From the NCBI GenBank assembly GCA_963666835.2, contig CAXXGO010000003.1, positions 544,001 to 608,000 on the forward strand: 64,000 bases of DNA. The letters run 5' to 3'. Each line of letters opens with the position of its first letter. The stretch's first letter is position 1. The notes under the pieces are model-generated. The model was given only the letters and a program-made list of their open reading frames with translations, was not told where the DNA came from and did no database searches. The DNA comes from Phycisphaerae bacterium. GTDB lineage: Bacteria > Planctomycetota > Phycisphaerae > UBA1845. Made by a program: the position numbers and the translations under genes. Shown in pieces: positions 1 to 64,000 of this stretch.

Positions 1-1104
1 GTTAACTACGCTCGAACGTCCGTCCGGCTGACACCGCGGCGTCAACACCTTGGCGTGAATATCATGATAAACGGGATCATCGAAAAGAAGGTGGCTTCCG
101 CCGGTACGCGGATCAAACTCCCATAACCCATGCGTCTCACTGGCATCGGCCGGCCGACGGGACACCACAATACTCCCGCCCGGAAGCGGCGTCGGAGAAT
201 GGTACAACAGCGAAACATCGTTCGTTAGACTCCGGTAGGAGTGATGATTGCGTCGAACCGAGACGGCCGCAAGCTGCCCCGCTCCGTCCCAGCCGACCCG
301 GTCCGCCTCGACGAACACCACCAGTCCGTCCTCGGTTGCGCAGGGCATGTGTTTGATTCGGCGCCCTTGATCGCCGCAGAACAGAGCGTAATCAGCGCCA
401 TCCGTGTTCACTCCGAAAAGCGATATGCGTCCCCAGAAACCGCGACGCAAATCCGCCCGTTGGCCGCCGGCGTGCAGAACCCGCCCATCGTTCATCAGGA
501 ACGGATCCAAGTCATCGCTGAGGTTCGCCGTCAACCGCCGCATCGATGTGCCATCCAACCGGCAACTGTAGAGGCTCATCGCGGCGCCGGAGCCCCACTC
601 GTTCAACGCCCCCGCAGCATCGCTGGCGAACATCACCTGAAACCACGGTTCGGTCGAGACAATGGTGTAGAGCGTAGACTGATAGGCAGGCTGGCGGCAA
701 TTGCCGTGATCTCGCGTGACTTGGCGCTTCCCAGTTCCGTCGGCGTTCATCTCCCAAATGTCCCAGGGATCCCCCTGCCGCCGTTTCGCCGCAAAGAGGA
801 TCCGGTCGGCGTCAAACGAGACGTCCAACTCCCCCGCGCCGGCGAACTGCTCGGTAAGAACGCGCAGCCGCCCGTCCGGTTCCAGGCGAACGATTCGCCC
901 GCCGTCACCATAATCGGCCCGGAGCATTCCCCCTGCCCGCCCGGACAGACCCCGGCTCGCCGTCACCGGAAGCTGCAGAAAGACCACCGGGTGCTCCAAG
1001 GGATAGTCAGAGCTCGGCAAAGCCTGCACCAGACCCGCCCCCGAACCGACGACAACAATCGCCGCAGCCAAGACGGACCGATATCCCTTCAACACTCCGC
1101 TCAT
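1..1104 (-). CDS. Secreted TolB-like beta-propeller protein, hydrazine synthase alpha subunit (HzsA)-related; 3' part lies outside the window
   Basis: Not in the ORF track. Manual translation from ATG at 1104 is open to base 1 (368 codons): MSGVLKGYRSVLAAAIVVVGSGAGLVQA (signal peptide)...LDVSFDADRILFAAK...WDIWEMNADGTGKRQVT...LYSCRLDGTSMRRLTANLSDDLDPFLMNDGRVL...SLFGVNTDG...YHSPTPLPGG...LFDDPVYHDIHAKVLTPR, motifs typical of HzsA-like propellers. Confidence 0.8.
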   Translation of the reverse strand, partial: MSGVLKGYRSVLAAAIVVVGSGAGLVQALPSSDYPLEHPVVFLQLPVTASRGLSGRAGGMLRADYGDGGRIVRLEPDGRLRVLTEQFAGAGELDVSFDADRILFAAKRRQGDPWDIWEMNADGTGKRQVTRDHGNCRQPAYQSTLYTIVSTEPWFQVMFASDAAGALNEWGSGAAMSLYSCRLDGTSMRRLTANLSDDLDPFLMNDGRVLHAGGQRADLRRGFWGRISLFGVNTDGADYALFCGDQGRRIKHMPCATEDGLVVFVEADRVGWDGAGQLAAVSVRRNHHSYRSLTNDVSLLYHSPTPLPGGSIVVSRRPADASETHGLWEFDPRTGGSHLLFDDPVYHDIHAKVLTPRCQPDGRSSVVN

Positions 1105-1402
1105 TTCCTATGTCTGCCCCCCTGCAATACGGGGTTCCTGAACCAAAGCCGCGAACACACCCGCAAGGAGCGAGTCTGATAAGTTTACCCCAACCGCGCA
1201 AGCCGAACCAGCATTATCACCGCGGAGCCGTTACCACGAGTTGCGGGTTTACCTGGCCCCGATATGCGCCGGCGCCGAAGACACCGCACCGCACGAAAGC
1301 GCGGCAGGCCGGATTCGTGCCAGACTGTCCTCCGATTGCCGACGGGAGACGATCGAGCGCCACCGTTATCACTTGGCCTGTCCGCCCGGGTCCCATCATT
1401 CC

Positions 1403-3454
1403 CTATCGCGGACTGCTGATGTGCTCGGTGAAAACCCGGTAGTCAGACAGGTCAATGTCCTGGTCGTCGTCGAAATCGAACTTCAGCCAGTACTTCAGGT
1501 CCGGCTCCTCGTATTGGGGCCACTCCTTGCTACCGCTGAAGCCGGTTTGCATGACGGCGAAATCTCTCAGATCGAGATCGCCGTCATCGTTGAAGTCCCC
1601 AAGCAAACACCCCTCGCGGCAAGGATCGGCAATACAATCCGGAACGCCGTTCTGTAACACGCACAAGTCTGGCGGGTAGTCCATCAGACAGTAGGTTCCG
1701 TCACTCCAGCAGCACTCCCCAAACAGCGGGCAAACGCAGACCCCGCCGGCGGTAGTCTCCGGGCAGAGATCTAAGCAGTCGTCGAGCCCGTCACCGTCAG
1801 TATCCGCAGGAAAAACGCAATCGTCCGGGATTCCGTTGCCGTCACAGTCGTCCTCGCATCCGTCCGGAATCGTGTTGTCGTTGCAATCCCGGCACCACAA
1901 CGACTCATCACAGTCCCGAATATCGCATTGATCCGCGATGCCATTACCGTTGCAGTCCGGTTCGCACTCGTCCGGAACCACGTTATTGTTACAGTCGATA
2001 CTCCCGCCACAAGGCGGCTCGCAATCATCTGCATCGCAGTCGACGTCACACCGATCGGCAATACCGTTTCCGTTACAGTCAAGCGACTCGGGTCTTGGGC
2101 CGATACTGAGCCCCGTCATCTCCGCTGGTGATCCCGGCTTGAACAATCCGACCGTAACCGTAATCGGCCCGGGTACGATATTGGCATCAAAGGAGAAGCT
2201 ATACAGCGTACTGAAACGCAGAGCGTTGGCATTGGGATTCTCGGCGAAACTCTCGGTCGACCAGGTCAGCGCGCCGCCTTCTTCAACGCTTGGCCAGTCG
2301 TCACCGCTATATATCTCGCCGCTGTGATAATCTACATCGTGGAACGCTATGTTCGAGATAATCGCGCCCTCGGGAAGCGGTATGCTGAACGAACCGGCCG
2401 CCCGGTCGGTGTTCAGATTCTGCAATGCGTAGGAATACCGGTATTCGCCGGTCCCAAGGTCCACCGCCTTGGCCGCGAGAATCAGAAGCCCTTCACTGGG
2501 AATCTGTAGGTCCGTTTCGACCACGGCCGGGTCCGTATCTTGCCACGCGCGCACCGCCGGTTGTTCCCATTGCGTCTGTCCGGTCGGTGTCACTACGAAC
2601 TCGTGTGCTTCTGTCTTGGTCAACATGGCCGGGCGATACGAAGCGTTGTTAAAACCGTTCCCGGCCATGGCATCCGCCGCGGTCACATAGTGGCTTTGCA
2701 GGAAGTAAGCCGCACCAGCATTCAGAGCAGGATCCAGATCTTCTTCATGAACCTGCAGCCTCTTCCCGACGATCGGCTCCGGATCAGGCGCGGTCCATGG
2801 ATATGGAAAGTACCCGGTGAATACATTCACGTCCGACCGCCTACTCATATTGGTTTGGATACCGTTGATCGACGCAGAGTGCTCGTCAGAGCAACCTATT
2901 CCGAGCGCACTTCCGTCTGTCGGGTCTTCGCATTGCCCCGGCCAGTACCCACAGAAGTTCCACGACATGGCGTACAAACAATGCGAGCACCAACTCATTC
3001 CGATCTGTTGAAACTGATCGTTCTTGAGTTGGTACATGCTCTGCACGATGATTGGGTGGTTGTTGGTGTGCGCTACCCAGCTTACCCGAGCGTCCCCCAG
3101 ATTGCAGACACGCGTGCCGACAGCATAAGCGTGGATGTCCTCGTAGGCGCCGCTGCCGTGGCCGTAATACTGAACCGATTGAAGATCCGCGACGATGACA
3201 TCAGGGCCGCCCGTGCCGGCCACTCCGCCGACCCCGATAGACGGTTCCTCCGCTGCCGCGGCCCGTGAATCGAGCCTGCTCGTCTCAACGCGCTGCGGCT
3301 CAGTCGCTGTCTTCTCCGGAAGCGTATTGCTCGGGCTGAGTACGCCCGAATCCTCGTTGATCGCCCCGAGGCAAAGAGGCAGTCCGTACGACGCGGACAG
3401 ACCTGCCGCCAAGAGACTGATAACCACGCAGTCCAAACCGCAACGTCCCCTCAT
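1403..3454 (-). CDS. Secreted protein (~683 aa): putative lysyl-oxidase-like core with degenerate catalytic residues, Cys/Asp-rich DCNxNGxxDxC repeats, C-terminal dockerin-like EF-hand pair
   Basis: ORF 1403..3484, start moved to ATG 3454 after RBS AAGGAG; signal peptide; paralog of 3562..6159; tail GDFNDDGDLDLRDF...FDFDDDQDIDLSDY. Confidence 0.85.
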   Translation of the reverse strand: MRGRCGLDCVVISLLAAGLSASYGLPLCLGAINEDSGVLSPSNTLPEKTATEPQRVETSRLDSRAAAAEEPSIGVGGVAGTGGPDVIVADLQSVQYYGHGSGAYEDIHAYAVGTRVCNLGDARVSWVAHTNNHPIIVQSMYQLKNDQFQQIGMSWCSHCLYAMSWNFCGYWPGQCEDPTDGSALGIGCSDEHSASINGIQTNMSRRSDVNVFTGYFPYPWTAPDPEPIVGKRLQVHEEDLDPALNAGAAYFLQSHYVTAADAMAGNGFNNASYRPAMLTKTEAHEFVVTPTGQTQWEQPAVRAWQDTDPAVVETDLQIPSEGLLILAAKAVDLGTGEYRYSYALQNLNTDRAAGSFSIPLPEGAIISNIAFHDVDYHSGEIYSGDDWPSVEEGGALTWSTESFAENPNANALRFSTLYSFSFDANIVPGPITVTVGLFKPGSPAEMTGLSIGPRPESLDCNGNGIADRCDVDCDADDCEPPCGGSIDCNNNVVPDECEPDCNGNGIADQCDIRDCDESLWCRDCNDNTIPDGCEDDCDGNGIPDDCVFPADTDGDGLDDCLDLCPETTAGGVCVCPLFGECCWSDGTYCLMDYPPDLCVLQNGVPDCIADPCREGCLLGDFNDDGDLDLRDFAVMQTGFSGSKEWPQYEEPDLKYWLKFDFDDDQDIDLSDYRVFTEHISSPR

Positions 3455-3561
3455 CACATCGCTCCTTCCAGGGACACGGGCCATCCCCCCGGCAACCTCA
3501 ACCCGCCCTCCGGTTGTCAGCGCCCGGCAACTCAGGGCAACGGCGCCGAGCTCATCAGCGA

Positions 3562-6159
3562 TTATCGCGGACTGCTCATGTGGTCGGTGTAGATGCCGTA
3601 GTCCGACAGGTCGATGTCTATATCCTCATCGAAATCAAACTTCAGCCAATAGTCCTGGATGGGTTCTTCGTACTGGACCCAGTCCTTGCTGCCGCTGAAC
3701 CCGATCTGCATGACGGCAAAATCCCGCATATCGAGATCACCGTCATCGTCGAAGTCTCCGATCAGACACCCCTGGCGACAAGGATCTGCAAGGCAATCCG
3801 GTACACCGTTCTGCGTCACGCACAGGTCCAGCGGGTAGTCCTGTAGACAGTAGCTCCCGTTATTCCAACAGCACTCTCCTGACGGCGGGCAGTAACACAC
3901 CGCCCCCGGAGTTGTCAACGGGCAGAGATCCGAACAGTCATCGAGCCCGTCACCGTCGGTATCCGCAGGCGGCACGCAATCATCGGGAATCCCGTTGCCG
4001 TCGCAGTCGGCCTCACAGCCGTCCGGGACCGTGTTGCTATTGCAGTCCTGGCACCACAGCGATTCATCACAGTCCTGAATGTCACATTCATCCGCAATGT
4101 CATTACCGTTGCAGTCGGGCTCGCACTCGTCCGGAACGACATTGTCGTTACAGTCGATACTGCCGCCACAAGGCGGCTCACAGCCATCTGCATTGCAGTC
4201 AACATCACACTGGTCCGCAATACCGTTCCGGTTGCAGTCGATCAGAGCGAGTTTCGGCCCGATGCTCACCCCCGTCACCTCGGTCGGCGATCCCGGCTTG
4301 AACAGGCCCACCGTGATTGTAGTCGAAGCGGGTTCCACGTTGGCGTCAAAATAGAAACTGTACAGCGTGCTGAAACGCAAGGCATTGGCGTTGGGATTCT
4401 CAGCGTAGGTCTCGGTCGACCAGGTGAGCACACCGTCTCCTTCAACACCGAGCCAATCTTCATTGCTATATACCTCGCCACTGTGATAGTCCACATCATG
4501 AAATGTGATGTTCGACAGCACCGCACCATCGGGAAGCGGTACGCTGAATGAACCTGCCGCCCGATCGGAGTTGAGATTCTGCAGAGCGTAAGAGTAGCGA
4601 TACTCGCCGGTTCCGAGATCCACGGCCTTGGCGGCCAGAATCAGAAGCCCTTCACCCGGAATCTGCAAGTCGGTCTCGACTACGTCAGGGTCATTATCCT
4701 GCCACGCGCGCACTGCAGGCTGCTCCCGGTGCGTCTGGCCCGATGGAGTCACCACAAACTCGTGCGTACTCGGCTTGCTCAACGTGGCAGGACGGTACGA
4801 GGCATTGTTGAAATGGTTTCCGACCAGAGCGTCACCCGGGGTCACGTAATGGCCTTGTAGGAAATAGGACGCACCGGGGTTGAGGTCAGGATCGAGATCG
4901 CTCTCATGAACTTGCAGACGTTTGCCGACCGTCGGCTCCGGATCAGGCGCGGTCCACGGATACGGGAAGTACCCGGTGAATGCGTTTACGTCTGACCGCC
5001 GACTCATGTTGCTCTGAACGCCGTTGAGCGATGCGGCGTACGGGTCAGAGCAGCCTACGCCCAGCGCACTTCCGTCGGTCGGATCCTCACACCCGTCCGG
5101 CCAGTACCCGCAGAAGTTCCAGGAGACGGCGTAGAAACCGTGTTTGACCCAGCTCATTCCAATCTGCTCGAAACGGTTGTCTTTGAGCCGGTACATGTTC
5201 TGCACGATGACCGGATGCTGGTTGGTGTATGACACCCAGCTTGCCCGAACGTCCCCGAGGTTGCAGGCATGCGTACCGATAGCGTACGCGTGAATGTCTT
5301 CGTAGTCTCCGCTGCCGTGCCCGTAGTACTCAACAGTTTGCAGATCGGCGACGATAACGTCTGGCCCACTGGCGCTGGCTACTCCACCTCTGGGCACCGC
5401 CAACTCCTCGAAGGTCGGCCCCGCGTCTACCGCATCCTCCGGCGAAGCGGGCATGGCAACACCGTCAACACGCAACGAACCGATCTCGACGCCGGCTGCC
5501 TCGTGGATTCCGGATTCCATTGCCCACGCTTCGTTGACAAGAAGATCGCCGATGATGCTGAGTTCCTGCGTCGCCGCCACGAAATCCACCATTACCGACA
5601 AGAGCCCGAAGGACGCGTATTCCCCTCTCTCCGCGTCGAGTGTGCTCAACACGCGGTAGGCGCCGGACTTGTCAGCAACCAGCGCCAGGTTCCCGATTAC
5701 GACACGATCGCCGGACTTGTCCAAAAGGAACGCCCCGCTTGTCTGGATCCTGCCGCCGATAATGCCGCGAAACGCCTTGCCGGTCGCGTCAATCTGCAGT
5801 GTCGAGTCCGGCTCTATGTTGAATGACACGTGGTGACCATCACTGCTCTCTTCAACCGCCCCGCGAGCCACAAACCCCAAACCCAACTCCTGCAAGGTAA
5901 CTGGGTTAAAATCGAATCTTACCGTTCCTCCGCGGACAACATAACGAGCCGTCTCCGCCGTCGCGGTCTGGGTATCGATGCCCCGCCCCCCCGCGGACCG
6001 CGGCTTCGCCGCCGCGCTCTGCAAGGTCGGTTTGCTCCGGCTCAGCCCCGCCAACTCGTCTTTTAGCTGTTTCGCGCCACCGGGTGACGCCTGCCACACC
6101 CAAACCCCAACCGCCAGGACACCAATAACTACGCCAGCCAAAGCCAAACGCCGCGTCAT
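3562..6159 (-). CDS. Secreted/membrane-anchored protein (~865 aa): extra N-terminal domain, putative lysyl-oxidase-like core, Cys/Asp-rich repeats, dockerin-like tail
   Basis: ORF 3562..6198, start moved to ATG 6159 after AAGGAG (same aaggagcgatgt-n-atg context as its paralog); N-terminal hydrophobic helix; motifs GPDVIVAD, CNLGD, HPVIVQNMYRLKD, WVKHGF, GVGCSDPY, NNASY. Confidence 0.87.
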   Translation of the reverse strand: MTRRLALAGVVIGVLAVGVWVWQASPGGAKQLKDELAGLSRSKPTLQSAAAKPRSAGGRGIDTQTATAETARYVVRGGTVRFDFNPVTLQELGLGFVARGAVEESSDGHHVSFNIEPDSTLQIDATGKAFRGIIGGRIQTSGAFLLDKSGDRVVIGNLALVADKSGAYRVLSTLDAERGEYASFGLLSVMVDFVAATQELSIIGDLLVNEAWAMESGIHEAAGVEIGSLRVDGVAMPASPEDAVDAGPTFEELAVPRGGVASASGPDVIVADLQTVEYYGHGSGDYEDIHAYAIGTHACNLGDVRASWVSYTNQHPVIVQNMYRLKDNRFEQIGMSWVKHGFYAVSWNFCGYWPDGCEDPTDGSALGVGCSDPYAASLNGVQSNMSRRSDVNAFTGYFPYPWTAPDPEPTVGKRLQVHESDLDPDLNPGASYFLQGHYVTPGDALVGNHFNNASYRPATLSKPSTHEFVVTPSGQTHREQPAVRAWQDNDPDVVETDLQIPGEGLLILAAKAVDLGTGEYRYSYALQNLNSDRAAGSFSVPLPDGAVLSNITFHDVDYHSGEVYSNEDWLGVEGDGVLTWSTETYAENPNANALRFSTLYSFYFDANVEPASTTITVGLFKPGSPTEVTGVSIGPKLALIDCNRNGIADQCDVDCNADGCEPPCGGSIDCNDNVVPDECEPDCNGNDIADECDIQDCDESLWCQDCNSNTVPDGCEADCDGNGIPDDCVPPADTDGDGLDDCSDLCPLTTPGAVCYCPPSGECCWNNGSYCLQDYPLDLCVTQNGVPDCLADPCRQGCLIGDFDDDGDLDMRDFAVMQIGFSGSKDWVQYEEPIQDYWLKFDFDEDIDIDLSDYGIYTDHMSSPR

Positions 6160-6517
6160 GACATCGCTCCTTGTGGCGTCATAAGCCGACGCCGCCAATC
6201 TCAGTGCGCCCTTCTTACCCTCGCGTGATCTCGCTCCGCCTTGCGCTCGAGTCGTGCATCAGAACCATAACCCGTAGTCCCAGCCGAAACCCAACTGCAA
6301 ACTCGGCGTTACAACTGCGGAACACCTGCAGCAACCGGTCCAACGTACCAACTTCCGGATCGGCCCATTCTCCGGCCCTACGCACCCACACCCAACTGAT
6401 TCTTCGGCATAACTGCCGGCTACCGCCCAGCCAACGGCACGAGATGGGAACGGGGAGAAATAGCTCCGCCCCACTCGCGAAGCAGCCCACCCGGGTGTTC
6501 TTGCCAAACTACAACCA

Positions 6518-6546
6518 ATAATAACAGTATTTACAGGTTTTCGCAA
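6518..6546 (-). promoter_or_regulatory. Putative sigma70-type promoter for the paralog pair
   Basis: TTGCGA-N17-TATTAT with TG extension on the minus strand, in an AT-rich patch about 360 bp upstream of the 6159 start. Confidence 0.45.
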
Positions 6547-6757
6547 CGATGATCCGCTCGCCCCACCTCGGCAAGCCTAATCTTGTCACCCTGCCGTCGG
6601 TGTCGCCCACGACCGCCTCGGTACCACCCTGTTCGTTATTATAGGACTATCCCCCAGCGCCCCCGTTCGCAGATCCGTCCGGTCCTCACCTTAATGTGCC
6701 GACGGCGAGCGACACGCGAAAACCACACGGTGCGTGCCTGGCGCACCTGGGTCAAGC

Positions 6758-7423
6758 TCAGCTCAGCGGAAGGGGCAAAAGGCCGGCTCGCACCATGTCG
6801 TCTGCTCCCGACGCCAACGAATCCAAGAACCCGCTCAGATTCGCGTAGACCACGTCGGCGCCGGCTTGGTGAAGCCGCGCGGCGGCACAGACTCCACCGC
6901 TAATCCCGACCGTGAACAACCCGGCCTCTTGCGCGGCACGGACCACCGAATCAGTGGCTGCCAGGACTATGCAACGCGGGTCGCCCGCTCCGAGCACTTT
7001 GAGTTCGCCCGGCCTGCGTCTGGGGTCCGCGTTCAACTGTTCGAACTCTCCGCAATCCGCCAGCGCCGCCCGTTCCAGGACCTGGATCCGCCCCGGTTTA
7101 TTAGATCCCAGCGTAAGCAGGCATTTCGCCCCATAATTGGCAAGTGCCTGCACTATGTTGCCTGCCTGATCCTGCAGCTTGGCCAATGCTACGGAGGCAT
7201 CATCCTCAACTTGCCGATCGTATTGCAGGAAGTACTGCTTTAGCTTGGTGGGTTTAGCCCCACGCAGCAGATCTGCCGCTCTTCCCTTCGTTCGCGTTAT
7301 CCGCCAGAAAGACCGTTCGTCCAGGCACGACCAGCCGACTGCGCGTGCGGCCTCCTGGTGCGCGCGGAAGTGCATTGCTGCGACATCAGCCACCGGCCCG
7401 TCAAACTCCAATAGAAACCTCAC
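6758..7423 (-). CDS. HAD-superfamily hydrolase-like protein with atypical motif I
   Basis: GTG start with RBS GGGAG; FLLEFDGPVAD in place of DxDGT; C-terminal AAQEAGLFTVGISGG...LHQAGADVV typical of Gph-like HADs. Confidence 0.75.
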   Translation of the reverse strand: MRFLLEFDGPVADVAAMHFRAHQEAARAVGWSCLDERSFWRITRTKGRAADLLRGAKPTKLKQYFLQYDRQVEDDASVALAKLQDQAGNIVQALANYGAKCLLTLGSNKPGRIQVLERAALADCGEFEQLNADPRRRPGELKVLGAGDPRCIVLAATDSVVRAAQEAGLFTVGISGGVCAAARLHQAGADVVYANLSGFLDSLASGADDMVRAGLLPLPLS

Positions 7424-7525
7424 CCGGCCTCTCCCTTTCTTCGTCTCGGAATCCGCCGGAAGGGTATCGCCAAGCCCGCGATGTCGCCAACATGTTCTCG
7501 GAAGCTCAACCTTGCAGGAGGGCGC

Positions 7526-7557
7526 AAAAACAGGGGCAACCCCACCGGGCTGCCCCT
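7526..7557 (-). terminator. Rho-independent terminator
   Basis: Minus strand AGGGGCAGCCC-GGTG-GGGTTGCCCCT-GTTTTT downstream of the 7626 stop. Confidence 0.75.
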
Positions 7558-7625
7558 TGATGATTCGCTGGAAGGCTGACTGCCTCGGCGGGCACGCCTT
7601 CAGCTTCTACGGTGCTTTGCGAGTG

Positions 7626-8135
7626 CTACTTCGGGAAATTGAAGGTCTTGCCCTTCCACGTAGGCGACGTCGCAACCATGTAGGAACCACTCTTGGTCCG
7701 CGCGACGGCCTTAATCGTGTTCTTTCCGAACTTCGCATCCAGGACGTTCTTGCACGCCGCCGTGGTGCAGCTCTGAGGATTGAAGTTCTTGTGAGCCATG
7801 CGCGCCCACCGCATTAGCTGAGCCCGCGTGCAGGTCTGCACGACCGCGCCCTTGTTGATCCAATTCGCGAACGTATTCAACGTTGCGGGAGTCGGACGCG
7901 AGTACTTGGCCGGACCGCGAGTCTGATTGTACAGCGTCCGGTAAGAGTTAATCTTGGTGTTGAACGTATCATACACGGTCTTGTACTTCGAGGGGACGGC
8001 CGTCATCTTGGCCGTCTGCGTACGATTAGTCGTGGTGTGGCTCGTCCGCGTTCGTGAATAGGTGTTCCGTTTCCCCGTCGTCGTGGTCCTGCCCCGCGAC
8101 GTCCAACCGCTTCGTCCTCTTGTATTCGTTGCCAT
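7626..8135 (-). CDS. Hypothetical, extremely basic Thr/Arg/Lys-rich protein (169 aa)
   Basis: ATG 8135 with GGAG RBS, followed by its own terminator; by hand about 31 K+R versus 2 D and 0 E; no signal peptide or TM helix. Confidence 0.8.
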   Translation of the reverse strand: MATNTRGRSGWTSRGRTTTTGKRNTYSRTRTSHTTTNRTQTAKMTAVPSKYKTVYDTFNTKINSYRTLYNQTRGPAKYSRPTPATLNTFANWINKGAVVQTCTRAQLMRWARMAHKNFNPQSCTTAACKNVLDAKFGKNTIKAVARTKSGSYMVATSPTWKGKTFNFPK

Positions 8136-8601
8136 TGGCTGTGTCTCCAAAAGTACACGCTACAGTCTTAATACCGACGTTGGCGTACATCGGAACAGAC
8201 CGGGGGGCTCTTGAGGTATTGGCGTAATCTACCCGCTGATCAGATCGCGATCTGCGCTGCCCATCCGCCGTCCAGCAGCCCAATGCGCCGGCCGCAAAGG
8301 CTCGGCGCAGTTTCGCGGGTGGCGCAGATTAACGCTTAAAACAAGTGGTTTCTGCGCATCAAGCCCGTCGAGGTTCGGTCGCCGCGACGCCCAGAAGCCA
8401 ACGCTTGCGAGCTAATCACCGCCGAAACAACTTCGAAAAAAAAAGATCTGCCCATCGATTTTTTCTCGGGAAAAGCGGTCGAAACAGGCGAATCGGAGAA
8501 TGCGGGCCAGTCGTCCGTCACCTACCCCGAAGCGTAGCGACGACCGATCATTCGCGCGATCGAGCGGCCCTCGCGCAAATCGCAGATACCACCGATACTC
8601 A

Positions 8602-9177
8602 CTATCCACCCAGCAGCGAATCGTGCTCCCGGAGTGCCTTGATTGCTTCGAACAGGCGAGACTTCACCACCGACTCGGATAGTTCGAGAATCTCCGCGAT
8701 TTCAGCCCGAGATAAGGCCTCGACATACCGCAACCGCAGCACCTCTCGTTGCGTATCCGGGAGTCTGCCGACCAACTCGGTGATCCGGCACCTCATCTCG
8801 CTCCGCACCAGTCTGGTGAGGTTGCCGGTCATGGTTGCCTCAACCTGGGAGGCGGCGGGCAATTCCTGCCGGTCTTTCCGGCGCCCCTTCGTCCGAATGA
8901 TGTTGAGGCATTGGTTTCGAGCTATCTTGTATAGCCAAGGTCTGAACCTCTCCGGCGCCCGCCCCGCCGTAAGGACCTTGTACCAAATGTCCTGGATCGC
9001 GTCCTCAGCCTCCTCCATGCTACCGAGATAGCCCCAGCAGAACCGCAAAAGGGACTCGCGATAGGCAGCATCTAACAGTTCGGCCGCCGCGGTGACGTCG
9101 CCGCCTCGCAGAGCCCGTACCAGCGCACCGGTTTGGTCCGTTTCTCGCTCCTGACGGTCGGGCCTCTCCTGATCCAC
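8602..9177 (-). CDS. ECF RNA polymerase sigma-70 factor
   Basis: GTG 9177 with GGAGGAG RBS; region 2 EEAEDAIQD...FRPWLYKIARN; region 4 LPDTQREVLRLRY...EIAEILELSESVVKSRLFEA. Confidence 0.93.
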   Translation of the reverse strand: MDQERPDRQERETDQTGALVRALRGGDVTAAAELLDAAYRESLLRFCWGYLGSMEEAEDAIQDIWYKVLTAGRAPERFRPWLYKIARNQCLNIIRTKGRRKDRQELPAASQVEATMTGNLTRLVRSEMRCRITELVGRLPDTQREVLRLRYVEALSRAEIAEILELSESVVKSRLFEAIKALREHDSLLGG

Positions 9178-9349
9178 ACGCTCCTCCGCGATGCCGCCGC
9201 TACTGCCGAGCCCCGTTAACCACCACACCTGAACGAAGCTCCCGTTCCTCAGAATTCTCGGAAGTTCTGCAGGTTGTCAAGTCGGAGTCGTGATTCTTTG
9301 CAGGATCCTGCGGCTTGTTTGCGTGGTCGGCTTGGTCCTATTCGCCCGG

Positions 9350-11065
9350 CTATACCGAATCAGCGCCGATTTCTGCCGGCAGACCCGGCACATCCTCCTC
9401 GCGCCCTTCGGCGGGTGGCTTCTGCGACCCACTCGGAGCAGGTGAAGCTCCTTCAGGCGTGGTCACCTTCGCACTTTGAAGCTCCTCCAGGTCCGCCAGC
9501 TCCACATTGATCTCCTCCACCACCTCCGGGACGTTCCAGAAGGAGGGGCCGTACAGAATCCGAAGTGCCCGAAGGGCCTCACCGCGTTCCGCAAACCACC
9601 GCTCCTCTTTGCTACTTACGAACGCCTCCAGGGCATTCTCAAGGTCGTCTTCAGCAGCTTCCAAAGTCTCGTCCGAAACCTCATCTTCTTTCGAGGCCAT
9701 CGCCCGCTCTATGACGAGGAGCCCGCGGTTCAATAGCGCGACCCCGAAATGTCGAGGGTCCGTTCGCCCAACGCGGCGGAGGGTCTGGATCGACCGTGTG
9801 TAGAACGGCTCGGCCTCATCCAGCTTCCCCTGATCGTGCAGACTTCGAGCAAGCCTGACCTGCATGACCGCATATTTGAGATCACTCATGTTCGCGAGAT
9901 CGCCTTCACGGTCCTGGAATTCCCGCGCGGTCTCGTTCACCCAGAGTATCGAGGCACCCACCACCATGAACATCGCTGCGGTCACAGCAAAGACGGCCTT
10001 GTGCCGTATGACCATCTTGCGAAGCCGATAAAGGACCCCGGCTCGCCTGGCGAGGATCGGCTGATCAGTCAGATAACGTCCGATGTCCTCCGCCAAAGCC
10101 GCGGCGCTCTGGTACCTCCGGCCGCGTTCCTTCTCCAGCGCCTTTAGAGATATGGTATCCAAGTCCCCGCGGAGGCTCCGGTCTACCGACGACGGCCTTC
10201 GGGGCGGCTCTTCGCAGATTGTCTTGATAGCCTCCGGGAGCACGGCACGGCTAACGGTGTACGGCAACCTCCCCGTGATCATCTCGAAGAAGATCACTCC
10301 CAAGGCGTAAACATCACTTCGAACGTCGATCTCATCCGGATTCCCGCGGGCCTCCTCGGGACTCATGTACGGCAGTGTTCCCCGAATCTGCCCGATCTCG
10401 GTCCCGCTGATCGTCATCCCGTCTCCAGGCTCTCCAATCCGGGCCAATCCAAAATCCAGGATCTTGGGGTTCCCTTCGGCATCGATGAGGATATTGGACG
10501 GTTTGAGATCTCGGTGGATTACCCCGCGCAGGTGCGCGTAGTGAATCGCCTCGCATACTCTCTGGAACATCTTAAGGTACTCACGGCGGGGCAGCTCCCC
10601 GGCTCGCACGTACTCATCCAGCCGTACGCCCTGCACAAGCTCCATAGCGAAGAAATGTTGCCCGTCCCCTGTGCAGCCGGCGTCGTAGATCGCCGCGATC
10701 GCGGGGTGTTTCAAGCGGGCAAGCGTCTGTACTTCTCGCTGAAAGAGTTTAACGTGGTACTCGTCAACGAACTCCCCGCCTCGGACCACTTTCACCGCCA
10801 CCCGACGGTGAGGAGTTTGCTGCTGCCCCTCGTACACGATTCCCATGCCGCCTGCCCCCAGGCAACGATGGATGACGTAAGGTCCGATGTTACCCGGCAT
10901 CGGCGGACTTGCCGGAAGCGATGTGGCACGTACCGCGTCAATCGTGGTGCGAAACTGCGCGGCCCGCTCACGACACTCAGAGCACTTGGTTAAATGCTCT
11001 TCGATTTCCGGTGAGTTTCGGTCAATACCGCTCCAGAGCTCTTCTTCGGAGATATCGCAGCCCAT
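9350..11065 (-). CDS. Hanks-type Ser/Thr protein kinase with N-terminal zinc-finger anti-sigma-like motif, TM helix and TPR-like C-terminus
   Basis: HLTKCSEC (HxxxCxxC); LGAGGMGIVY, VAVK, HRDLKPSN, DFG, GTLPYMSPE; TM AVFAVTAAMFMVVGASILWV; start estimated at ATG 11065. Confidence 0.92.
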   Translation of the reverse strand: MGCDISEEELWSGIDRNSPEIEEHLTKCSECRERAAQFRTTIDAVRATSLPASPPMPGNIGPYVIHRCLGAGGMGIVYEGQQQTPHRRVAVKVVRGGEFVDEYHVKLFQREVQTLARLKHPAIAAIYDAGCTGDGQHFFAMELVQGVRLDEYVRAGELPRREYLKMFQRVCEAIHYAHLRGVIHRDLKPSNILIDAEGNPKILDFGLARIGEPGDGMTISGTEIGQIRGTLPYMSPEEARGNPDEIDVRSDVYALGVIFFEMITGRLPYTVSRAVLPEAIKTICEEPPRRPSSVDRSLRGDLDTISLKALEKERGRRYQSAAALAEDIGRYLTDQPILARRAGVLYRLRKMVIRHKAVFAVTAAMFMVVGASILWVNETAREFQDREGDLANMSDLKYAVMQVRLARSLHDQGKLDEAEPFYTRSIQTLRRVGRTDPRHFGVALLNRGLLVIERAMASKEDEVSDETLEAAEDDLENALEAFVSSKEERWFAERGEALRALRILYGPSFWNVPEVVEEINVELADLEELQSAKVTTPEGASPAPSGSQKPPAEGREEDVPGLPAEIGADSV

Positions 11066-11388
11066 CACTACCCTCACGAGCATGGTGAGGCCGGAACCTC
11101 GCCGGCCCGGCTCTCCACCCACCTCGAAAGCCCCCTTCACCACATCTTAACGCGTTCGAATCCGCGCCGAGCAGTATCCGGCAACAAATATTCTGTTTTT
11201 TGTCCGTCGTTTCGTCTCCGGCGGTGTTGTAACAGATGGATACGGGGATTCTGACCGGTTGTTCGAGTTTCGCCCGGCTGGCAGCCAACCGTTTGAGTTC
11301 GCCTTGGGGATAGGACACGGTGGTCGTTAGATCGCCGGTTTTGCATGGTTGCCCGCCAGACGTCGGATGGGGCGGCGAGTGTTGACTA

Positions 11389-11417
11389 TTGCACGGTTGT
11401 GTCGTTTGTGATGTAAT
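11389..11417 (+). promoter_or_regulatory. Putative sigma70-type promoter
   Basis: TTGCAC-N17-TGTAAT with TG extension, about 95 bp upstream of ATG 11511. Confidence 0.45.
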
Positions 11418-11510
11418 GCGGAAGTTCGGACACTGATCTGAAGTGTCTGAGCCGGATCGCAGGGATTCGCGGTGCAGAGCACCCGAAATTACTTCAGAGG
11501 GACTGTTGTC

Positions 11511-12644
11511 ATGACTAGCATATTTGGACAAGGGCGTCGGCGTAACGGCCACCCGGCCGGGTTCACGCTTATCGAACTGTTGGTGGTAATCGCCATCATC
11601 GCGCTGCTGATTTCGATTCTGCTTCCGTCGCTTGAGGCGGCGCGACGGCAATCGAAGCAGTCGGCTTGCCTGTCGCATATCAAGAACATCGCGACCAGCA
11701 GCCGAGTGTACGAGGCGGATGATCCCAATGGCTGGGGCATTCCGGTGCACCCCCTCACGTACTGGCAGGATCCGAATGATCCTAGCTTCATCGGGGCGTA
11801 CGAGTGGGGCGGGAAGTCCGGGATCGGTTCAGAGGGCTTCTGCATTGGACCGTCAGGTCAGTACGCGTTCCTCACCAGCAAGTACGGGACGAAGGCCGGG
11901 TTCGGCCCGGCAACGCGGCCGATGAATGACATCTTGTACCCCGCGGGCTTCAAGGACAACCTCCATACCCCAACGGGGTGGATCCGTCAGGGCTGCATTG
12001 ACGACACGAAGCTGGATCTCTCGTTGTTCAGTTGTCCGGCAGACGAAGGCCCGCCGCGTGGTGCGCATTGCCCGACCTGGATTGCTCATAGCGAGCGGTC
12101 CTCGTACGACCACTTCGGCACCAGCTTTGCGGCCAACCTCTTCATGACGTCGTTCGTTGGTGGTGGCCCGGTTTATAGTAACTCGCCATACATGCGCCCG
12201 ACGTCTCGCGTACCCACGCCGGCTCGGACGCTGTACTACGAGGAGAACATTGGTCGCTGGGCGTGGTGCTGCAAGAACGAGAAGCCTGACTGCGAGAGCA
12301 CGATTCCGGGACTTGCGATCGATCCAGGACCAACCAAGGTCATCACCGGCTGGCACGGCAAGAACTGGACGTTCAACCGCGCGTTTGTTGATGGCCACGC
12401 TGAAAACCAGCGTATCTTGATCGAAGGGACGGAGGATTCGGCAGGTTACTCGGAGCACTACCGGACCGAGGTGGTCTGGCCCGACGACGAAGAACAGCAG
12501 GCCCGCTCGGTCTGCATCATCGTCCGAGGTCCGGGCTGGCAAAAAGACACCCTGCCTGCGGAGTCGATCTACACTGGGCTGACGTTTAATGGTGACGGGC
12601 GCTACTCCTTCGACAGATGTGTCGGCGACGGCGCCATATATTAG
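11511..12644 (+). CDS. Prepilin-type N-terminal cleavage/methylation domain protein with H-X9-DG-type C-terminal motif (DUF1559-like)
   Basis: [25 protein letters not shown]...AR...[24 protein letters not shown]. Confidence 0.92.
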
Positions 12645-12729
12645 GTGCTTCGCCGCATGGGGTTGGGTGAAATCGGAGGCAGAGGTAATCCGACGACGAC
12701 CTCACAAGGCAGGCTCTGAATGACATTAC

Positions 12730-12769
12730 GAAGGCTGTCGGCGTTTGGCCGGCAGCCTTCTCCTTTTTT
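12730..12769 (+). terminator. Rho-independent terminator
   Basis: GAAGGCTGTCGG...CCGGCAGCCTTC followed by TCCTTTTTT. Confidence 0.75.
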
Positions 12770-12833
12770 CGCTCGGCTGCGCACACTGGCCGCCGTAGAT
12801 CAAACGCCTGAGCCGAAACCAACTGAGCTAGCA

Positions 12834-14993
12834 ATGCCAGAACAGCATGACAGCCCGGAAGAGGCCGGCCAGTGGCCTCGACCGCTGTTCTCGAGCTTCG
12901 GGCTGACGCGAGTCGCTCATCGCGTGACCATACTCGTCGTTATCGGCGTTACCTTGTACGCCTTCGCCGGTGTAGCGGCAAATGGTTTCGTAGATTGGGA
13001 TGACAACTTCGTCATAACGGAGAACGAAAGATACCGCGGGTTTGACACCGGCCATCTCACCTGGATGTTCACGACTGGATTCGCAGGGCACTACCAACCC
13101 CTTACCTGGCTCTCGTTTGCCGTTGATGCAAGGATCTGGGGGGTGAATGCCGCCGGATTCCACGTTACCAGTCTAGCCCTTCATGTGATTACATCTGTTG
13201 TATTCCTCCTGCTGTCGCACCGCCTTCTGGTAGCGGCCTTTCCGCATATTGCCGGGGATGGGATCGCGGTCGGAGCACTCGCGGGCGCTCTGCTCTTCGC
13301 GATCCACCCACTCCGGGTCGAGTCGGTTGCTTGGGCAACGGAGCGACGAGACGTACTCAGCGGAATGTGGCTGACTCTGACCGTCCTGTTCTATACGCGG
13401 GCGGTTGCCGCGGAGACAGGGCCGACGTATCGCCGTCTCTTCGCAGCCTCTCTGGTTTGCTACACCCTGTCTCTTCTCTCGAAGGCGGCCGGAATGACCA
13501 TCCCGATAGTGCTTCTCGTTCTTGATGCGTACCCATTTCGCCGCAATGACATCGCTGCGCGTACCGCAAACCGAACGCCCCTCTCCCGTATCCTCTGGGA
13601 GAAAGTCGCGTTTGCGGTTCCGGCTACTGCCGCGGCGTTGCTGGCGTTGTGGGCTCAGGGGCAGGCGGGAGCGCTGCGATCCTCCATCGATCACCCCCTG
13701 AGCCTCCGAGTTGCCCAGGCGTTCTACGGGATCGCCTTCTACATCGTTAAAACAGTCTGGCCCAGCAGCTTGAATCCGCTCTACGAGCAAAACCCGGAGG
13801 CCTCGCCGTGGGCCTATGCCAACATCATGTCCGCGGCCATCGTAATTGCGATTTCCATCGTGCTGTGGAGAGTACGGCGTCGTTGTCCGGGAATGGCTGC
13901 GGCATGGCTCGTGTATCTGACCCTGCTTGCTCCGGTTCTGGGTCTGGCCCAGAGCGGTCCCCAAGTCGTTGCCGATCGATACTCGTATCTATCCTGCATG
14001 GCCTGGGCGGTGCTAATGGGCGGCGGAGTGGCCCGACTCTGGCACACACCCCGCATGCGATACCCCGTGGTCATCGGACTCGTCATCTTGGTCGGGGCTC
14101 TCTCACTGCTGACGAAAGCGCAAGTCGGCGTGTGGAAGGACTCGGAGACTCTCTGGACAACAGTCCTGGATCGCGCTCCTCGCACCGGAACCGCTCATGC
14201 CAACCTCGCCGCGCTACGAAACAGCCAGGGACAGTATGCGGATGCACGGCGGCACAGTCGAGCCTGTCTGGATATTCTGCCGGGTAATCGGACGGCGCAT
14301 ATCGCGCTGGCCAGAAGTTCCGCCGAACTAGATGATCTGGGCACCGCTGAACAGCATTACGAGATCGCCCTGACCATTCGTCCTGATGATCCGCCGCGGC
14401 TGGTTGCTCTGGCCCACGTCAAGGACCGTATGAACCGACCTCAAGAAGCCGAGGCGCTCTACCGCCGGGTGATCGAGCTTGACCCCATGTCCCCGTTCGG
14501 GCATTACAACCTTGCGGGCTTCCTGGCGAACCGAGAAAAACTTGCCGAGGCAGAACGTCCGTTGCGGGAAGCGGCTCGCCTGGCTCCCACCGACCCGAAC
14601 ATCTGGCTCCGGTTGGCAGCCGTCTGTTCCGCGCTAAACCGACCCGCTGATGCCGTGACCGCATTGGAGACGGGCCTTCTCAATGTTCCAGGCGACGTGT
14701 CACTTTCGGCGCGACTTGCGTGGATCCTCGCCACGTGCCACGACGACGCTCTGCGTGACGGACGTCGGGCTCTTAGCTTAGCGCAGACTGCCGCCCGCTT
14801 GAGCGATCAGCCCGGTCCGATAGTTGTCGAGGCTATCGCCGCTGCCCACGCGGAGCTGGGCGACTTTGCCGCCGCCGCCGCGGTTATCGATAACCTCTTG
14901 AAAAGCAGCGTTTCTTCGCTATCCGAGAAAACGATACAACGACTCGAATCGCAGCGTAACCGCTACGAAGCCGGGCAACCCGCCAGAGAGTAA
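12834..14993 (+). CDS. TMTC-like multi-TM glycosyltransferase (GT-C fold) with C-terminal TPR repeats
   Basis: FVDWDDNF, HYQPLTWLS, FAIHPLRVESVAWATERRDVL, LLSK, ADRYSYL, VWKDSETLW, then TPRs; start moved to ATG 12834 (downstream of the terminator). Confidence 0.88.
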   Translation: MPEQHDSPEEAGQWPRPLFSSFGLTRVAHRVTILVVIGVTLYAFAGVAANGFVDWDDNFVITENERYRGFDTGHLTWMFTTGFAGHYQPLTWLSFAVDARIWGVNAAGFHVTSLALHVITSVVFLLLSHRLLVAAFPHIAGDGIAVGALAGALLFAIHPLRVESVAWATERRDVLSGMWLTLTVLFYTRAVAAETGPTYRRLFAASLVCYTLSLLSKAAGMTIPIVLLVLDAYPFRRNDIAARTANRTPLSRILWEKVAFAVPATAAALLALWAQGQAGALRSSIDHPLSLRVAQAFYGIAFYIVKTVWPSSLNPLYEQNPEASPWAYANIMSAAIVIAISIVLWRVRRRCPGMAAAWLVYLTLLAPVLGLAQSGPQVVADRYSYLSCMAWAVLMGGGVARLWHTPRMRYPVVIGLVILVGALSLLTKAQVGVWKDSETLWTTVLDRAPRTGTAHANLAALRNSQGQYADARRHSRACLDILPGNRTAHIALARSSAELDDLGTAEQHYEIALTIRPDDPPRLVALAHVKDRMNRPQEAEALYRRVIELDPMSPFGHYNLAGFLANREKLAEAERPLREAARLAPTDPNIWLRLAAVCSALNRPADAVTALETGLLNVPGDVSLSARLAWILATCHDDALRDGRRALSLAQTAARLSDQPGPIVVEAIAAAHAELGDFAAAAAVIDNLLKSSVSSLSEKTIQRLESQRNRYEAGQPARE

Positions 14994-15052
14994 TCCGTGT
15001 TCAGCGATCACAAGTCGTAAACTGCACAAGAGGGGCTCTCGCTTTCGAGGGG

Positions 15053-15081
15053 TTGCCGAAATCGCGGCTTTGCCATACATT
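15053..15081 (+). promoter_or_regulatory. Putative sigma70-type promoter
   Basis: TTGCCG-N17-TACATT upstream of 15292. Confidence 0.35.
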
Positions 15082-15291
15082 CCGCAGCCTACCCGGCGCT
15101 CGCGAGAGGTTGATACGCGAGAGATTCGTTCGGACGTCGCGCACGCATCTTACCCGACGACCGGTCCGGCGCGCGAGCAATTGCTTGCCCCGAACTTGTC
15201 GCCGACTATGCTGGGCCGACCGAACCGTTTCGGTCAGGAATGCGTTTGCTTACTGGGACCTGTGGTTACTGAGAATGCTTGAGGAAAGGTT

Positions 15292-16620
15292 ATGGCTACG
15301 TCTTCGAAGAACCGGATAAAAGTGATCATTGTCGGGGCGGCCGGCCGCGATTTCCACGATTTCAATACCTTCTGGGGCAAGGACCCGCGGTATCAGGTCG
15401 TGGCATTTACCGCCGCGCAGATCCCCGATATCCACGGGCGCACGTACCCGCGCGTACTTGCCGGGAAGCGCTATCCGCGCGGTATCCCGATTGAGCCCGA
15501 AGAGAAACTCGCAGAACTGATCGAGAAGTATGATGTAGATCAGGTTGCCATGGCCTACTCCGATCTGCCGTACGAGCAGGTGATGCACAAAGCCGCCCTG
15601 GCCAACGCCGCCGGGGCGGATTTCCGGATTCTCGGCCCGCGCTACACGATGATCGAGTCGAAAAAGCCAGTCATCGCAGTTTGCGCCGTGCGGACCGGAT
15701 GCGGTAAGAGCCAGACCTCGCGGGCCGTCACCGAGGTTCTCAAGTCCATGGGCAAGCGGGTCGCGGCGATCCGCCATCCCATGCCGTACGGCGATCTGAC
15801 CAAGCAGATTTGCCAGCGGTTTGCCAAGTTGGAGGATCTCGACCTCCACGATTGCACGATCGAGGAACGCGAAGAATACGAACCGCACATTCAGGCAGGC
15901 AACATCGTTTTCGCCGGCGTGGACTACGGGAAGATCCTCAAGGCCGCCGAGAAGGAGGCTGACGTCATTCTCTGGGACGGCGGCAACAATGACACGGCCT
16001 TCTACAAGCCGGATCTGTACATTACCGTGGCCGACCCGCACAGGCCGGGACATGAGCTGTGCTACTATCCTGGCGAAACCAACGTCAGGCTCGCCGATAT
16101 CGTGGTCGTTAATAAGGTCGACACGGCCGATCCGAACGACGTCAAGCAGGTGGTGGCCAACGTCAAGTCGCTCAATAGCGACGCCAGGATCATCAAAGCT
16201 AAGTCCCCGGTCACGGTCAGCGATCCCGCAGCCGTCAAAGGGAAGCGCGTTCTCGTGGTGGAAGACGGTCCGACCCTCACTCACGGAGAAATGACCTTCG
16301 GTGCCGGTCATGTGGCGGCCAAGAAGTACGGTGCCCGGATGATCGTAGACCCGCGGCCGTTTGCCGTAGGCTCCATCAAAAAGACGTATCAGAAGTACAG
16401 CCACATGACGGAGATCCTCCCGGCCATGGGCTACGGCGCCAAGCAGATGAAGGAGCTCGAGCGGACGATCAACGCGGTGAAGTGCGATCTTGTCCTCATC
16501 GGCACGCCTATCGACCTGGCGCGGATGATGAAGATCAACAAGCCGAGCCTGCGAGTGAATTACGAACTGGGTAAGCCGGCGACCAGGGCGCTGCGCGACG
16601 CAATTGCGGAGGTCGTCTAG
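15292..16620 (+). CDS. arcE: Probable arginine synthetase (ArcE; family often labelled cyclic 2,3-diphosphoglycerate synthetase-like / predicted GTPase)
   Basis: N-terminal VIIVGAAGRDFHDFN...VVAFTAAQIPDI; P-loop AVRTGCGKSQTS; RHPMPYG, TIEEREEYEPH, WDGGNND, VEDGPTLTHG, PAMGYG; adjacent to carbamate kinase and OTCase genes. Confidence 0.82.
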   Translation: MATSSKNRIKVIIVGAAGRDFHDFNTFWGKDPRYQVVAFTAAQIPDIHGRTYPRVLAGKRYPRGIPIEPEEKLAELIEKYDVDQVAMAYSDLPYEQVMHKAALANAAGADFRILGPRYTMIESKKPVIAVCAVRTGCGKSQTSRAVTEVLKSMGKRVAAIRHPMPYGDLTKQICQRFAKLEDLDLHDCTIEEREEYEPHIQAGNIVFAGVDYGKILKAAEKEADVILWDGGNNDTAFYKPDLYITVADPHRPGHELCYYPGETNVRLADIVVVNKVDTADPNDVKQVVANVKSLNSDARIIKAKSPVTVSDPAAVKGKRVLVVEDGPTLTHGEMTFGAGHVAAKKYGARMIVDPRPFAVGSIKKTYQKYSHMTEILPAMGYGAKQMKELERTINAVKCDLVLIGTPIDLARMMKINKPSLRVNYELGKPATRALRDAIAEVV

Positions 16621-16796
16621 GGCCACCTCACGCCTCCAGGTTTTCGGGTGTGCCACTGCTCTTGAGCAGGGCGGCGCCACGGTACGAATGGAACGCGAAC
16701 CTCCAGGCGTGACAAAGCGCTAGACTTCGACGCTGGGCAGCGAAGTGCAGGCTGCAATGCCACAGCCGCATCGCACTTGTTTGCTGATGAAGGCCA

Positions 16797-16838
16797 CGCC
16801 GGGGCCGCCTGTTTCGGGCGGCGCCCGGCGTTTCTTTT
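16797..16838 (+). terminator. Rho-independent terminator between convergent arcE and arcC
   Basis: CGCCGGGGCCGCC-TGTTTCG-GGCGGCGCCCGGCG-TTTCTTTT. Confidence 0.6.
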
Positions 16839-16932
16839 GCATATGCCGGTTACGTTGCGCCGACTGGTCTGCGGCACGGCTCCGCGGTTTTTCAGAATCA
16901 CCGTGCGGTGCCTGCACCACGCGAGCAAACCG

Positions 16933-17895
16933 CTACTGCGCGGTGATTACGGTGCCGGCCTGCCCTACAATCGCTTGGGCGGCTTGGTCCAGAGACCCGA
17001 TGATCACCCGGGCATCGGCACGATCGGAACCACGTAGGAACTGGAGTGCCCCGGCGACCTTCGGCCCCATGGATCCCGCCCCGAACTGCCCGCTGTCGAG
17101 CCACTTCTGGGCCTCGTTGACGCTCAATCGGTCCAGCGCCTTCTCATCCGGCTTGCCGAAGTTGAGGCAGATTCGATCGACGTTGGTCAGGATCATCATG
17201 GTGTCGGCGCCCAACTCGCGGGCGAGCAGTGCGCTGGCGAGGTCCTTGTCGATTACCGCGCAGACCCCGTTCGTCCTGCCCTGCGAGTCTCGTACGACGG
17301 GGATCCCCCCGCCACCACAGGCGACCAGGAGGTCTCCAGCACGGACGGAACGCTTGATTAGCTCAATCTCCATCACGCGGCGGGGATGCGGTGACGGAAC
17401 CACTCGGCGAAACTTGCCCGGCTGAATTTCCTTGATGGTCCAACGCCCGTCACGGCGAAGTTCCTCGGCCTCCTCATCGCTCATGAAGCGACCGATGGGT
17501 TTGGTCGGCTCATCAAACGACGGATCGTCATGGTCGACCAGCACGGTCGTGATAATCGTATTCACCACGACGTTCTTGTGCCCGCGATCGCTTAATTCGT
17601 TGGCCAGGGTCTGGGCGATCATGAAGCCCATGCCGCCCTGGACGTGAGCTGAAGCCACCTCCATCGGCAACGGATAAACCGCCGTCGCTGCGGCATCGTT
17701 GCGGACCAGGAAGTTGCCGATCTGGGGGCCGTTGCCGTGAGTGACCACGAGTCGACACCCTCGCTCGACGAGATCGGCCAGCGGCTTCGCCGCCGCCCGG
17801 GAGTTGGCGAACTGGTCATCGACGTTCCCCTCCGAATCGGGGTCCGTAATTGCGTTTCCGCCGAGAGCTACGACTATCAGTTCGCCATCTGCCAT
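16933..17895 (-). CDS. arcC: Carbamate kinase
   Basis: VVALGGNA, THGNGPQIG, PTKPIG, RRVVPSP, GGGGIPV, AVIDKD, GSMGPKV; start ATG 17895. Confidence 0.96.
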   Translation of the reverse strand: MADGELIVVALGGNAITDPDSEGNVDDQFANSRAAAKPLADLVERGCRLVVTHGNGPQIGNFLVRNDAAATAVYPLPMEVASAHVQGGMGFMIAQTLANELSDRGHKNVVVNTIITTVLVDHDDPSFDEPTKPIGRFMSDEEAEELRRDGRWTIKEIQPGKFRRVVPSPHPRRVMEIELIKRSVRAGDLLVACGGGGIPVVRDSQGRTNGVCAVIDKDLASALLARELGADTMMILTNVDRICLNFGKPDEKALDRLSVNEAQKWLDSGQFGAGSMGPKVAGALQFLRGSDRADARVIIGSLDQAAQAIVGQAGTVITAQ

Positions 17896-18070
17896 AAGCC
17901 CAACCCAGCCAATAGTGCCAACCGCCCCGCCTGCCCAGGAAGTAGCCGGGAGCGTAGTTGTTATCAGGCATCCCCGCAACGCTCCGCGGGGAGTACTTCG
18001 GCCGCATTGTCGTCAAAGTTGAACGGGGTGCGCCCGACCTATTCCCAGCTCCGATTCGTCCCCACCCGGA

Positions 18071-18994
18071 TTAGCCGGCCAGATGAACCATCAGAGCCTT
18101 CTGCGCGTGCATGCGGTTCTCCGCCTGATCGAAGATCGCGGAGTTCGGTAGCCGCGACGTGGCGTAATCGATTTCCTCATCGTAGTGGGCCGGCAGACAA
18201 TGCAGCACAACCGCATCGGGCGCGGCGATCTTCATAATCTCGCCGTCTATGCGGTACTTGGCGAACGCGGTCCGCCGCGCGGCCGCCTCGTTCTCCTGCC
18301 CCATTGACGCCCACACATCCGTATAAAGAACATCCGCCCCGCGTGCCGCGGACAAGTCATTAGCAATCGTTATCTTGGATCCGGTAGTTGCCGCGGCATC
18401 GTTAGCCAGGGCAACCACGTCCTTCTGCGGCTCGTGCCCCGGCGGGGTAATTACGGTCATGTTCATCCCCACCCGAGCAGCACCGAGCATCAGCGAATTG
18501 GCAACGTTGTTCCCGTCACCGATGAAGCACATAGTCACGCCGTCGAGTTTGCCCTTGCGCTCCAGGACCGTTTGGAAGTCGGCCATGATCTGGCACGGGT
18601 GCTCGTAGTCGCTTAAGCCGTTGATGACCGGTACGGTTGCATGCTTGGCGAGTTCCTGCACGGTATCATGGCCGAACACTCGGGCCATTATCACGTCCAC
18701 ATAACGGGAAAGGACCAGCGCGATATCCTCGGTGGTCTCGCGTTTTCCCAGGCTGATGTCCGCGGGAGCCAGATAAATCGCATGCCCGCCCAACTGGGTC
18801 ATCCCAGTCTCGAAGGAGACTCGTGTACGTAGCGACGGCTTCAGGAAGATCATCGCCAGAGTCTTGCCCTGCAAATGCGACGAACCGGTTCCGGCCTCCT
18901 TCAGCTTCCGCGCAGTCTCAAGAACTTCCAGAATCTCCTCGGCGGAGAAATCCAACATGGAAACAAAATTACGACCCTTTAAATTCACAGCCAC
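18071..18994 (-). CDS. argF: Ornithine carbamoyltransferase (ArgF/ArcB; likely catabolic given context)
   Basis: FLKPSLRTRVSFE, HPCQ, GDGNNV, DVWASMG, HCLP, QAENR; GTG 18994 with GGAG RBS. Confidence 0.95.
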   Translation of the reverse strand: MAVNLKGRNFVSMLDFSAEEILEVLETARKLKEAGTGSSHLQGKTLAMIFLKPSLRTRVSFETGMTQLGGHAIYLAPADISLGKRETTEDIALVLSRYVDVIMARVFGHDTVQELAKHATVPVINGLSDYEHPCQIMADFQTVLERKGKLDGVTMCFIGDGNNVANSLMLGAARVGMNMTVITPPGHEPQKDVVALANDAAATTGSKITIANDLSAARGADVLYTDVWASMGQENEAAARRTAFAKYRIDGEIMKIAAPDAVVLHCLPAHYDEEIDYATSRLPNSAIFDQAENRMHAQKALMVHLAG

Positions 18995-19089
18995 GGCTAA
19001 TACTCCAGTCTTAGCCCTCCGCTCTGGGAGGGGCCAACCCCACTCGTAACGCAGGCTTCCAGCCTGCACCCACCAAACCGCGTCGCCGG

Positions 19090-20286
19090 TTACGACACCA
19101 CCTTGGCAATTCGCTCAACCGCCCAGTCAATATCATCCCGCGTAATGCACAACGGCGGAGCGAGACGCATGGTTTGCTCGTGCGTATCCTTGCACAGCAT
19201 ACCCTCGGCCTTCAGCTTCTCGCAGAAGTCCCGAGCCACGCCCGCCTCCGGGTGGAATTCAATCCCGAACCACAAGCCCCGTCCCCGGATCTCCTTGATC
19301 TTGTCTGTCTTGATCGCACGGAGTTTGCCCATCAGATACTCGCCGAGTTCCTTGGCGTTATCCTGGTATTTGTTGCTCTTGAGAATTTCGACGACCTTCC
19401 GGGCGACCGCACAAGCCAGAGGATTGCCGCCGAAGGTACTGCCATGACTCCCCGGGGTGAACACACTAAGTATGTCGCGAGATGAAACTACCGCGGAGAT
19501 CGGCATGATCCCGCCGCCCAGGGCTTTGCCCAAAATGTACATGTCCGGTTTGACGTCCTCGGTGTCGCAGCAGAAGGTCGCCCCACATCGCCCCAGACCG
19601 GCCTGAATCTCGTCGGCGATTAACAGGATGTTCTTCTCGGTGCATAACGTTCGCACTTGCTGCAGATAACCCGGCGGCGGCATGATGATCCCGGCCTCGC
19701 CCTGAATCGGCTCAACCAGAAACGCCACCGTATTGTCGTCGATCGCGTTGCGCAGGGCTTCGATATCACCGTATTCGACAATCTCGAATCCCGGCGTGAA
19801 CGGCCCGAACCCCTCGCGGCAGACCGGGTCCGTGCTGAAGCTGATGATCGTCGTGGTCCGCCCGTGGAAGTTGTCGCCGCAGCAGATCACTTTCGCCTGA
19901 TTCGCCGGGACCCCCTTCTTCTGGTACCCCCATCTCCGGGCGGTCTTGATCGCGGTCTCCACCCCTTCCGCGCCGGTGTTCATCGGCAGTACCATCTCCA
20001 TCCCGCACAGGGCCGCCAGCTCCCGGCACATCGGGCCGAGCTGATCGTTGTGAAAGGCCCGGGAGGTCAGGGTTACGCGGTCGAGCTGCAATCGAGCGGC
20101 CTCGATCAGCTCCTCGTGACCGTGCCCGAAGTTAACCGCCGAATAGGCCGCCAGCATGTCCATGTACCGGTTCCCGTCGACGTCCTCGACCCAGACCCCC
20201 TTGGCCTTGGAAACCACTACCGGCAGCGGGTGGTAATTGTGAGCGGCACACTCTTCGACCAACTCAATATGCTGCGACCCCGTCAT
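19090..20286 (-). CDS. rocD: Ornithine--oxo-acid aminotransferase
   Basis: AHNYHPLPVV, YSAVNFGH, LTSRAF, MNTGAEGVETAIK, EPIQGEAG, DEIQAG, LGKALGGG, HGSTFGGNPL; ATG 20286 with AAGGAG RBS. Confidence 0.95.
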   Translation of the reverse strand: MTGSQHIELVEECAAHNYHPLPVVVSKAKGVWVEDVDGNRYMDMLAAYSAVNFGHGHEELIEAARLQLDRVTLTSRAFHNDQLGPMCRELAALCGMEMVLPMNTGAEGVETAIKTARRWGYQKKGVPANQAKVICCGDNFHGRTTTIISFSTDPVCREGFGPFTPGFEIVEYGDIEALRNAIDDNTVAFLVEPIQGEAGIIMPPPGYLQQVRTLCTEKNILLIADEIQAGLGRCGATFCCDTEDVKPDMYILGKALGGGIMPISAVVSSRDILSVFTPGSHGSTFGGNPLACAVARKVVEILKSNKYQDNAKELGEYLMGKLRAIKTDKIKEIRGRGLWFGIEFHPEAGVARDFCEKLKAEGMLCKDTHEQTMRLAPPLCITRDDIDWAVERIAKVVS

Positions 20287-20756
20287 TGCGACCTGCTCCT
20301 TCTGAGCCTGCGAATTCATCAAGAACCGTCCTTTCGTTCCGAAGCTTCTCACCGCCGGTGGCCGGCTACCCGATACGCCCGGGCCGGTCGCTCGGGCAGA
20401 CCTCAACGCTCCCGACACCCCCGAAACACCAGCAAGCGGCGGGAGTATACTCAACCCGGAACAGCCTAATCAAGCAGCCGAAAGCTCGGAAAACACTGCG
20501 AACCGAGCTACCCCCTCCTATCGCGTTTAAACCCTGATATGAACCCTGAAAGCCGCTGGATTCCCCCAAAAAAAGGCCGCTGGGGCCGTGATCTTCGCGA
20601 CGCCGGAGTCGTCTTCCCGACCGCCGGGCACGTCCACACCGGGTACCGTAGGTCGAGCCCGACCTACTTGCCTGGACCTACGTCAGCGGCGGCGTTCTTC
20701 GTGGTCGCAAGGAGCGTAATCGGGGGTGAGTCTGTCCGGAGATGTTCCACGCCGAT

Positions 20757-20828
20757 AGCCGACACAGGGAGTCGAACCCTGAACCTCAGCTTTACGAAAG
20801 CTGTGCTCTACCATTGAGCTATGTCGGC
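20757..20828 (-). tRNA. tRNA-Thr (anticodon CGT); CCA not encoded
   Basis: GCCGACA-TAGCTCAATGGTAGAGC-A-CAGCT-TTCGTAA-AGCTG-AGGTT-CAGGG-TTCGACT-CCCTG-TGTCGGC-T folds as a canonical cloverleaf. Confidence 0.96.
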
Positions 20829-20968
20829 AGCTACCCGAACTGCTGCTGCAAATCATGCATCAACAATCGCGGGCTGCACCGGTGCGGGCCACCAGCACCA
20901 AGTGACGGCTTCGCACTTGCCGCCATTTGTAGTAGTTTGCGCGCCTACGTCAATAGATCGGCAGCAGA

Positions 20969-21253
20969 TCACGTACGCTCCAGAGCGTATCGACTGACCC
21001 GATCGTACGTGGTGGCCAGGAAACCGACCAGGGGAAACCCCCCGCGCGGGAACGGGGACGGTCCCAACTGTTCGAGAAGTGCCAGCGAAGCGTCGGGCGG
21101 CTCGATTTTCACCTTAACGGTATCGAACTCGGGACCGGTCCGGGCGAAACGATCGAGCAAGTTTGCCGGCGGAGGCGAAGTCGGGTAGATCGTCGGCACG
21201 ATCTTCAAAGACGGCGGCATCTCATCGACGGTCTTGGGTGCGCGGTTCATCAT
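20969..21253 (-). CDS. Small hypothetical protein (94 aa) translationally coupled to the SNF2 helicase
   Basis: ATG overlaps the helicase stop (TGATG); PPDASLALLEQLGPSPF...LATTYDRVS resembles the C-terminal end of SWIM-finger partners of SNF2 helicases. Confidence 0.65.
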   Translation of the reverse strand: MMNRAPKTVDEMPPSLKIVPTIYPTSPPPANLLDRFARTGPEFDTVKVKIEPPDASLALLEQLGPSPFPRGGFPLVGFLATTYDRVSRYALERT

Positions 21254-24200
21254 CAATCCTCCGCCACAGCTTCGCGAGACAAGGCAAACAGGTCGCGAAG
21301 AGCCTCGGTCGATAGTCCTGTGATCCAATCTTCGCCGGTTCCGATGATGTTCTTGGCTAAGCTGCGTTTCCGCTCAATAACGGCGCTGATTCGCTCCTCC
21401 AGCGTACCGATGCAGACGAACTTGTGAACTTGAACTTGCTTATCCTGCCCGATCCGATGGGCGCGATCCGTGGCTTGATCCTCCACGGCCGGGTTCCACC
21501 AGCGATCGTAGTGGAACACGTGATTCGCCGCCGTGAGGTTGAGCCCGACTCCGCCCGTCTTCAAAGACAGCAGGAAGACGGGGATGCTCTTACCCTCGGA
21601 CTGGAAGCGATCGACCATTTCCACCCGCGCCGCCTGGGGGGTCCCGCCGTGCATGAACGGGACATCCAACCCGAGCACGCTTTGAAGGTGCTGCTGGAGC
21701 AACCGGCCCATAACGCGGAACTGAGTGAACACCAAAGCGCGGTGTCCCTCGGCCAGAACCTCTTCGAGCATCTCGGTTACTCGATCGCACTTGCCGCTAC
21801 GATGCGGGAGCGGGCTATCATCCGCCAGGAAATGGGCGGGGTGGTTGCAGATCTGTTTGAGCTTGACGAGCGTGGCCAGAATCAACCCGCGTCGCTGAAT
21901 TCCGCCGGCTAAGTCGATCTGACCGAGCATCTCCCCTACGAGAGCTTCATAGAGCCCTGCCTGCTCACGGGTCAGGTTGCAGTAGACGATCATCTCGAGC
22001 TTCTCCGGCAGATCTACTGCGACCTTGGGGTCATCCTTCACACGGCGAAGCACGAGCGGGCGGATCAGATGCCGCAAACGTCGAGCCCGGTCCTCGTCGT
22101 GGTGACGCTCTACGGGCACGGCGAAGCGGCGTCGGAAATCGGAGGCGGTACCGAGATAGCCGGGATTCAGAAAGTCCATAATAGACCACAGCTCACTCAG
22201 ATGATTCTCGAGGGGGGTACCTGTTATTGCCACGCGCGTGATGCTGTTCAGCGCCCGGACGGCCATCGCCTGCTTGGCTGCCGAGTTTTTGATGTTCTGC
22301 GCCTCGTCGAGAGCAAGACGATGCCAGTCGACGCGGGCAAGGTGTTGAAGGTCGCGATGGGCGAGGCCGTACGTGCTTATGACAACGTCGTGGCGGCGGG
22401 CTTCCGCCGCAAAATCGTCACCGGTCAAGCGTTCCAGACCGTGGTGAACCATAACCTTCAAGGACGGAGCGAAGCGGGCGATCTCCCGCTGCCAGTTGCC
22501 CACCAGGGACATCGGTACGACCAGCAGGGTCGGACCCGGAGGATCCCCTTCCTCGCGTTCGTGCAGCCACAGCGCAATCATCTGAATGGTCTTTCCCAGC
22601 CCCATGTCATCTGCGAGGCACGCTCCCAACCCATGCCGCCCGAGAAAGCTCATCCACTGCAACCCGCTCAGTTGGTACGGGCGGAGGGTCCCGTGGAATT
22701 CCGTCGGAGGCGGGATGTGCTCGAGATGCTCCTCCATCTGCGATGCGTTGAGCAAACGCTCGATCCACCCATGGGCGTTCAGCCCGCCGACGGTCAGACC
22801 GGTATCCAGATCGTCCGCCGCATAACTCAAACGCAATGCTTCGAAGACGGTCATGCGCCCGCTCTGGTGGTTATCCAGAAAGCGCAGCGCGGCTTGCACA
22901 TCGGCAGCCTGAACCTCCGTCCAGTGTCCGCGCAAACGGACCAACGGGGCCTTGGTTTCGCTCAGCGATCTCAACTCGTCCAGCGAGAGTTCCTCTTCTC
23001 CCAGCGCGACTCGCCAGTCATAGGAAATCAACGCATCCAGCCCAATATTAGAGCTAACCGCCGCGGCCGAGTCCCCGAGCGGACGAATATCCAACTGCAT
23101 TCTGAGTCGCGGACGATCCTCATGCCACCATTGCGGCACCCAGACTCCGAATCCTTCCGCTCGAAGAACCGGAGCGGCATCACGGAGAAACAGATACGTT
23201 TCTTCGAGCGTCAGACGGCACTGAAGCGGACCGTCGGGCTCGGCACAGGGCTCCAACGGCGTGAAATGGCGGGCCGCCCGGGCAAGATCCGCCCGGAGCT
23301 GCTCGCGGGCGCGGGCAAACGGGCGTTTCAGGATGGCGGGGCCCTTGTGGTCTTCGTCCCACAGACGGGCAGCTTCGAGAATCTGCCGAGAATCCTCTGT
23401 GGCCTGAACGTGGAGGGTCAACCGCCATGGGCGCTCCGGATCCGTGTCTTCATTGGCTGCGGCGGGAGACTCCCGATACAACCGAAAGCACGTTCGACAT
23501 CGCAGCTCATCCGGAGGGGACTCCAGACCCGCCAGCCAGGACTGTACGGCCAGCACGACCGTTCGGCACTCTTCCGGTGTTCCCTCCATGACAGGGTCCG
23601 CACGTACCAAGGCGCGAAGCCATCGTATTTCGGAAGTGCGTGCCTCATCGGAGCGATCTTGCAAGGCATGAGCCAGCTCGTCCCCCTCCAAACAGCGCCG
23701 AACCAGCGCATCCACCGCCGTCCACAGGAAGTTCTCTACCAGAGTCGAAGCCTGAACGGGGGTATCGTCCACCGGGAATGACCGGCAAACCGGTGGCATG
23801 GAGACGATCAATGCCCGCAGCCGCTCAGAAGTTTCTGCATCATCTACAACAACGCGCCAATAGCCTCGATACTGCCCTCCGCCCGCATGCACCGCCGGCA
23901 CAAACCGCTGCTTACCCAGTAGCTCCAACGCCAACTGGGCGACCCGACACCAGTAGCGCAGCGAGTCGCCGGCCATTAGATCTTCGCGGGGTAAGACCGG
24001 TGCTGCGGCCAGCAAATCGACCGCGTCCGCGGGTCCGAATGTCAAAGTCGGGACGTCGAACGTCCGCAGGACGGCCCCCTCCGGCACCGCCTCAAACAGC
24101 GACACCGGATCGAGGTCAAGATGAGGCAAGTCCAGCGATAAGTGCGTTTCGCCGGCACCAAAGATCAGCAGGCTGTCCCAAAGGTCGCCGAGACTCCCGC

Positions 24201-24378
24201 GCAGCTCATCATGAGAGACCACCGCCAACTTAGCCGGACCACAACCCCCGCCGGTTTCTTGCGCGGGCTCATCCGTAGATTCCGTAGCCTGCGGAAAGAC
24301 GTGTTCGCCCCAGAGGTGCAAAGTTGCGTCAGCCCAGACAGCTTGCAGTGCGATCATAAACGGTTCGCTTCCTGCCAT
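21253..24378 (-). CDS. SNF2-family helicase/ATPase (DUF3670-type N-terminus)
   Basis: LRPYQ, LADDMGLGKT, DEAQNIKN, TGTPLEN, FTQF, SLKTGGVGLNL, DRWWNPAVEDQATDRAHRIGQ; start approximate. Confidence 0.95.
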   Translation of the reverse strand: MAGSEPFMIALQAVWADATLHLWGEHVFPQATESTDEPAQETGGGCGPAKLAVVSHDELRGSLGDLWDSLLIFGAGETHLSLDLPHLDLDPVSLFEAVPEGAVLRTFDVPTLTFGPADAVDLLAAAPVLPREDLMAGDSLRYWCRVAQLALELLGKQRFVPAVHAGGGQYRGYWRVVVDDAETSERLRALIVSMPPVCRSFPVDDTPVQASTLVENFLWTAVDALVRRCLEGDELAHALQDRSDEARTSEIRWLRALVRADPVMEGTPEECRTVVLAVQSWLAGLESPPDELRCRTCFRLYRESPAAANEDTDPERPWRLTLHVQATEDSRQILEAARLWDEDHKGPAILKRPFARAREQLRADLARAARHFTPLEPCAEPDGPLQCRLTLEETYLFLRDAAPVLRAEGFGVWVPQWWHEDRPRLRMQLDIRPLGDSAAAVSSNIGLDALISYDWRVALGEEELSLDELRSLSETKAPLVRLRGHWTEVQAADVQAALRFLDNHQSGRMTVFEALRLSYAADDLDTGLTVGGLNAHGWIERLLNASQMEEHLEHIPPPTEFHGTLRPYQLSGLQWMSFLGRHGLGACLADDMGLGKTIQMIALWLHEREEGDPPGPTLLVVPMSLVGNWQREIARFAPSLKVMVHHGLERLTGDDFAAEARRHDVVISTYGLAHRDLQHLARVDWHRLALDEAQNIKNSAAKQAMAVRALNSITRVAITGTPLENHLSELWSIMDFLNPGYLGTASDFRRRFAVPVERHHDEDRARRLRHLIRPLVLRRVKDDPKVAVDLPEKLEMIVYCNLTREQAGLYEALVGEMLGQIDLAGGIQRRGLILATLVKLKQICNHPAHFLADDSPLPHRSGKCDRVTEMLEEVLAEGHRALVFTQFRVMGRLLQQHLQSVLGLDVPFMHGGTPQAARVEMVDRFQSEGKSIPVFLLSLKTGGVGLNLTAANHVFHYDRWWNPAVEDQATDRAHRIGQDKQVQVHKFVCIGTLEERISAVIERKRSLAKNIIGTGEDWITGLSTEALRDLFALSREAVAED

Positions 24379-24531
24379 GAGCCGGTCGACATCGGACTGC
24401 CGCCGTGAGTGCGCCCCGCACATGAGGCGACCCGCTTTCGTTCGCCCCCGAATCCCGGCAACTTCCCCCCAGCCTGTTGAGCCCGGTGGGTCCGCCGGCA
24501 ACGCGGTCGCAACCGGATGGCCCGCGGACGA

Positions 24532-25152
24532 TCAACGCTCGGAATCGGCGGGCACTATTTCGAAATCGATGCGATACGGCCAGTCGCCCTCGACATCGTT
24601 AACTTCGAACCGGACGATAAGCAACGACCCGCACGAGAAGTCTACCCCCAGCAGAGCCTCGAAGGGCGCAGCGAAGCCGCTGCTCTGCGGCTCGGCGGAG
24701 TCGTCATCCCCGTCCTCACCACCGATCTGAAAGAACTCAACGCCCTCCACCAAGGCGTCATCTCGCATCGTTACGTCCGTGAGGTTCTCTTCCATGAGCC
24801 GCAGTAGTTCCGGGCTCCCTATGCCGAACACTCGAGCACACGCGACGAAGCTCTCGTCTTCGTCCGATGCAAGAGAACTTTCGCTGTTGCCATCGAGGTG
24901 GCGAGCCGAGTCGCCCAAGCCAAACTGCGCGAAGTCGGGTCCGGAGAGCTGATCGGTCTGATCGTACGCACCATAGGTGAAGACCGCGCGGTCCGGCGTA
25001 TTGTTGATGAACAGTACGCGAACGCTCCCCCGCTCCCCCGCCGAGTCCCCGCCAAGGGTGGCCGTCTGATTGAGGAATAACTCGCCGCACCCACCGGCCA
25101 GCGGCAGGAACAGACCCGTGAGTATCGTTGTCAACAGCCGCCGTCTCATCAT
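24532..25152 (-). CDS. Hypothetical lipoprotein
   Basis: Basic N-terminus, hydrophobic stretch and lipobox LAGGC; acidic mature domain. Confidence 0.75.
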   Translation of the reverse strand: MMRRRLLTTILTGLFLPLAGGCGELFLNQTATLGGDSAGERGSVRVLFINNTPDRAVFTYGAYDQTDQLSGPDFAQFGLGDSARHLDGNSESSLASDEDESFVACARVFGIGSPELLRLMEENLTDVTMRDDALVEGVEFFQIGGEDGDDDSAEPQSSGFAAPFEALLGVDFSCGSLLIVRFEVNDVEGDWPYRIDFEIVPADSER

Positions 25153-25330
25153 CCGCTGCAATCCTTTGAAACTGGGGCGAACGTCCCGCTCCGTATTCTA
25201 TCGGGCGGAACTCGCACGATGCGCCCGCCCATGTCCATCGACCGCCACGGCAACACGGCTTGAGTCTAGAGGATCTGGACGCCCTCGCAAGCGCCTTGAG
25301 CGACTTGTGCTGCGATCGACGACCGAATCC

Positions 25331-26140
25331 TCAGGATCGGCGGCTGCGAAGTTCTTCGATGTCTACGATGAAGACCTTCCGGAACAAGGCATCCGTGTAC
25401 ACGACGAAGTCCACGTGGCCTGCCCACATCCCCTGAGGGCTGGGATCATCGTAAGTAAACGGGAGATAGACCGGTTCTCCGACCGGCTCGAGGTTCTCCA
25501 CGTCGTACGCCTGGTGATAGAAGCGTTCCAATCTGGGACCGCCCCAACTCTGCATCGTCTCAAAGTCGTCTTGCATGCGATGGGCTGAGAGAATCGCAAC
25601 GAACTTCTCCTTCGTCTCCATCGACATTGCCATGTGGACGATCTCGGTCCCCACCGTCGGCACTTCGTGTCGTCCGAACCCCAGCTTACCCGAGGACCAA
25701 CTGACGTGGAGCCGCGACGGCACCCGTCGGACCTGCTGCAGGTCCCAAGTCCTCGGGCCGGTTGCGGCAAACCACGCTCGAAGGTCGACCACCTCGAGCT
25801 CAATAGGGTCCTCGACCGGATCGTACCGGTAAATCACCTCGTCGCTGTCAAGGTCCGGATCGAGAGTTTCTGCGCCGAACAGCTCGTTCATGCCCTCGTC
25901 CGTCGGGCGCTTGCGAAGGAGCACTACCCGGCTATCCTCGCTCTCCGTTGCCACCTGCAGCATGCCGCCTTCGCCAGCCCAAGCCGGAGTCTCGTATCGC
26001 TTCAGGGCGATGTGGTCAATCTTGTCCCGCTTGCAACCGGCCGTTACCGTAAGCAACATAGCGGCAACGACGCCTGTTAGAATGAACAGCTTCCCCACGG
26101 AGGCACCTCCCATTCTCATACGTTGATCTTCCGCGATCAT
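25331..26140 (-). CDS. Hypothetical lipoprotein
   Basis: LFILTGVVAAMLLTVTAGC lipobox; GC-biased codon usage; start uncertain. Confidence 0.7.
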   Translation of the reverse strand: MIAEDQRMRMGGASVGKLFILTGVVAAMLLTVTAGCKRDKIDHIALKRYETPAWAGEGGMLQVATESEDSRVVLLRKRPTDEGMNELFGAETLDPDLDSDEVIYRYDPVEDPIELEVVDLRAWFAATGPRTWDLQQVRRVPSRLHVSWSSGKLGFGRHEVPTVGTEIVHMAMSMETKEKFVAILSAHRMQDDFETMQSWGGPRLERFYHQAYDVENLEPVGEPVYLPFTYDDPSPQGMWAGHVDFVVYTDALFRKVFIVDIEELRSRRS

Positions 26141-26314
26141 CCTAAGCCCAACAGAATCTTGAGATAGGACCGCTGCGCGCGTGCGGCGCGAACATCAGGA
26201 AGCGGCCCCCGACACTCGAAGACCATACTAGCTCGATTGTCGAGATTATGAAAGAGGTTCGGGTCTTCGGCGATGCCGCACGTCGAGAACGACGGCAGAC
26301 CGCCGGGATTCTCG

Positions 26315-29239
26315 CTACACAACCTGCATAGCGGCTACTACGTTATCTCGCGAGGCGCGGCGCGCCGGGAGAAGACCGGCAACGAGACATGTCGCCACAG
26401 TCAATCCGATACCGATCGCAACGCTCCCGTATGGGATAATGAACTCCGGATAGAACCCTATTAGACCCGCGGTTATCCGATTATCGCTGAATGCCTCATG
26501 TAGGCCCAATGCCAGACCGGTCACGGCCCCCAGCAACCCTAGGGTAGCCGCCTCTGCCAGCACTAAGCGGATGACCTGAGATCTGAGGGCTCCAACAGCG
26601 CGAAGGACCGCAATCTGGCGGGCTCGAATATGCACGCTCACCATCATCAGATTCCCAATACCGATCGCAGCAACAGGCAGAAGAAGTGATGGCAACCACG
26701 TCAACACGAGCACTGCTCTGCGGATACTCCGATCAACATGCTGTTTCAGGCGACGGACAGACCCGGCAATTGCGTCAGGTCGTTCGATCTCCTGTGATAT
26801 CCGGGCAAGCGTGAGTCGTTCACGCAGCACGAGCCAGTTCTCATCTGCAGACCGGCGTCCCCACGTCCACCTGACATATCGCACCGCTTGGCCAAAACGA
26901 CGGAGGTCCGGAACGACCTCAGGCGGAACCGGCGTCCCTGTTTCGCTTTGCACCCAGCGGTCGATATGTTCCCGGGCCTCTTCCAAACGGCCGCGTTCAT
27001 TGGGCAGATGCTCGCCCCACCGAAGCAACGTGCGGGCGAGCGCTGGCTCGTCTACCGGATCAGGCAGGTCCTCGAAATCGAAATCGTCGGGGCGAGCGGC
27101 GTCGGGCAGGTCCAGATCGCAGAGGAACATCGAGGCCACATCCAAGGAGAATCTCTTCCGCAGATCGGCATTGGTCCCCAACATCGCGCTGGCTGCGGCG
27201 AATTGCATGTAACTCTCCGCCTGGAACGCCGTAACGGCCAGATCCAGCGCCGGAGACTGCACGACGCCGGCAATCTCGAACTGTGCCGCCAGCCCGCGTA
27301 CCGTAATGGTCACTTTGTCTCCCGCGTGCAGTCCTTTGCTTCGCGAGGTCTGCACGGGAATCAGAATATGGCCTCCGCGCGCGAGCTTTGCCTTGGCGTC
27401 CGCCGAATCCCCCTCGATGAAGCTCACTTTGAAGATCCTGAAGATCGCCTCGGGGTCGGCGGCAACAAACACCGGTCTGGTGACGCGTTGCACCAGTTTC
27501 TTCATCAGCTTGTCGGTCACGGACTGTTCCGGAGCATCCGGGTTCGCGATTTGGCAATCGACGTCGGTCACCACCGTTACGCTCTTCACTCCGGGTAGTT
27601 GCCGGACTCTTTCGATTGCGTCACCGGGAACGTACTGCGGCGACCACACGAAGGCCTCCGGGAGCCTGCCCGGGAAGTCCCAGACTGCGAGCATTGCTTC
27701 CGAACCGATCCCCAGGTACACGATGAGCGAAAGGGCCACCATGAGCACCCAGCACACTCCGGTGCATCGCCACGGCGCCCGCCCGAACTGATCGCACGCC
27801 AACTCCGGGCGTATACCGAGAAGCGGTCCCACCAATCGCGAAACCGGCGCGCCCAGCAGGCCCACCAGCGCGGGCGTCAGCAGGATGTACCCCAGATACA
27901 ATGACGTGACCCCGACGGTCGCAAACGAAGCCCCCAACCACTGAGTCTGGTCCGGATCGCGGACGATGCCTTCATGTACTAAGAGAAACCCGATCCCGAA
28001 GACACCGGAAAGGTATAGTCCGGCCTTCCGCGGCGCCCGAATGTCCGGATTCAAAGCTGCCAGGGGCGTCACCCGGCAGACCTGAAACAGCAAGAACGCC
28101 GTGCTGACCAGAGTCGTCAGAATGCCACTCGCGACCGCAAGCTGCACCCCCCACTTGCTCGCTACGATGGGCGCATGCCCGCTTGGCAGGCACACCGAGC
28201 AGAACTCGGTGACCGCCATGCCCAGCAGAACGCCGAGGACCGTACCGAACAGCCCCAGGGGGATCATCTCGATCGACAACAGCCAGGCCAATTGACCGCG
28301 CGTGCTCCCCACGCACCGCAGCACTCCCATGGACCTTCGACGTTCGAAGAGGCTCATGCTCATTGTCGTGAGAATGATGAAGAAGGAAGTGAGCAGAGCA
28401 ACAAAAGCCGTCAGAGAGAGCAGAATACGGCTAATCCGCTCCGCTTCGTCGAGCACTTGTTGGCGCGCTGCGGCCGATACAATGCGGCAGTGCCCAACAC
28501 CCGCCTTTTCAGCCAGCAGCTTCTCCAATTCTGTCTGCGTTTGCGCCAGGCTATTCGGCGAAGAGTCCTCCAGCATTATGTCAATGACCGACACCGCATT
28601 GGGGGCCAGCGCCAGCTCCTGAACATCTGCGATTGCCATGTACACGCTGGGCTTCTGAAACTCGGCAACTCTGCGGTCATCGAAGAGCCCGACGACCGAC
28701 ACAACCATAGCGGAACGATCCGGCGCGCCGGATATGCCTATCCGGCTTCCCAACTCCACTCCCCAGCTAGCCGCAACGGCTTTGGCGATCACCGCTACTT
28801 TTCGTTCAGCGGATGCAATAGGTCGGCCGATCAACCCGGGCAAATCGAGAAACGGCTGCTCCGTACCGGGGTCGATTCCAATAGCGTCAACGGCCTGCCG
28901 GTTCGTCTCGACTACGCGATCCGCGTCCTCGGCCGGCATCACTCGCATGCGGCGGCGCAGGCGCGACGTCACATGCCGCACGTTGTCAAGTTGGGATATT
29001 GGATCGACCAAAGAGGCGTCGAGGGCGCCCCAGTGAGCCCCCGGAGGATGAACCGTCAAATGTGCCGCCCCGAGCCATCGATTGACCACCTCATAGCGAA
29101 TCGCTCGCCGGGCCGTCTCGTAGAAGTTGGCGATTGTGACGACCGTGGCTACGCCCATTCCCACGGATATCACCGCAGCAAGAGCTCTCCCCGGGCTAGT
29201 CCGCCAGTTCCGCGTAGCAAGCTGCCACGTGCGCCGCAT
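26315..29239 (-). CDS. ABC transporter permease, FtsX/MacB-like, duplicated
   Basis: Two FtsX halves: ERRRSMGVLRCVG and RARQIAVLRAVGALRSQV...LAEA; PARRA near the C-terminus. Confidence 0.92.
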   Translation of the reverse strand: MRRTWQLATRNWRTSPGRALAAVISVGMGVATVVTIANFYETARRAIRYEVVNRWLGAAHLTVHPPGAHWGALDASLVDPISQLDNVRHVTSRLRRRMRVMPAEDADRVVETNRQAVDAIGIDPGTEQPFLDLPGLIGRPIASAERKVAVIAKAVAASWGVELGSRIGISGAPDRSAMVVSVVGLFDDRRVAEFQKPSVYMAIADVQELALAPNAVSVIDIMLEDSSPNSLAQTQTELEKLLAEKAGVGHCRIVSAAARQQVLDEAERISRILLSLTAFVALLTSFFIILTTMSMSLFERRRSMGVLRCVGSTRGQLAWLLSIEMIPLGLFGTVLGVLLGMAVTEFCSVCLPSGHAPIVASKWGVQLAVASGILTTLVSTAFLLFQVCRVTPLAALNPDIRAPRKAGLYLSGVFGIGFLLVHEGIVRDPDQTQWLGASFATVGVTSLYLGYILLTPALVGLLGAPVSRLVGPLLGIRPELACDQFGRAPWRCTGVCWVLMVALSLIVYLGIGSEAMLAVWDFPGRLPEAFVWSPQYVPGDAIERVRQLPGVKSVTVVTDVDCQIANPDAPEQSVTDKLMKKLVQRVTRPVFVAADPEAIFRIFKVSFIEGDSADAKAKLARGGHILIPVQTSRSKGLHAGDKVTITVRGLAAQFEIAGVVQSPALDLAVTAFQAESYMQFAAASAMLGTNADLRKRFSLDVASMFLCDLDLPDAARPDDFDFEDLPDPVDEPALARTLLRWGEHLPNERGRLEEAREHIDRWVQSETGTPVPPEVVPDLRRFGQAVRYVRWTWGRRSADENWLVLRERLTLARISQEIERPDAIAGSVRRLKQHVDRSIRRAVLVLTWLPSLLLPVAAIGIGNLMMVSVHIRARQIAVLRAVGALRSQVIRLVLAEAATLGLLGAVTGLALGLHEAFSDNRITAGLIGFYPEFIIPYGSVAIGIGLTVATCLVAGLLPARRASRDNVVAAMQVV

Positions 29240-29936
29240 GCCCTTCTCCGTCCGGTCGCATCTCGCCGGCGATTCTCCCGTCCTTGATCATGATGACGCG
29301 GTCGGCGTATGCAGCGCCGGTCGGCTCGTGAGTGACCGCCAACACCGTTCGACCATCCCGGTTTGCCAGCCGCTTCAGCAGCGCCCAGATTGCTTCTCCA
29401 TGACGTGAATCGAGATTCCCGGTGGGCTCGTCGGCCAGCAACAAAGCCGGGTCGTTCATCAGAGCCCGAGCAATCGCCACTCTCTGCTGTTCGCCACCGG
29501 ACATTGCCTGGGGACGATGGCTACGGCGGTGGCCCAGGTCCACAAGCTCCAACAAATCCGCGGTGCGCTGGTCGACCATCGCAACCGGGACGCCGTCGAT
29601 GATCGCGGGGAGGGCGACGTTTTCCATGGCCGATAAATTCGGAAGGAGGTTGTATTGCTGAAACACGATGCCGAGCCGGCGACGCCTGAACAGAGTGCGT
29701 TGTCGGTCGGACATTCCTCCAAGATCCCGGCCTTCGATACGGATCGTCCCGGCCGTTGGCTTATCCAGACCGCCGACGAGGTGCAGCAAAGTGCTCTTTC
29801 CGGAGCCGCTGGCCCCCATGATCGCGAGAAACTCGCCCTCCTCGACAGTCAGGGAAACATCCGCCAAGGCTCGAACCGGTTCCCCACCCGAGTTGAAGTC
29901 CTTACGCAGAGAACTGACCTGTAGCGCCTGGTTCAT
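29196..29936 (-). CDS. ABC transporter ATP-binding protein (LolD/MacB-like)
   Basis: GASGSGKST, MSGGEQQRVAIARAL, LLADEPTGNLD, VTHE; start moved to ATG 29936. Confidence 0.95.
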   Translation of the reverse strand: MNQALQVSSLRKDFNSGGEPVRALADVSLTVEEGEFLAIMGASGSGKSTLLHLVGGLDKPTAGTIRIEGRDLGGMSDRQRTLFRRRRLGIVFQQYNLLPNLSAMENVALPAIIDGVPVAMVDQRTADLLELVDLGHRRSHRPQAMSGGEQQRVAIARALMNDPALLLADEPTGNLDSRHGEAIWALLKRLANRDGRTVLAVTHEPTGAAYADRVIMIKDGRIAGEMRPDGEGHAAHVAACYAELAD

Positions 29937-30101
29937 CCATCGCATTGTAAGCGCGTAGTCTCCCTCGTGCCAATGATGGCTCCCCCGCAAGAGAAAGAAC
30001 CGACGCTCGCCGCAAGGACGAGCGTCGGGGTTGTCTTCGCAGGTGGCGGGTGGACCCGGACCGAGCATTTCGGGGACTTATCCGGGACTCGCCCGAGCGA
30101 C

Positions 30102-30512
30102 CTATCCGAACATGGGCGGGCTATAATCCTGAGGCGCAAGTTCCTCGAACCGGTCCTCCGTCGGGTGCACCCAGGCTACCGGAGGGTGTTTCTCTTTCTT
30201 GATCTCGATCTTCATTCTGCCCTTCTTTCCTCTCTTCTTAAACGTCTTCTTTCTCATCCCATCAGACTTGTCGCGTCTCTTGCGGTCAATCTCCGCCGTG
30301 GTCTTATTGGTTCTGTCGTGGTGTTTCTTCGTCCTGGCCTTGTCATCAGACGCCGATGCACGCGTCTTCTTCCCTTTCACGACGCTCTGCTCTTCTATCC
30401 TCATCGCCTTCGAATCGGGCTCGCGCGAAACGAACCAGTACGTACTCCCTGCGCCCAGCACAAAAACACCCAGGATCACCGCCGAGATCATCTGCTTCTT
30501 GTCTTCAACCAT
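30102..30512 (-). CDS. Lys/Arg-rich single-TM hypothetical protein (136 aa), paralog A
   Basis: ATG 30512 with GGGAG RBS; TM ending LGAGSTYWFV; basic middle; tail PPVAWVHPTEDRFEELAPQDYSPPMFG. Confidence 0.8.
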   Translation of the reverse strand: MVEDKKQMISAVILGVFVLGAGSTYWFVSREPDSKAMRIEEQSVVKGKKTRASASDDKARTKKHHDRTNKTTAEIDRKRRDKSDGMRKKTFKKRGKKGRMKIEIKKEKHPPVAWVHPTEDRFEELAPQDYSPPMFG

Positions 30513-30645
30513 GATTGCTATCTCCCAAGAGGTGTGACTGTTCTTCCTGCTTTGCGTCCCTACCGGCATTGCACGACATGACGGCTACGCAAGCCGCCTC
30601 GACTTTGTGTCTCCACAGTGTCAGCAACACCGAATCAACACTTGA

Positions 30646-30673
30646 TTGGACGTGCGGCTGTCCGGGAAGTTCC
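30646..30673 (-). promoter_or_regulatory. ECF-sigma-type promoter for paralog A
   Basis: GGAAC-N16-CGTCCAA (equivalently GGAACTT-N15-GTCCAA, the RpoE-like pattern); the -35 lies inside the perfect palindrome 30660..30678. Confidence 0.6.
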
Positions 30674-30901
30674 CGGACTACCCGAACCCGGACCGAGGCG
30701 GGTCGAATTGAGTCTGTCGGACGTCCAGAAGTAACGCCGCCCCCTTGTAGCCGGCCTCACAGCGACGCCGCGAGCTTACACGCCAGGGACTAGCCCCGGC
30801 GCTACAGTAATTCGCGGCCTGAACTGTGCTTCGGCAGATAATTCGGGCTGGCAGTGAATGCAGAGTCGGCTCGGGAGACGGCCGGGCGCACCGGCCAATA
30901 G

Positions 30902-30935
30902 AAAACCGGCGCTCGTCGAGGTGACGAGCGCCGGT
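30902..30935 (-). terminator. Rho-independent terminator after paralog B
   Basis: 13-bp stem ACCGGCGCTCGTC/GACGAGCGCCGGT with a T-run on the minus strand. Confidence 0.8.
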
Positions 30936-31008
30936 CTTATCTTCATGGAGAGAACGGGGACCGCTACCGACGTTTGGACGCCCGAATCAGCAAGGTCCTC
31001 GATGCTGC

Positions 31009-31425
31009 CTACGCGAAGCTGGGCGGCCGGAAATCCTGAATCTCCAGTTCCTCGAACCAGTCCTCCTGCGGAGGCATCCAAGCAGCCGGCGGGAGCTCCT
31101 TCTTCTTCTTCTCGATCTTCCTTCCGCCCCTGCTCCTTCTCTTCTTGGTAGTCTTCTTCTTCTCTCTATCGGATCTGTCGCGTGTTTTGCGCTCGACCCT
31201 CTCTGCCTTCGCCTCAGTCCTGTCGCGTGTTTTCTTCTTCTTCTTGGACTTATCGTCGTCTTCCGAAGAACGTCTCTTCTTCTTCTCCGTCGAGCTGGGG
31301 CCCTCCTTCAGCTTCATAGTCTGCGGACCGGTGTCACGAAGAACGAACCAGTAGGTGCTGCCCGCGCCCAATACAAGCACCCCCAGCACCCCCAGCATAA
31401 CCGTCTGTCTCTTATTGTCAGCCAC
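31009..31425 (-). CDS. Lys/Arg-rich single-TM hypothetical protein (138 aa), paralog B
   Basis: GTG 31425 with GGGAGG RBS; LGAGSTYWFV; KKKKK runs; tail PPAAWMPPQEDWFEELEIQDFRPPSFA. Confidence 0.8.
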   Translation of the reverse strand: MADNKRQTVMLGVLGVLVLGAGSTYWFVLRDTGPQTMKLKEGPSSTEKKKRRSSEDDDKSKKKKKTRDRTEAKAERVERKTRDRSDREKKKTTKKRRSRGGRKIEKKKKELPPAAWMPPQEDWFEELEIQDFRPPSFA

Positions 31426-31565
31426 GATAGCGACCTCCCATGAAGCAATACCGTACTTATCCTGCCCCCTGTAGCTGTATTCGACCAGTATGCGTGGTCG
31501 ATTCAGTCTCGTCAAGGAGCGTCGCCGGGCGGGCGCCGCGTCGCTGGCAAAGTCCGCCCTAATAA

Positions 31566-31594
31566 TAAGACGCCCGGGGCGTATTCCTGGTTCC
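31566..31594 (-). promoter_or_regulatory. ECF-sigma-type promoter for paralog B
   Basis: GGAAC-N17-CGTCTTA on the minus strand, about 140 bp upstream of the start. Confidence 0.55.
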
Positions 31595-31817
31595 ACACAT
31601 TCTCGCGGGATGACCAGCAGTACGCCCGCGTCCGGTTTTCACACCCCTCTGCGATCGGCCCTCCGGAATAAGTTCGCTCGTGAGCGAAAACGGTGCTGCG
31701 ACGGCGTGTTGATTCGACAATCTGATCTGCTAACCTGCGTTCGGTCTTGTTATTGCATGCAGTCCCGCGGGTTGAACGTGGGCCCGTGTAACTAATAATT
31801 CAAGGGTGACAGTCGCC

Positions 31818-32708
31818 ATGAAGATCGGATTCAGCTCGGTTGTGTGTCCGGATTGGGACCTTGAGACCATTTTGTCCAAGGCCGTGGAAGCAGGGTTCAC
31901 CGGGGTCGAGTTGCACGTTTCGGAAGGCAAGACCCCGCTAGGCGAGTTGGCCCGTGATCCGGATGATGTGCGGCGGAGATTCGCGGAGAAGAACGTCGAA
32001 ATCGTCTGCCTAAGCACTTCGATAGCTCTGGATTCGTGCATGGAGAACGAGCTGGCTTCGGCGCGGGCCGCCATCGAGGAAGTTGTCGAGCTCGCCGCTC
32101 AGCTAGCATGCCCGTTTGTGCGCATCCCGGCCGGAGAACTCCAGGTGTTGGACAACAAGCGGTTTGCCGTGTCCAGGATCGCTGCCGAGGTTGCCCAGTT
32201 GGTGCCGAGCGTGACTCGGCACAATGTGACCCTGCTGGTGGAGAACGGTGGAGACCTGCCCGGAAGCGAAGCACTCTGGTTCGTTGCTGATGCGGTAAAC
32301 CACCCGGCCGTCAAGGTCTGTTGGAGCCAGTGCACCGCCATGACGCTCGGCGAGCGGGCAACGGTATCCCTGCCGCGAATGAGTACGAAACTCGGCTTGG
32401 TTCATATCACCGACGCCGAATACGACCGCCGGAACCTCTTGAGCCAGTACAAGCTTCCCGGTCAGGGTCAGACGGAGGTAGCGAAGCAGATCGAGTTACT
32501 CAAGGGGCTGATGTACGACGGGTATCTGGTATTCGTCTGGCCGAAAGCTCAGGTCGAGTCATTGCCGGAGCCGGAGGTAGCCCTTCCCGAGGCGTCTGCG
32601 TTCCTGCGTGCCTGCTTGGACAGTCAGCAGGACGTTCTCTCCGCCTATAAGATCGACAAACGCAAGGTCAAATTCGCTTCGCGGATCGCGGCTGTCGGAC
32701 AGGAGTAG
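31818..32708 (+). CDS. Sugar phosphate isomerase/epimerase-family TIM barrel (xylose isomerase-like)
   Basis: MKIGFSSVVCPDWDL, GFTGVEL, CPFVRI, LLVEN, HITD, YDGYL. Confidence 0.85.
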   Translation: MKIGFSSVVCPDWDLETILSKAVEAGFTGVELHVSEGKTPLGELARDPDDVRRRFAEKNVEIVCLSTSIALDSCMENELASARAAIEEVVELAAQLACPFVRIPAGELQVLDNKRFAVSRIAAEVAQLVPSVTRHNVTLLVENGGDLPGSEALWFVADAVNHPAVKVCWSQCTAMTLGERATVSLPRMSTKLGLVHITDAEYDRRNLLSQYKLPGQGQTEVAKQIELLKGLMYDGYLVFVWPKAQVESLPEPEVALPEASAFLRACLDSQQDVLSAYKIDKRKVKFASRIAAVGQE

Positions 32709-32772
32709 CGCCTCGTAGCGACGCGGGCATGACGGCCGGAGAAGCGCAAGACCTTCAGGAGGAAGTCGCTGA

Positions 32773-34128
32773 GTGATTCCACGGGTCGTTGTCGCGCTTG
32801 GCTGCACGCTAATCGTAGCCGCGGGAGTGGTAGCAGCTTCCGTATCCGGCGGATCGAGACTCTCCTCGCTGCCCCGTTCGGCTGCATTCGGCTGTGCAGC
32901 CCTTTCTCTGCTCTGCTCCGGGCTGGTCGCAGCGATGCTACATACAACGAACGAGTGCCCATCCGGAGCTCCCCGTGAGTCGAGTGCAGTCTCTGCGGCG
33001 CGATTGACGGCACTTCTTTCGGCCGTACTGGCATCGACGCTTCTTGTGCTGACCCTCGGCATTCGCATTGTCTACGTAGTCGTGGACCTGCTTCATGTAT
33101 ATCCGTCGGAAGCCGGCGCCGAATTCGGGTACGATATGCTGGGGTTGTGGAGTCTGGGTCTGCTGCTCACATCCTGCGTCATCTCTCAGGTTTCCACCCG
33201 CGATCCGCAACTTCCGGCATGCACGCTGTTGATAGCCACGGTAGCGACGGTGTGGGTGAGTCTCTCGGCTCCGGTCTACCGCATGGCCTCCTTCGGCGGA
33301 GTGGAACAAGCCGGGGCGTCCGCGTTGTTGATGGTCTCGCTGGCAGCATTGCTGGTTGCGGCGGGCCTGTTCGCGGCACTGGCGGCGAGGCGTAACCGCC
33401 CGGGGGAGAAAGTCTCTGCGCCGGCAGGTTCCGCGTCAGTATCCTGGCCGGGGTTTGATCGCACCTGCGGGAGTCTGGCGCTCGCGTTGATTATACTGGC
33501 GGCTTACCAGTTGGCTGTCCCGCTTCCGCTAAGTTGGGGCGGGTTTCGCGGTGCCGCGGGCGTACAGGCCGTCAGCGCCGCCCTGGGTGCCTGTGGATGC
33601 TATCTACTGATTTCGCCCTCGTGGAACGCTCGCCTGGCAGACGCAGTGGGGGCACTCGGTTCGCTCTCGCTGTGCGGGGCGGCCGTGGCGGTCCTCCCGG
33701 AGCAACCGGTCTCTCTTGTTGAACGGTACCCGATGGTGTTTAACGCGATGATTGTCGCTTTGGCTATCGCGGTGGCGATCTGCACGTGGAGTGTTGCCAC
33801 GTGCGGGGCGGGCTGTTCCACGCCTTCTATTCGCGCGAGATTCGTACCGCTCGCCAAGCGATTCGCGTTCATCGACGCCGTCTTTGCCCTGACGGTAGCA
33901 GGCTTGATGGCCCTTTGGCCTCGGATGCGGTCGATCGGCATTCCGGACGACTCCCTGGGTCGAGTGACGGCCGGCTTCGGCGCCAACCTGTTCCTTCTGT
34001 TGGTTATGTTGTGGTGCTCGCGCCGTCTGAAGCGGATGACGCTGCACATTCTGACTCTGCTGGCGCTGCTCTCGGCGGCGGGGTTCATGGTGATGCGGAT
34101 GCGCCCGTTCACCCCCAGTTACGGCTAG
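32773..34128 (+). CDS. Multi-pass membrane protein of unknown function
   Basis: 451-aa ORF with many hydrophobic helices. Confidence 0.7.
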   Translation: MIPRVVVALGCTLIVAAGVVAASVSGGSRLSSLPRSAAFGCAALSLLCSGLVAAMLHTTNECPSGAPRESSAVSAARLTALLSAVLASTLLVLTLGIRIVYVVVDLLHVYPSEAGAEFGYDMLGLWSLGLLLTSCVISQVSTRDPQLPACTLLIATVATVWVSLSAPVYRMASFGGVEQAGASALLMVSLAALLVAAGLFAALAARRNRPGEKVSAPAGSASVSWPGFDRTCGSLALALIILAAYQLAVPLPLSWGGFRGAAGVQAVSAALGACGCYLLISPSWNARLADAVGALGSLSLCGAAVAVLPEQPVSLVERYPMVFNAMIVALAIAVAICTWSVATCGAGCSTPSIRARFVPLAKRFAFIDAVFALTVAGLMALWPRMRSIGIPDDSLGRVTAGFGANLFLLLVMLWCSRRLKRMTLHILTLLALLSAAGFMVMRMRPFTPSYG

Positions 34129-34195
34129 AAACAACCGCGCGAATGGAAGCCGGGTCTCGGCCACAATTGCGCGGTCATTGATGGAGCGAATTCTC

Positions 34196-34645
34196 ATGCG
34201 AGCTGTGGTTCAGCGAGTAGACGAGGCGAGAGTGGTCGTGGACGGAACAGTGCACAGCTCGATCGCGCGCGGGCTGTTGGTATACCTCGGGGTCGACCGC
34301 GACGACGGCGAGGCTGACGTGGTGTATCTGGCGGACAAAGTGCGTCATCTACGGATCTTCAGCGACGATGCGGACCGGATGAATCTGAATGTCGGGCAGG
34401 TCGGCGGCGCTGTAATGGTGGTGAGCGCCTTCACCATTCAGGGGGATGCCCGCCGAGGGCGCCGTCCGTCGTTTGAGCAGGCGGCCGCCCCCGATCGAGC
34501 CCTCGTGGTCTACGGAATGTTCTGCGACGCGTTGAGTCAGACCGGGATCCGCGTCGAGCGTGGGAGCTTCGGCAATACGATGGAAGTCCGGTCGGCCAAC
34601 GCCGGGCCCGTATGCATCCTGCTTGAATCGCGCCGGGTGTTCTGA
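34196..34645 (+). CDS. dtd: D-aminoacyl-tRNA deacylase
   Basis: MRAVVQRV, LRIFSD, VSAFTI, GRRPSF, NAGPV. Confidence 0.95.
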   Translation: MRAVVQRVDEARVVVDGTVHSSIARGLLVYLGVDRDDGEADVVYLADKVRHLRIFSDDADRMNLNVGQVGGAVMVVSAFTIQGDARRGRRPSFEQAAAPDRALVVYGMFCDALSQTGIRVERGSFGNTMEVRSANAGPVCILLESRRVF

Positions 34646-34801
34646 AAGGCCTCGCCCGCAAGCTCGATTGCTCCCTGCGCGCGGCCATGATGAAAGGAAG
34701 ACAACCGGCTTCGCTGCCCCCAAATGTCGGGGGCAGGTCACCGGTTGCTTCCCTTCCTCCTGATAAGCTCTCTTGCACTACCTGCGGAAGCTGAGCCCTA
34801 T

Positions 34802-37800
34802 CTACGAGTTGGGGCCGGTGAAGTTGGTCTGCAGGATTGCATAATCGGCAACGTCGACGTCGCAATCGTCGTCAAGATCGCCAACGGTGCTACCATCGGG
34901 ATTAATCTCAGCCCCGTTCGGCGTCAGGTCACAGACATCATCGTCATTGGTCACCCCGTCGCCGTCGATATCGACATCGCAAGCATCACCGGTTCCGTCA
35001 CCGTCGAAGTCTTCCTGGTCCGGATTGGGTTCGCTCGGGCAATTGTCAGAATCATCAACGACTCCATCACCATCAGAATCGTTCAGTATCGTCAGATCGA
35101 TATCGTCGACCACCCCGTCGCAATTGAAGTCGCCATCCGCCCAACCGCAACTGTCATCGCTGTTGCATCCGGCGGAGCCGGCCGCCATAGTCGCCAGAAC
35201 GATGACCTCATCATCAGTATTCCGAACACCATCCAGATTGGCGTCACCGTACTCGGTTCCCAGGATGACCTCTACTAGCTCCCGGACGTCCTCGGTGTCG
35301 ACCGCCATGTCGCCATTCATATCACAGCTCAGGTCCATCATCACGGCCTCAGCCAGATTCGACCAATCTCCCAGATTGCGGCAAACATAGTCAATATCGC
35401 GCGAATCGACCAAGCCGTCCCAACCCAACGGTTGAGCTCCGGCCACAGGACCAGTCTTCGTATCGCCGGCAACATCGCCGCGGAAATCTCCGGGAGCGTA
35501 GGCCTTGCCGGTCTTCAGAAGGCCGCCGATGTCAGTCGGAGCGTTGAAAGTCGGGTCGGCGGGCGGGGCCGCCGGCGGAACGAGTTGAGGTCCCCGATCA
35601 GCCCAAGGATAGGGCAGGCCGACGTCCGCCAGCGCCAGGTCAATAGCAACCGCTCCATCCTTCCGGTTGAGTTGTCCGTCGTTCATGGCCAGCCCATCGG
35701 CAAAGTAGCGCAGATCCTCCTTCGTCAGGTTCCCATCGCCGTCAAAGTCGCCGATCACTTCGGGAATCGCGTTATCCGCGTCCATATCGCCGATATCGCC
35801 GGATCCGGTCGCAACACCGGTGCGTTGCCAGCTTCGCGGCGCGAAGAAAGCCTTGACTAACTCGGTAGCATCATCCAGATCTCGAACGGCATCACCGTTG
35901 AAGTCGCCTTGGATCCGGTTCCGTTCCGCCAACTCCAATCCGGAGCTCACCGTGTCATAGCCGGCACCATCCCAGTAGTAGTAGCTGCCTGTACCGGAGC
36001 CGTCGGAATAGACCCCGCGACGCGACAATAGCGAGTTACGTTTGGGCACGAGCCCGGCTTCGTTGTTGGAGCCGTATGGATCCGTGTCGCCGCCCCAACC
36101 CATGCCGTTGTAGCGGCGTGCGAACTCTTGAAGGTCTGCGTTCGGCAGCACCCGTTCCGGATACTCGGTCGGATTCAGTACGTTGTGGACACAGTCAATA
36201 CCAGCGGGCAAAAAGAACGTGGTAGCCAAGTCCTGCCCCGGCATATTCGCAGCAGACTTGCAGTAGTCGGCGGGATACATGTGGCAATCGCTGTCGTGAA
36301 CGCACTCTTGAATCACACAGTGGTTCTCATTACCTGGACAATCCCCGTCCGCGACGCAAACGACTGCACAATCTCCAGTCAGTCCGGCGGCGACACAGTC
36401 GTCGTCGCCGTCGCATGCTATCGTTGGATCCTCCACGCACACCGCGGTCTCGCACACTCGGCTAGTGTTGCAGATATCCTCCTCCACGCCGGTGGTGAAG
36501 TCATCGATAGCATCGAAGATGTTGTTCAAGTACTCCGCAACCTGCTGATTGTCCAAAGGTGGATTGCTTGCTGCTACAGCAGTGTCATACTTATCCCGAT
36601 GACTCCAAACGCAGAGATCATTCGACGTCGCGCAATCCTGGTCATCGAAACACATCTCGGGGTTTGCGCTACCCAGGGTCGACTCGCACCATCCGTGTCG
36701 ATTCCGGTTCGGATCACCTCGCACACTGAAGGAGCCGCTCCCGGCAATCTGATAACCGAGGCACGGATCGCAATTGTCCAGAATCGCGTCAATCGTCGGA
36801 CGAACGTAGTTGTCCGGCGTATTGCAGGCGGTTTCCCCTGTGTCCTTCCACACGCCGAGAATCTCGTACTTCCCGCCCCGGGCGTCCTTAGCCGCGCGGC
36901 TCGAGCCGGCCACCCCGGTATATCCGACAGCCAGGCGTCGATTCTGCACGGCGTTTTCCATAATACTCGATCCACCGCAGTTCGATGCTTGATGATCGGG
37001 ACCGAGATTAGTCAGACTGGTGATCTTGACTTCGTCGCCGATGTTATCCCCACGACCCCAACTCGTGTCGATCCCGAGAGTACTCATCGCTGCGTTACGC
37101 GTACCGGAGCCAACGTCACGAGTGGCGGCCACGAGGTTCTCACCGTTGGGCAAGCGCCCGCTGGTGAAGAGATACTGGGCCTCGCTGAACTTGACGCTGT
37201 CCCGGCCCGTACCACGATTCGAGATAATGGCTACCGGCACCCACGCCGCCACAAAGTCGAAGATCGTATCTTCGTTGGGGTCGGGGTTCGCCGGATTGTC
37301 AGACCGCCACGTATTCAGCGACTTGCTCACGTCGCGCAGAACACAGGTCTCGCCTTCCGGGCAGTCGCCGTCCTCCCCGCACGGATCGCCGCTCGTATCG
37401 CACCAACCGAAAACACAAATCTCGACTGGCTCACAGGTTTGGCCGTGATTGCAGGCGTAGTCGCCGCAGCACGCCCGACCGGTGAAACTCGTTCCGTCGT
37501 GGCACTCCTTCAGAGGGCAGTGGTCTTCGGCGGAGTAGCAGGGCATCGGTACGCAGGGCCCGTTAAGCCCCAAGGCCGTGCAATCCGAGGTAGACTCGCA
37601 AGATGTCCGATGGTCATCTCCGCACCAATTGCTGCTGCTGCAAGCCCCTAGCTCTCTTGTTAGACTCGCAAGTTGGCTGATGTTTCCACTGGACGACGGG
37701 ACCGGGCACGTTCCATACCCATCCCCGGCCGGTGGAGTATCCCAGGCAGCGGCACCTTCCGGTCCACGCACGCCCCACGCCCCCGGCACGTCCATGAATG

Positions 37801-38404
37801 CGAATTCGATTTCGCACGGTACGAAGGGCGTCCCACTGCAATGGGTCCCAACGGACTCCGGGATACCCTCGGAACAATACTCGTAGTGTTGAATAAGGCC
37901 GCGTTCCGTCGGCGGCAATACCGGGATTGCTCCGATTGTCTGATTCTCGACGAACTCGTTGAGCCCGTTAACCGAACCGACACTGCGATACTGGAACATC
38001 CACCACCACGGTTGGGTCTGCGGATACATTCCCACCAGTTGGTCCGTGAAAGGAAAAGTCGGCAGTTGTCCTGCAAAACCATCGCCATCGACGTCGATCC
38101 AGTCGTTTGTGGAAGCGGGCCGACTGAAGAAATCGGCAAACAGGCTTGCTCCCGACCCACTGACCTGACCCCCATCGGTCAAGAACCCGGGTTCGTTGAT
38201 CGGGCCTTCCGTGCAGCAGCCGTTATCAAAAACGCACACCTCGCCATCAGTGCAATCCGCATCCTCCCAACAGGGCAGCAACGTCCCCGAGCCGGCGGAG
38301 GAAGCGTCATCACAGTAGCCCACGCAGTCCGCCACAGTCCTCGTTGACCAAGATAACATCATCCCGCACACAGCAAGCAACCACGCCATTCTCGCTCGTT
38401 TCAT
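34802..38404 (-). CDS. 1200-aa secreted PstS/DING-like phosphate-binding-fold protein with Cys-rich inserts, dockerin-like and TSP3 repeats
   Basis: Signal peptide; PstS-like motifs in order [51 protein letters not shown]-terminal [13 protein letters not shown] and [14 protein letters not shown]. Confidence 0.8.
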
Positions 38405-38477
38405 CGTCGGTCCTTTCTCTCTGCCTGTCCTTCCTTTTTCCCTCCACCGAATTCACTCCACCCCACCTTTGCTAGCA

Positions 38478-39542
38478 TCAATCGTCCATCATATTCGGGT
38501 CCATATTCAGAACGTCACTGGCGCCGGTCAGGGAGTAGTATCGGTCACCCCACAAGCGTTTGCGGACGGACTCCAACGGCATCAAGGGCTCAACGTGTCC
38601 GTCGCAAAACAAGAAGTTCGCGGTCCCGCCGAATCGCTCTCGAAGTCGCTTATCCCCGCCGGGATGATGGCGTCCGACAGCGTTCATCTGCGATACCCCC
38701 GAACTGTGATCGAGGATGTTGACTTTGTTCTTGACATCCTTGCTCTCGAGCAGTCCATAAGTCACTTGGTCATGCTGGAGTCCGTACAAGAAGCCCGACG
38801 CCTGGGGAGCGGCCTCGTATTCGTTGAAGCCGGATCCCACATGGTAGAACGGGTTCACCGGGCGATGCGATTTAACGAGGACCCCCTCGCCGGTTTGAAT
38901 ACCTAGAGCCCGCCAGTTATTGAGGAACTCTGTGGCAACGATGGTCTTTCCCGCCGACCGTATCCGGTTCTCGCGAACAAACTGATTCACGCGTTGGCCA
39001 CCGGACAGTTCCGGCGTGAACTTGTTGCGAGGAATGATCGCCGCGTTGGCGGTGTAGGCCATTCGCGAAGCCTGTTTATCCTGTAGCTCATTCGGCTTGT
39101 CGTCCGAGTTCTGATCTACCTGTTCACCCATTTCCCAATCACTCTCGACCAATCCGGGGTTTGTCCGCGGAGCTCCTCCATGCTCCATCTCCGGGCACTG
39201 AAAGGCCTTTGTCGCTGCCTCACCGGCTTCATACAGGAAGTATGACCAGTGGATGTAGCCGTGTGGATGATTGGCCGTCTGGCTGGCGAGGGACCAGTTG
39301 CCTTCTTCGTCGTCCGGATACAGATAAGCGGTCGGGTACGTCGAGTTCGATACATACAAGTAGTTTGCCAGCGCCTTTCCGATGTGATTAAGATTAGTCG
39401 CGCAAACCACAGCGCGGGTGTGCTTGCGCGCATGACTCAAACTGGGGAGCAGAATCGCCATGAGCATGGCAATGATCGAGATCACCACCAGTAGCTCGAT
39501 GATCGTGAACGCTCCACAAGAAGGCCCTCGATACTTAGTCAT
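38478..39542 (-). CDS. Prepilin-type N-terminal cleavage/methylation domain protein with H-X9-DG-type motif
   Basis: GAFTIIELLVVISIIAMLMAILLPSL...AR...C..NL; FQCP; GRHH...ANFLFCDGHV. Confidence 0.92.
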   Translation of the reverse strand: MTKYRGPSCGAFTIIELLVVISIIAMLMAILLPSLSHARKHTRAVVCATNLNHIGKALANYLYVSNSTYPTAYLYPDDEEGNWSLASQTANHPHGYIHWSYFLYEAGEAATKAFQCPEMEHGGAPRTNPGLVESDWEMGEQVDQNSDDKPNELQDKQASRMAYTANAAIIPRNKFTPELSGGQRVNQFVRENRIRSAGKTIVATEFLNNWRALGIQTGEGVLVKSHRPVNPFYHVGSGFNEYEAAPQASGFLYGLQHDQVTYGLLESKDVKNKVNILDHSSGVSQMNAVGRHHPGGDKRLRERFGGTANFLFCDGHVEPLMPLESVRKRLWGDRYYSLTGASDVLNMDPNMMDD

Positions 39543-39646
39543 CTCCGATGCTCCTTTGCAAACGTGCAGGTACGTCTCACAACCCGGGCAACTGCGATCG
39601 GCCGCACCCCGGACAACCCGACCGCCTGCAGGATTCTCGGAATGCT

Positions 39647-39687
39647 CAGTTAAGGAAGGATGAGCCGTTTGTTAAACTTCGGTCAAG
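39647..39687 (-). promoter_or_regulatory. Putative Pho-box-like direct-repeat array (OmpR/PhoB-family site)
   Basis: Minus strand CTTGACCGAAG|TTTAACAAACG|GCTCATCCTTC|CTTAACTG, four half-sites at exact 11-bp period, about 105 bp upstream of the prepilin start. Confidence 0.6.
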
Positions 39688-39808
39688 TTCGGGGCAGCCG
39701 TAGTCAGCCCCGGCGTTGGACCGCAAGAAAGGACGGCGGCGCGGTGAATAACGACCGCAGAAATGGGGACCGAGACAACACGGGAAGCGGTTTGCGACGC
39801 GGTTCGTA

Positions 39809-40279
39809 CTAAGTAACCGGCGCCAACGCCGGCGGGATCATCCACGATACCGCCCAACCCTCCGCATCAACGCGCGAAAGACAGGCAACCGTACCGGCGG
39901 GAAACCGAAAGAGAGAAGCCGCGCCCTCCCCCACAATAAGATACGCAGCCAGGCAGCCAATAAACGGCAGGTGACTGACGACCATCACATCTTCGGTCCA
40001 CTCAGTAATCGTAGCAGCAAAGGCCTCCACGGAGTCGTCGGGCGCCAGTCCCTCAACGGCGGACACGCTTCGACCGGCGGCGACTACCTCGGCCAGCAAT
40101 TCGGCCGTTTCCTGCGCTCGCGTTTTGCCGCTGTGGACTATCCGGTCAACACGGACCCCGGCCCGCCCCAGCCACGCGGCAACCCGTTGGACTTCGGCGC
40201 GCCCGCGGGCACTCAACGGCCGCTCGGGATCCACCTCTTTCGCCACAGCATCACCGTGTCGCACCAGGTAGATTCGCAT
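39809..40279 (-). CDS. sixA: Phosphohistidine phosphatase SixA
   Basis: YLVRHGDA, ERPLSARG, HSGKTRAQETA, VSHLP. Confidence 0.92.
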   Translation of the reverse strand: MRIYLVRHGDAVAKEVDPERPLSARGRAEVQRVAAWLGRAGVRVDRIVHSGKTRAQETAELLAEVVAAGRSVSAVEGLAPDDSVEAFAATITEWTEDVMVVSHLPFIGCLAAYLIVGEGAASLFRFPAGTVACLSRVDAEGWAVSWMIPPALAPVT

Positions 40280-40354
40280 GGTGTTCCGCCTTTCGCCACG
40301 TACAGAAAGCGCTCCAACTACGTCGCGAGAACGGTTACCGCATCCCAGAGAAAG

Positions 40355-41137
40355 TCAGGAGTCTGCGGCAGCCTGCTGCGTCACTCGGTCGATTCCTTCG
40401 AACAGGGCCGATCCGATCCGCACAAGCGTTGCTCCGTACTCGATTCCGTATTCGAAATCGCCGCTCATTCCCAGCGACAGCTCTCTGAAGCGCGGGCCGC
40501 AAATACGCTCGGCAACGAACTCGTCGAATAGCTCCCGCACCCGTTCAAAGGTGTGCCGAGTCACGGTCTCGTCATCGGTCAAAGGCCCCATAGCCATGAG
40601 GCCACGAATGTCGATGTTCTTCAGTGACCGGAGCTGCTCGGCCAGATGGGTAGCCGCAGCCACGGCGATGCCGTGCTTGGCCGGTTCGCCCGATGCGTTG
40701 ACCTCCAGAAGAACCGGAACGACCCGCTTTAGTTTCCCCGCCCGAGCGTCAATCTCTTCTGCAAGCCGCAGGCTGTCCAAGGAGTGGATCATGTCGATCC
40801 AGGGCAGAACCGTCTTGACCTTATTGCGTTGGAGATGGCCCACCATGTGCCAGTGCGGCCGGGGCTTTGCGTCCAGCGAAGGGTTCCGCGCGCGCCGCGC
40901 CAACCACTCGTTAACCATACCGGCGCGCTTGGCCAGCTCCTGGACGCGGCTCTCCCCGAGATGGGGCACCCCCATCTCGACCATCGTCCGCACCACATCG
41001 ATACTGACGTACTTCGTGATCGCCACGAGCGTAACGCTCTCTCTGTCACGACCCGCCCGGCAACACGCGTCTGCGATCCGCTGTTCGACCCGCTTGAGAT
41101 TCTCGGCGAGCTTCCGTCTTACAGCTACCTGTTCCAT
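40355..41137 (-). CDS. yggS: PLP homeostasis protein (YggS/PLPBP)
   Basis: LVAITKY, LGESRVQE, WHMVGHLQRNK, GLMAM, LSLGMSGDF, VRIGSALF. Confidence 0.96.
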   Translation of the reverse strand: MEQVAVRRKLAENLKRVEQRIADACCRAGRDRESVTLVAITKYVSIDVVRTMVEMGVPHLGESRVQELAKRAGMVNEWLARRARNPSLDAKPRPHWHMVGHLQRNKVKTVLPWIDMIHSLDSLRLAEEIDARAGKLKRVVPVLLEVNASGEPAKHGIAVAAATHLAEQLRSLKNIDIRGLMAMGPLTDDETVTRHTFERVRELFDEFVAERICGPRFRELSLGMSGDFEYGIEYGATLVRIGSALFEGIDRVTQQAAADS

Positions 41138-41329
41138 GGCCTCTTGTACTCCCTGGCAACGGCCTGACGCCGACTACCCGCCCCGGTAGTATAACGGCGG
41201 CCGGCGGATCAGACCAAACCGCAGTCGGCCGCCAGTTCCGCCGACGATCCTCGCCCTCAGCCGCCGTCGTCGCGGTGATATCCGCGCCGGGGCTTGAACA
41301 ACGCACCGGTCAACGGGAGGATTAGGCCC

Positions 41330-41938
41330 ATGGCGTCAATCGAAGAAATCATCGTCGACCCCCCGGAGGAAGGTGCCGTAGGCGATCCTGCCGTGTGGTT
41401 CGGATCACCGGGCCCTTTCGAACTTGAAATCGGCAGTGGAAAGGGTGGATTCCTTCTGAGCCGAGCCCGGGCTCGGCCCGATGTCCGGCTGCTCGGCGTC
41501 GAGTGGGCCAGCAAGTTCTTCCGTTTCTGTGCGGACCGCATGGCCCGCTGGGGTCTTGAGAATGTTCGCGTCATGCGTACGGACGCCAAGTTCCTTGTTC
41601 TGCGGCAGTTGCCGCCCGAGTGCGTATCGGTTCTACACTTGTACCACCCCGACCCCTGGCCTAAGAAACGTCACCACAAGCGGCGCTTGGTACAGGCGGA
41701 TTTCGTGGAGGCGGCCGTAGAGGCTCTGGTCCCGGCGGGACGGTGGCTCATCCAGTCAGACCATCAGGAGTATTTTGAACAGATGGCCACCCTGCTCGGA
41801 GGACATCCCGCATTGCAGAGCCTGACGTGGGAAGACGGGCGCTGTGCGGTCGACCCTGACTGGGCCGGTACGAACTTCGAAATCAAGTACACTCGCGAAG
41901 GACGACCCATCTACCGCGCCGCTTTCAGGTTGAAATAG
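41330..41938 (+). CDS. trmB: tRNA (guanine-N7)-methyltransferase
   Basis: LEIGSGKG, HPDPWPKKRHHKRRL, SDH..YF, TNFEIKY; ATG 41330 with GGAGG RBS. Confidence 0.95.
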   Translation: MASIEEIIVDPPEEGAVGDPAVWFGSPGPFELEIGSGKGGFLLSRARARPDVRLLGVEWASKFFRFCADRMARWGLENVRVMRTDAKFLVLRQLPPECVSVLHLYHPDPWPKKRHHKRRLVQADFVEAAVEALVPAGRWLIQSDHQEYFEQMATLLGGHPALQSLTWEDGRCAVDPDWAGTNFEIKYTREGRPIYRAAFRLK

Positions 41939-41944
41939 CGCCGG

Positions 41945-43981
41945 TCACGGGGACTCCAGCGGGGTAAACCGCAATACCAGTCGCGCCGAGAAGTCCCTCT
42001 GGCCGGTTGCATGCACCTCGTAGGATGAGAACTCGAGCATCCGGCCGAGCGAAACCAGCTCGCGAACGGCTTCCACCGGCATCATTGCCGGAGCCTGCCT
42101 ATCGGACAACAGAAGCGGGCGTTGTGTCATCATAACATCCAACATCGAGTCCTCGCGTAACACGCGGAGCACGGGGTTATGAGTGTCATGCGCTCCGGCC
42201 AGCATTTCGCTGAGATCGCTGGCCGGCGACGCCAATCCCAGCAACACGCCATTCACCCCCAGGATTAGGTCGTCGGGCTCCAACACGCCTTCAGCCGGCG
42301 CCCCGTGCTGGACCTCGATGATGCCGACAACTCCAGGATCGAGTTCGGGGTCTATCTCGACGCCGATCTGGCGTCTCAGATCCCGCGCCGCCCCGCTGGG
42401 CGTCCGCCACCAAGTGGGATCGAGCAAAGAGGGCCTATCCTTCTCGACTGCCTCCAGCCAGGAACCAAGCGCTGCCGCCGCAGGACCGGGTTGAACAACC
42501 GACACCGTCTTGCGGTTGGCGCGGTAGAAGTTCAACTCCTGCATCTCCGGGACGGTCGCCAGTCTTGGGATCAACCCGCAGTGTGCGTCGACGATCCGGA
42601 CAATGTGTTCCCGGCTAAGGGCCAATACAAACCACCCCCCCCGAGTCGCCCACGCGGGCTCTACATTCGCCAGAAGGCGCATTATTGGGAACCGTGATCG
42701 CTCGGCATATTGTTTCAGAGAGACGTACGTGATGGGCGTACCAAGATGGGCACTCTGGAGGATCTTGGGCGCGTCGATCGGTTCGACCGGATCGACTACT
42801 CTCAGCAGCTCGATCATCCTGTCGGCAATGCGGCGGACCTCGCGCATGGTGGCGGCACTATCCTGACATTCGACCATTAACGCGACTTGCGGGGTAGCGT
42901 CCTCGGCGGTGAGATCCTGATCCCAAGCGGTCACCACGTGTGGGCCAAGCAAGTCCAAGAAGCCGGGGTCACTCGTCGCTTTCTCATCTGAAACGCCGAG
43001 CAAGGCCAGGTATCTTCCCAATACCCCCGAAGACGGATTACCGATCGCCTCGCGAAAAACGCGCCCAACATCGACGGATGTTGCCGAGGCGAAGAGGGTC
43101 GTCCGAGGAAGCCGCAGCAGGCGACCATAGGCCGGTTGGGTGATCGCGTTACCGGCGCGCGGCACTGTTCGACGGCCCCGGATAGAGAAATCTATGTGCC
43201 CGTCATGTTCGTACATCCCGACGGCCACGCCATCCAACTCCGGTATCAGCCATCTGGGTCCCGAGCCAGCTTCCACCGGTCGGCGGCGCGCAGCATAAGC
43301 GGTCGCCAAGGGCCTCCCAGGAAGATAAGCCGCCAAATCGTGATAGCTCTGAGCTTGTTCGAGAGCGTCCCCTCCCTGCCCGACCATAAGGCGTCCGGTC
43401 TGACTTAGCAGGGACCGGGGACCGCTTCGGCGAGCCATAGCCACGATTCCGTCACGAACGACAACGCGCAGCCCGTCGTTCGTGCGGAACGACCGCACAA
43501 CAGATGTCTGCCCCTCACCCCGTCGCTGGTCCTTCGGGAACCACCGATCGATCACATCCCCGCTACGAACACGGGCCAGCCACACCGCCCCCCCTAGTTG
43601 CGACCAGGAGTCGGCAACCACACCCACCTCGCTCCCCAGAAGCTCATCAATGTCGACCGAGCTACCTCGACCGAGGAATCTGGCGACGGCGGCTCGCAGG
43701 CTTGGCGGCTGGTCTGATCCTTCGCCACCCGCCGCAAGTGGAAGCAATCGGCCTGCGTGGGTTTGCAGCAAAGCGGAATCGACCTCTGCCGGTCTGTGGA
43801 AATCAACGAAGAGCTTGGCCGAAGCGGGAACGAATCTGACAAACGGGGTGAGCCCGGAGGATCGTGGGTCGTCTTGCTGGGCGAACGTGACCGAAGCGAC
43901 TACCGCCGCAACTGTGATTATCGTCACCTGGAAGACGCGCGCCGTGCGAGCTTCTCCCACGCTGCCCTGCGAGAGTATCAT
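41945..43981 (-). CDS. Exported protein with a C-terminal PDZ-like domain
   Basis: Signal-like N-terminus ending VTFAQ; IGVEI...GVVGIIEVQHGAPAEGVLEPDDLILGVNG PDZ signature. Confidence 0.75.
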   Translation of the reverse strand: MILSQGSVGEARTARVFQVTIITVAAVVASVTFAQQDDPRSSGLTPFVRFVPASAKLFVDFHRPAEVDSALLQTHAGRLLPLAAGGEGSDQPPSLRAAVARFLGRGSSVDIDELLGSEVGVVADSWSQLGGAVWLARVRSGDVIDRWFPKDQRRGEGQTSVVRSFRTNDGLRVVVRDGIVAMARRSGPRSLLSQTGRLMVGQGGDALEQAQSYHDLAAYLPGRPLATAYAARRRPVEAGSGPRWLIPELDGVAVGMYEHDGHIDFSIRGRRTVPRAGNAITQPAYGRLLRLPRTTLFASATSVDVGRVFREAIGNPSSGVLGRYLALLGVSDEKATSDPGFLDLLGPHVVTAWDQDLTAEDATPQVALMVECQDSAATMREVRRIADRMIELLRVVDPVEPIDAPKILQSAHLGTPITYVSLKQYAERSRFPIMRLLANVEPAWATRGGWFVLALSREHIVRIVDAHCGLIPRLATVPEMQELNFYRANRKTVSVVQPGPAAAALGSWLEAVEKDRPSLLDPTWWRTPSGAARDLRRQIGVEIDPELDPGVVGIIEVQHGAPAEGVLEPDDLILGVNGVLLGLASPASDLSEMLAGAHDTHNPVLRVLREDSMLDVMMTQRPLLLSDRQAPAMMPVEAVRELVSLGRMLEFSSYEVHATGQRDFSARLVLRFTPLESP

Positions 43982-44089
43982 TGATGAGTTGACCCTGTTA
44001 ACCCCGTCCGTTATTCGACGCCCGCGCGTTACCGCAAGACCGACTTGCGCAGATGTCGAGCCTCTGGAGCTCGCAAACCCGGGCCGCTA

Positions 44090-44755
44090 CTACTCGGAGC
44101 CGCTGTCTGGCACAGCACCGGCATGGGGTGAGGAAGCCTCCGAAACATCATCGGCGGGTGAATCGCCTTCCTGAACACCCGAGGAAACCTCGGCTTGTTC
44201 CAGAACGTCAATCAAGTCGAGTATCCGCCCATCCAGCGCCCGTTGCAGCGATTCTCCGCTCCGGCGTTTCGTATCCAGGCGATCCAAGAACTGTCGACCC
44301 CACTGGTCCAATTCCTGTGTGGTCGGGTCGTCCACTTCGGGGACGGGATTGCCGACTGCGTCTTCGATCAGCGGCATTCCGCCGTCCAAGCTTGACCAAG
44401 TAGCCTCCTGGCCTGCACGCACTCCGACCTGGCGGTCAAAGCTTCCTAAGAAGGCCATCACCACTACCGCGGCCGCGGCGAGTGGCCCGGCGATGTATAG
44501 TCCTCGCCGAACCCGGTGAGTCCAGCGCGAGCGACGTTCGTCCATGCACGCCAGCAGTCGATCGCTGAATCCATCATTTAGTAGTACGGGGTCTTCATCC
44601 GATTCGAGGATGTGCCCGGTCACCTCGAGTAGCGCCAGAGCCCGCCGGCAATCCGGACAACGCAGCCGATGAGCCCCAAGCTCCGTCTCCATCGCCGGCG
44701 ACAGTTCGCCGTCGAGATACGCGTCAAACAACCGACGTGCTTCCTCGCAACGCAT
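44090..44755 (-). CDS. Zinc-finger (zf-HC2) transmembrane anti-sigma factor
   Basis: MRCEEARRLFDAYLDGEL...HRLRCPDC; TM LYIAGPLAAAAVVVMAFL; directly downstream of an ECF sigma gene. Confidence 0.9.
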   Translation of the reverse strand: MRCEEARRLFDAYLDGELSPAMETELGAHRLRCPDCRRALALLEVTGHILESDEDPVLLNDGFSDRLLACMDERRSRWTHRVRRGLYIAGPLAAAAVVVMAFLGSFDRQVGVRAGQEATWSSLDGGMPLIEDAVGNPVPEVDDPTTQELDQWGRQFLDRLDTKRRSGESLQRALDGRILDLIDVLEQAEVSSGVQEGDSPADDVSEASSPHAGAVPDSGSE

Positions 44756-44815
44756 GGTCCGATCTCGTCAAAGTACCTCAAGCGAACGATCCGTTCCGTT
44801 CGCGTCCATTCCCTT

Positions 44816-45433
44816 CTACCCCACTTGCCCCGAAAGATTGCGAAGATGATGCAATTCCTGATCGCTTAGGGATTCCAATAACTCCCGCAGACGCTTACGG
44901 GCCCGGTGAAGGTGGCTTTTGACCGTTGCCACGGGCAACTCCAGAACCCGCGCGATCTCCTGACAGCTAAACTCCTGCCGATAAAAGAGCAACACGGTGG
45001 CCCGCTGAACGGGGGTAAGGCGGTCAACCGCGTGCCAGACCGTGTCTTTGAGCCGCCCGGCGTCCTCGGATTCCAACGATGCCGCGGAATTGTCATTATT
45101 CGCCAGGGGCAGTGTCAGCACATCGACATCGGTCCCCTGGGTCCGCTTGCTGCGCATGCGGTTAAGGCAGACGCGGTATCCGATCGTGAACAGCCACGTG
45201 CTGAACCGATACTCCACGGAGAAGGTATCGAGCGAGGCAAACGCCTTCAGGAAGGCGTCCTGGCAGATCTCCTCGGCATCATGGTGGTTACGGATCATCC
45301 GCCAGATGAAAGCGAAGAGGCGATCCTTGTGATTGTCGACCAACTCGCGCACGGCCCCCCTATCGCCGCTACGCGCGCGACCGATGAGCTGCCGCTCATA
45401 CTCCCGGCTAACCGTCCCGGTACTTTGAGTCAC
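44816..45433 (-). CDS. ECF RNA polymerase sigma factor (SigW/RpoE-like)
   Basis: DAEEICQDAFLKAF, FSTWLFTI, EIARVLELPVATVKSHLHRAR. Confidence 0.94.
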   Translation of the reverse strand: MTQSTGTVSREYERQLIGRARSGDRGAVRELVDNHKDRLFAFIWRMIRNHHDAEEICQDAFLKAFASLDTFSVEYRFSTWLFTIGYRVCLNRMRSKRTQGTDVDVLTLPLANNDNSAASLESEDAGRLKDTVWHAVDRLTPVQRATVLLFYRQEFSCQEIARVLELPVATVKSHLHRARKRLRELLESLSDQELHHLRNLSGQVG

Positions 45434-45577
45434 TGGTGCACCTACCTCACACAGCCATTATAACCCTCGAATCGTCCCAACGTTGCAGTTGAGCCCCTCT
45501 ACTATAGAATCGGCCGCGAACGGCCGGATGCAAGGGCAGGATCGTATTTTCTGCAAACTATTTACAGAACAGTGTTT

Positions 45578-46050
45578 ATGAGCAAGAGTCAGGCGTCCGA
45601 TAACTCGATTTGCCGCAATCGCAAGGCCGGGTACCGCTTCGAGATACTCGAAAAGTACGAATGCGGCGTCGTCCTGCTCGGCACGGAGGTCAAGAGCTTG
45701 CGCGAGCGTAACGCCTCCCTGGACGAGGCTTTTGCACGCCTGGATCGCGACGAACTCTGGCTGCTGGGGTTTCATATCGCCCCCTACAGCTTCGGGCACA
45801 CGACCAATCACGAGCCCATGCGCCGCCGGAAGCTGCTTCTGCATTCCGGGAGATTCGCAAGATTAAGCCGAAAGTGGAGCAACGCGGGCTGACCCTGGTG
45901 CCACTGCGAGCGTACTTCAACGAACGCGGGATCGCCAAAATCACGATCGCGGTCGCCCGTGGTAAGAAGCTGGTCGACAAGCGGCAGGATCACAAGGCTC
46001 GGGACCACGGCCGGGAGATGGAAAGAGCGATGCGCCGATCACGGCGATAG
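45578..46050 (+). pseudogene. smpB: SsrA-binding protein SmpB with an apparent 1-nt deletion near 45845-45850 (possibly a sequencing error)
   Basis: NRKAGYRFEILEKYECGVVLLGTEVKSLR...RRRKLLLHS; the frame then shifts by -1 and continues (R)[23 protein letters not shown]...GKKLVDKRQ to TAG at 46050. Confidence 0.9.
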
Positions 46051-46112
46051 CCCCACCGTCAAGACTGCGATCAGGGATCACCATCTGCCTGGATCCGGAC
46101 TCCTCCAGCCCT

Positions 46113-47564
46113 TCAGCTTTCAGAGGACGAATCTTCGGAGCGATGCGGAACCAGCATACTGAAGACCGGGTTGACTGCGAGTGACACCAGCATGCCTATC
46201 GTACCCGCTTCCGGGGAAGAGGATCCTCGGGCAAACAGCACAATGCAGGTACCCAAGCCCAGGACGGACGACGACACCGCTCCGAAGCGATTCACCCGTC
46301 GGCTAAGCAGACCCCAGACGAACGGGCCAAGGAACACCGCGCCGATTGCCCCCCAGGATATGCTAAGTATGGCTACAATGGTCTCCAACCGCCTGGCCGC
46401 CAGAACAACTGACGCTAACACGAATAGCAAGCTTGCACCGCGCATTAATAGAGTCAGCCGTGCGTCACTGGCGCTCGGATTGATGAAACCGGCGTAAACG
46501 TCCTTCACAACCGCAGCACTCGAGATCAAGACCAGAGCGGCCAGGGTCGACATCGAGGCCGACAGCACCAACAATAGAATGAGTACCGATAGCGATTCAG
46601 GCACGACATTGGCCAGCAGCTCCGGCATGAGCCTGTCGAAGACCGGCTTGCCCTCAGCAAAGGCGTTCGGAGCAATCTCGGGCGACAGAAACAACCGCGT
46701 AGTTGCCCCGGTGAAATAGGCCGTTCCACCGATCAGAACGGCCAACCCCGTCGAGGCGACCATGCCGATCCTGATCGACCGGTCGTCTTTGATCGCATAG
46801 AATTTCTGGAGAAGCTGCGGCATTCCAAAGGGAGCCACACTAGTCAGAAAGACCAGACAGAAAAGCGGCCACACACCCGGCGGTCCTACCCATCCCGCCA
46901 GCTTGGGGTTGATCTCCGAGAGACCTCGGCTGATACCGGCTACGCCATTACCCTTGCCTATCGTAAACCACAGCAGGATCGAGACTCCTAAGACCATAAT
47001 CATGCCGAAGCACACATCGATCAACGCCATCGATTTATAACCGCCGAGCACCAGGTACATCGCGGTGAACGTGCCCATTATGATGACTGCTGTGACGAAC
47101 TCTATGTCAAAATGGGATTGGAAAAGATAGGAGAGCCCCATGAATACGGCTGAGGAGTACGGCACGAAGAATACGAACACGCAGATTGCCGCAAACAGCT
47201 TCAAAAACCGGCTATTGTAGCGCTTTTCGAAGAACTCAGGCATGGTATGCGCCCCGAGGGCGATGGATGTCTCCTTGATCCGCTTGCCGAGCAGCCACCA
47301 TACGCCAAGAACGCCAACGAACGCGTTACACGCGGCGATCCACAACCCGGAATACCCAAACGCCCAGCCGATCTTGCCGGCGAAGCCGATAAAGAGCACC
47401 GCGGAGAAATACGCGGCCGCGTACGTGAACGCGGTCATCCAAGGCCCGATCCCGCGCCCCCCGAGGAAGAAATCGGAGAACGAGCGGGTCTTTCTCATCC
47501 CCCACACCCCCACGAACACGATCATCAGAGCGTAGGCGGCAAGGACGATCCCCTTCAGCAACAT
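46113..47564 (-). CDS. Sodium:solute symporter (PutP/PanF-like)
   Basis: DFFLGGRGIGPW, FIGFAG, TMPEFFEKRY, FGMPQLLQKFYA, SASMST; multi-TM; ATG 47564. Confidence 0.93.
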   Translation of the reverse strand: MLLKGIVLAAYALMIVFVGVWGMRKTRSFSDFFLGGRGIGPWMTAFTYAAAYFSAVLFIGFAGKIGWAFGYSGLWIAACNAFVGVLGVWWLLGKRIKETSIALGAHTMPEFFEKRYNSRFLKLFAAICVFVFFVPYSSAVFMGLSYLFQSHFDIEFVTAVIIMGTFTAMYLVLGGYKSMALIDVCFGMIMVLGVSILLWFTIGKGNGVAGISRGLSEINPKLAGWVGPPGVWPLFCLVFLTSVAPFGMPQLLQKFYAIKDDRSIRIGMVASTGLAVLIGGTAYFTGATTRLFLSPEIAPNAFAEGKPVFDRLMPELLANVVPESLSVLILLLVLSASMSTLAALVLISSAAVVKDVYAGFINPSASDARLTLLMRGASLLFVLASVVLAARRLETIVAILSISWGAIGAVFLGPFVWGLLSRRVNRFGAVSSSVLGLGTCIVLFARGSSSPEAGTIGMLVSLAVNPVFSMLVPHRSEDSSSES

Positions 47565-47624
47565 CTGGCTACTCCCTTCGCGAGCCGCATGCACCGGCCG
47601 CGCAGCCTCGTAAGTAACTAAGGT

Positions 47625-49058
47625 CTAGAAGCTGATACTAAGTTCGGCCCGCAGGAAGGCGGCCGGGTCATTACGCTCGTTGGTGTAATAATCGCCCGGG
47701 AAGAACAGCTCCGCTATCAGGTGACCGCTGACGTTGTCGGTGAACTTGTAGGCCAGCTTCCCGGCCAGCAGTTGCCCACGGAAGCAGCCGCTGCCGCTGA
47801 ATCCATCCTGCCCGGCGAACGTGTTCTGGTCGGCAAACAACAAGTGGTAGTCGGAACGTAGCTCCATCTTCTCCGTTGGATGCCCCGTCCACCCCATGGT
47901 AAGCCGGTGGAGATTCGTCATATCTCCCAGCCGCGTCTCCCCGGCATAGGTGAAGATGTACAGCTCGCTAAAGCGAGGCCAGCGTCCCCACAGCGTGTCG
48001 AACGCCTCCACGACATCCGTTCCGGGATCGTCGCCGGACAGATACTCATAATCGAGCCGAAAGACGCTGTTCCACTTGTCGGCCGTCGCGTAGGTCAGCC
48101 TGGCGAGAGCCCCGAACGCGCACATCCGCTCACCGTTCTTCCTTCCGAATTGCCCGGCGAGGTTACCCCGCAGTTTCCAGCGATCGTTGAAACGATGCTC
48201 GGCTCGAGCCCCTATGGTGTAGATCTCGGCATCGTCTCCGTCGGGCAGTTCCGCGTTGGTTTTCTTGTAGATGAAGTACCCGTCGAGCTGCGTCTGCGGC
48301 AACGTCGTATTAGTCACCCACACGATCGCTCCGGTCTCGTCCTGTTCGATCAACGGGCGATCGCGATTGGAGATCGGATAGAACCAGTTCTCCCCGTGGG
48401 CATCTTGCTCCAAGTAGATTAGGTCCAACCGGGTCTCGATCTCCGTGAACTCGGCAGTGAGCCGGACCGCATCGAAGTACACCGACGACGACCCATCCAA
48501 CGGGGTGCCGTCCATCACCAGCCACCGGTCCCCGAGCATCAGTTCCTGCCGCCCGGCCTGCAGAGTGAACGGAGAACCGCCGATACTCTTCAACTTCACG
48601 TTGAGCCAGTCAATCATGAGCGAAGTCGGAGCCCAATTGTCCCGGCTGAGGGGGCGATCATAGTGTTTGCCCTCCCAGGCCAGGCGGAGGTTGAACTCGA
48701 CGTCTTCAACCGGCGTAACGGTTGTCCAGATGCGGACTCGCTGGCGTTGCCAGTGCCACTCGTGCCCGGCGGCCTTGCGGTCCAGGGTGAACACGTTGCC
48801 CATATAGGTTTCGCGTAGCCGGATGTCCATGCCCCACTCCAACCAGGGCACGGGGTTCGTGATCTTGTCCAACAGGCTCGGGGGGGCGTCGGGAGCCTCA
48901 TCCTCGGCGAACACCGCGTCAGAGACTGCCAGGGCGAGGCTTGTGCTCTCACCTCCCGGGGGCTCGGCACCCCGGGCATGACCCGACGCGAACGGGCCGA
49001 GAGACCACAGAGTCAATCCGACTATCACGGGCGAACTGAAGAGCCTCACTTTGTTCAT
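47625..49058 (-). CDS. Outer-membrane beta-barrel, alginate export (AlgE-like) family
   Basis: ATG 49058 with AAGGAG RBS; signal peptide; GRQELMLGDRWL, FDAVRL, YEYLSGDD; C-terminal Phe (ELSISF). Confidence 0.8.
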   Translation of the reverse strand: MNKVRLFSSPVIVGLTLWSLGPFASGHARGAEPPGGESTSLALAVSDAVFAEDEAPDAPPSLLDKITNPVPWLEWGMDIRLRETYMGNVFTLDRKAAGHEWHWQRQRVRIWTTVTPVEDVEFNLRLAWEGKHYDRPLSRDNWAPTSLMIDWLNVKLKSIGGSPFTLQAGRQELMLGDRWLVMDGTPLDGSSSVYFDAVRLTAEFTEIETRLDLIYLEQDAHGENWFYPISNRDRPLIEQDETGAIVWVTNTTLPQTQLDGYFIYKKTNAELPDGDDAEIYTIGARAEHRFNDRWKLRGNLAGQFGRKNGERMCAFGALARLTYATADKWNSVFRLDYEYLSGDDPGTDVVEAFDTLWGRWPRFSELYIFTYAGETRLGDMTNLHRLTMGWTGHPTEKMELRSDYHLLFADQNTFAGQDGFSGSGCFRGQLLAGKLAYKFTDNVSGHLIAELFFPGDYYTNERNDPAAFLRAELSISF

Positions 49059-49363
49059 CCGGCAAGTTCTCCTTATAAGGCTCCGGGCGACCATCAAAGG
49101 ACCGTCGCGGTTGGAACCGCCGTACTCCCCGGGCCGGCCGCCCCGGGCGCAATCGACCCCGCACCGTACCCCGAGGCTGGGGAATCCTATCATGAACCCG
49201 TGGTTTTCCGCCAGCTTACCCGCTGATAGCCCATCATGTAGCGTTTTGTGTGCTCGGATTGCCCGCGTTGTCGTCGGACAGTAAAATCTGCGCCCACGTC
49301 GACGGCCAAGCCGTCCTAACCAAGCTAACAACGAGTTCCTACGCTATACGAGGAGACCCTTAG

Positions 49364-51259
49364 ATGCATCTTCGATTTAATCCGATCCGGTTCCTCCGGA
49401 CCATCTGCTTGGCGGCCGCGCTGATTGCCGCCCCCGTGTTCGGTTCGGGTGACGCTCCGAAGCAGAAGATCAAGATCGACAAGCTGGATGACCTGCCGAA
49501 GCACATGTACCCCGTGTCCGGCAAGGCTTCGGTGCTGATCAACTCCAAAGAGCGCGTCCTGGAACTGGCAAGAACCGTCCGCGCGGACGTTGAGGCCGAT
49601 CTGGCCGGCTACGAGATAACCGACCCAACCACGCTCAAGCGCATGTACGGCACGTTGCTCAGCATTGATCTCATCGAGGGCAAATTCGACGCGGCGTTGG
49701 CTCGCATCGAACAAATCCGTGCTCTGGAGGACAAGGAGGCCAAGAAACTGACCGCGGGCCTGACGAACATCGCCATGATCGCAGCAAAACGGGAAGTGGG
49801 CTCCGATGCACCCACAGCGGAGTACAAGGCGGCCTTCAGCCGTCATCTAACCAAGCTCACTGCCGCATTGCCCTGGTCCGTCGTTCAGGACACGATCCAA
49901 CAGAGCAAGGGGCGGCTGGAGATCTTCAGCGAGAATCTGCTCCGCGGCCTTGTCGAAGCCCAGATGGACCCGGTCGTTGCCGAGACGGGCGAGCTCAACG
50001 GCGATCAGGCCGCCGGAGTGATCGGCATCCGCTTCACTATCGACGAGCGTCTCCCGCTCAAGAGCGAGACCATCGCCGTTTATCAGAAGCTGATTGAAGC
50101 CAACAAGACGGTGAAACCCGACATCTGGGAGGCGCGTTCGGTTGCTCTGTCGAAGGACATGAAGCTCAAGCCCGTCCTGGCGGCCGTTTGGGACTCCGGC
50201 GTCGACGCCGATATCTTCTACGGGCGCATGTTCGTCAATGCGAGCGAGTTGCGGGACGGTAAGGACAACGACGGCAACGGCTTCGTCGATGACATTCACG
50301 GGATTGCCTACGACATGAACGCCCACCGAGCGACCGGAGTCCTGTTCCCGCTGGGAGACGCGGCCGCGCGAATGCCTCAGGTAATGCAACACACCAAAGG
50401 CCTTATGGACATCCAAGCCGCCATCGACAGCCCCGAGGCAACCGAACTGAAAAGGCACCTGTCCTCGCTGGATTCGGCAGACGTGAAGGGGTTCCTCGAA
50501 GACCTCAGCCTGGCGGGCAACTACTCGCACGGGACCCACGTGGCCGGCATAATGGCAGCGGGGAACCCTTTCATCCGTCTGTTGGTTGCCCGGCACACGT
50601 ACGACTATCACACGATCCCCGTCGCCCGGACAGAAGATTGGGGCGAGCGCGACGGTGCGAAGTGCCTCGATACCGTCGAGTACCTCAAACGTCATCGCGT
50701 ACGCGTCGTCAATATGAGCTGGGGAGAATCACAGCAGGACGCGGAGGATTCTCTGGAAGCCAACGGAATCGGCGAGAGCGCGGAAGAACGCCTCGCGATC
50801 GCCCGCCGGGTTTTCGCCTCGCAGAAGGAAGGGCTCTACAACGCAATCAAGAACGCTCCGGACATCCTATTCGTATGTGCGGCCGGAAACGCCGATAACG
50901 ATGTAGAGTTCGACGAGTACATTGCTTCGTCGTTTGAGCTGCCGAATCTAATTACCGTCGGAGCAGTGGATCAGGCGGGAGATCCCACCTCATTCACCAG
51001 TTTCGGCAAGACCGTGCAGGTGTACGCCAACGGATTCGAGGTCGAAAGCTACGTTCCCGGCGGCGCGCGGATGAAGTTCTCGGGTACGTCGATGGCGGCT
51101 CCGAACGTGGCCAACCTGGCGGCGAAGATGATTGCCGTCGACCCGACGTTGACCCCGACCAAGGTGATTGAGTTGATCAAAAAGGGCGCCGACCGCACGA
51201 CTGCCGGCGGCACGTCGTTTTTGCTCATGAACCCGAAGAAGACGATGGATCTGCTCTAA
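49364..51259 (+). CDS. Secreted S8 (subtilisin-family) serine peptidase
   Basis: AVWDSGVD, HGTHVAG, AAGN, SGTSMAAP; signal peptide. Confidence 0.95.
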   Translation: MHLRFNPIRFLRTICLAAALIAAPVFGSGDAPKQKIKIDKLDDLPKHMYPVSGKASVLINSKERVLELARTVRADVEADLAGYEITDPTTLKRMYGTLLSIDLIEGKFDAALARIEQIRALEDKEAKKLTAGLTNIAMIAAKREVGSDAPTAEYKAAFSRHLTKLTAALPWSVVQDTIQQSKGRLEIFSENLLRGLVEAQMDPVVAETGELNGDQAAGVIGIRFTIDERLPLKSETIAVYQKLIEANKTVKPDIWEARSVALSKDMKLKPVLAAVWDSGVDADIFYGRMFVNASELRDGKDNDGNGFVDDIHGIAYDMNAHRATGVLFPLGDAAARMPQVMQHTKGLMDIQAAIDSPEATELKRHLSSLDSADVKGFLEDLSLAGNYSHGTHVAGIMAAGNPFIRLLVARHTYDYHTIPVARTEDWGERDGAKCLDTVEYLKRHRVRVVNMSWGESQQDAEDSLEANGIGESAEERLAIARRVFASQKEGLYNAIKNAPDILFVCAAGNADNDVEFDEYIASSFELPNLITVGAVDQAGDPTSFTSFGKTVQVYANGFEVESYVPGGARMKFSGTSMAAPNVANLAAKMIAVDPTLTPTKVIELIKKGADRTTAGGTSFLLMNPKKTMDLL

Positions 51260-51348
51260 CACCGCAACCGGGAAGGTCGATCCGTCGACCCGCCCGAGGC
51301 GGATAGTTCCGTGAAAACCAGATATCTCGGAGGTGTTCTCCCGTGGAG

Positions 51349-53466
51349 ATGCGTTCTACAACCTATGCGTTAGCGCTTTTGATGGCCCTGTCTCTGGTCG
51401 GCTTTGCCAGTGCCGATCCCCCGGTGCGAGACCACGAGATCGAGCCGGACGACTACTTTGCCATTGGCGTAATCACCGGCTGCTACCCGTCGCCGGACGG
51501 AACCTACGTTGCCTACACCGAAAGCCGCTGGGATCCGATCCCCGGCAAACGCGAGCTGGACCTCTGGGTAGTAGAGGTGGCCACGAAGTCCGTTCGGCGT
51601 TTGACTCTCGACTGGGCCTCGGACAGCTCTCCGAAGTGGAGCCCCGACGGGAAATACATCTACTTCGGCAGCGCGCGCAAACGCGCCGGCGAGACGGACC
51701 CGCCGTGCAACGGCAAGAGACAGGTCTGGCGGGTGTCGCCCGAGGGCGGTCCCATTATGCCGGTGACCCGCGTCGCCAGCGGAATCGGGATGTTCGACCT
51801 CTCCGCCGATGGGAACTCCGTCTACTACACGACCACGAAGAAACACATAGAAGATGAATGGAAGAGTCTGCGCAGCCAGTACGGCGATCTCGAATACGGC
51901 CACGGCGTAAACGACTTCTCCCAGGTCTGGAAAATGGACCTGAAGCACTGGTGGGCCGAGAAGCTCGTTGATGAGAACCGGGTCATCTACTCCATGGCCG
52001 TATCGCCGGACGAGCGGCGTATCGCCATGCTCACTACGCCCGACGATACGCTCTTGACCCGCGAAGGTTGGTCCCGGGTGGACGTCTACGATACGCAAGA
52101 CAAGGAATATGCAGTCCTGACCGGAGAGAGTTTCCGTGACGACCACCCGTCGCCGTACTCGTGGTTTGCGGGTCTGGCCTGGTCGGCGGACAGCGAAGCC
52201 CTGGCGTTTTCGATCGGATTCGACGGCTTCCCGTCTCAGGTCTACGTTGCGGAGTGGGTAAACGAGCACAATTCGATATGGCGGCTGTCGCGTCCGAAGG
52301 GTGTGGAAGTCAGCGGCGGTACGGTCGCGTGGCGCGGCAATTCTCGTGATTTGTGCTTCTCTGCGGAAGAGAAGGCTCGGTCACGGGTCTATTGCGTTGC
52401 GGATGTTGACGGCGGTCGCCAGGGCAAGTCCGCGAACTGGACGCCGGGCGACATCGTTACTCACGGGTTCGGGTTTCCCCCGTCGGGTGGACCGCTTGCG
52501 GTGGTCCTGAGCACCACCACGCAACCGCGAGATATCTTCCTGCTGGAAAAGCCCGGCGAATTCGAGCAGTTGACCAAGGCCAATCCGCAGGTTGATACCT
52601 GGATACTGCCGCAGATTTCCATCGTCTCCTGGGAAGGAGCCAACGGCGATACGGTGGAGGGTATTCTCGAACTGCCGCCCAACTATAAGGCCGATGATGG
52701 TCCCCTGCCCATGGTCGTGGAACTGCACGGCGGACCGACCTCGGCCACGATGTTCCGGATGCGCCTTTGGATCTACGGCCGCACCCTGCTGGCCGCCAAG
52801 GGATACGCTTTGCTGAGCCCGAACTATCGCGGATCCACCGGGTACGGCGACGACTTCATGACCGACCTGATTGGTCGCGAGAATGACATTGAGGTCGAGG
52901 ACATTCTCAAGGGCGTGGATGCGATGGTCGAAAGGGGCATTGCCGATCCCGAGCGCCTCGGCGTGATGGGATGGAGCAATGGCGGTTTTCTCGTCAATGC
53001 CCTGATCACCAAGACCGACCGCTTCAAGGCGGCCAGCTCCGGAGCCGGCGTGCTCGATATGGTGATTCAGTGGGGTACGGAAGACACTCCGGGTCACGTC
53101 ATTAACTACATGAACGGTGCCCTGCCGTGGGATGACCCGGAGCACTATCGGAAATCGTCACCGATCTACGATCTCCATAAGGTGCGAACTCCGACGATCA
53201 TTCACGTGGGCGGCGCCGATCCGCGAGTTCCCGCAGCCCACAGTCGCGCCTTGTACCGCGCGTTGCGGCACTACCTCGATGTGCCGGTCGAGTTGGTCGT
53301 TTATCCGAACATGGGGCACGGGCTTACCAAATACGAATACCGCAAGGCCAAGATGATGTGGGACCTGGCCTGGTTCGACAAATACCTGCTCGGCAAGACC
53401 GGGGAAGAGACCGAAGAAGAAGCCGAGGAAGAAACCGAACAGCCGGACGAGGTGATCGAAGAGTAG
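51349..53466 (+). CDS. Secreted S9 peptidase (dipeptidyl/acylaminoacyl peptidase) with beta-propeller
   Basis: PKWSPDG, LHGGP, PNYRGSTGYG, GWSNGG, DPRVP, GHG. Confidence 0.95.
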   Translation: MRSTTYALALLMALSLVGFASADPPVRDHEIEPDDYFAIGVITGCYPSPDGTYVAYTESRWDPIPGKRELDLWVVEVATKSVRRLTLDWASDSSPKWSPDGKYIYFGSARKRAGETDPPCNGKRQVWRVSPEGGPIMPVTRVASGIGMFDLSADGNSVYYTTTKKHIEDEWKSLRSQYGDLEYGHGVNDFSQVWKMDLKHWWAEKLVDENRVIYSMAVSPDERRIAMLTTPDDTLLTREGWSRVDVYDTQDKEYAVLTGESFRDDHPSPYSWFAGLAWSADSEALAFSIGFDGFPSQVYVAEWVNEHNSIWRLSRPKGVEVSGGTVAWRGNSRDLCFSAEEKARSRVYCVADVDGGRQGKSANWTPGDIVTHGFGFPPSGGPLAVVLSTTTQPRDIFLLEKPGEFEQLTKANPQVDTWILPQISIVSWEGANGDTVEGILELPPNYKADDGPLPMVVELHGGPTSATMFRMRLWIYGRTLLAAKGYALLSPNYRGSTGYGDDFMTDLIGRENDIEVEDILKGVDAMVERGIADPERLGVMGWSNGGFLVNALITKTDRFKAASSGAGVLDMVIQWGTEDTPGHVINYMNGALPWDDPEHYRKSSPIYDLHKVRTPTIIHVGGADPRVPAAHSRALYRALRHYLDVPVELVVYPNMGHGLTKYEYRKAKMMWDLAWFDKYLLGKTGEETEEEAEEETEQPDEVIEE

Positions 53467-53497
53467 AAGTCGGGGGCCGAGTCCTTCGAAATCGAAC

Positions 53498-53540
53498 AAG
53501 CCCCGCCCCGCCAAGCGTATAGCCTGCGGGGCGGGGCTTT
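53498..53540 (+). terminator. Terminator-like hairpin
   Basis: AAGCCCCGCCCCGC...GCGGGGCGGGGCTTT after the S9 gene. Confidence 0.65.
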
Positions 53541-53616
53541 GTGGATCGCTGGTGCGTAGTTTCAACCGAACCGGCAGTGCTTGCTGCGGCGTCGGGCAGC
53601 GTTGAGGGCAAAGGGT

Positions 53617-54396
53617 ATGAGATCCCAGACGAAAAGCTCGCTTCTCGTTTCGTTCATCGTATCGATCGCGCTTTGTGGTGTTGTGGGGATCTACTGCCTG
53701 CTTTGCGCCCGGATAGGCTGGATCGAGGAGAAGATCCTCGGCACCACGGCCGCTATCGGGGGAGCGTCGCTTATGGGATTGGCAAGTGCCGCAGCCTGGG
53801 AACGCCATCGTTGGCACCCGATCGGGCCGGCCGGCATTATGGCCGCCGCTGCCGCGTTGGCGCTGATCCTGGTGGGGATATGGCTCGAACCAAGCTGGCG
53901 GAACGAGATCTTCTGGAAAACGATGGCGGTTGCATGTGTTGCCGGCGTGGCCCTGCCTACTCTCGGCTTGTTGTCGACCGCGCGTTTGCGGCGCGAGTAC
54001 GGGTGGGTACGCCGGGTAACGGTCATGGTTGTCACCATACTCGCCGGGCAGATTGCCTTTACATTTATCGCTGAAGTCGACGACGAGGTCTGGGGCCGGA
54101 TGATGGGCATCCTGGCGATTGCGTCGGTTTGCGGAGTCATCGCGGTTCCAATCCTGCACCGAGTCTCGGCCCTGCGTACAACCGAGGAAGTCCGCACCTT
54201 CGAGTCTACGCTGTCACTCACGTGCCCGCGGTGCAAGACGGTTCAAGACCTTCCGACCGGCCGGGCACGTTGCCGTGAATGCAAGCTGCGGATCAACATC
54301 GAAATCGAAGAGGAGCAGTGCCGATCATGCGGGTACCCGCTATATCGGCTTACCTCGGATGTTTGCCCGGAGTGTGGTACGCCGCTGACCGCGTGA
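53617..54396 (+). CDS. Membrane protein (about 6 TM) with C-terminal double zinc ribbon
   Basis: CPRC...CREC and CRSCGYPLYRLTSDVCPECG. Confidence 0.82.
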   Translation: MRSQTKSSLLVSFIVSIALCGVVGIYCLLCARIGWIEEKILGTTAAIGGASLMGLASAAAWERHRWHPIGPAGIMAAAAALALILVGIWLEPSWRNEIFWKTMAVACVAGVALPTLGLLSTARLRREYGWVRRVTVMVVTILAGQIAFTFIAEVDDEVWGRMMGILAIASVCGVIAVPILHRVSALRTTEEVRTFESTLSLTCPRCKTVQDLPTGRARCRECKLRINIEIEEEQCRSCGYPLYRLTSDVCPECGTPLTA

Positions 54397-54450
54397 TTGG
54401 CGGGCGTCCCGTGATCGCTCTGGCGTTTTCGGGTCACGCGGACGGGACCT

Positions 54451-54671
54451 AGCCCGAAGGGCTGTAAGATAGTAGCCGTGGGCAAGCGCAGCGCCGCCCA
54501 CGGACGTGGGCTACGCGCAGTCCTTTCGACCCTGAAAGGTGTCGCATCGAACGCGTCGAAGGATCGAGAACCTGTACGCCCCATTCTGGGTTGGGTTTCT
54601 TCATCGACGCTATCCGGTGGCGGCGCTGCGCACGCTACGGGCTACTTCCTAACTAACAGGCCTTCGGCCTG
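54451..54671. repeat. REP/MITE-like palindromic intergenic element
   Basis: Stacked hairpins (agcccgaagggct; ccgtgggc...gcccacgg) with imperfect inverted ends; a related inverted copy lies at about 63174..63235 (ggctactatctt). Confidence 0.6.
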
Positions 54672-54730
54672 AGGGGGGTGGTCGCCCGGGTTCAAGATGC
54701 GTTTTGCCGAACGCCTGCAACAGCCGAGCC

Positions 54731-56911
54731 CTACCGCGGCCCGGTGGGGTTCTTCTCGGGGATCGGCGTGAACGACACTGTCCCGCTCTTGCGATCCACG
54801 CCGATGCTGCAATTGCGAACCTTCGGGTTGAGCGAGTCGGGTTCATCGAGCCAGGTGGTGTTGTCGAATCCGCCGAACGGCTGCGGTGCGACCTCGGCAC
54901 CTTCCTTGTCGCCGTCGCCTTCCTTCGGCTCTGGTGGTGGTAGTGTCGCGTATGTGTCAGTACCTCCCACATCAAGGAAAAGTGCCATGGAGCTGCTGTC
55001 CGTCCAATAGCTGCTGATCTCGTCGACCTCTTGGAAGCGGTCGTAATACATCGCCATGCCGGGCCGGTGGTTGACCTGGCCGCGATAGACGTCGTCCCCG
55101 CCCACATCTATCAGTCCGGAGAAGCTTCGGTTGATCGAGTAGCTCAGCCCGTCCCCTTTGAGCTCGTAGATGTCGTTGCCGCCGACGTTGACCAGCAAAC
55201 CAATCGTGAAGTCGTGCCCCCAGCCGATCGACATGTTGGACGTAGCCTCGCCGATGTGCAGGTCGTCCCCCGCCTCGTCGACCAGGGCACCGATACAAAA
55301 ATGCGCCCCGGTGCCCTGCGAATAGCACACCCCGCGATATTCGTCGTTGCCGGCGCCGTCGTGGAGGATCCCGGTGCCGAACCAGTAGCCCGTGCCCATC
55401 GTCCAGTTGCCGGAGGTGTAGCGGTCGTGCCCTTCGCTATCGAGCAACGCTCCAAGCCCCCCCGCCCACGAATGCCCGTCGGCACCGTCGCCCCGCCGCC
55501 CCATCGCGCAGCCCTGGGCGTTATTGACGGTGATATCCTCCCCGGGCGAATGGTACGAAGGCCGACCGGTGATCTTCGCGTCGCGTACTGCCGTATACGT
55601 GTCATCGCCCATGCGGTCGGCCAGCACTCCCACGCCGCCGACCCCGCCGAGCCCCTGTCCGTCCGCGTAAAGCACGTATTGGTCATCCCCGGCGCTGTCG
55701 AACATCAACCCGACCCCGAAATAGCCGCAGCCCTGCCCGGAGTACTTGACGAAATAGCGATCCCGGCCGCCCAGGTCAGCGCAGAGCCCCATGCCGAATT
55801 GTCCGACCCCCTGGGCGTAGCGTGTTGCTTCGTAGTTGTCGTTTCCCCCCGCATCAAGTAACATACCCACTCCGCACAGCCCGGCTCCCTGCGCCGGGCC
55901 GGTTGACTCGTAAAGGTCATTCCCGCCGCAATCGAGCAGTAGGCCGATCAACCGCTCACCGGAAGAAGCCGCCACCGAACCGGTGTAATGGTCGTCGCCG
56001 CCCAGATCGACAACCAACAGAGTGTCAGTTCCGTCGACCTTATCCGCCCCACCCCCGCGGATCCGAATCCAACCCCACGGAGTCTCCCAGTCGAACGAGA
56101 ACTCCGGCGCCGGGTCCAACCCGGAGAGTGCCAGCCGAGCGTCGTCGAGGGCCTGCACACATTTCTCGCCCGCATACCACAGGCTGGCTTCGTCCCACGT
56201 TTGGGCGACGTCGTCGACTTCCGGGCAGTAGTCGAACGCGTCGACCTGTTCTTCCCCGATATTCAGACGGCGCGTAACCGCCAGGCGCTTCTTGGCATCC
56301 ACGTTGCGAAAGGCCAGCTCCGCCCAGTGGTGCGCGTCAACGATATTGAGCACCAGTTGACCCAGCACCTGCCGCGCAGGCTCGGGAATAACCGCGACTT
56401 TGGCCGCAAGGTCCTCGGCCAGGAGCGGGTACGGTGAATCGGAAGCGAAAGTAACAAATCTCGTCGGCCGACCGGCCGCGCGGTGCAGAGTGAGGATCGC
56501 TTCGTCCAACGGCGTTAGGGGCGCCGTGAGATTAGCCGAGTACCCGCGAAGAGCCCCGAACTTCGGATTCGTCCCCAGTCGGTGTACGGCATGAAAGAGA
56601 TGCCCTACGCCCCGTGCCGGCTCGGCGTCCAGCACCGCGGGGTCCAGATTCGTACGTGCTTCATTGGCCAGAGCCCGCGCATAAGCAATGGTATCCAGCG
56701 GTGCCGCGAACAGAGAATCGAACGCCCGAAGCTTGTACGGAATATCCGCGGGAAAGCGCATCCACCAGCCGTGGGGGCGCCAGCCCAGATCGGCGCGAGT
56801 CATGCCCACGGCCGCGAGCGTTTCATCCAGGGCGTCGCCCTTCTCGGCGTAGGTTGCGGAGGACGAAAGAGCCCCGGCCACGATTGCGATAATCAGATGT
56901 CTTGCGTTCAT
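54731..56911 (-). CDS. Secreted protein with many Gly-rich GxGxLxDxxGxDxY repeats
   Basis: Signal peptide; repeated units such as QGAGLCGVGMLLDAGGNDNY and QGVGQFGMGLCADLGGRDRY. Confidence 0.85.
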   Translation of the reverse strand: MNARHLIIAIVAGALSSSATYAEKGDALDETLAAVGMTRADLGWRPHGWWMRFPADIPYKLRAFDSLFAAPLDTIAYARALANEARTNLDPAVLDAEPARGVGHLFHAVHRLGTNPKFGALRGYSANLTAPLTPLDEAILTLHRAAGRPTRFVTFASDSPYPLLAEDLAAKVAVIPEPARQVLGQLVLNIVDAHHWAELAFRNVDAKKRLAVTRRLNIGEEQVDAFDYCPEVDDVAQTWDEASLWYAGEKCVQALDDARLALSGLDPAPEFSFDWETPWGWIRIRGGGADKVDGTDTLLVVDLGGDDHYTGSVAASSGERLIGLLLDCGGNDLYESTGPAQGAGLCGVGMLLDAGGNDNYEATRYAQGVGQFGMGLCADLGGRDRYFVKYSGQGCGYFGVGLMFDSAGDDQYVLYADGQGLGGVGGVGVLADRMGDDTYTAVRDAKITGRPSYHSPGEDITVNNAQGCAMGRRGDGADGHSWAGGLGALLDSEGHDRYTSGNWTMGTGYWFGTGILHDGAGNDEYRGVCYSQGTGAHFCIGALVDEAGDDLHIGEATSNMSIGWGHDFTIGLLVNVGGNDIYELKGDGLSYSINRSFSGLIDVGGDDVYRGQVNHRPGMAMYYDRFQEVDEISSYWTDSSSMALFLDVGGTDTYATLPPPEPKEGDGDKEGAEVAPQPFGGFDNTTWLDEPDSLNPKVRNCSIGVDRKSGTVSFTPIPEKNPTGPR

Positions 56912-57038
56912 TCCCGGTGTCTACCCGTAAACGCGTCGGTCGACAAGCCGCGTCAGACGCTTCGGGGAGTCATGGTGCGGGCGAAGGGATAGCCGGGACC
57001 CTGGGCAATCGACTCGTTGGTCGTACAATCGCGGTCGA

Positions 57039-57470
57039 ATGTGCGATTGGACCGAAGCCGACATCTCAGGGATCTCTGAAGAGGACTTTCCGGTCCGGTG
57101 TGACCGGTGCGGCCGCCTTCTTACCGGGTTGGGCGATTCCGGGCGATGCCCCCAGTGCGCGACGGCCTTCGTTCGCAGGCAGCGTCTGTGGGAGACGCAC
57201 GGCGCCGAGGCGTTCGCCACGCCGCCGATTACGGAAACGGAGCAGCCGGATCGAGGTTTCATCACCGTGACGCTGACCGTGGTGGGAATGACGCTCCTAC
57301 TGCCCGCCATCCTGCTGGCGTGGGACGTCGTGTTCGGCACATTCGATCTGTGCTTCGGCCTGTTCGCGTGGTTGTCGGTTGTATCCGCGATTGCATGGCT
57401 GGTTTTCGTTCGGCATGGAAGATCCAACCCGCCTGAACCACCGAACGACGGATCCGGCCCGCCTCCGTAG
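57039..57470 (+). CDS. Small membrane protein with N-terminal zinc ribbon
   Basis: CDRCGRLLTGLGDSGRCPQC followed by two TM helices; start uncertain. Confidence 0.7.
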   Translation: MCDWTEADISGISEEDFPVRCDRCGRLLTGLGDSGRCPQCATAFVRRQRLWETHGAEAFATPPITETEQPDRGFITVTLTVVGMTLLLPAILLAWDVVFGTFDLCFGLFAWLSVVSAIAWLVFVRHGRSNPPEPPNDGSGPPP

Positions 57471-57509
57471 AGAGTAAGCAGTACGGCAGGTCAATGACCT
57501 GGTCTACAG

Positions 57510-58994
57510 CTACGGGGCGGAAAGCGCGTTGGCGAACGCGGCTACGTCGGTCAGGTCGACATCGTCATCGTCCGTGTCGAACGCGAAAAGACATGCATCC
57601 ACACACTCCGGCGCAGCCGGCGACGGCCCCTCCCCGGGCCCCGCCAGGCAATCCACCAAGGCCGCGTAATCGTCCAGATCGACGTCATCGTCCGAATCGA
57701 AATCCCCGCCCTCCATAACGTCGCAGAAATCCGGGGCGAAGTTCTCGTTACAGTCAATTGACAAACCGGCAAACTCATACACCGACCCGGAGTCGGCCCC
57801 GTTATCGTCATCCCCGTAGGTCGCTGCCAACCCTATGTCAGCGGATACCGCCACCGCCGTACCCAGACGGTCTTCCACCGCTGCATCGGCCGCGATCAGC
57901 TTGGCCGTCTCGCCCCAGCCCGTGCCGTCGTAAGTGAACAGGTACGCCGCGCCGGAATCCTCACCGCCGCAATCCTGATCCGGCGCCCCGATCATCGCCG
58001 CATCACCGAAAGCCGCCACCGCAAGACCAAAGGAATCACCCGCCGCCCCGTCTTCGGCCACGAGCTTCGCCTCCTCGTCCCACGAGTCTCCGTCATACCT
58101 GAAAACATAAGCCGATCCCGAGTCGGCCCCGTTATCGTCATCCTGGAAAGCTCCGATCACGGCCACGTCGCCGTCCACCGCCACGGAGTATCCGAAAGAG
58201 TCATCAACCGCCCCATCGCTCGCGGTCAGCTTAGCTTCTTCTTCCCAATCCACTCCGTCGAACGCAAAGACATACGCCGAGCCCGAGTTCAACCCGTTAT
58301 CATCATCCCAGCGAGCCCCGACAACCACTACGTTCCCGGAAACCGCCACCGAAATGCCGAACCAATCGTTCGCCGCCGCATCGGAAGCCGTAAGCTTGGC
58401 GTCCAATCCCCAGCTTCCCGCGTCGTAGCGATATACGTAGGCCGAACCCGACTCCGTCCCGGCATCGTCGTCGCGCCACGCCCCGACCACAACCACATCC
58501 CCGGATATCGCCACGCAGCGCCCGAACCAGTCGTACACCGCTCCGTCGTATGCCACAAGCTTGACATCCTGAACCCAGACATCTCCCAGGCGGCGAAAGA
58601 CGTAGGCGGCCCCGGCACGATCGGCCACATCACTGTTCCCGTACGCTCCGACAACCGCCACATCACCGTCCACCGCCACGGAATATCCGAAGGAGTCCCC
58701 GCTTTCCCCATCAGAAGCCCGCAGCTTGGCGTCCTCGACCCAGCCCTCTTCGGGATCGAACTGAAACACGTAGGCGGATCCGGAATTGCGGCCGTTGTCG
58801 TCGTCCATACTGGCCCCAACCACCGCGGTGTTCCCGGAAACGGACACGCTCATTCCGAATCGATCGAACGTGGAAGCGTCGGAGGCGGTCAACTTGGCCG
58901 ACTCCTCGGCTACGCATTCTCCGAACGCTCGCGGCCCGCCGGCCACCGTCAGCAGGACCACAAACCCAGCCGCCAGGGAAACTCTAATCGACAT
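57510..58994 (-). CDS. FG-GAP repeat (7-bladed propeller) secreted protein with dockerin-like tail
   Basis: Seven KLTASD...FGxSVAVxGDxxVVGA...SGSAYVF repeats; tail GDFDSDDDVDLDDY; ATG 58994 with AGGAGG RBS. Confidence 0.92.
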   Translation of the reverse strand: MSIRVSLAAGFVVLLTVAGGPRAFGECVAEESAKLTASDASTFDRFGMSVSVSGNTAVVGASMDDDNGRNSGSAYVFQFDPEEGWVEDAKLRASDGESGDSFGYSVAVDGDVAVVGAYGNSDVADRAGAAYVFRRLGDVWVQDVKLVAYDGAVYDWFGRCVAISGDVVVVGAWRDDDAGTESGSAYVYRYDAGSWGLDAKLTASDAAANDWFGISVAVSGNVVVVGARWDDDNGLNSGSAYVFAFDGVDWEEEAKLTASDGAVDDSFGYSVAVDGDVAVIGAFQDDDNGADSGSAYVFRYDGDSWDEEAKLVAEDGAAGDSFGLAVAAFGDAAMIGAPDQDCGGEDSGAAYLFTYDGTGWGETAKLIAADAAVEDRLGTAVAVSADIGLAATYGDDDNGADSGSVYEFAGLSIDCNENFAPDFCDVMEGGDFDSDDDVDLDDYAALVDCLAGPGEGPSPAAPECVDACLFAFDTDDDDVDLTDVAAFANALSAP

Positions 58995-59444
58995 CCCCCA
59001 ATCCTCCTGATAGACCCAAACCCCGCGGACTCCTCCGAGCCCCCCAAATGCGCACACAGACAACCCGAGTGTAATCCAAATTACCCGCCGGGTTCAAGGA
59101 CTAACCCGAACCTCGCACAAACCCGCAGGGTCCGGCGTGCGGACGGCTTGCGTCAGCAGCGTTCTGCCGCGGTTTGGTACGCGGAGCGGACCTTACGGGC
59201 CATAACTCCCGTCAAACAGCAGAGTTACGGCAATCCCCCGCCGATGTCGGGAAGATCGCCGCTCCAACACCGCAGATGGCGGTCCCCATCCGAGCGATAC
59301 CCGCCGGGATTCTACTCAAACAAATAATCTTCACTTGATTCCCTATGCGTGTAGCGGTACGATACAACCTGTTCGTCCGGCGAGCCGATAACGGCGGTTC
59401 GCTGCTCACGGAACGGGGAATCCAGACAAGGGGAGGGATACGTC

Positions 59445-61493
59445 ATGTCACGCCTCGCTACAGTACTTACGCTGGTTATCGTTCTGACCGTCATCGGCCC
59501 CGCCGGTGCTCGGGAGATTCTGGTCGATGCGTCCGCCACGAGCGCGACACCCGACGGCGAGACCTGGTGCAGCGCCTATCTCTACCTCCAGGACGCCCTG
59601 GCCATCGCTACCGCCGGCGATGTGATCCGGGTGGCGAACGGCGTGTACAAGCCCGACGAGGGTGCGGGGCAAACCCCCGGCGACCGCGAGGCTACCTTCC
59701 AGCTTGTGGACGCGGTCGAGATGTACGGCGGCTACGCCGGCTGCGGGGCCGCCGACCCCGACGAACGCGACATCACCCTCTACGAGTCCATCCTGAGTGG
59801 TGATCTGAACGAGGACGATTACACCGGCGGAGAAGCGAGCAATTGCTGCTACGCGCATGACACCCCCGGCTGCGATGAGCCAGCCTGCGAGGCGGCGATC
59901 TGCGCCGCAGACCCGGCTAATTCCTACTGCTGCGACGAGCGCTGGGACGAGTTCTGCGCCAACGAGATTCAGTTCGAGTGCCCCGGCCTGTGTGATGCTG
60001 AGTTGTCTGATAATAGCTACCACGTGGTAACTGGAAGCGAAACGACCTCGACAAGTGTCCTCGACGGCTTCACGGTTTGCGCGGGCGCCGGCGGTCCGGG
60101 CCATCCGACAGAGCCTGGCATTGAAGTCGGCGCCGGGATGTACAACCGCCTTGGCCACCCCTCCATCCGCAACTGCCTATTCAGAGATAACTTCGTCCAT
60201 GGTTGGGGTGGCGGAATGTACAACTATCAGAGCAGCCCTACCATCGCCGGGTGCCGCTTCGTCGCCAACAGGACGGATGGGGGCGCAGGAATGGGCGTGA
60301 TGAATGAGGGCGGAAGCAGCCCGACGCTCATCGACTGCGTCTTCCATGCAAACTGGAGTGGGGGCATCTCGTTTGGCGGGGGAATCGCAAACCTCGAGGG
60401 CTCCAACCCGCTCCTGCTAGATTGTCTGTTTTCCAGGAACCACGCTTATATTGGAGGCGCCCTGATCAGTGATTCAGACTGTGCGCCCGTTGTCATCGGC
60501 TCACGGTTCGTTGGCAACTCAGCGGTATCTGGGGGCGCCGTCTTCAACGTAAACTTGAGCGAACTGCTCCTCATGAACTGCGCGATGTGGGCAAACACCG
60601 CGGAAAACGGCGGAGCATTAAGGAACGTTAGCGCGGCCGTTTACATGGCAAACTGCACCGTGAGCGGGAATGTCGCCTCGGAGCAGGGTGGTGGCATCTA
60701 CAACAACACCAGCCAGACTAGCGGGCTCGCTCCGGTCACGCTTGCCAACACGATCATCTGGGGCAACAGCGACAGCAGCGGATCGGGCGCGTCCGCTCAG
60801 ATCGTCGACGACCAAGCCGCCACCACTGCGGAGCACAGCTGCATCCAAGGCGGCTGGGCGGGAACCGGCAACATCGCCGCCGATCCGCTCTTCATGGATG
60901 CTGACGGCCCGGACGGCATACCCGGTACCGAAGACGATGACCTGCGTTTGCGGCCCGGGTCGCCGTGCATCGACGCGGGTAACAACGACGCCGTGCCGCT
61001 GGACGACTACGACCTCGATGACGACGGTGACACCGCCGAGCCGATCCCGTTCGATCTGGCATGGCTGGCCCGGTTCCTGGACGACCCCGGCACGGCCGAT
61101 ACCGGCAACGCCGGTACGCTCGGCGGACCGATCGTCGATATGGGCGCCTACGAGGCCTTCGATGACTGCAACGGTAACGACGTTGCCGACTGGACGGAAA
61201 CGGACTCCGACGGTGACGGCCTCATCGACGCCTGCGACGCCTGCCCGTTCGACGAACACAAGATCGAGCCGGGTATATGCGGCTGCGGCGAGAGTGATAC
61301 CGACGATACCGACGGCGACGGCGTTCTAGATTGCATCGACATCTGCCCCGGCGCAGACGATGCCGTCTTCGCCCCCGAATGCCAAGCGGCTATCCCCACC
61401 GTCTCCGCATGGGGCCTGGTCGTATTGACGCTGCTGCTAATGACCCTCAGCAAACTGGCCTTCTCAACCCGCAGGAGCCCGCAGCCCAAGTAG
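59445..61493 (+). CDS. Secreted right-handed beta-helix protein with TSP3-like repeats and IPTL-CTERM sorting tail
   Basis: LQDAL...IRVANGVYKP; GGGMYN..SSPTI..C.F..N repeats; LRPGSPCIDAG; VDMGAYE; C-terminus AIPTVSAWGLVVLTLLLM...RR. Confidence 0.9.
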   Translation: MSRLATVLTLVIVLTVIGPAGAREILVDASATSATPDGETWCSAYLYLQDALAIATAGDVIRVANGVYKPDEGAGQTPGDREATFQLVDAVEMYGGYAGCGAADPDERDITLYESILSGDLNEDDYTGGEASNCCYAHDTPGCDEPACEAAICAADPANSYCCDERWDEFCANEIQFECPGLCDAELSDNSYHVVTGSETTSTSVLDGFTVCAGAGGPGHPTEPGIEVGAGMYNRLGHPSIRNCLFRDNFVHGWGGGMYNYQSSPTIAGCRFVANRTDGGAGMGVMNEGGSSPTLIDCVFHANWSGGISFGGGIANLEGSNPLLLDCLFSRNHAYIGGALISDSDCAPVVIGSRFVGNSAVSGGAVFNVNLSELLLMNCAMWANTAENGGALRNVSAAVYMANCTVSGNVASEQGGGIYNNTSQTSGLAPVTLANTIIWGNSDSSGSGASAQIVDDQAATTAEHSCIQGGWAGTGNIAADPLFMDADGPDGIPGTEDDDLRLRPGSPCIDAGNNDAVPLDDYDLDDDGDTAEPIPFDLAWLARFLDDPGTADTGNAGTLGGPIVDMGAYEAFDDCNGNDVADWTETDSDGDGLIDACDACPFDEHKIEPGICGCGESDTDDTDGDGVLDCIDICPGADDAVFAPECQAAIPTVSAWGLVVLTLLLMTLSKLAFSTRRSPQPK

Positions 61494-61518
61494 GGCAGGT
61501 CGAGCCACGAGACCTGCC
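61490..61518 (+). repeat. GTAG-family REP unit overlapping the upstream stop codon
   Basis: GTAGGGCAGGTCGAGCCACGAGACCTGCC; the same unit recurs at 61682 and 62821. Confidence 0.75.
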
Positions 61519-61557
61519 ACAAGAAAGCGCGTCGCGCGAAGGCCGCGTGGCGATTCA

Positions 61558-61773
61558 AGCCCGTAGGGGCCGCTGTGCGGACCATTTGGTTCACGGGCCT
61601 GCCGCAGCTTGGTCCGGCCGAGCGGACCGCACGCGCTCCACGGGTCAACAAGTTGTCCCATGCTACCCCTATGCTACCATCGTAGGGCAGGTCGAGGCAC
61701 GAGACCTGCCGCAACCTCTGCGCGACATGCGCCTTCGTGGCAGGTCTCATGCCTCGACCATGCCCTACGTTCT
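61558..61773 (+). repeat. ~216-bp direct repeat, copy 1 (contains inverted REP pair 61682..61768)
   Basis: Near-identical to 62696..62912; GTAGGGCAGG...GCCCTAC REPIN architecture. Confidence 0.9.
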
Positions 61774-61922
61774 TGCATCCATAAGAACTCTCCAGCCTCT
61801 TCGGCCAAGGTCAGTACCATTGCGTACGGCGGACCCTACCTGCTTGCATGACCCGCCCCCGCTGAGTATGATAGTGGTTCACGATCTGGTCGAATTCATG
61901 TTCCGTAGTCTGTGGAGGTAGT

Positions 61923-62696
61923 ATGAGCATAGAGCCACACAAGAGCCCTCCGACGGTTCCAAGTCCGTCGGTGTTTCCTTCACAATGTCCAATCTGCGAT
62001 CGCGCTATCACGAAACTCCGCAAGACGAGAATGCTCAACGAGACGCTGGTGTGCAAGAAGTGCTGCTACAAGTTCGCCAACCGCCGGCAACTTGCGTTCC
62101 TGATTGACTGGCTGGGGTTTTTCGTATTGTCCGCTTTGCTTCTTGCAGCCGTGGAAGCATTCCTTCCTATATCATTGGCGGGTATGGGTTCGGATTCGGT
62201 GTTCCTCGGCCTCACCGGCTTCGACGGGCCGTTGGGCTTCTTGTCGTTTTGGGTCTTGCCGATGTTCTTTTATTGCAAGGACGGATTCAGCGGCATGTCA
62301 CTTGGCAAGTGGCTGACCGGCGTGCAGGTCGTCGATAAGGACACGCGCGAGCCGGTCAGCTTCAGACAGAGCTTCAAGCGAAATCTCCCGTTTCAGATCC
62401 CATTCTTTGTCATCGCAGGCGTGTTGACCATGATCAAGGGGCGACGTTGGGGTGACGGGTGGGCCAATACGGTAGTGATCTGGCGCAAGCACGCATTCAA
62501 GACGCCGTTCGATCCGCGCGGTCTGCGTTGTACCGGTTGTGGATACAACTTGACGGGCAATGTCTCAGGTCGCTGTCCGGAATGTGGCATGCCCGTACCG
62601 GGGACAATCAAAACAGGCACAGATAAACCAGGCGAGACGAACACACTTGCCCATGCACCGGACGACGGGTTCACGAGCCATCACGGCGGGGGCTGA
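61923..62696 (+). CDS. RDD-family membrane protein with N- and C-terminal zinc ribbons
   Basis: RRQLAFLIDW, GMSLGKWLTGVQVV, SFKRN, RRWGDGWANTVV; CPIC..CKKC; CTGCGYNLTGNVSGRCPECG. Confidence 0.9.
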   Translation: MSIEPHKSPPTVPSPSVFPSQCPICDRAITKLRKTRMLNETLVCKKCCYKFANRRQLAFLIDWLGFFVLSALLLAAVEAFLPISLAGMGSDSVFLGLTGFDGPLGFLSFWVLPMFFYCKDGFSGMSLGKWLTGVQVVDKDTREPVSFRQSFKRNLPFQIPFFVIAGVLTMIKGRRWGDGWANTVVIWRKHAFKTPFDPRGLRCTGCGYNLTGNVSGRCPECGMPVPGTIKTGTDKPGETNTLAHAPDDGFTSHHGGG

Positions 62697-62912
62697 GCCC
62701 GTGGGGTCCGCTGTGCGGACCATTTGGTTCACGAGCCCGCCGCAGTTTGGTCCGGCCGAGCGGACCGCACGCGCTCCACGGGTCAACAAGTCGACCCATG
62801 CCACCCGTATGGCACCCTCTGTAGGGCAGGTCGAGGTGCGAGGCCTGCCGCAACCTCTGCGCGACACGCGCCTTCGTGGCAGGTCTCGTGCCTCGACCAT
62901 GCCCTACGTTCT
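62696..62912 (+). repeat. ~217-bp direct repeat, copy 2 (contains inverted REP pair 62821..62907)
   Basis: Near-identical to 61558..61773; a partial third copy lies at about 63527..63555. Confidence 0.9.
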
Positions 62913-63820
62913 GCCATCGAGGCCGCAATAGTCCGAGTCGCACGAATATGTGCCAACCGCGCGGCCCGCGGGTCCAGCCTGCCAGGGCGGCAGATCTGCC
63001 TAGCCCGCGGCGCGAGCCGCGGGATCGCGTCGCACGTCAACCCAAGCCCCGCCAGGGGCGGCACTTCGACGCCCGCATGGGTCCCGGTCATGGGCAACGT
63101 GCTCCCGTTATGATGGTGAATCATCGCCGTCCGGTCCAAACCTCGATGTCCTGTGCCGCCCGCAAGCTTCCACCCGGGGGCGGTGGCCGCTGCGCGGCCT
63201 TGCCCCCGGCTACTATCTTGCAGGCTTTCCGCCTCAAGACCGAGCCGGCCTGCAGCTTGTCAGGCTGGGGAATGCGTCGCCGCAGAGTCGGACGGATACG
63301 CTTCGCTCGCCCGGCAAAGATGTGTAGAGCAACGAGGGCTACACCGTGGGGCTAAATGACCTTTCGCCCCGAGGGGCCTTGCTTACGGCACGGTCGACAA
63401 ACGAGGCCTACCCTCGAGGGTGGCATGGAAAAACGTAGCTCGCGCAATACACTCTCCCGTGCGTCTGGAGATTACGCTTCAGGCATGGACGCTTGCAGCT
63501 TGCCCGTGGGTGTCCGCGCCGTGGCACGCTCCACGGGTCAACAAGTTGCCCCATGACACCTTGGTGGCATCCCGCGTGCGTCTTTGCGCAGCACGGGTTC
63601 TTGTGGCAGTTCGAGTCCCCCCCCCGCTAAAGCGATGGGCCACCCGTCCTACCGAGCTGCTCAGGCGATGCCACCGCCACGACCCTCTCGATTACGCACA
63701 CGGATCATCGGCTCCCCCGGGTCCGACGTGTCTTACTCCGAGAATCCTCAATGGATCGGAACACGCGCCAAACCTAAAAGGACCCGGGCCACCCATCCGT
63801 TCCGTAGTTGCGCCGCGCGT

Positions 63821-64000
63821 CTACTTGACCAGCGCGGCGTTTACCCAGTCGAAGCGGTCCTGCAGGTCTCCGTTCTTTCCAAAACCTACGACAAGCTCAA
63901 GACGCTGAGCCCCCGCGACACTCCAGCGATGTGGACCGTGGAGGGCACCGCGGCGAATACTCGGCTGCTCGAACACGACTTTGCCGTCCACGAAAACAGA
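63821..64000 (-). CDS. 3' end of an NPCBM/NEW2-domain protein (partial)
   Basis: Manual translation SVFVDGKVVFEQPSIRRG...SVAGAQRLELVVGFGKNGDLQDRFDWVNAALVK*. Confidence 0.7.
   Translation of the reverse strand, partial: SVFVDGKVVFEQPSIRRGALHGPHRWSVAGAQRLELVVGFGKNGDLQDRFDWVNAALVK

Follow-up and report, generated by a model that had tools for sequence, protein, structure and literature searches.

Taken as a whole, our structure models, profile comparisons and family survey point to an exported protein of lysyl-oxidase (LOX) fold in a Phycisphaerae bacterium, in which Lys352 and Tyr387 would form a cofactor like lysine tyrosylquinone (LTQ) and which would likely act as an amine-oxidising redox enzyme without the three-His copper site, a reading that we hold at even chances. 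Lys352, Phe355 (K+3), Asp385 (Y-2), Cys383 (Y-4) and Tyr387 fall on LOX positions. The gene lies in the window analysed here, a stretch of 64,000 nt (contig CAXXGO010000003.1, positions 544,001-608,000), and its features are collected in Table 1. Its frame is unbroken throughout, and the first ATG (6157-6159, Met14), which coincides with the end coordinate 6159 of the initial annotation, is likely the start of the LOX-fold gene in place of the TTG. The database gene call (772 aa) begins further downstream and truncates the N-domain, and this different start would be the point in favour of a spurious frame or a decaying pseudogene. We regard that as extremely improbable, as against it stand the intact 878-aa frame, a confident structure model (pLDDT 96), a family of 2,842 clusters at 50% identity with representatives at E<=1e-3, and the presence in this protein of all family-invariant residues. 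From its N-terminus the protein is ordered as a signal-like segment, an HtaA-fold domain, the LOX-fold subdomain, an Ig-like domain, a Cys-rich spacer and a tail with two Ca-type loops. The HtaA-fold and Ig-like domains, the neighbouring paralog without the Lys/Tyr pair and the recurrent link to c-type cytochromes go beyond the initial annotation. Weak TM-like Pfam matches (DUF2530, DUF4190) fall on the N-terminal hydrophobic segment, and judging from its sequence the protein is probably exported; a Pfam search of the Cys-rich spacer gave no match.

Table 1. Positions in the window of the LOX-fold gene, its domains and key residues, and the neighbouring paralog.
Feature	Positions	Strand	Basis or remark
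Whole ORF, 878 aa from TTG	3562-6198	minus	translation
N-terminal Arg-Arg + hydrophobic segment (MTRRLALAGVVIGVLAVGVWVWQA)	6088-6159	minus	putative signal peptide or signal anchor
N-domain, residues ~85-251, all-beta, HtaA/HtaB/ChtA 'CR' fold	5446-5946	minus	structure model
Lysyl-oxidase-fold subdomain, residues 273-502	4693-5382	minus	structure model vs LOXL2
His328	5215-5217	minus	sole remaining His of HxHxH talon
Lys352-His353	5140-5145	minus	Lys352 (codon 5143-5145) at LTQ lysine position; His353 nearly invariant
Cys363	5110-5112	minus	predicted to pair with Cys383 in a disulfide, as C663 does with C685 in LOXL2
C383-S-D385-P-Y387	5038-5052	minus	Tyr387 (codon 5038-5040) at LTQ tyrosine position, C-terminal end of strand
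Ig-like beta-sandwich, residues 503-645	4264-4692	minus	structure matches
Cys-rich spacer, five DCN-type repeats, 25 Cys	3772-4263	minus	translation
Thrombospondin-type-3-like loop DTDGDGLDD, inside Cys-rich spacer	3928-3963	minus	translation
C-terminal tail, EF-hand/dockerin-like	3565-3771	minus	two Ca-loop-like motifs
Ca-loop-like motif DFDDDGDLD, C-terminal tail	3721-3756	minus	sequence
Ca-loop-like motif FDFDEDIDIDLSDY, C-terminal tail	3598-3639	minus	sequence
Tandem paralog, 693 aa	1403-3484	minus	78% identical over 615 aa

The initial annotation had proposed a LOX-related fold, and our models arrive at the same prediction for the core, namely that it adopts the lysyl-oxidase catalytic-domain fold. 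When the core as modelled with AlphaFold2 (pLDDT 96.0, pTM 0.93) was compared with 48,161 PDB chains by VIA-align, the first rank went to human LOXL2 (5ze3_B, Z 10.4, rmsd 4.2, 166 residues aligned over model residues 4-233), and the next match confined to the LOX-fold subdomain was a beta-galactosidase (7nit_A, Z 7.3). In a second structure search 5ze3_A came first of 998 (Z 10.4), and the superpositions on 5ZE3 cover 166-168 residues at 10% identity and an rmsd of 4.0-4.2 A. Foldseek likewise matched 5ze3 (prob 1.00, E 2.2e-4), with the lowest rmsd in its list. Moreover, in the core model Tyr387 sits at the end of strand 384-387 and Lys352 inside a short strand (351-353), the same strand placement as that described for Y689 and K653 of LOXL2 (PMC5899467, PMC9659206). 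It might be argued that the likeness is convergent, the core being a generic jelly-roll or beta-sandwich of an unrelated family with coincidental motif matches. The structural values are moderate, and a Z of 10.4 for a beta-sandwich lies just ~3 units over the search tool's stated noise level; 11 chains precede 5ze3 in Foldseek E-value order, a beta-galactosidase sandwich also superposes on the core of LOXL2 (PMC5899467), and the sequence and profile tests described below are all non-significant. However, those 11 chains superpose with rmsd values of ~15-23 A, their match being to the arrangement of two sandwiches and not to the LOX-fold subdomain, LOXL2 stands ~3 Z units over the next subdomain match, and eight ordered motifs recur at a spacing near-identical to that of LOX, and we consider convergence improbable. 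The Ig-like half, which is always joined to the LOX-fold subdomain, gave many tied Ig-like matches at Z 8-9.5 (e.g. 3esm, 7me6 and pilus adhesins); a YcnI-like copper domain was considered for it on the strength of 7me6 (Z 9.4) and set aside, as this match is tied with many unrelated Ig-like chains.

All motifs to which the initial annotation had drawn attention are present in the translation (GPDVIVADL, CNLGD, H328-x7-Y336RLKD, K352-HGF, LGVGCSDPY387, PGASYFL and NN464-465), as is the register that it had counted from the Lys (K0, F+3, L+27, G+30, C+31, D+33, Y+35). It had set these beside a human LOX pattern, which it gave as PDLVAD, KNQG, H-x7-YDLLD, K-ASF, LSPGCYDT-Y, PGNYIL and NN. Parts of that pattern could be compared with LOXL2, and here the H630-x7-Y638 spacing, the Phe at K+3 and the Cys at Y-4 hold as in our protein, LOXL2 being described with copper ligands H626/H628/H630, an LTQ made from K653 and Y689, the stretch H652-K653-A-S-F656, a strand F635-T-H-Y638-D-L and a C663-C685 disulfide (excerpts of PMC5899467 and PMC9659206). 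In human LOX the LTQ residues are K320 and Y355, 35 apart, and the talon reads WEWHSCHQHYHSMD (excerpt of PMC4448552). Compared in this way, the distance from His to Tyr is 8 residues in both our protein and LOXL2, from Tyr to Lys 16 and 15, from Lys to Phe 3 in both, from Cys to Tyr 4 in both, and from Lys to Tyr 35 here, 36 in LOXL2 and 35 in human LOX. Asp385 corresponds to the LOX-invariant Asp and Cys383 to LOXL2 Cys685, and the N-terminal PD and late NN motifs are common to our protein and LOXL2. Of the residues of the LOXL2 calcium site (D549, L550, E722, D724, N727, N728), some would have candidate counterparts in D280 (PD-V) and N464-N465, which the family conserves at corresponding places; E722 and D724 had no counterpart assignable from sequence. 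Like LOXL2 our protein is presumably extracellular; it differs from LOX in a ~38-residue insert that separates the Tyr from the PGxY strand, in the HtaA-fold domain before the core and in the fixed Ig-like domain after it.

No sequence method links the core significantly to LOX. The Lysyl_oxidase model PF01186 has no match on the protein at E<=1 or across its whole genome at E<=10, Pfam and NCBIfam scans of the protein did not find LOX, nor did phmmer and the family profile against PDB sequences (the profile drawing no LOX chain at E<=10), and a phmmer comparison of the core with 12 canonical LOX ORFs gave no match. We also aligned 133 family N-subdomains with 26 canonical planctomycete LOX domains (loci L001-L026) using hhalign, and this unbiased profile-profile alignment returned the register given above, placing N313/G315, Y336-R-L, K352, F355, G382, D385 and Y387 on the LOX-invariant N/G, YRL, K, F, G, D and Y. 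With either 12 or 26 of the canonical domains, hhalign assigns a probability of 0.6-1.4% (P 0.036-0.1), which is marginal or non-significant. Contrary to what coincidence would lead one to expect, however, the real score of 20.5 exceeds that of the reversed control (11.2) and is reached by 0/30 block-shuffles (maximum 17.2). Lys352 is in fact the only Lys conserved at >=85% within residues 273-502, and because only four Tyr are conserved there, we estimate that a conserved Tyr at +35/+36 would be expected by chance in ~3-4% of cases. The canonical planctomycete LOX domains come, as does our family, from secreted proteins of the same phylum, and they show the same ordered motifs (PD, NxG, YRL, KxxF, G-x-x-D-x-Y, GxYxL and NN); however, PF01186 recognises them (E 1e-34 to 2e-3) and they retain HxHxH, neither of which holds for this family, and they have a Trp where it has Cys383. 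A phmmer search for the Ig-like second domain in 12 of the canonical ORFs found no similarity.

In place of the HxHxH talon the protein reads Y324-T-N-Q-H328, in which the family keeps T325 and N326 at >=90%, and in line with the earlier suggestion that the copper triad is reduced to one His and joined by a second in KHGF, His328 is found in 249/250 and His353 in 246/250 family domains; Cys363 is conserved in 249/250. The H-x7-Y spacing of His328 is that of LOXL2 His630, and in the hhalign alignment His328 is shifted by one residue from the third talon His, while the extra conserved His follows the Lys here (K-H) and precedes it in LOXL2 (H-K). Two of the three talon His are thus missing, and no third conserved metal ligand was found. 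In LOX, copper is required for making LTQ (excerpt of PMC5899467). The missing talon favours an alternative that we rate as possible, if on the doubtful side, namely that the protein is a true LOX-fold relative that makes no quinone, Lys352 and Tyr387 forming with His328, His353 and Asp385 some other catalytic or ligand-binding site, such as a metal site, a lyase- or hydrolase-type centre or a recognition pocket, in an adhesin or an enzyme of other chemistry. The fold match to LOXL2 supports this alternative equally, and the constant Ig-like partner resembles adhesin domains. Against it, K, F(+3), C(-4), D(-2) and Y occupy the very positions that build or flank LTQ in LOX.

The family survey bears on both the quinone reading and this alternative. 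Family members were found in 86/401 sampled Planctomycetota genomes and canonical LOX (PF01186) in 22/401 other Planctomycetota genomes, with four sampled genomes carrying both. An ESM Atlas feature search with the LOX-fold part returned only unnamed clusters below 0.9, and when a relative (P0043) was searched, all clusters that came back were 'hypothetical' ones of this same family (from Planctomycetota and, by structure, Acidobacteriota), with no LOX family named. No Pfam or NCBIfam model matched the family, which together with its 2,842 clusters supports the initial annotation's view of an unrecognised bacterial LOX-like family. Its expectation that Lys and Tyr would be conserved family-wide was also borne out: among 250 family domains 223 have both, 24 have lost both, two keep only the Lys (which is thus kept in 225/250) and one only the Tyr, and in divergent members (28-33% identity) the Lys, His353 and the Tyr are present in 11/11. 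On a tree built without the Lys and Tyr columns, Lys changes at least 13 times and Tyr at least 14 times, and in nine independent pairs Tyr follows Lys in ~7.6 and changes against it in none (sign test p ~0.008), so that the losses are repeated and independent. We conclude that Lys and Tyr are evolutionarily coupled across the family. The columns that decay along with them are the neighbours D385, P386, G354, I331 and N334, and the HtaA-fold N-domain accompanies the Lys/Tyr forms. Any two cooperating residues of an active or binding site would however show such paired loss, as the no-quinone alternative holds, and in copies lacking Lys and Tyr, H328, H353 and the Cys are still conserved; part of the site therefore has a role independent of the Lys/Tyr pair, which again speaks for that alternative.

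Links to c-type cytochromes suggest redox chemistry and thereby argue against a site without a quinone. CxxCH motifs follow the core in 19/247 family proteins, five of which carry four motifs, and three of these five (P0101, P0102, P0121) have precomputed Pfam cytochrome c domains. In 6/29 related loci a 7-8-haem cytochrome gene lies directly after the family gene on the same strand, and in the window the gene and its paralog are followed, after a 299-nt gap, by same-strand genes with 12 CxxCH in total. The octahaem neighbours matched no NCBIfam model, and Pfam cytochrome models only below cut-off. The cytochrome link is limited to a minority of members; most loci lack a conserved neighbour, and each neighbour family is confined to 6 or fewer of the 30 regions searched for an operon partner (29 related loci and the window). 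A haem-copper oxidase match is absent from the bacterium's own genome (92% complete), where only cytochrome bd was found; the organism may see little of the O2 needed for LTQ biogenesis, a point on the side of the no-quinone alternative.

If Lys352 and Tyr387 do form an LTQ-like cofactor, we envisage that the protein would first leave the cell by export, and that Tyr387, given O2 and a metal bound by His328 and His353, would be oxidised to dopaquinone, to which Lys352 would add to give the quinone. This could then form a Schiff base with a primary amine (a peptidyl lysine or a free amine), releasing aldehyde and ammonia, and the reduced cofactor would be re-oxidised by O2 or, in members that have a multihaem cytochrome fused to them or encoded after them, possibly by a c-type haem. 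The Ca-loop tail would tether the enzyme outside the cell. A bolder and in our view unlikely version is that these proteins found a class of quinoproteins in which a LOX-fold Lys-Tyr quinone without the copper talon would deliver electrons to extracellular multihaem c-type cytochromes instead of to O2 with formation of H2O2, making them extracellular amine (or peptidyl-lysine) dehydrogenases of Phycisphaerae and Acidobacteriota, with the HtaA-fold N-domain as a pro-domain or cofactor-maturation partner. In quinohaemoprotein amine dehydrogenase (CTQ) and methylamine dehydrogenase (TTQ) the electrons go on to haem or cupredoxin, and a coupling of this type, of a peptide-derived quinone to c-type haem and not to O2, would agree with the fusions to cytochromes and the operon links seen in this family. 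The resemblance is one of working only: the CTQ and TTQ enzymes have unrelated folds, use Cys-Trp or Trp-Trp rather than Lys-Tyr and need dedicated maturation enzymes.

To our knowledge LTQ is known only from the PF01186 lysyl oxidases. A second, very large bacterial family that shares fold and Lys/Tyr pair with LOX but has another metal site would test what making LTQ requires, and could show what role LOX-type chemistry plays in bacteria. It could also offer a soluble, disulfide-stabilised model of the active site; LOXL2 5ZE3 is a zinc-bound precursor, and no mature LTQ-bearing LOX structure is reported in the excerpts of PMC5899467 and PMC9659206. That multihaem cytochromes are repeatedly fused to family members or encoded next to them suggests a route for electrons that is not known for the LOX fold, and this large unannotated family would likely represent a new kind of redox enzyme. 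Should the Lys/Tyr pair do something else, these exoproteins would still make up a large family without annotation in a phylum that has been little studied. Natural paralogs without the pair provide ready-made negative controls, one of them adjoining the gene in the window: the tandem paralog lacks the HtaA-fold N-domain, has Ser and His in place of Lys352 and Tyr387, and is likely non-catalytic. We considered whether tandem arrays always join an enzyme to such a copy and found that they do not, 28/30 copies in 14 loci having both residues.

The N-domain model (pLDDT 93) has the fold of the HtaA haem-binding CR domain, which presumably is Pfam PF04213. It matches 6jsc_A at Z 14.3 (rmsd 3.1, 151/167 residues aligned), the next unrelated match being at Z 7.2, and HtaB, ChtA and HbpA at Z 10-12.6, and in Foldseek 6jsa at E 2e-5, the Foldseek TM values for CR domains being 0.55-0.65; identity to the Corynebacterium HtaA/HtaB/ChtA CR domains (6JSA, 6JSC, 6JSB, 9O0K) is ~10%. 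HtaA CR domains have a conserved haem-ligating Tyr with a partner His. In a 74-sequence alignment of the N-domain no consensus Tyr or His able to hold haem was found, the near-invariant residues being Gly, Ala and Glu only, and the N-domain has no Pfam match. As for the tail, the initial annotation had called it dockerin-like, and the two DxDxDG-like loops ~39 residues apart and the weak hits of the family profile against PDB (EF-hand CIB at E 0.0046, dockerins at E 0.15-1) lend this some weak support; a Pfam Dockerin_1 assignment did not hold, as the tail has no Pfam match at E<=10, PF00404 included, and is not among the 46 Dockerin_1 matches (E<=0.01) of its own genome, where cohesin matches are weak. 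Among the matches listed, PF00404 occurs in 4 of 120 homologs, and it is carried by 13-33% of members in related Atlas clusters.

Taken together, our structural and comparative data best support a reading in which the LOX-fold gene encodes a distant lysyl oxidase (LOX)-fold enzyme whose Lys352 and Tyr387 would form a quinone similar to lysine tyrosylquinone. AlphaFold2 modelled the core (residues 270-645) with a pLDDT of 96.0 and a pTM of 0.93 from an alignment of 115 sequences, and when 48,161 PDB representatives were compared with this model by VIA-align, human LOXL2 ranked first (5ze3_B, Z 10.4, rmsd 4.2, 166 residues aligned) over model residues 4-233, i.e. residues 273-502 of the protein. 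The LOX-like fold proposed in the initial annotation is supported by the top structural match of the predicted model. Limited to this subdomain the runner-up was beta-galactosidase 7nit_A (Z 7.3), and an excerpt of the LOXL2 paper (PMC5899467) names the beta-galactosidase fold as the nearest neighbour of the LOXL2 core. A second structure comparison placed 5ze3_A first of 998, and Foldseek gave 5ze3_B a probability of 1.00 (E 2.2e-4, rank 12 by E-value). Its rmsd of 6.4 Å was much the smallest in that list, the matches with better E-values being two-sandwich adhesins and arrestins at about 15-23 Å. The rest of the core (residues 503-645) forms an Ig-like sandwich of generic type, for which many structures tied as matches; it accompanies the LOX-fold domain in all domains examined.

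At the level of sequence the likeness is fainter, and here a LOX resemblance reached by convergence, without homology, has to be weighed. Pfam (E<=1) and NCBIfam returned nothing for the protein beyond weak transmembrane-like matches at its N-terminal hydrophobic segment, phmmer against all PDB sequences gave a single weak and irrelevant match, canonical LOX ORFs have no detectable similarity to this core, and a profile-profile comparison of the family with canonical LOX was not significant (probability 0.6-1.4%, P 0.036-0.1). The real score in that comparison was 20.5, versus 11.2 for the reversed control and a maximum of 17.2 in 30 block-shuffled controls, and in the posterior alignment N313/G315, Y336-R-L, K352 and F355 match the LOX-invariant N/G, YRL, Lys and Phe, as G382, D385 and Y387 match the invariant Gly, Asp and Tyr, with His328 offset by one residue from the third His of the talon, the HxHxH copper motif of LOX. 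With LOXL2 numbering taken from passages of PMC5899467 and PMC9659206 and that of human LOX from a passage of PMC4448552, the H to Y spacing is 8 in both this protein and LOXL2, Y to K 16 versus 15, K to Y 35 versus 36 (35 in human LOX), K to F +3 in both and C to Y -4 in both. In the model Tyr387 lies at a strand end and Lys352 within a short strand, and a section of PMC9659206 describes Tyr689 and Lys653 of LOXL2 in like positions. We consider homology to LOX quite probable and convergence improbable.

The protein also departs from LOX. Its talon position reads Y-T-N-Q-H rather than HxHxH, in agreement with the initial annotation, which saw the copper triad cut to one His and a second His beside the Lys; this additional conserved His follows the Lys here, whereas in LOX it precedes it, and roughly 38 extra residues are inserted after the Tyr. 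The metal site would be non-canonical, with His328 and His353 as putative ligands. The Pfam LOX model PF01186 had no match in the source genome and matched in 22 of 401 other Planctomycetota genomes, from which we took 26 canonical LOX domains (loci L001-L026); these have HxHxH, Lys and Tyr intact, several within ORFs of 560-1,800 aa. Full-text searches returned nothing relevant tying lysyl oxidase to Planctomycetes, Planctomycetota or Phycisphaerae, and an excerpt of a 2015 LOX survey (PMC4448552) lists five bacterial phyla, Planctomycetes not among them.

Coordinates of the LOX-fold gene, its copies and associated features
Feature	Position	Strand	Details
LOX-fold gene	window 3562-6198	-	single open frame, 878 codons from TTG
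N-domain	window 5446-5946	-	residues ~85-251, model pLDDT 93
Tandem paralog	window 1403-3484	-	693 aa; directly downstream of LOX-fold gene; 78% identical over 615 residues
Third family copy, locus L047	G000:C1:1082940-1084031	+	932-aa frame, core 53% identical
CxxCH genes (10, 0, 2 motifs)	G000:C3, window coordinates -5391 to 1104	-	extend beyond window edge
ECF-type sigma-70 factor	window 8602-9228	-	Pfam Sigma70_r2/r4
Multihaem cytochrome loci	L067, L069, L070, L072, L075, L079; ~9.1-12.2 kb in each		two such genes in L070

The first ATG of the gene, Met14 (6157-6159), coincides with the end coordinate chosen in the initial annotation, whose quoted motifs were all found in the translation and whose placement of Lys352 (codon 5143-5145) and Tyr387 (codon 5038-5040), 35 residues apart, was correct. 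The public gene call for the locus (P0006, 772 aa) omits about 106 residues at the start of the frame, and with them the signal-like segment and the beginning of the N-domain; alignment with homologs favours the longer predicted form. Three copies of the core occur in the source genome, of which this is the only one with the pair, because the paralog has Ser/His and the third copy Phe/Asn at these positions. The paralog, which is without the N-domain, retains His328, His353 and all Cys, and may serve as a natural 'dead' control or have another role.

A word-indexed search with residues 270-645 (7,997 candidates scored) yielded 1,972 proteins at E<=1e-3, their organisms, where named, being Phycisphaerae or Planctomycetes MAGs and their annotations, where given, 'hypothetical', 'thrombospondin type 3 repeat' or 'EF-hand'. 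Searched exhaustively, 1.84 billion cluster representatives contained 2,842 matches at E<=1e-3, of which 1,413 reached E<=1e-30. Among 401 sampled Planctomycetota genomes, 86 carry the core, mostly in several and often tandem copies, and Acidobacteriota clusters are among the Atlas structure neighbours of the family. The family-wide check of the pair that the initial annotation called for found it conserved in most members: 104 of 122 near-homolog domains have both residues (neither in 17, Tyr only in 1), as do 223 of 250 in a wider set (both lost in 24, Lys only in 2, Tyr only in 1). The wider set leaves out three proteins that duplicate those of the window, and of its 267 domain hits we retained the 250 that span most of the profile. 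His328 is found in 249 of these 250, His353 in 246, Cys383 in 250 and Cys363 in 249, and among divergent members (28-33% identity, five other genomes) Lys, His353 and Tyr are present in 11/11 and His328 in 9/11.

On a FastTree tree built with the Lys and Tyr columns left out, a minimum of 13 state changes was required for Lys and of 14 for Tyr. Nine phylogenetically independent pairs differed at Lys; Tyr went in the same direction in about 7.6 of them and in the opposite direction in none (sign test p ~0.008). Columns decaying with the pair are its neighbours D385, P386 and G354 and the strand after His328 (I331, N334), and the His and Cys columns remain conserved where the pair decays. We give quinone chemistry at Lys352/Tyr387 roughly an even chance, and find it less likely that the LOX-fold domain employs these two residues in binding or in a different chemistry.

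The N-domain has the fold of the corynebacterial haem-binding 'CR' domain of HtaA/HtaB/ChtA (Z 14.3, next unrelated match 7.2), with no conserved Tyr or His in it, and it goes with the Lys/Tyr pair: where the first domain starts at residue 170 or later, 166 proteins have the pair and 1 does not, versus 57 and 23 where it starts earlier, some early starts possibly being truncated gene calls. At the other end, the tail carries 25 Cys in DCN-type repeats, a TSP3-like loop and two DxDxDG-like loops. The dockerin-like character ascribed to it in the initial annotation is weakly supported by these two loops and by hits of the family's own profile to EF-hand CIB (E 0.0046) and to dockerins (E 0.15-1); Pfam Dockerin_1 has no match in the tail, though 46 other places in the genome match.

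For part of the family, c-type cytochromes might provide an electron outlet for the proposed LOX-fold enzyme. Across 30 regions (29 related loci and the window) no neighbour family was common to more than six, and in 6 of the 29 the next gene on the same strand after the family gene encodes a c-type cytochrome of 734-821 aa with 7-8 haems, five of these six family genes clearly having both Lys and Tyr together with the N-domain. These cytochromes matched no NCBIfam model, and Pfam MtrC/MtrF-like models below cut-off only. CxxCH also occurs C-terminal to the core in 19 of 247 family proteins (P0101, P0102, P0121, P0130, P0152 and 14 others), five with four regularly spaced motifs, three of which (P0101, P0102, P0121) have precomputed Pfam cytochrome c domains; all 19 have the pair, which is not significant by itself because 89% of the family does. 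In the window the two LOX-fold genes are followed, after a 299-nt gap, by same-strand genes with 2, 0 and 10 CxxCH motifs. The source genome (92% complete) encodes cytochrome bd and gave no match for a haem-copper oxidase.

Upstream of the LOX-fold gene, ORFs 6758-7423 (-, 221 aa) and 7626-8150 (-, 174 aa) had no Pfam match at E<=0.01, the latter with a Thr/Arg/Lys-rich N-terminus. Adjoining the ECF-type sigma factor, window 9350-11143 (-) encodes 597 aa that by eye appear Ser/Thr kinase-like, with a C-terminal repeat region. Window 11472-12644 (+, 390 aa) has an N-terminus resembling a prepilin-type cleavage/methylation segment ([17 protein letters not shown]), which we take to be characteristic of the pseudopilin-like proteins that abound in planctomycetes.

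Follow-up and report, generated by a model that had tools for sequence, protein, structure and literature searches.

A locus of a Phycisphaerae bacterium raises the question of why a gene for a prepilin-like protein and a gene for a giant exported protein should follow a single Pho-box-like array. In the 64,000-nucleotide stretch of DNA that was analyzed (the window), both genes lie on the minus strand, at 39542-38478 (354 amino acids) and 38404-34802 (1200 amino acids), with the 73-bp gap described in a first-pass annotation, which had proposed a two-gene phosphate-starvation module.

A Pho-box-like array shared with the pst operon

Direct reading of the minus strand bore out the four half-sites that had been claimed at an exact 11-bp period (39649..39687; CTTGAC-cgaag-TTTAAC-aaacg-GCTCAT-ccttc-CTTAAC from 39687 to 39649, consensus approximately CTTAAY). 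With a matrix built from six other arrays of the same genome, the window array scored 23.3 bits, which was attained by 1 of 4000 random 430-bp genomic stretches (99.9th percentile, 10.0). An equivalent four-half-site array precedes the porin-pstSCAB-phoU operon of this genome. This operon is located about 400 kb from the locus on the same contig, in agreement with the remark that no pstCAB genes lie nearby. The pst promoter had been named as the place where the repeat should recur, and in a reciprocal scan a matrix derived from that promoter alone placed the window site at rank 5 in 6.0 Mb. By the 11-bp-period box that it has in common with the pst promoter, the locus is a probable member of the Pho regulon, and it defines the Pho box of the class Phycisphaerae.

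The last half-site starts 16 bp from a probable -10 hexamer, GAGAAT (39633..39638, minus strand), and the same hexamer occurs at the same offset in the pst promoter. A -10-like hexamer was present at this offset, the commonest one, in 9 of 42 scored orthologous arrays. A generic sigma-70 scan returned no minus-strand promoter, and a terminator scan found none beyond chance. Arrays before 62 orthologous pilin genes averaged 11.2 bits at period 11 and 0.2-1.4 bits at other periods; 15 of these arrays reached at least 15 bits and several were close to zero, so some orthologs have a weak array or none. In relatives, it also precedes pst and porin genes.

The cyanobacterial SphR Pho box is described as CTTAAC-type half-sites with an 8+3 = 11-bp period, in at least three copies, before pst genes (PMC1906773). 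The window array resembles it in half-site type, period, copy number (at least three) and linkage to pst. It differs in that it occurs in Phycisphaerae and would be recognized by the PhoB encoded next to pst, in a genome that also has a second PhoB-like regulator, itself preceded by an array.

A pilin-like protein and a PstS-fold binder

The upstream gene (38478..39542) had been called a prepilin/H-X9-DG protein, correctly so: its product scored above the cut-offs of TIGR02532 (18.4 against 16.3) and the H-X9-DG family TIGR04294 (20.7 against 19), and below that of DUF1559 (PF07596; 17.2 against 23.3). It has a class III signal, with cleavage between A11 and F12, E at +5 and P at +22. The structural model (pLDDT 94.9) contains a long helix, an insertion of about 200 residues and C-terminal strands that close the fold, pointing to a type IV pilin fold (long helix plus C-terminal sheet). 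All 22 structural matches were type IV pilins or pseudopilins spanning residues 1-320, with Z scores of only 2.1-4.7. Foldseek gave no match at E 0.001, Atlas neighbors of the pilin head were unnamed clusters, and no solved structure matched the protein by sequence beyond its first helix.

A subfamily HMM scored the window pilin at 428 bits, and none of the genome's 31 further pilin-like ORFs exceeded 12. Members of this subfamily (mean column identity, 44%) all share the cleavage site, E5 and P22, and they retain the core fold of a pilin. The window pilin thus shares the GFxxxE N-terminus and an above-cut-off C-terminal DG motif with H-X9-DG-CTERM (TIGR04294)/DUF1559 proteins, but differs from them in general in belonging to a tight subfamily tied to one partner gene. 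Planctomycetes and their relatives have few unexplained families as expanded as the H-X9-DG/DUF1559 pilin-like proteins, and no function for these proteins was found in the literature searched.

The partner gene (34802..38404) encodes an exported protein, with a signal peptide read by eye, in which the motifs GSGASLF, YRSVGS, FMD, RDVGSGT and VGY occur in the order and with the Cys-rich inserts originally reported. The core (residues 78-745; 36170..38173) is interrupted by non-conserved Cys-rich inserts at approximately 254-358, 566-600 and 645-718; residues 254-330 were not resolved in the model (pLDDT <50). Downstream is a conserved Asp-rich block (residues ~830-1107; 35084..35917) with dockerin-like loop pairs, which probably binds calcium. 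Of the proposed dockerin-like/TSP3 C-terminus, the thrombospondin type 3 repeat was confirmed (residues 1131-1163; 34916..35014; Pfam TSP_3, 33.7 bits against a cut-off of 25), and dockerin likeness was weak (residues 1051-1107; PDB matches at E 0.17-4). The repeat lies in a non-conserved tail that is mostly gaps in relatives; together with the Cys-rich inserts, it is a lineage-specific decoration.

This core had also been suggested to be PstS-like, a check now made on the predicted model. Its best match among known structures had Z 21.7 (rmsd 3.4, 247 aligned residues), ranks 1-13 were all phosphate-binding proteins and the first other protein followed at Z 13.2. The model thus indicates a two-lobed PBP type II fold nearest to phosphate binders. 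A whole-protein search against the PDB found only TSP3 and weak dockerin matches, Pfam PF12849 gave no match at E 0.1, the binder-family profile reached E 0.07-0.27 at best against PstS chains, and in profile-profile comparison, single PstS sequences gave low probabilities (1% for E. coli PstS, 7.5% for the genome's own PstS).

Motif-level mapping placed E. coli T10, F11, S38, D56, R135, S139, G140 and T141, whose pocket roles we take from E. coli PstS, at S87, L88, S144, D205, R429, S433, G434 and T435. Per position, 69-73 of 73 sequences have the residue, the remainder showing a gap or being fragmentary, and a divergent subgroup of the family keeps the pocket as well. The position of E. coli D137, the partner of R135, holds V, S or A, with an Asp one residue earlier. 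A phosphate pocket therefore appears to be present, as had been suggested, and judging from these motifs it is an Asp-type pocket of eight residues. The earlier proposal thus passed all three computational checks on which it could have failed: the repeat at the pst promoter, the fold and the pocket.

The ligand could instead be a phosphorylated or mineral surface (organophosphate, polyphosphate, a nucleic acid end or apatite), which would make the binder an adhesin or a substrate tether for co-regulated surface nucleases. The core spans approximately 430-470 residues even in compact members, compared with about 250-320 in PstS; R140, R436 and N437 are examples of additional invariant residues close to the pocket; and the array regulon also includes lamin-tail and endonuclease/phosphatase surface proteins. 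We nevertheless regard this reading as improbable, given that the eight direct-ligand positions are all retained, with the selectivity Asp among them, and that sulfate-, G6P- and tungstate-binding proteins scored Z 11-12 against 15-22 for phosphate binders.

Compared with PstS/PBP_like_2 proteins (E. coli PstS; PDB 4ecf, 4gd5 and 7dm1), the binder shares the fold over the whole core (Z 21.7-15.4), the pocket and a putative Pho-type regulation. It differs in its low identity (12-19%), lack of a PF12849 match, enlarged core, Asp-rich tail of 300-450 amino acids, constant position behind a pilin gene, and occurrence both beside a separate canonical PstS, which this genome encodes within its pst operon, and in genomes without pstC. 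The DING half of the original "PstS/DING-like" label did not hold. The protein has no DINGGG start; its corresponding stretch follows a Cys-rich segment, the pattern in the family is QVNxSGATLF, and DING-type structures ranked below other PstS (5jk4, Z 15.4; Foldseek ranks 35-50). In Pseudomonas, the DING protein Psp leaves the cell through the Hxc type II system (PMC2225411), and PstS/DING surface appendages are described (PMC3949141). The binder would resemble these as an extracellular phosphate binder linked to phosphate limitation, to machinery of the type IV filament family and to a place upstream of Pst uptake, and it shares a GAT-L motif. In contrast to Psp/DING, the binder has no DINGGG motif, a dedicated pilin subfamily predicted to bind it and a presumed anchoring tail of its own, and no type II secretion cluster was found in the window neighborhood or among neighbor clusters of 72 loci.

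Conservation and predicted contact of the pair

The binder is a closed family confined to Phycisphaerae (49 of 201 genomes); two of the records in the 72-locus set bear non-planctomycete labels. The proposed check of pilin/PstS-like synteny revealed a nearly strict association: in the 49 genomes, each of the 50 binder matches was preceded, on its own strand and at a distance of no more than 2 kb, by the cognate pilin gene, these genomes and loci being kin rather than independent cases. Pairing was found at 66 of the 72 loci; of the six exceptions, five fall at the end of a contig. At L027, the binder lacks a cognate pilin. Conversely, 16 of 66 pilin matches had no binder behind them, some of them strong (E 1e-86, 1e-81 and 1e-58). 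SixA (40279-39809, above the TIGR00249 cut-off) is indeed encoded upstream as noted; it was rejected as a module member, recurring at 0 of 72 loci, and is a chance neighbor. No earlier description of the pair emerged from searches of openly available papers or from look-ups by sequence, word or relative.

For an orthologous pair (L070; trimmed chains, with 41% and 38% identity to their window counterparts), complex prediction scored 0.65, and the best of three controls 0.00. For comparison, 116 of 157 solved complexes attained the pass mark, as did 2 of 215 mismatched pairs (rough counts, with own alignments). Runs shared at least 58% of contacts, with partner pLDDT of at least 74, and the predicted interface spans segments of both halves of the PstS core. 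Mirror-tree correlation was 0.75, and was not counted as support because shared ancestry yields such values.

Mere co-regulation would mean that each protein acts alone, the pilin as a subunit of a phosphate-starvation pilus, perhaps itself phosphate-binding, and the binder as a DING-like scavenger that is secreted freely. Orphan pilins fit this picture, three of them (L108, L109 and L111) having arrays of 12-13 bits, as do the many conserved basic motifs of the pilin outside most of the predicted interface and the low conservation of interface columns on both chains (0.37 against an average, not restricted to the surface, of 0.56). Against it stand the unbroken adjacency in fixed order across deep divergence, the complex prediction with its silent controls, and a weak covariation signal between the chains at the contacts predicted (p 0.001, a value tied to the alignments used by the model). 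We consider it quite improbable.

Only pstS and paired phoB-phoR were counted as neighbors, because pstB, phoU and lone phoB or phoR labels may be generic homologs. A pstS gene occurred within 6 kb at 9 of 72 loci, and paired phoB-phoR was counted at 10 of 72; some relatives have the pair between phoBR and pstSCAB, and the order phoB-phoR-pilin-binder-pstS was seen at L011, L030, L039, L054 and L056. In addition, 11 of the 49 binder-carrying genomes lack pstC, and all 11 have PiT. A Na/Pi cotransporter was discarded as a downstream importer (0 of 12 genomes).

These neighborhoods bear on a periplasmic receptor or sensor, in which the pilin-like protein would stay unpolymerized, its N-terminal helix anchoring the binder at the inner membrane, and the pair would concentrate phosphate for PiT/Pst or report to PhoR. 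The pair often lies right behind phoB-phoR, it is kept in the 11 genomes lacking pstC, where PhoR would need another input, no secretin, ATPase or platform gene was found among its conserved neighbors, and an interface on both core halves could sense open versus closed states. However, the invariant class III signal and retained pilin core speak for a pilin, and large variable Cys-rich inserts, with tails of the dockerin-like or PEP-CTERM kind, are in keeping with a protein at the cell surface. The tails of relatives are known sorting-type domains (NF041540 in 3 of 5 tested; PEP motifs by eye), and of the 8 H-X9-DG-type pilins encoded in this genome, 5 are neighbors of exported proteins that bear a tail, compared with 126 of 4401 background genes (by a crude regex). 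This alternative appears unlikely.

A candidate carrier for a proposed phosphate catcher

The shared array and the predicted binding together suggest a likely role for the pilin as the carrier that takes a phosphate catcher to the surface of the cell. We therefore lean, with some reserve, toward a phosphate catcher under Pho control that a cognate pilin adaptor exports and displays. Counting against this reading are the low conservation of the predicted interface, the 16 unpaired pilin matches and the lack of machinery genes among the conserved neighbors. PhoB would bind the four half-sites and activate the operon. Prepilin peptidase would cut the pilin, which may then become a minor subunit of a pilus or pseudopilus; the genome has four PilT proteins above cut-off, five secretins and one prepilin peptidase. 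The insertion domain is predicted to grip the PstS core of the Sec-exported binder and could bring it to or through a secretin, where a dockerin-like or PEP-CTERM tail would hold it. PEP-CTERM forms are membrane-anchored, which fits display rather than filament riding. The pocket would bind phosphate tightly outside the inner membrane, and phosphate would then pass via the porin to PstSCAB or PiT, the binder probably not being the ABC transporter's own receptor.

More speculatively, and doubtfully, H-X9-DG pilins could form a modular address system, each binding one cognate surface nutrient catcher. With the catcher coupled to a type IV filament able to retract, scarce nutrients would be pulled across the outer membrane, a route that would take the place of TonB/SusCD-type capture in planctomycetes. 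The phosphate pair would be its cleanest case, the grip on the PstS core allowing retraction to deliver and unload phosphate.

With this locus, phosphorus acquisition in a widespread environmental class gains a PstS-fold family that had no annotation and that Pfam does not detect. The locus also offers, for one H-X9-DG pilin, a predicted specific partner, a candidate ligand for textbook assays, a likely inducing condition and a modeled interface, which turns its role into a simple bench question. If the carrier reading is true, a pilin family that otherwise lacks an explanation would have its first definite task.

Organization and conservation of the pilin-binder module

The locus lies on the minus strand of the window (G000:C3:544001-608000), where sixA (40279-39809) is followed, after a 266-bp gap, by a gene for a 354-aa prepilin-like protein (39542-38478) and, 73 bp further on, by a gene for an exported 1200-aa protein (38404-34802), here termed the binder. 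Named homologues were hypothetical proteins of Phycisphaerae, and TSP_3 was the only Pfam match in the binder. Its family comprised 230 proteins among 7990 candidates and 526 representatives (E 0.001) among 1.84 billion, and was closed, with no spill into ordinary PstS in the latter search. It was present in 49 of 201 Phycisphaerae genomes, and all 10 matches in a phylum sample of 301 belonged to this class.

The synteny of pilin and PstS-like genes, a check proposed in the first-pass annotation, was found for all 50 binder matches in the 49 genomes: the cognate pilin was encoded on the same strand, no more than 2 kb upstream. Among 72 orthologous loci drawn from the best 80 of 445 stretches (the two sets overlap partly, and kin are not independent), the pilin was present at 66; five others were cut by contig ends, and L027 lacked the pilin. 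sixA was present at none of the 72. The reverse coupling was looser: 16 of 66 pilin matches were unpaired, and no binder was seen at the 12 unpaired loci inspected, two of which were cut by contig ends. Loci of the same pilin subfamily that lack the binder include L103 and L108-L114; three of these retain array scores of 12-13 bits, and L113 has two small PEP-CTERM-like proteins in place of the binder.

The pilin-binder module is real and conserved. It is apparently undescribed so far, no description having been found in searches of the open-access literature. PMC2996285 covers a different phosphate-starvation export and PMC6461901 planctomycete dockerin systems, not this pair.

Elsewhere in the window, a tandem pair of similar small proteins (30102-30569 and 31009-31596), each containing a single hydrophobic segment and a tail very rich in Lys and Arg, matched no Pfam family above cut-off. 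Genes at 15292-20454 presumably encode, by eye, a GTPase-like protein, carbamate kinase, ornithine carbamoyltransferase and ornithine aminotransferase.

Fold and pocket of the binder

The proposed PstS-like fold was borne out by a model of the core (residues 78-745; pLDDT 79, pTM 0.79; 254-330 not resolved), which matched PstS 4ecf with Z 21.7 and rmsd 3.4 over 247 of 260 residues. Structural matches ranked 1-13 were all phosphate binders, the best other protein having Z 13.2; Foldseek was concordant, but with low TM-scores. The phosphate-pocket motifs also held up. E. coli PstS T10, F11, S38, D56, R135, S139, G140 and T141, which we take to be pocket residues, map by motif to S87, L88, S144, D205, R429, S433, G434 and T435, each conserved in 69-73 of 73 family sequences and likewise in a divergent subgroup. 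Binding of other phosphorylated targets is an alternative reading, which we regard as unlikely. The position of E. coli D137 is not kept in place. A pocket Asp marks high-affinity D-type PstS, according to PMC13614923 and PMC5381212. Since the genome's own PstS has, by eye, Ser at the matching motif, the binder may, judging from sequence, bind phosphate more tightly than that protein.

The Cys-rich inserts and TSP3 tail were present as claimed; however, they are not general to the family, being missing in many relatives. Conservation was seen for an Asp-rich block at about 830-1107, and tails differ among relatives (dockerin-like, GC-type dockerin in three of five tested, and, by eye, PEP-CTERM-like).

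pstS was located within 6 kb at nine of the 72 loci from the best 80 of 445 stretches and a phoB-phoR-like pair nearby at 10, with the order phoB-phoR-pilin-binder-pstS at five. pstC was not found in 11 of the 49 carriers, including two whose genomes are single contigs; PiT was present in all 11 and a Na/Pi cotransporter in none. These carriers of PiT and the module (G046, G095 and nine others) are near-complete Phycisphaerae genomes. The binder shares fold and pocket with PstS, yet is probably not the ABC receptor. That it is a periplasmic receptor or sensor is conceivable, though improbable. Identity with DING proteins was not upheld. The Pseudomonas DING protein is Hxc-exported (PMC2225411); no type II cluster lies beside the binder locus.

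Pho-type array

Four half-sites at an 11-bp period, as first reported, precede the pilin gene (39687-39649, minus strand). The same motif was present where it had been expected, in the cluster phoB-phoR-porin-pstS-pstC-pstA-pstB-phoU (C3, 171-181 kb), whose porin is preceded by CTTAGC, CTTAAC, CTGAAT and GTTAAT at the same period; a GAGAAT hexamer follows both arrays with identical sequence and offset. A matrix built on only the pst site placed the window site fifth in 6.0 Mb (both strands), and the pst site ranked fifth in the reciprocal scan. A further matrix was built on six more arrays from this genome, which were picked from these scan lists and are thus not wholly independent of the window site; under it, the score of that site was reached by one of 4000 random stretches.

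In the regions preceding 62 orthologous pilins, the best score for three units averaged 11.2 bits at period 11, compared with 1.4, 0.2, 1.2 and 1.1 at periods 9, 10, 12 and 13; 15 of the 62 reached at least 15 bits, versus 2, 0, 0 and 0, and some scored near zero. Upstream regions of pst/porin genes in orthologous loci (n=8) had period-11 scores of 10-30 bits; of three additional pstS promoters, two gave 12-14 bits. The motif agrees with the cyanobacterial SphR box, given in PMC1906773 as at least three copies of CTTAACCT with a 3-bp linker. We infer that PhoB would bind the array.

Other arrays were observed in the genome. A second prepilin-like gene (window 11113-12644; 390 aa, DG motif), followed by a membrane TPR protein, has a weak 11-bp array, which ranked 10-11 in two of the three scans. 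L074 (G000:C3:191384-205285) is a cluster with three arrays, preceding a second PhoB-like regulator, a lamin-tail/IPTL-CTERM protein of 1038 aa, and an AAA_17 protein of 373 aa. Behind the AAA_17 gene come a presumably transposase-like ORF, a pilin, an IPTL-CTERM protein and a double endonuclease/phosphatase protein. L075 (G000:C6:41342), among the strongest arrays, has no clear long ORF ahead of it; about 1.5 kb downstream is a gene that we take to be transposase-like.

Pilin partner and predicted complex

Gene 1 was correctly recognized as a prepilin/H-X9-DG protein, passing both the GFxxxE and H-X9-DG models. Its structural model was confident (pLDDT 94.9), and all 22 structural matches were pilins or pseudopilins, from helix through C-terminal strands, with low Z. 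As modeled, it is a pilin core into which about 200 residues are inserted; sequence search detected no solved relative of the head. The window pilin belongs to a specific subfamily, for which it scored 428 bits, whereas none of the genome's 31 other pilin-like ORFs exceeded 12.

A complex was predicted for the compact orthologous pair L070 (717 + 278 residues, trimmed), standing in for the window pair. It scored 0.65, versus 0.00 for the best of three controls; among reference cases, 116 of 157 solved complexes attained the score mark, as did two of 215 mismatches, rates only rough for L070. Runs shared at least 58% of contacts, with partner pLDDT at least 74. In the predicted interface, the insertion of the pilin, mainly through head residues 159-210, contacts the PstS core, not the tail; we know of no comparable complex. 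The 25 best contacts covaried more than entropy-matched columns (p 0.001), but the complex model had seen the same alignments. Interface columns were below average in conservation (0.37 vs 0.56), which counts against the predicted binding. Mere co-regulation of pilin and binder is doubtful, slightly more so than the reading of other phosphorylated targets.

The genome encodes four PilT, five secretins, a prepilin peptidase and three TonB-dependent receptors. Based on crude gene calls, exported proteins bearing a dockerin-like or CTERM tail lie next to five of eight H-X9-DG-type pilins, compared with two of the 18 other pilins and 126 of the 4401 remaining genes. Two further pilin-cargo operons sit behind Pho arrays. 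In L076 (G000:C1:1847930-1856269), an array is followed by an H-X9-DG-like pilin, a dockerin-like protein and two lamin-tail proteins, in all appearance a second pilin-plus-cargo operon of the same regulon. Taken together, the machinery genes, tailed-cargo neighbors and Pho-array operons lead us to favor, with modest confidence, a Pho-induced phosphate catcher over the three alternatives: Pho induction would lead to expression of the pair, and the cognate pilin would carry the binder and display it. Such working may be likened to that of the Hxc-exported Pseudomonas DING protein, as described in PMC2225411 and PMC3949141. The module would then represent a form of extracellular phosphate scavenging whose pilin partner is novel.
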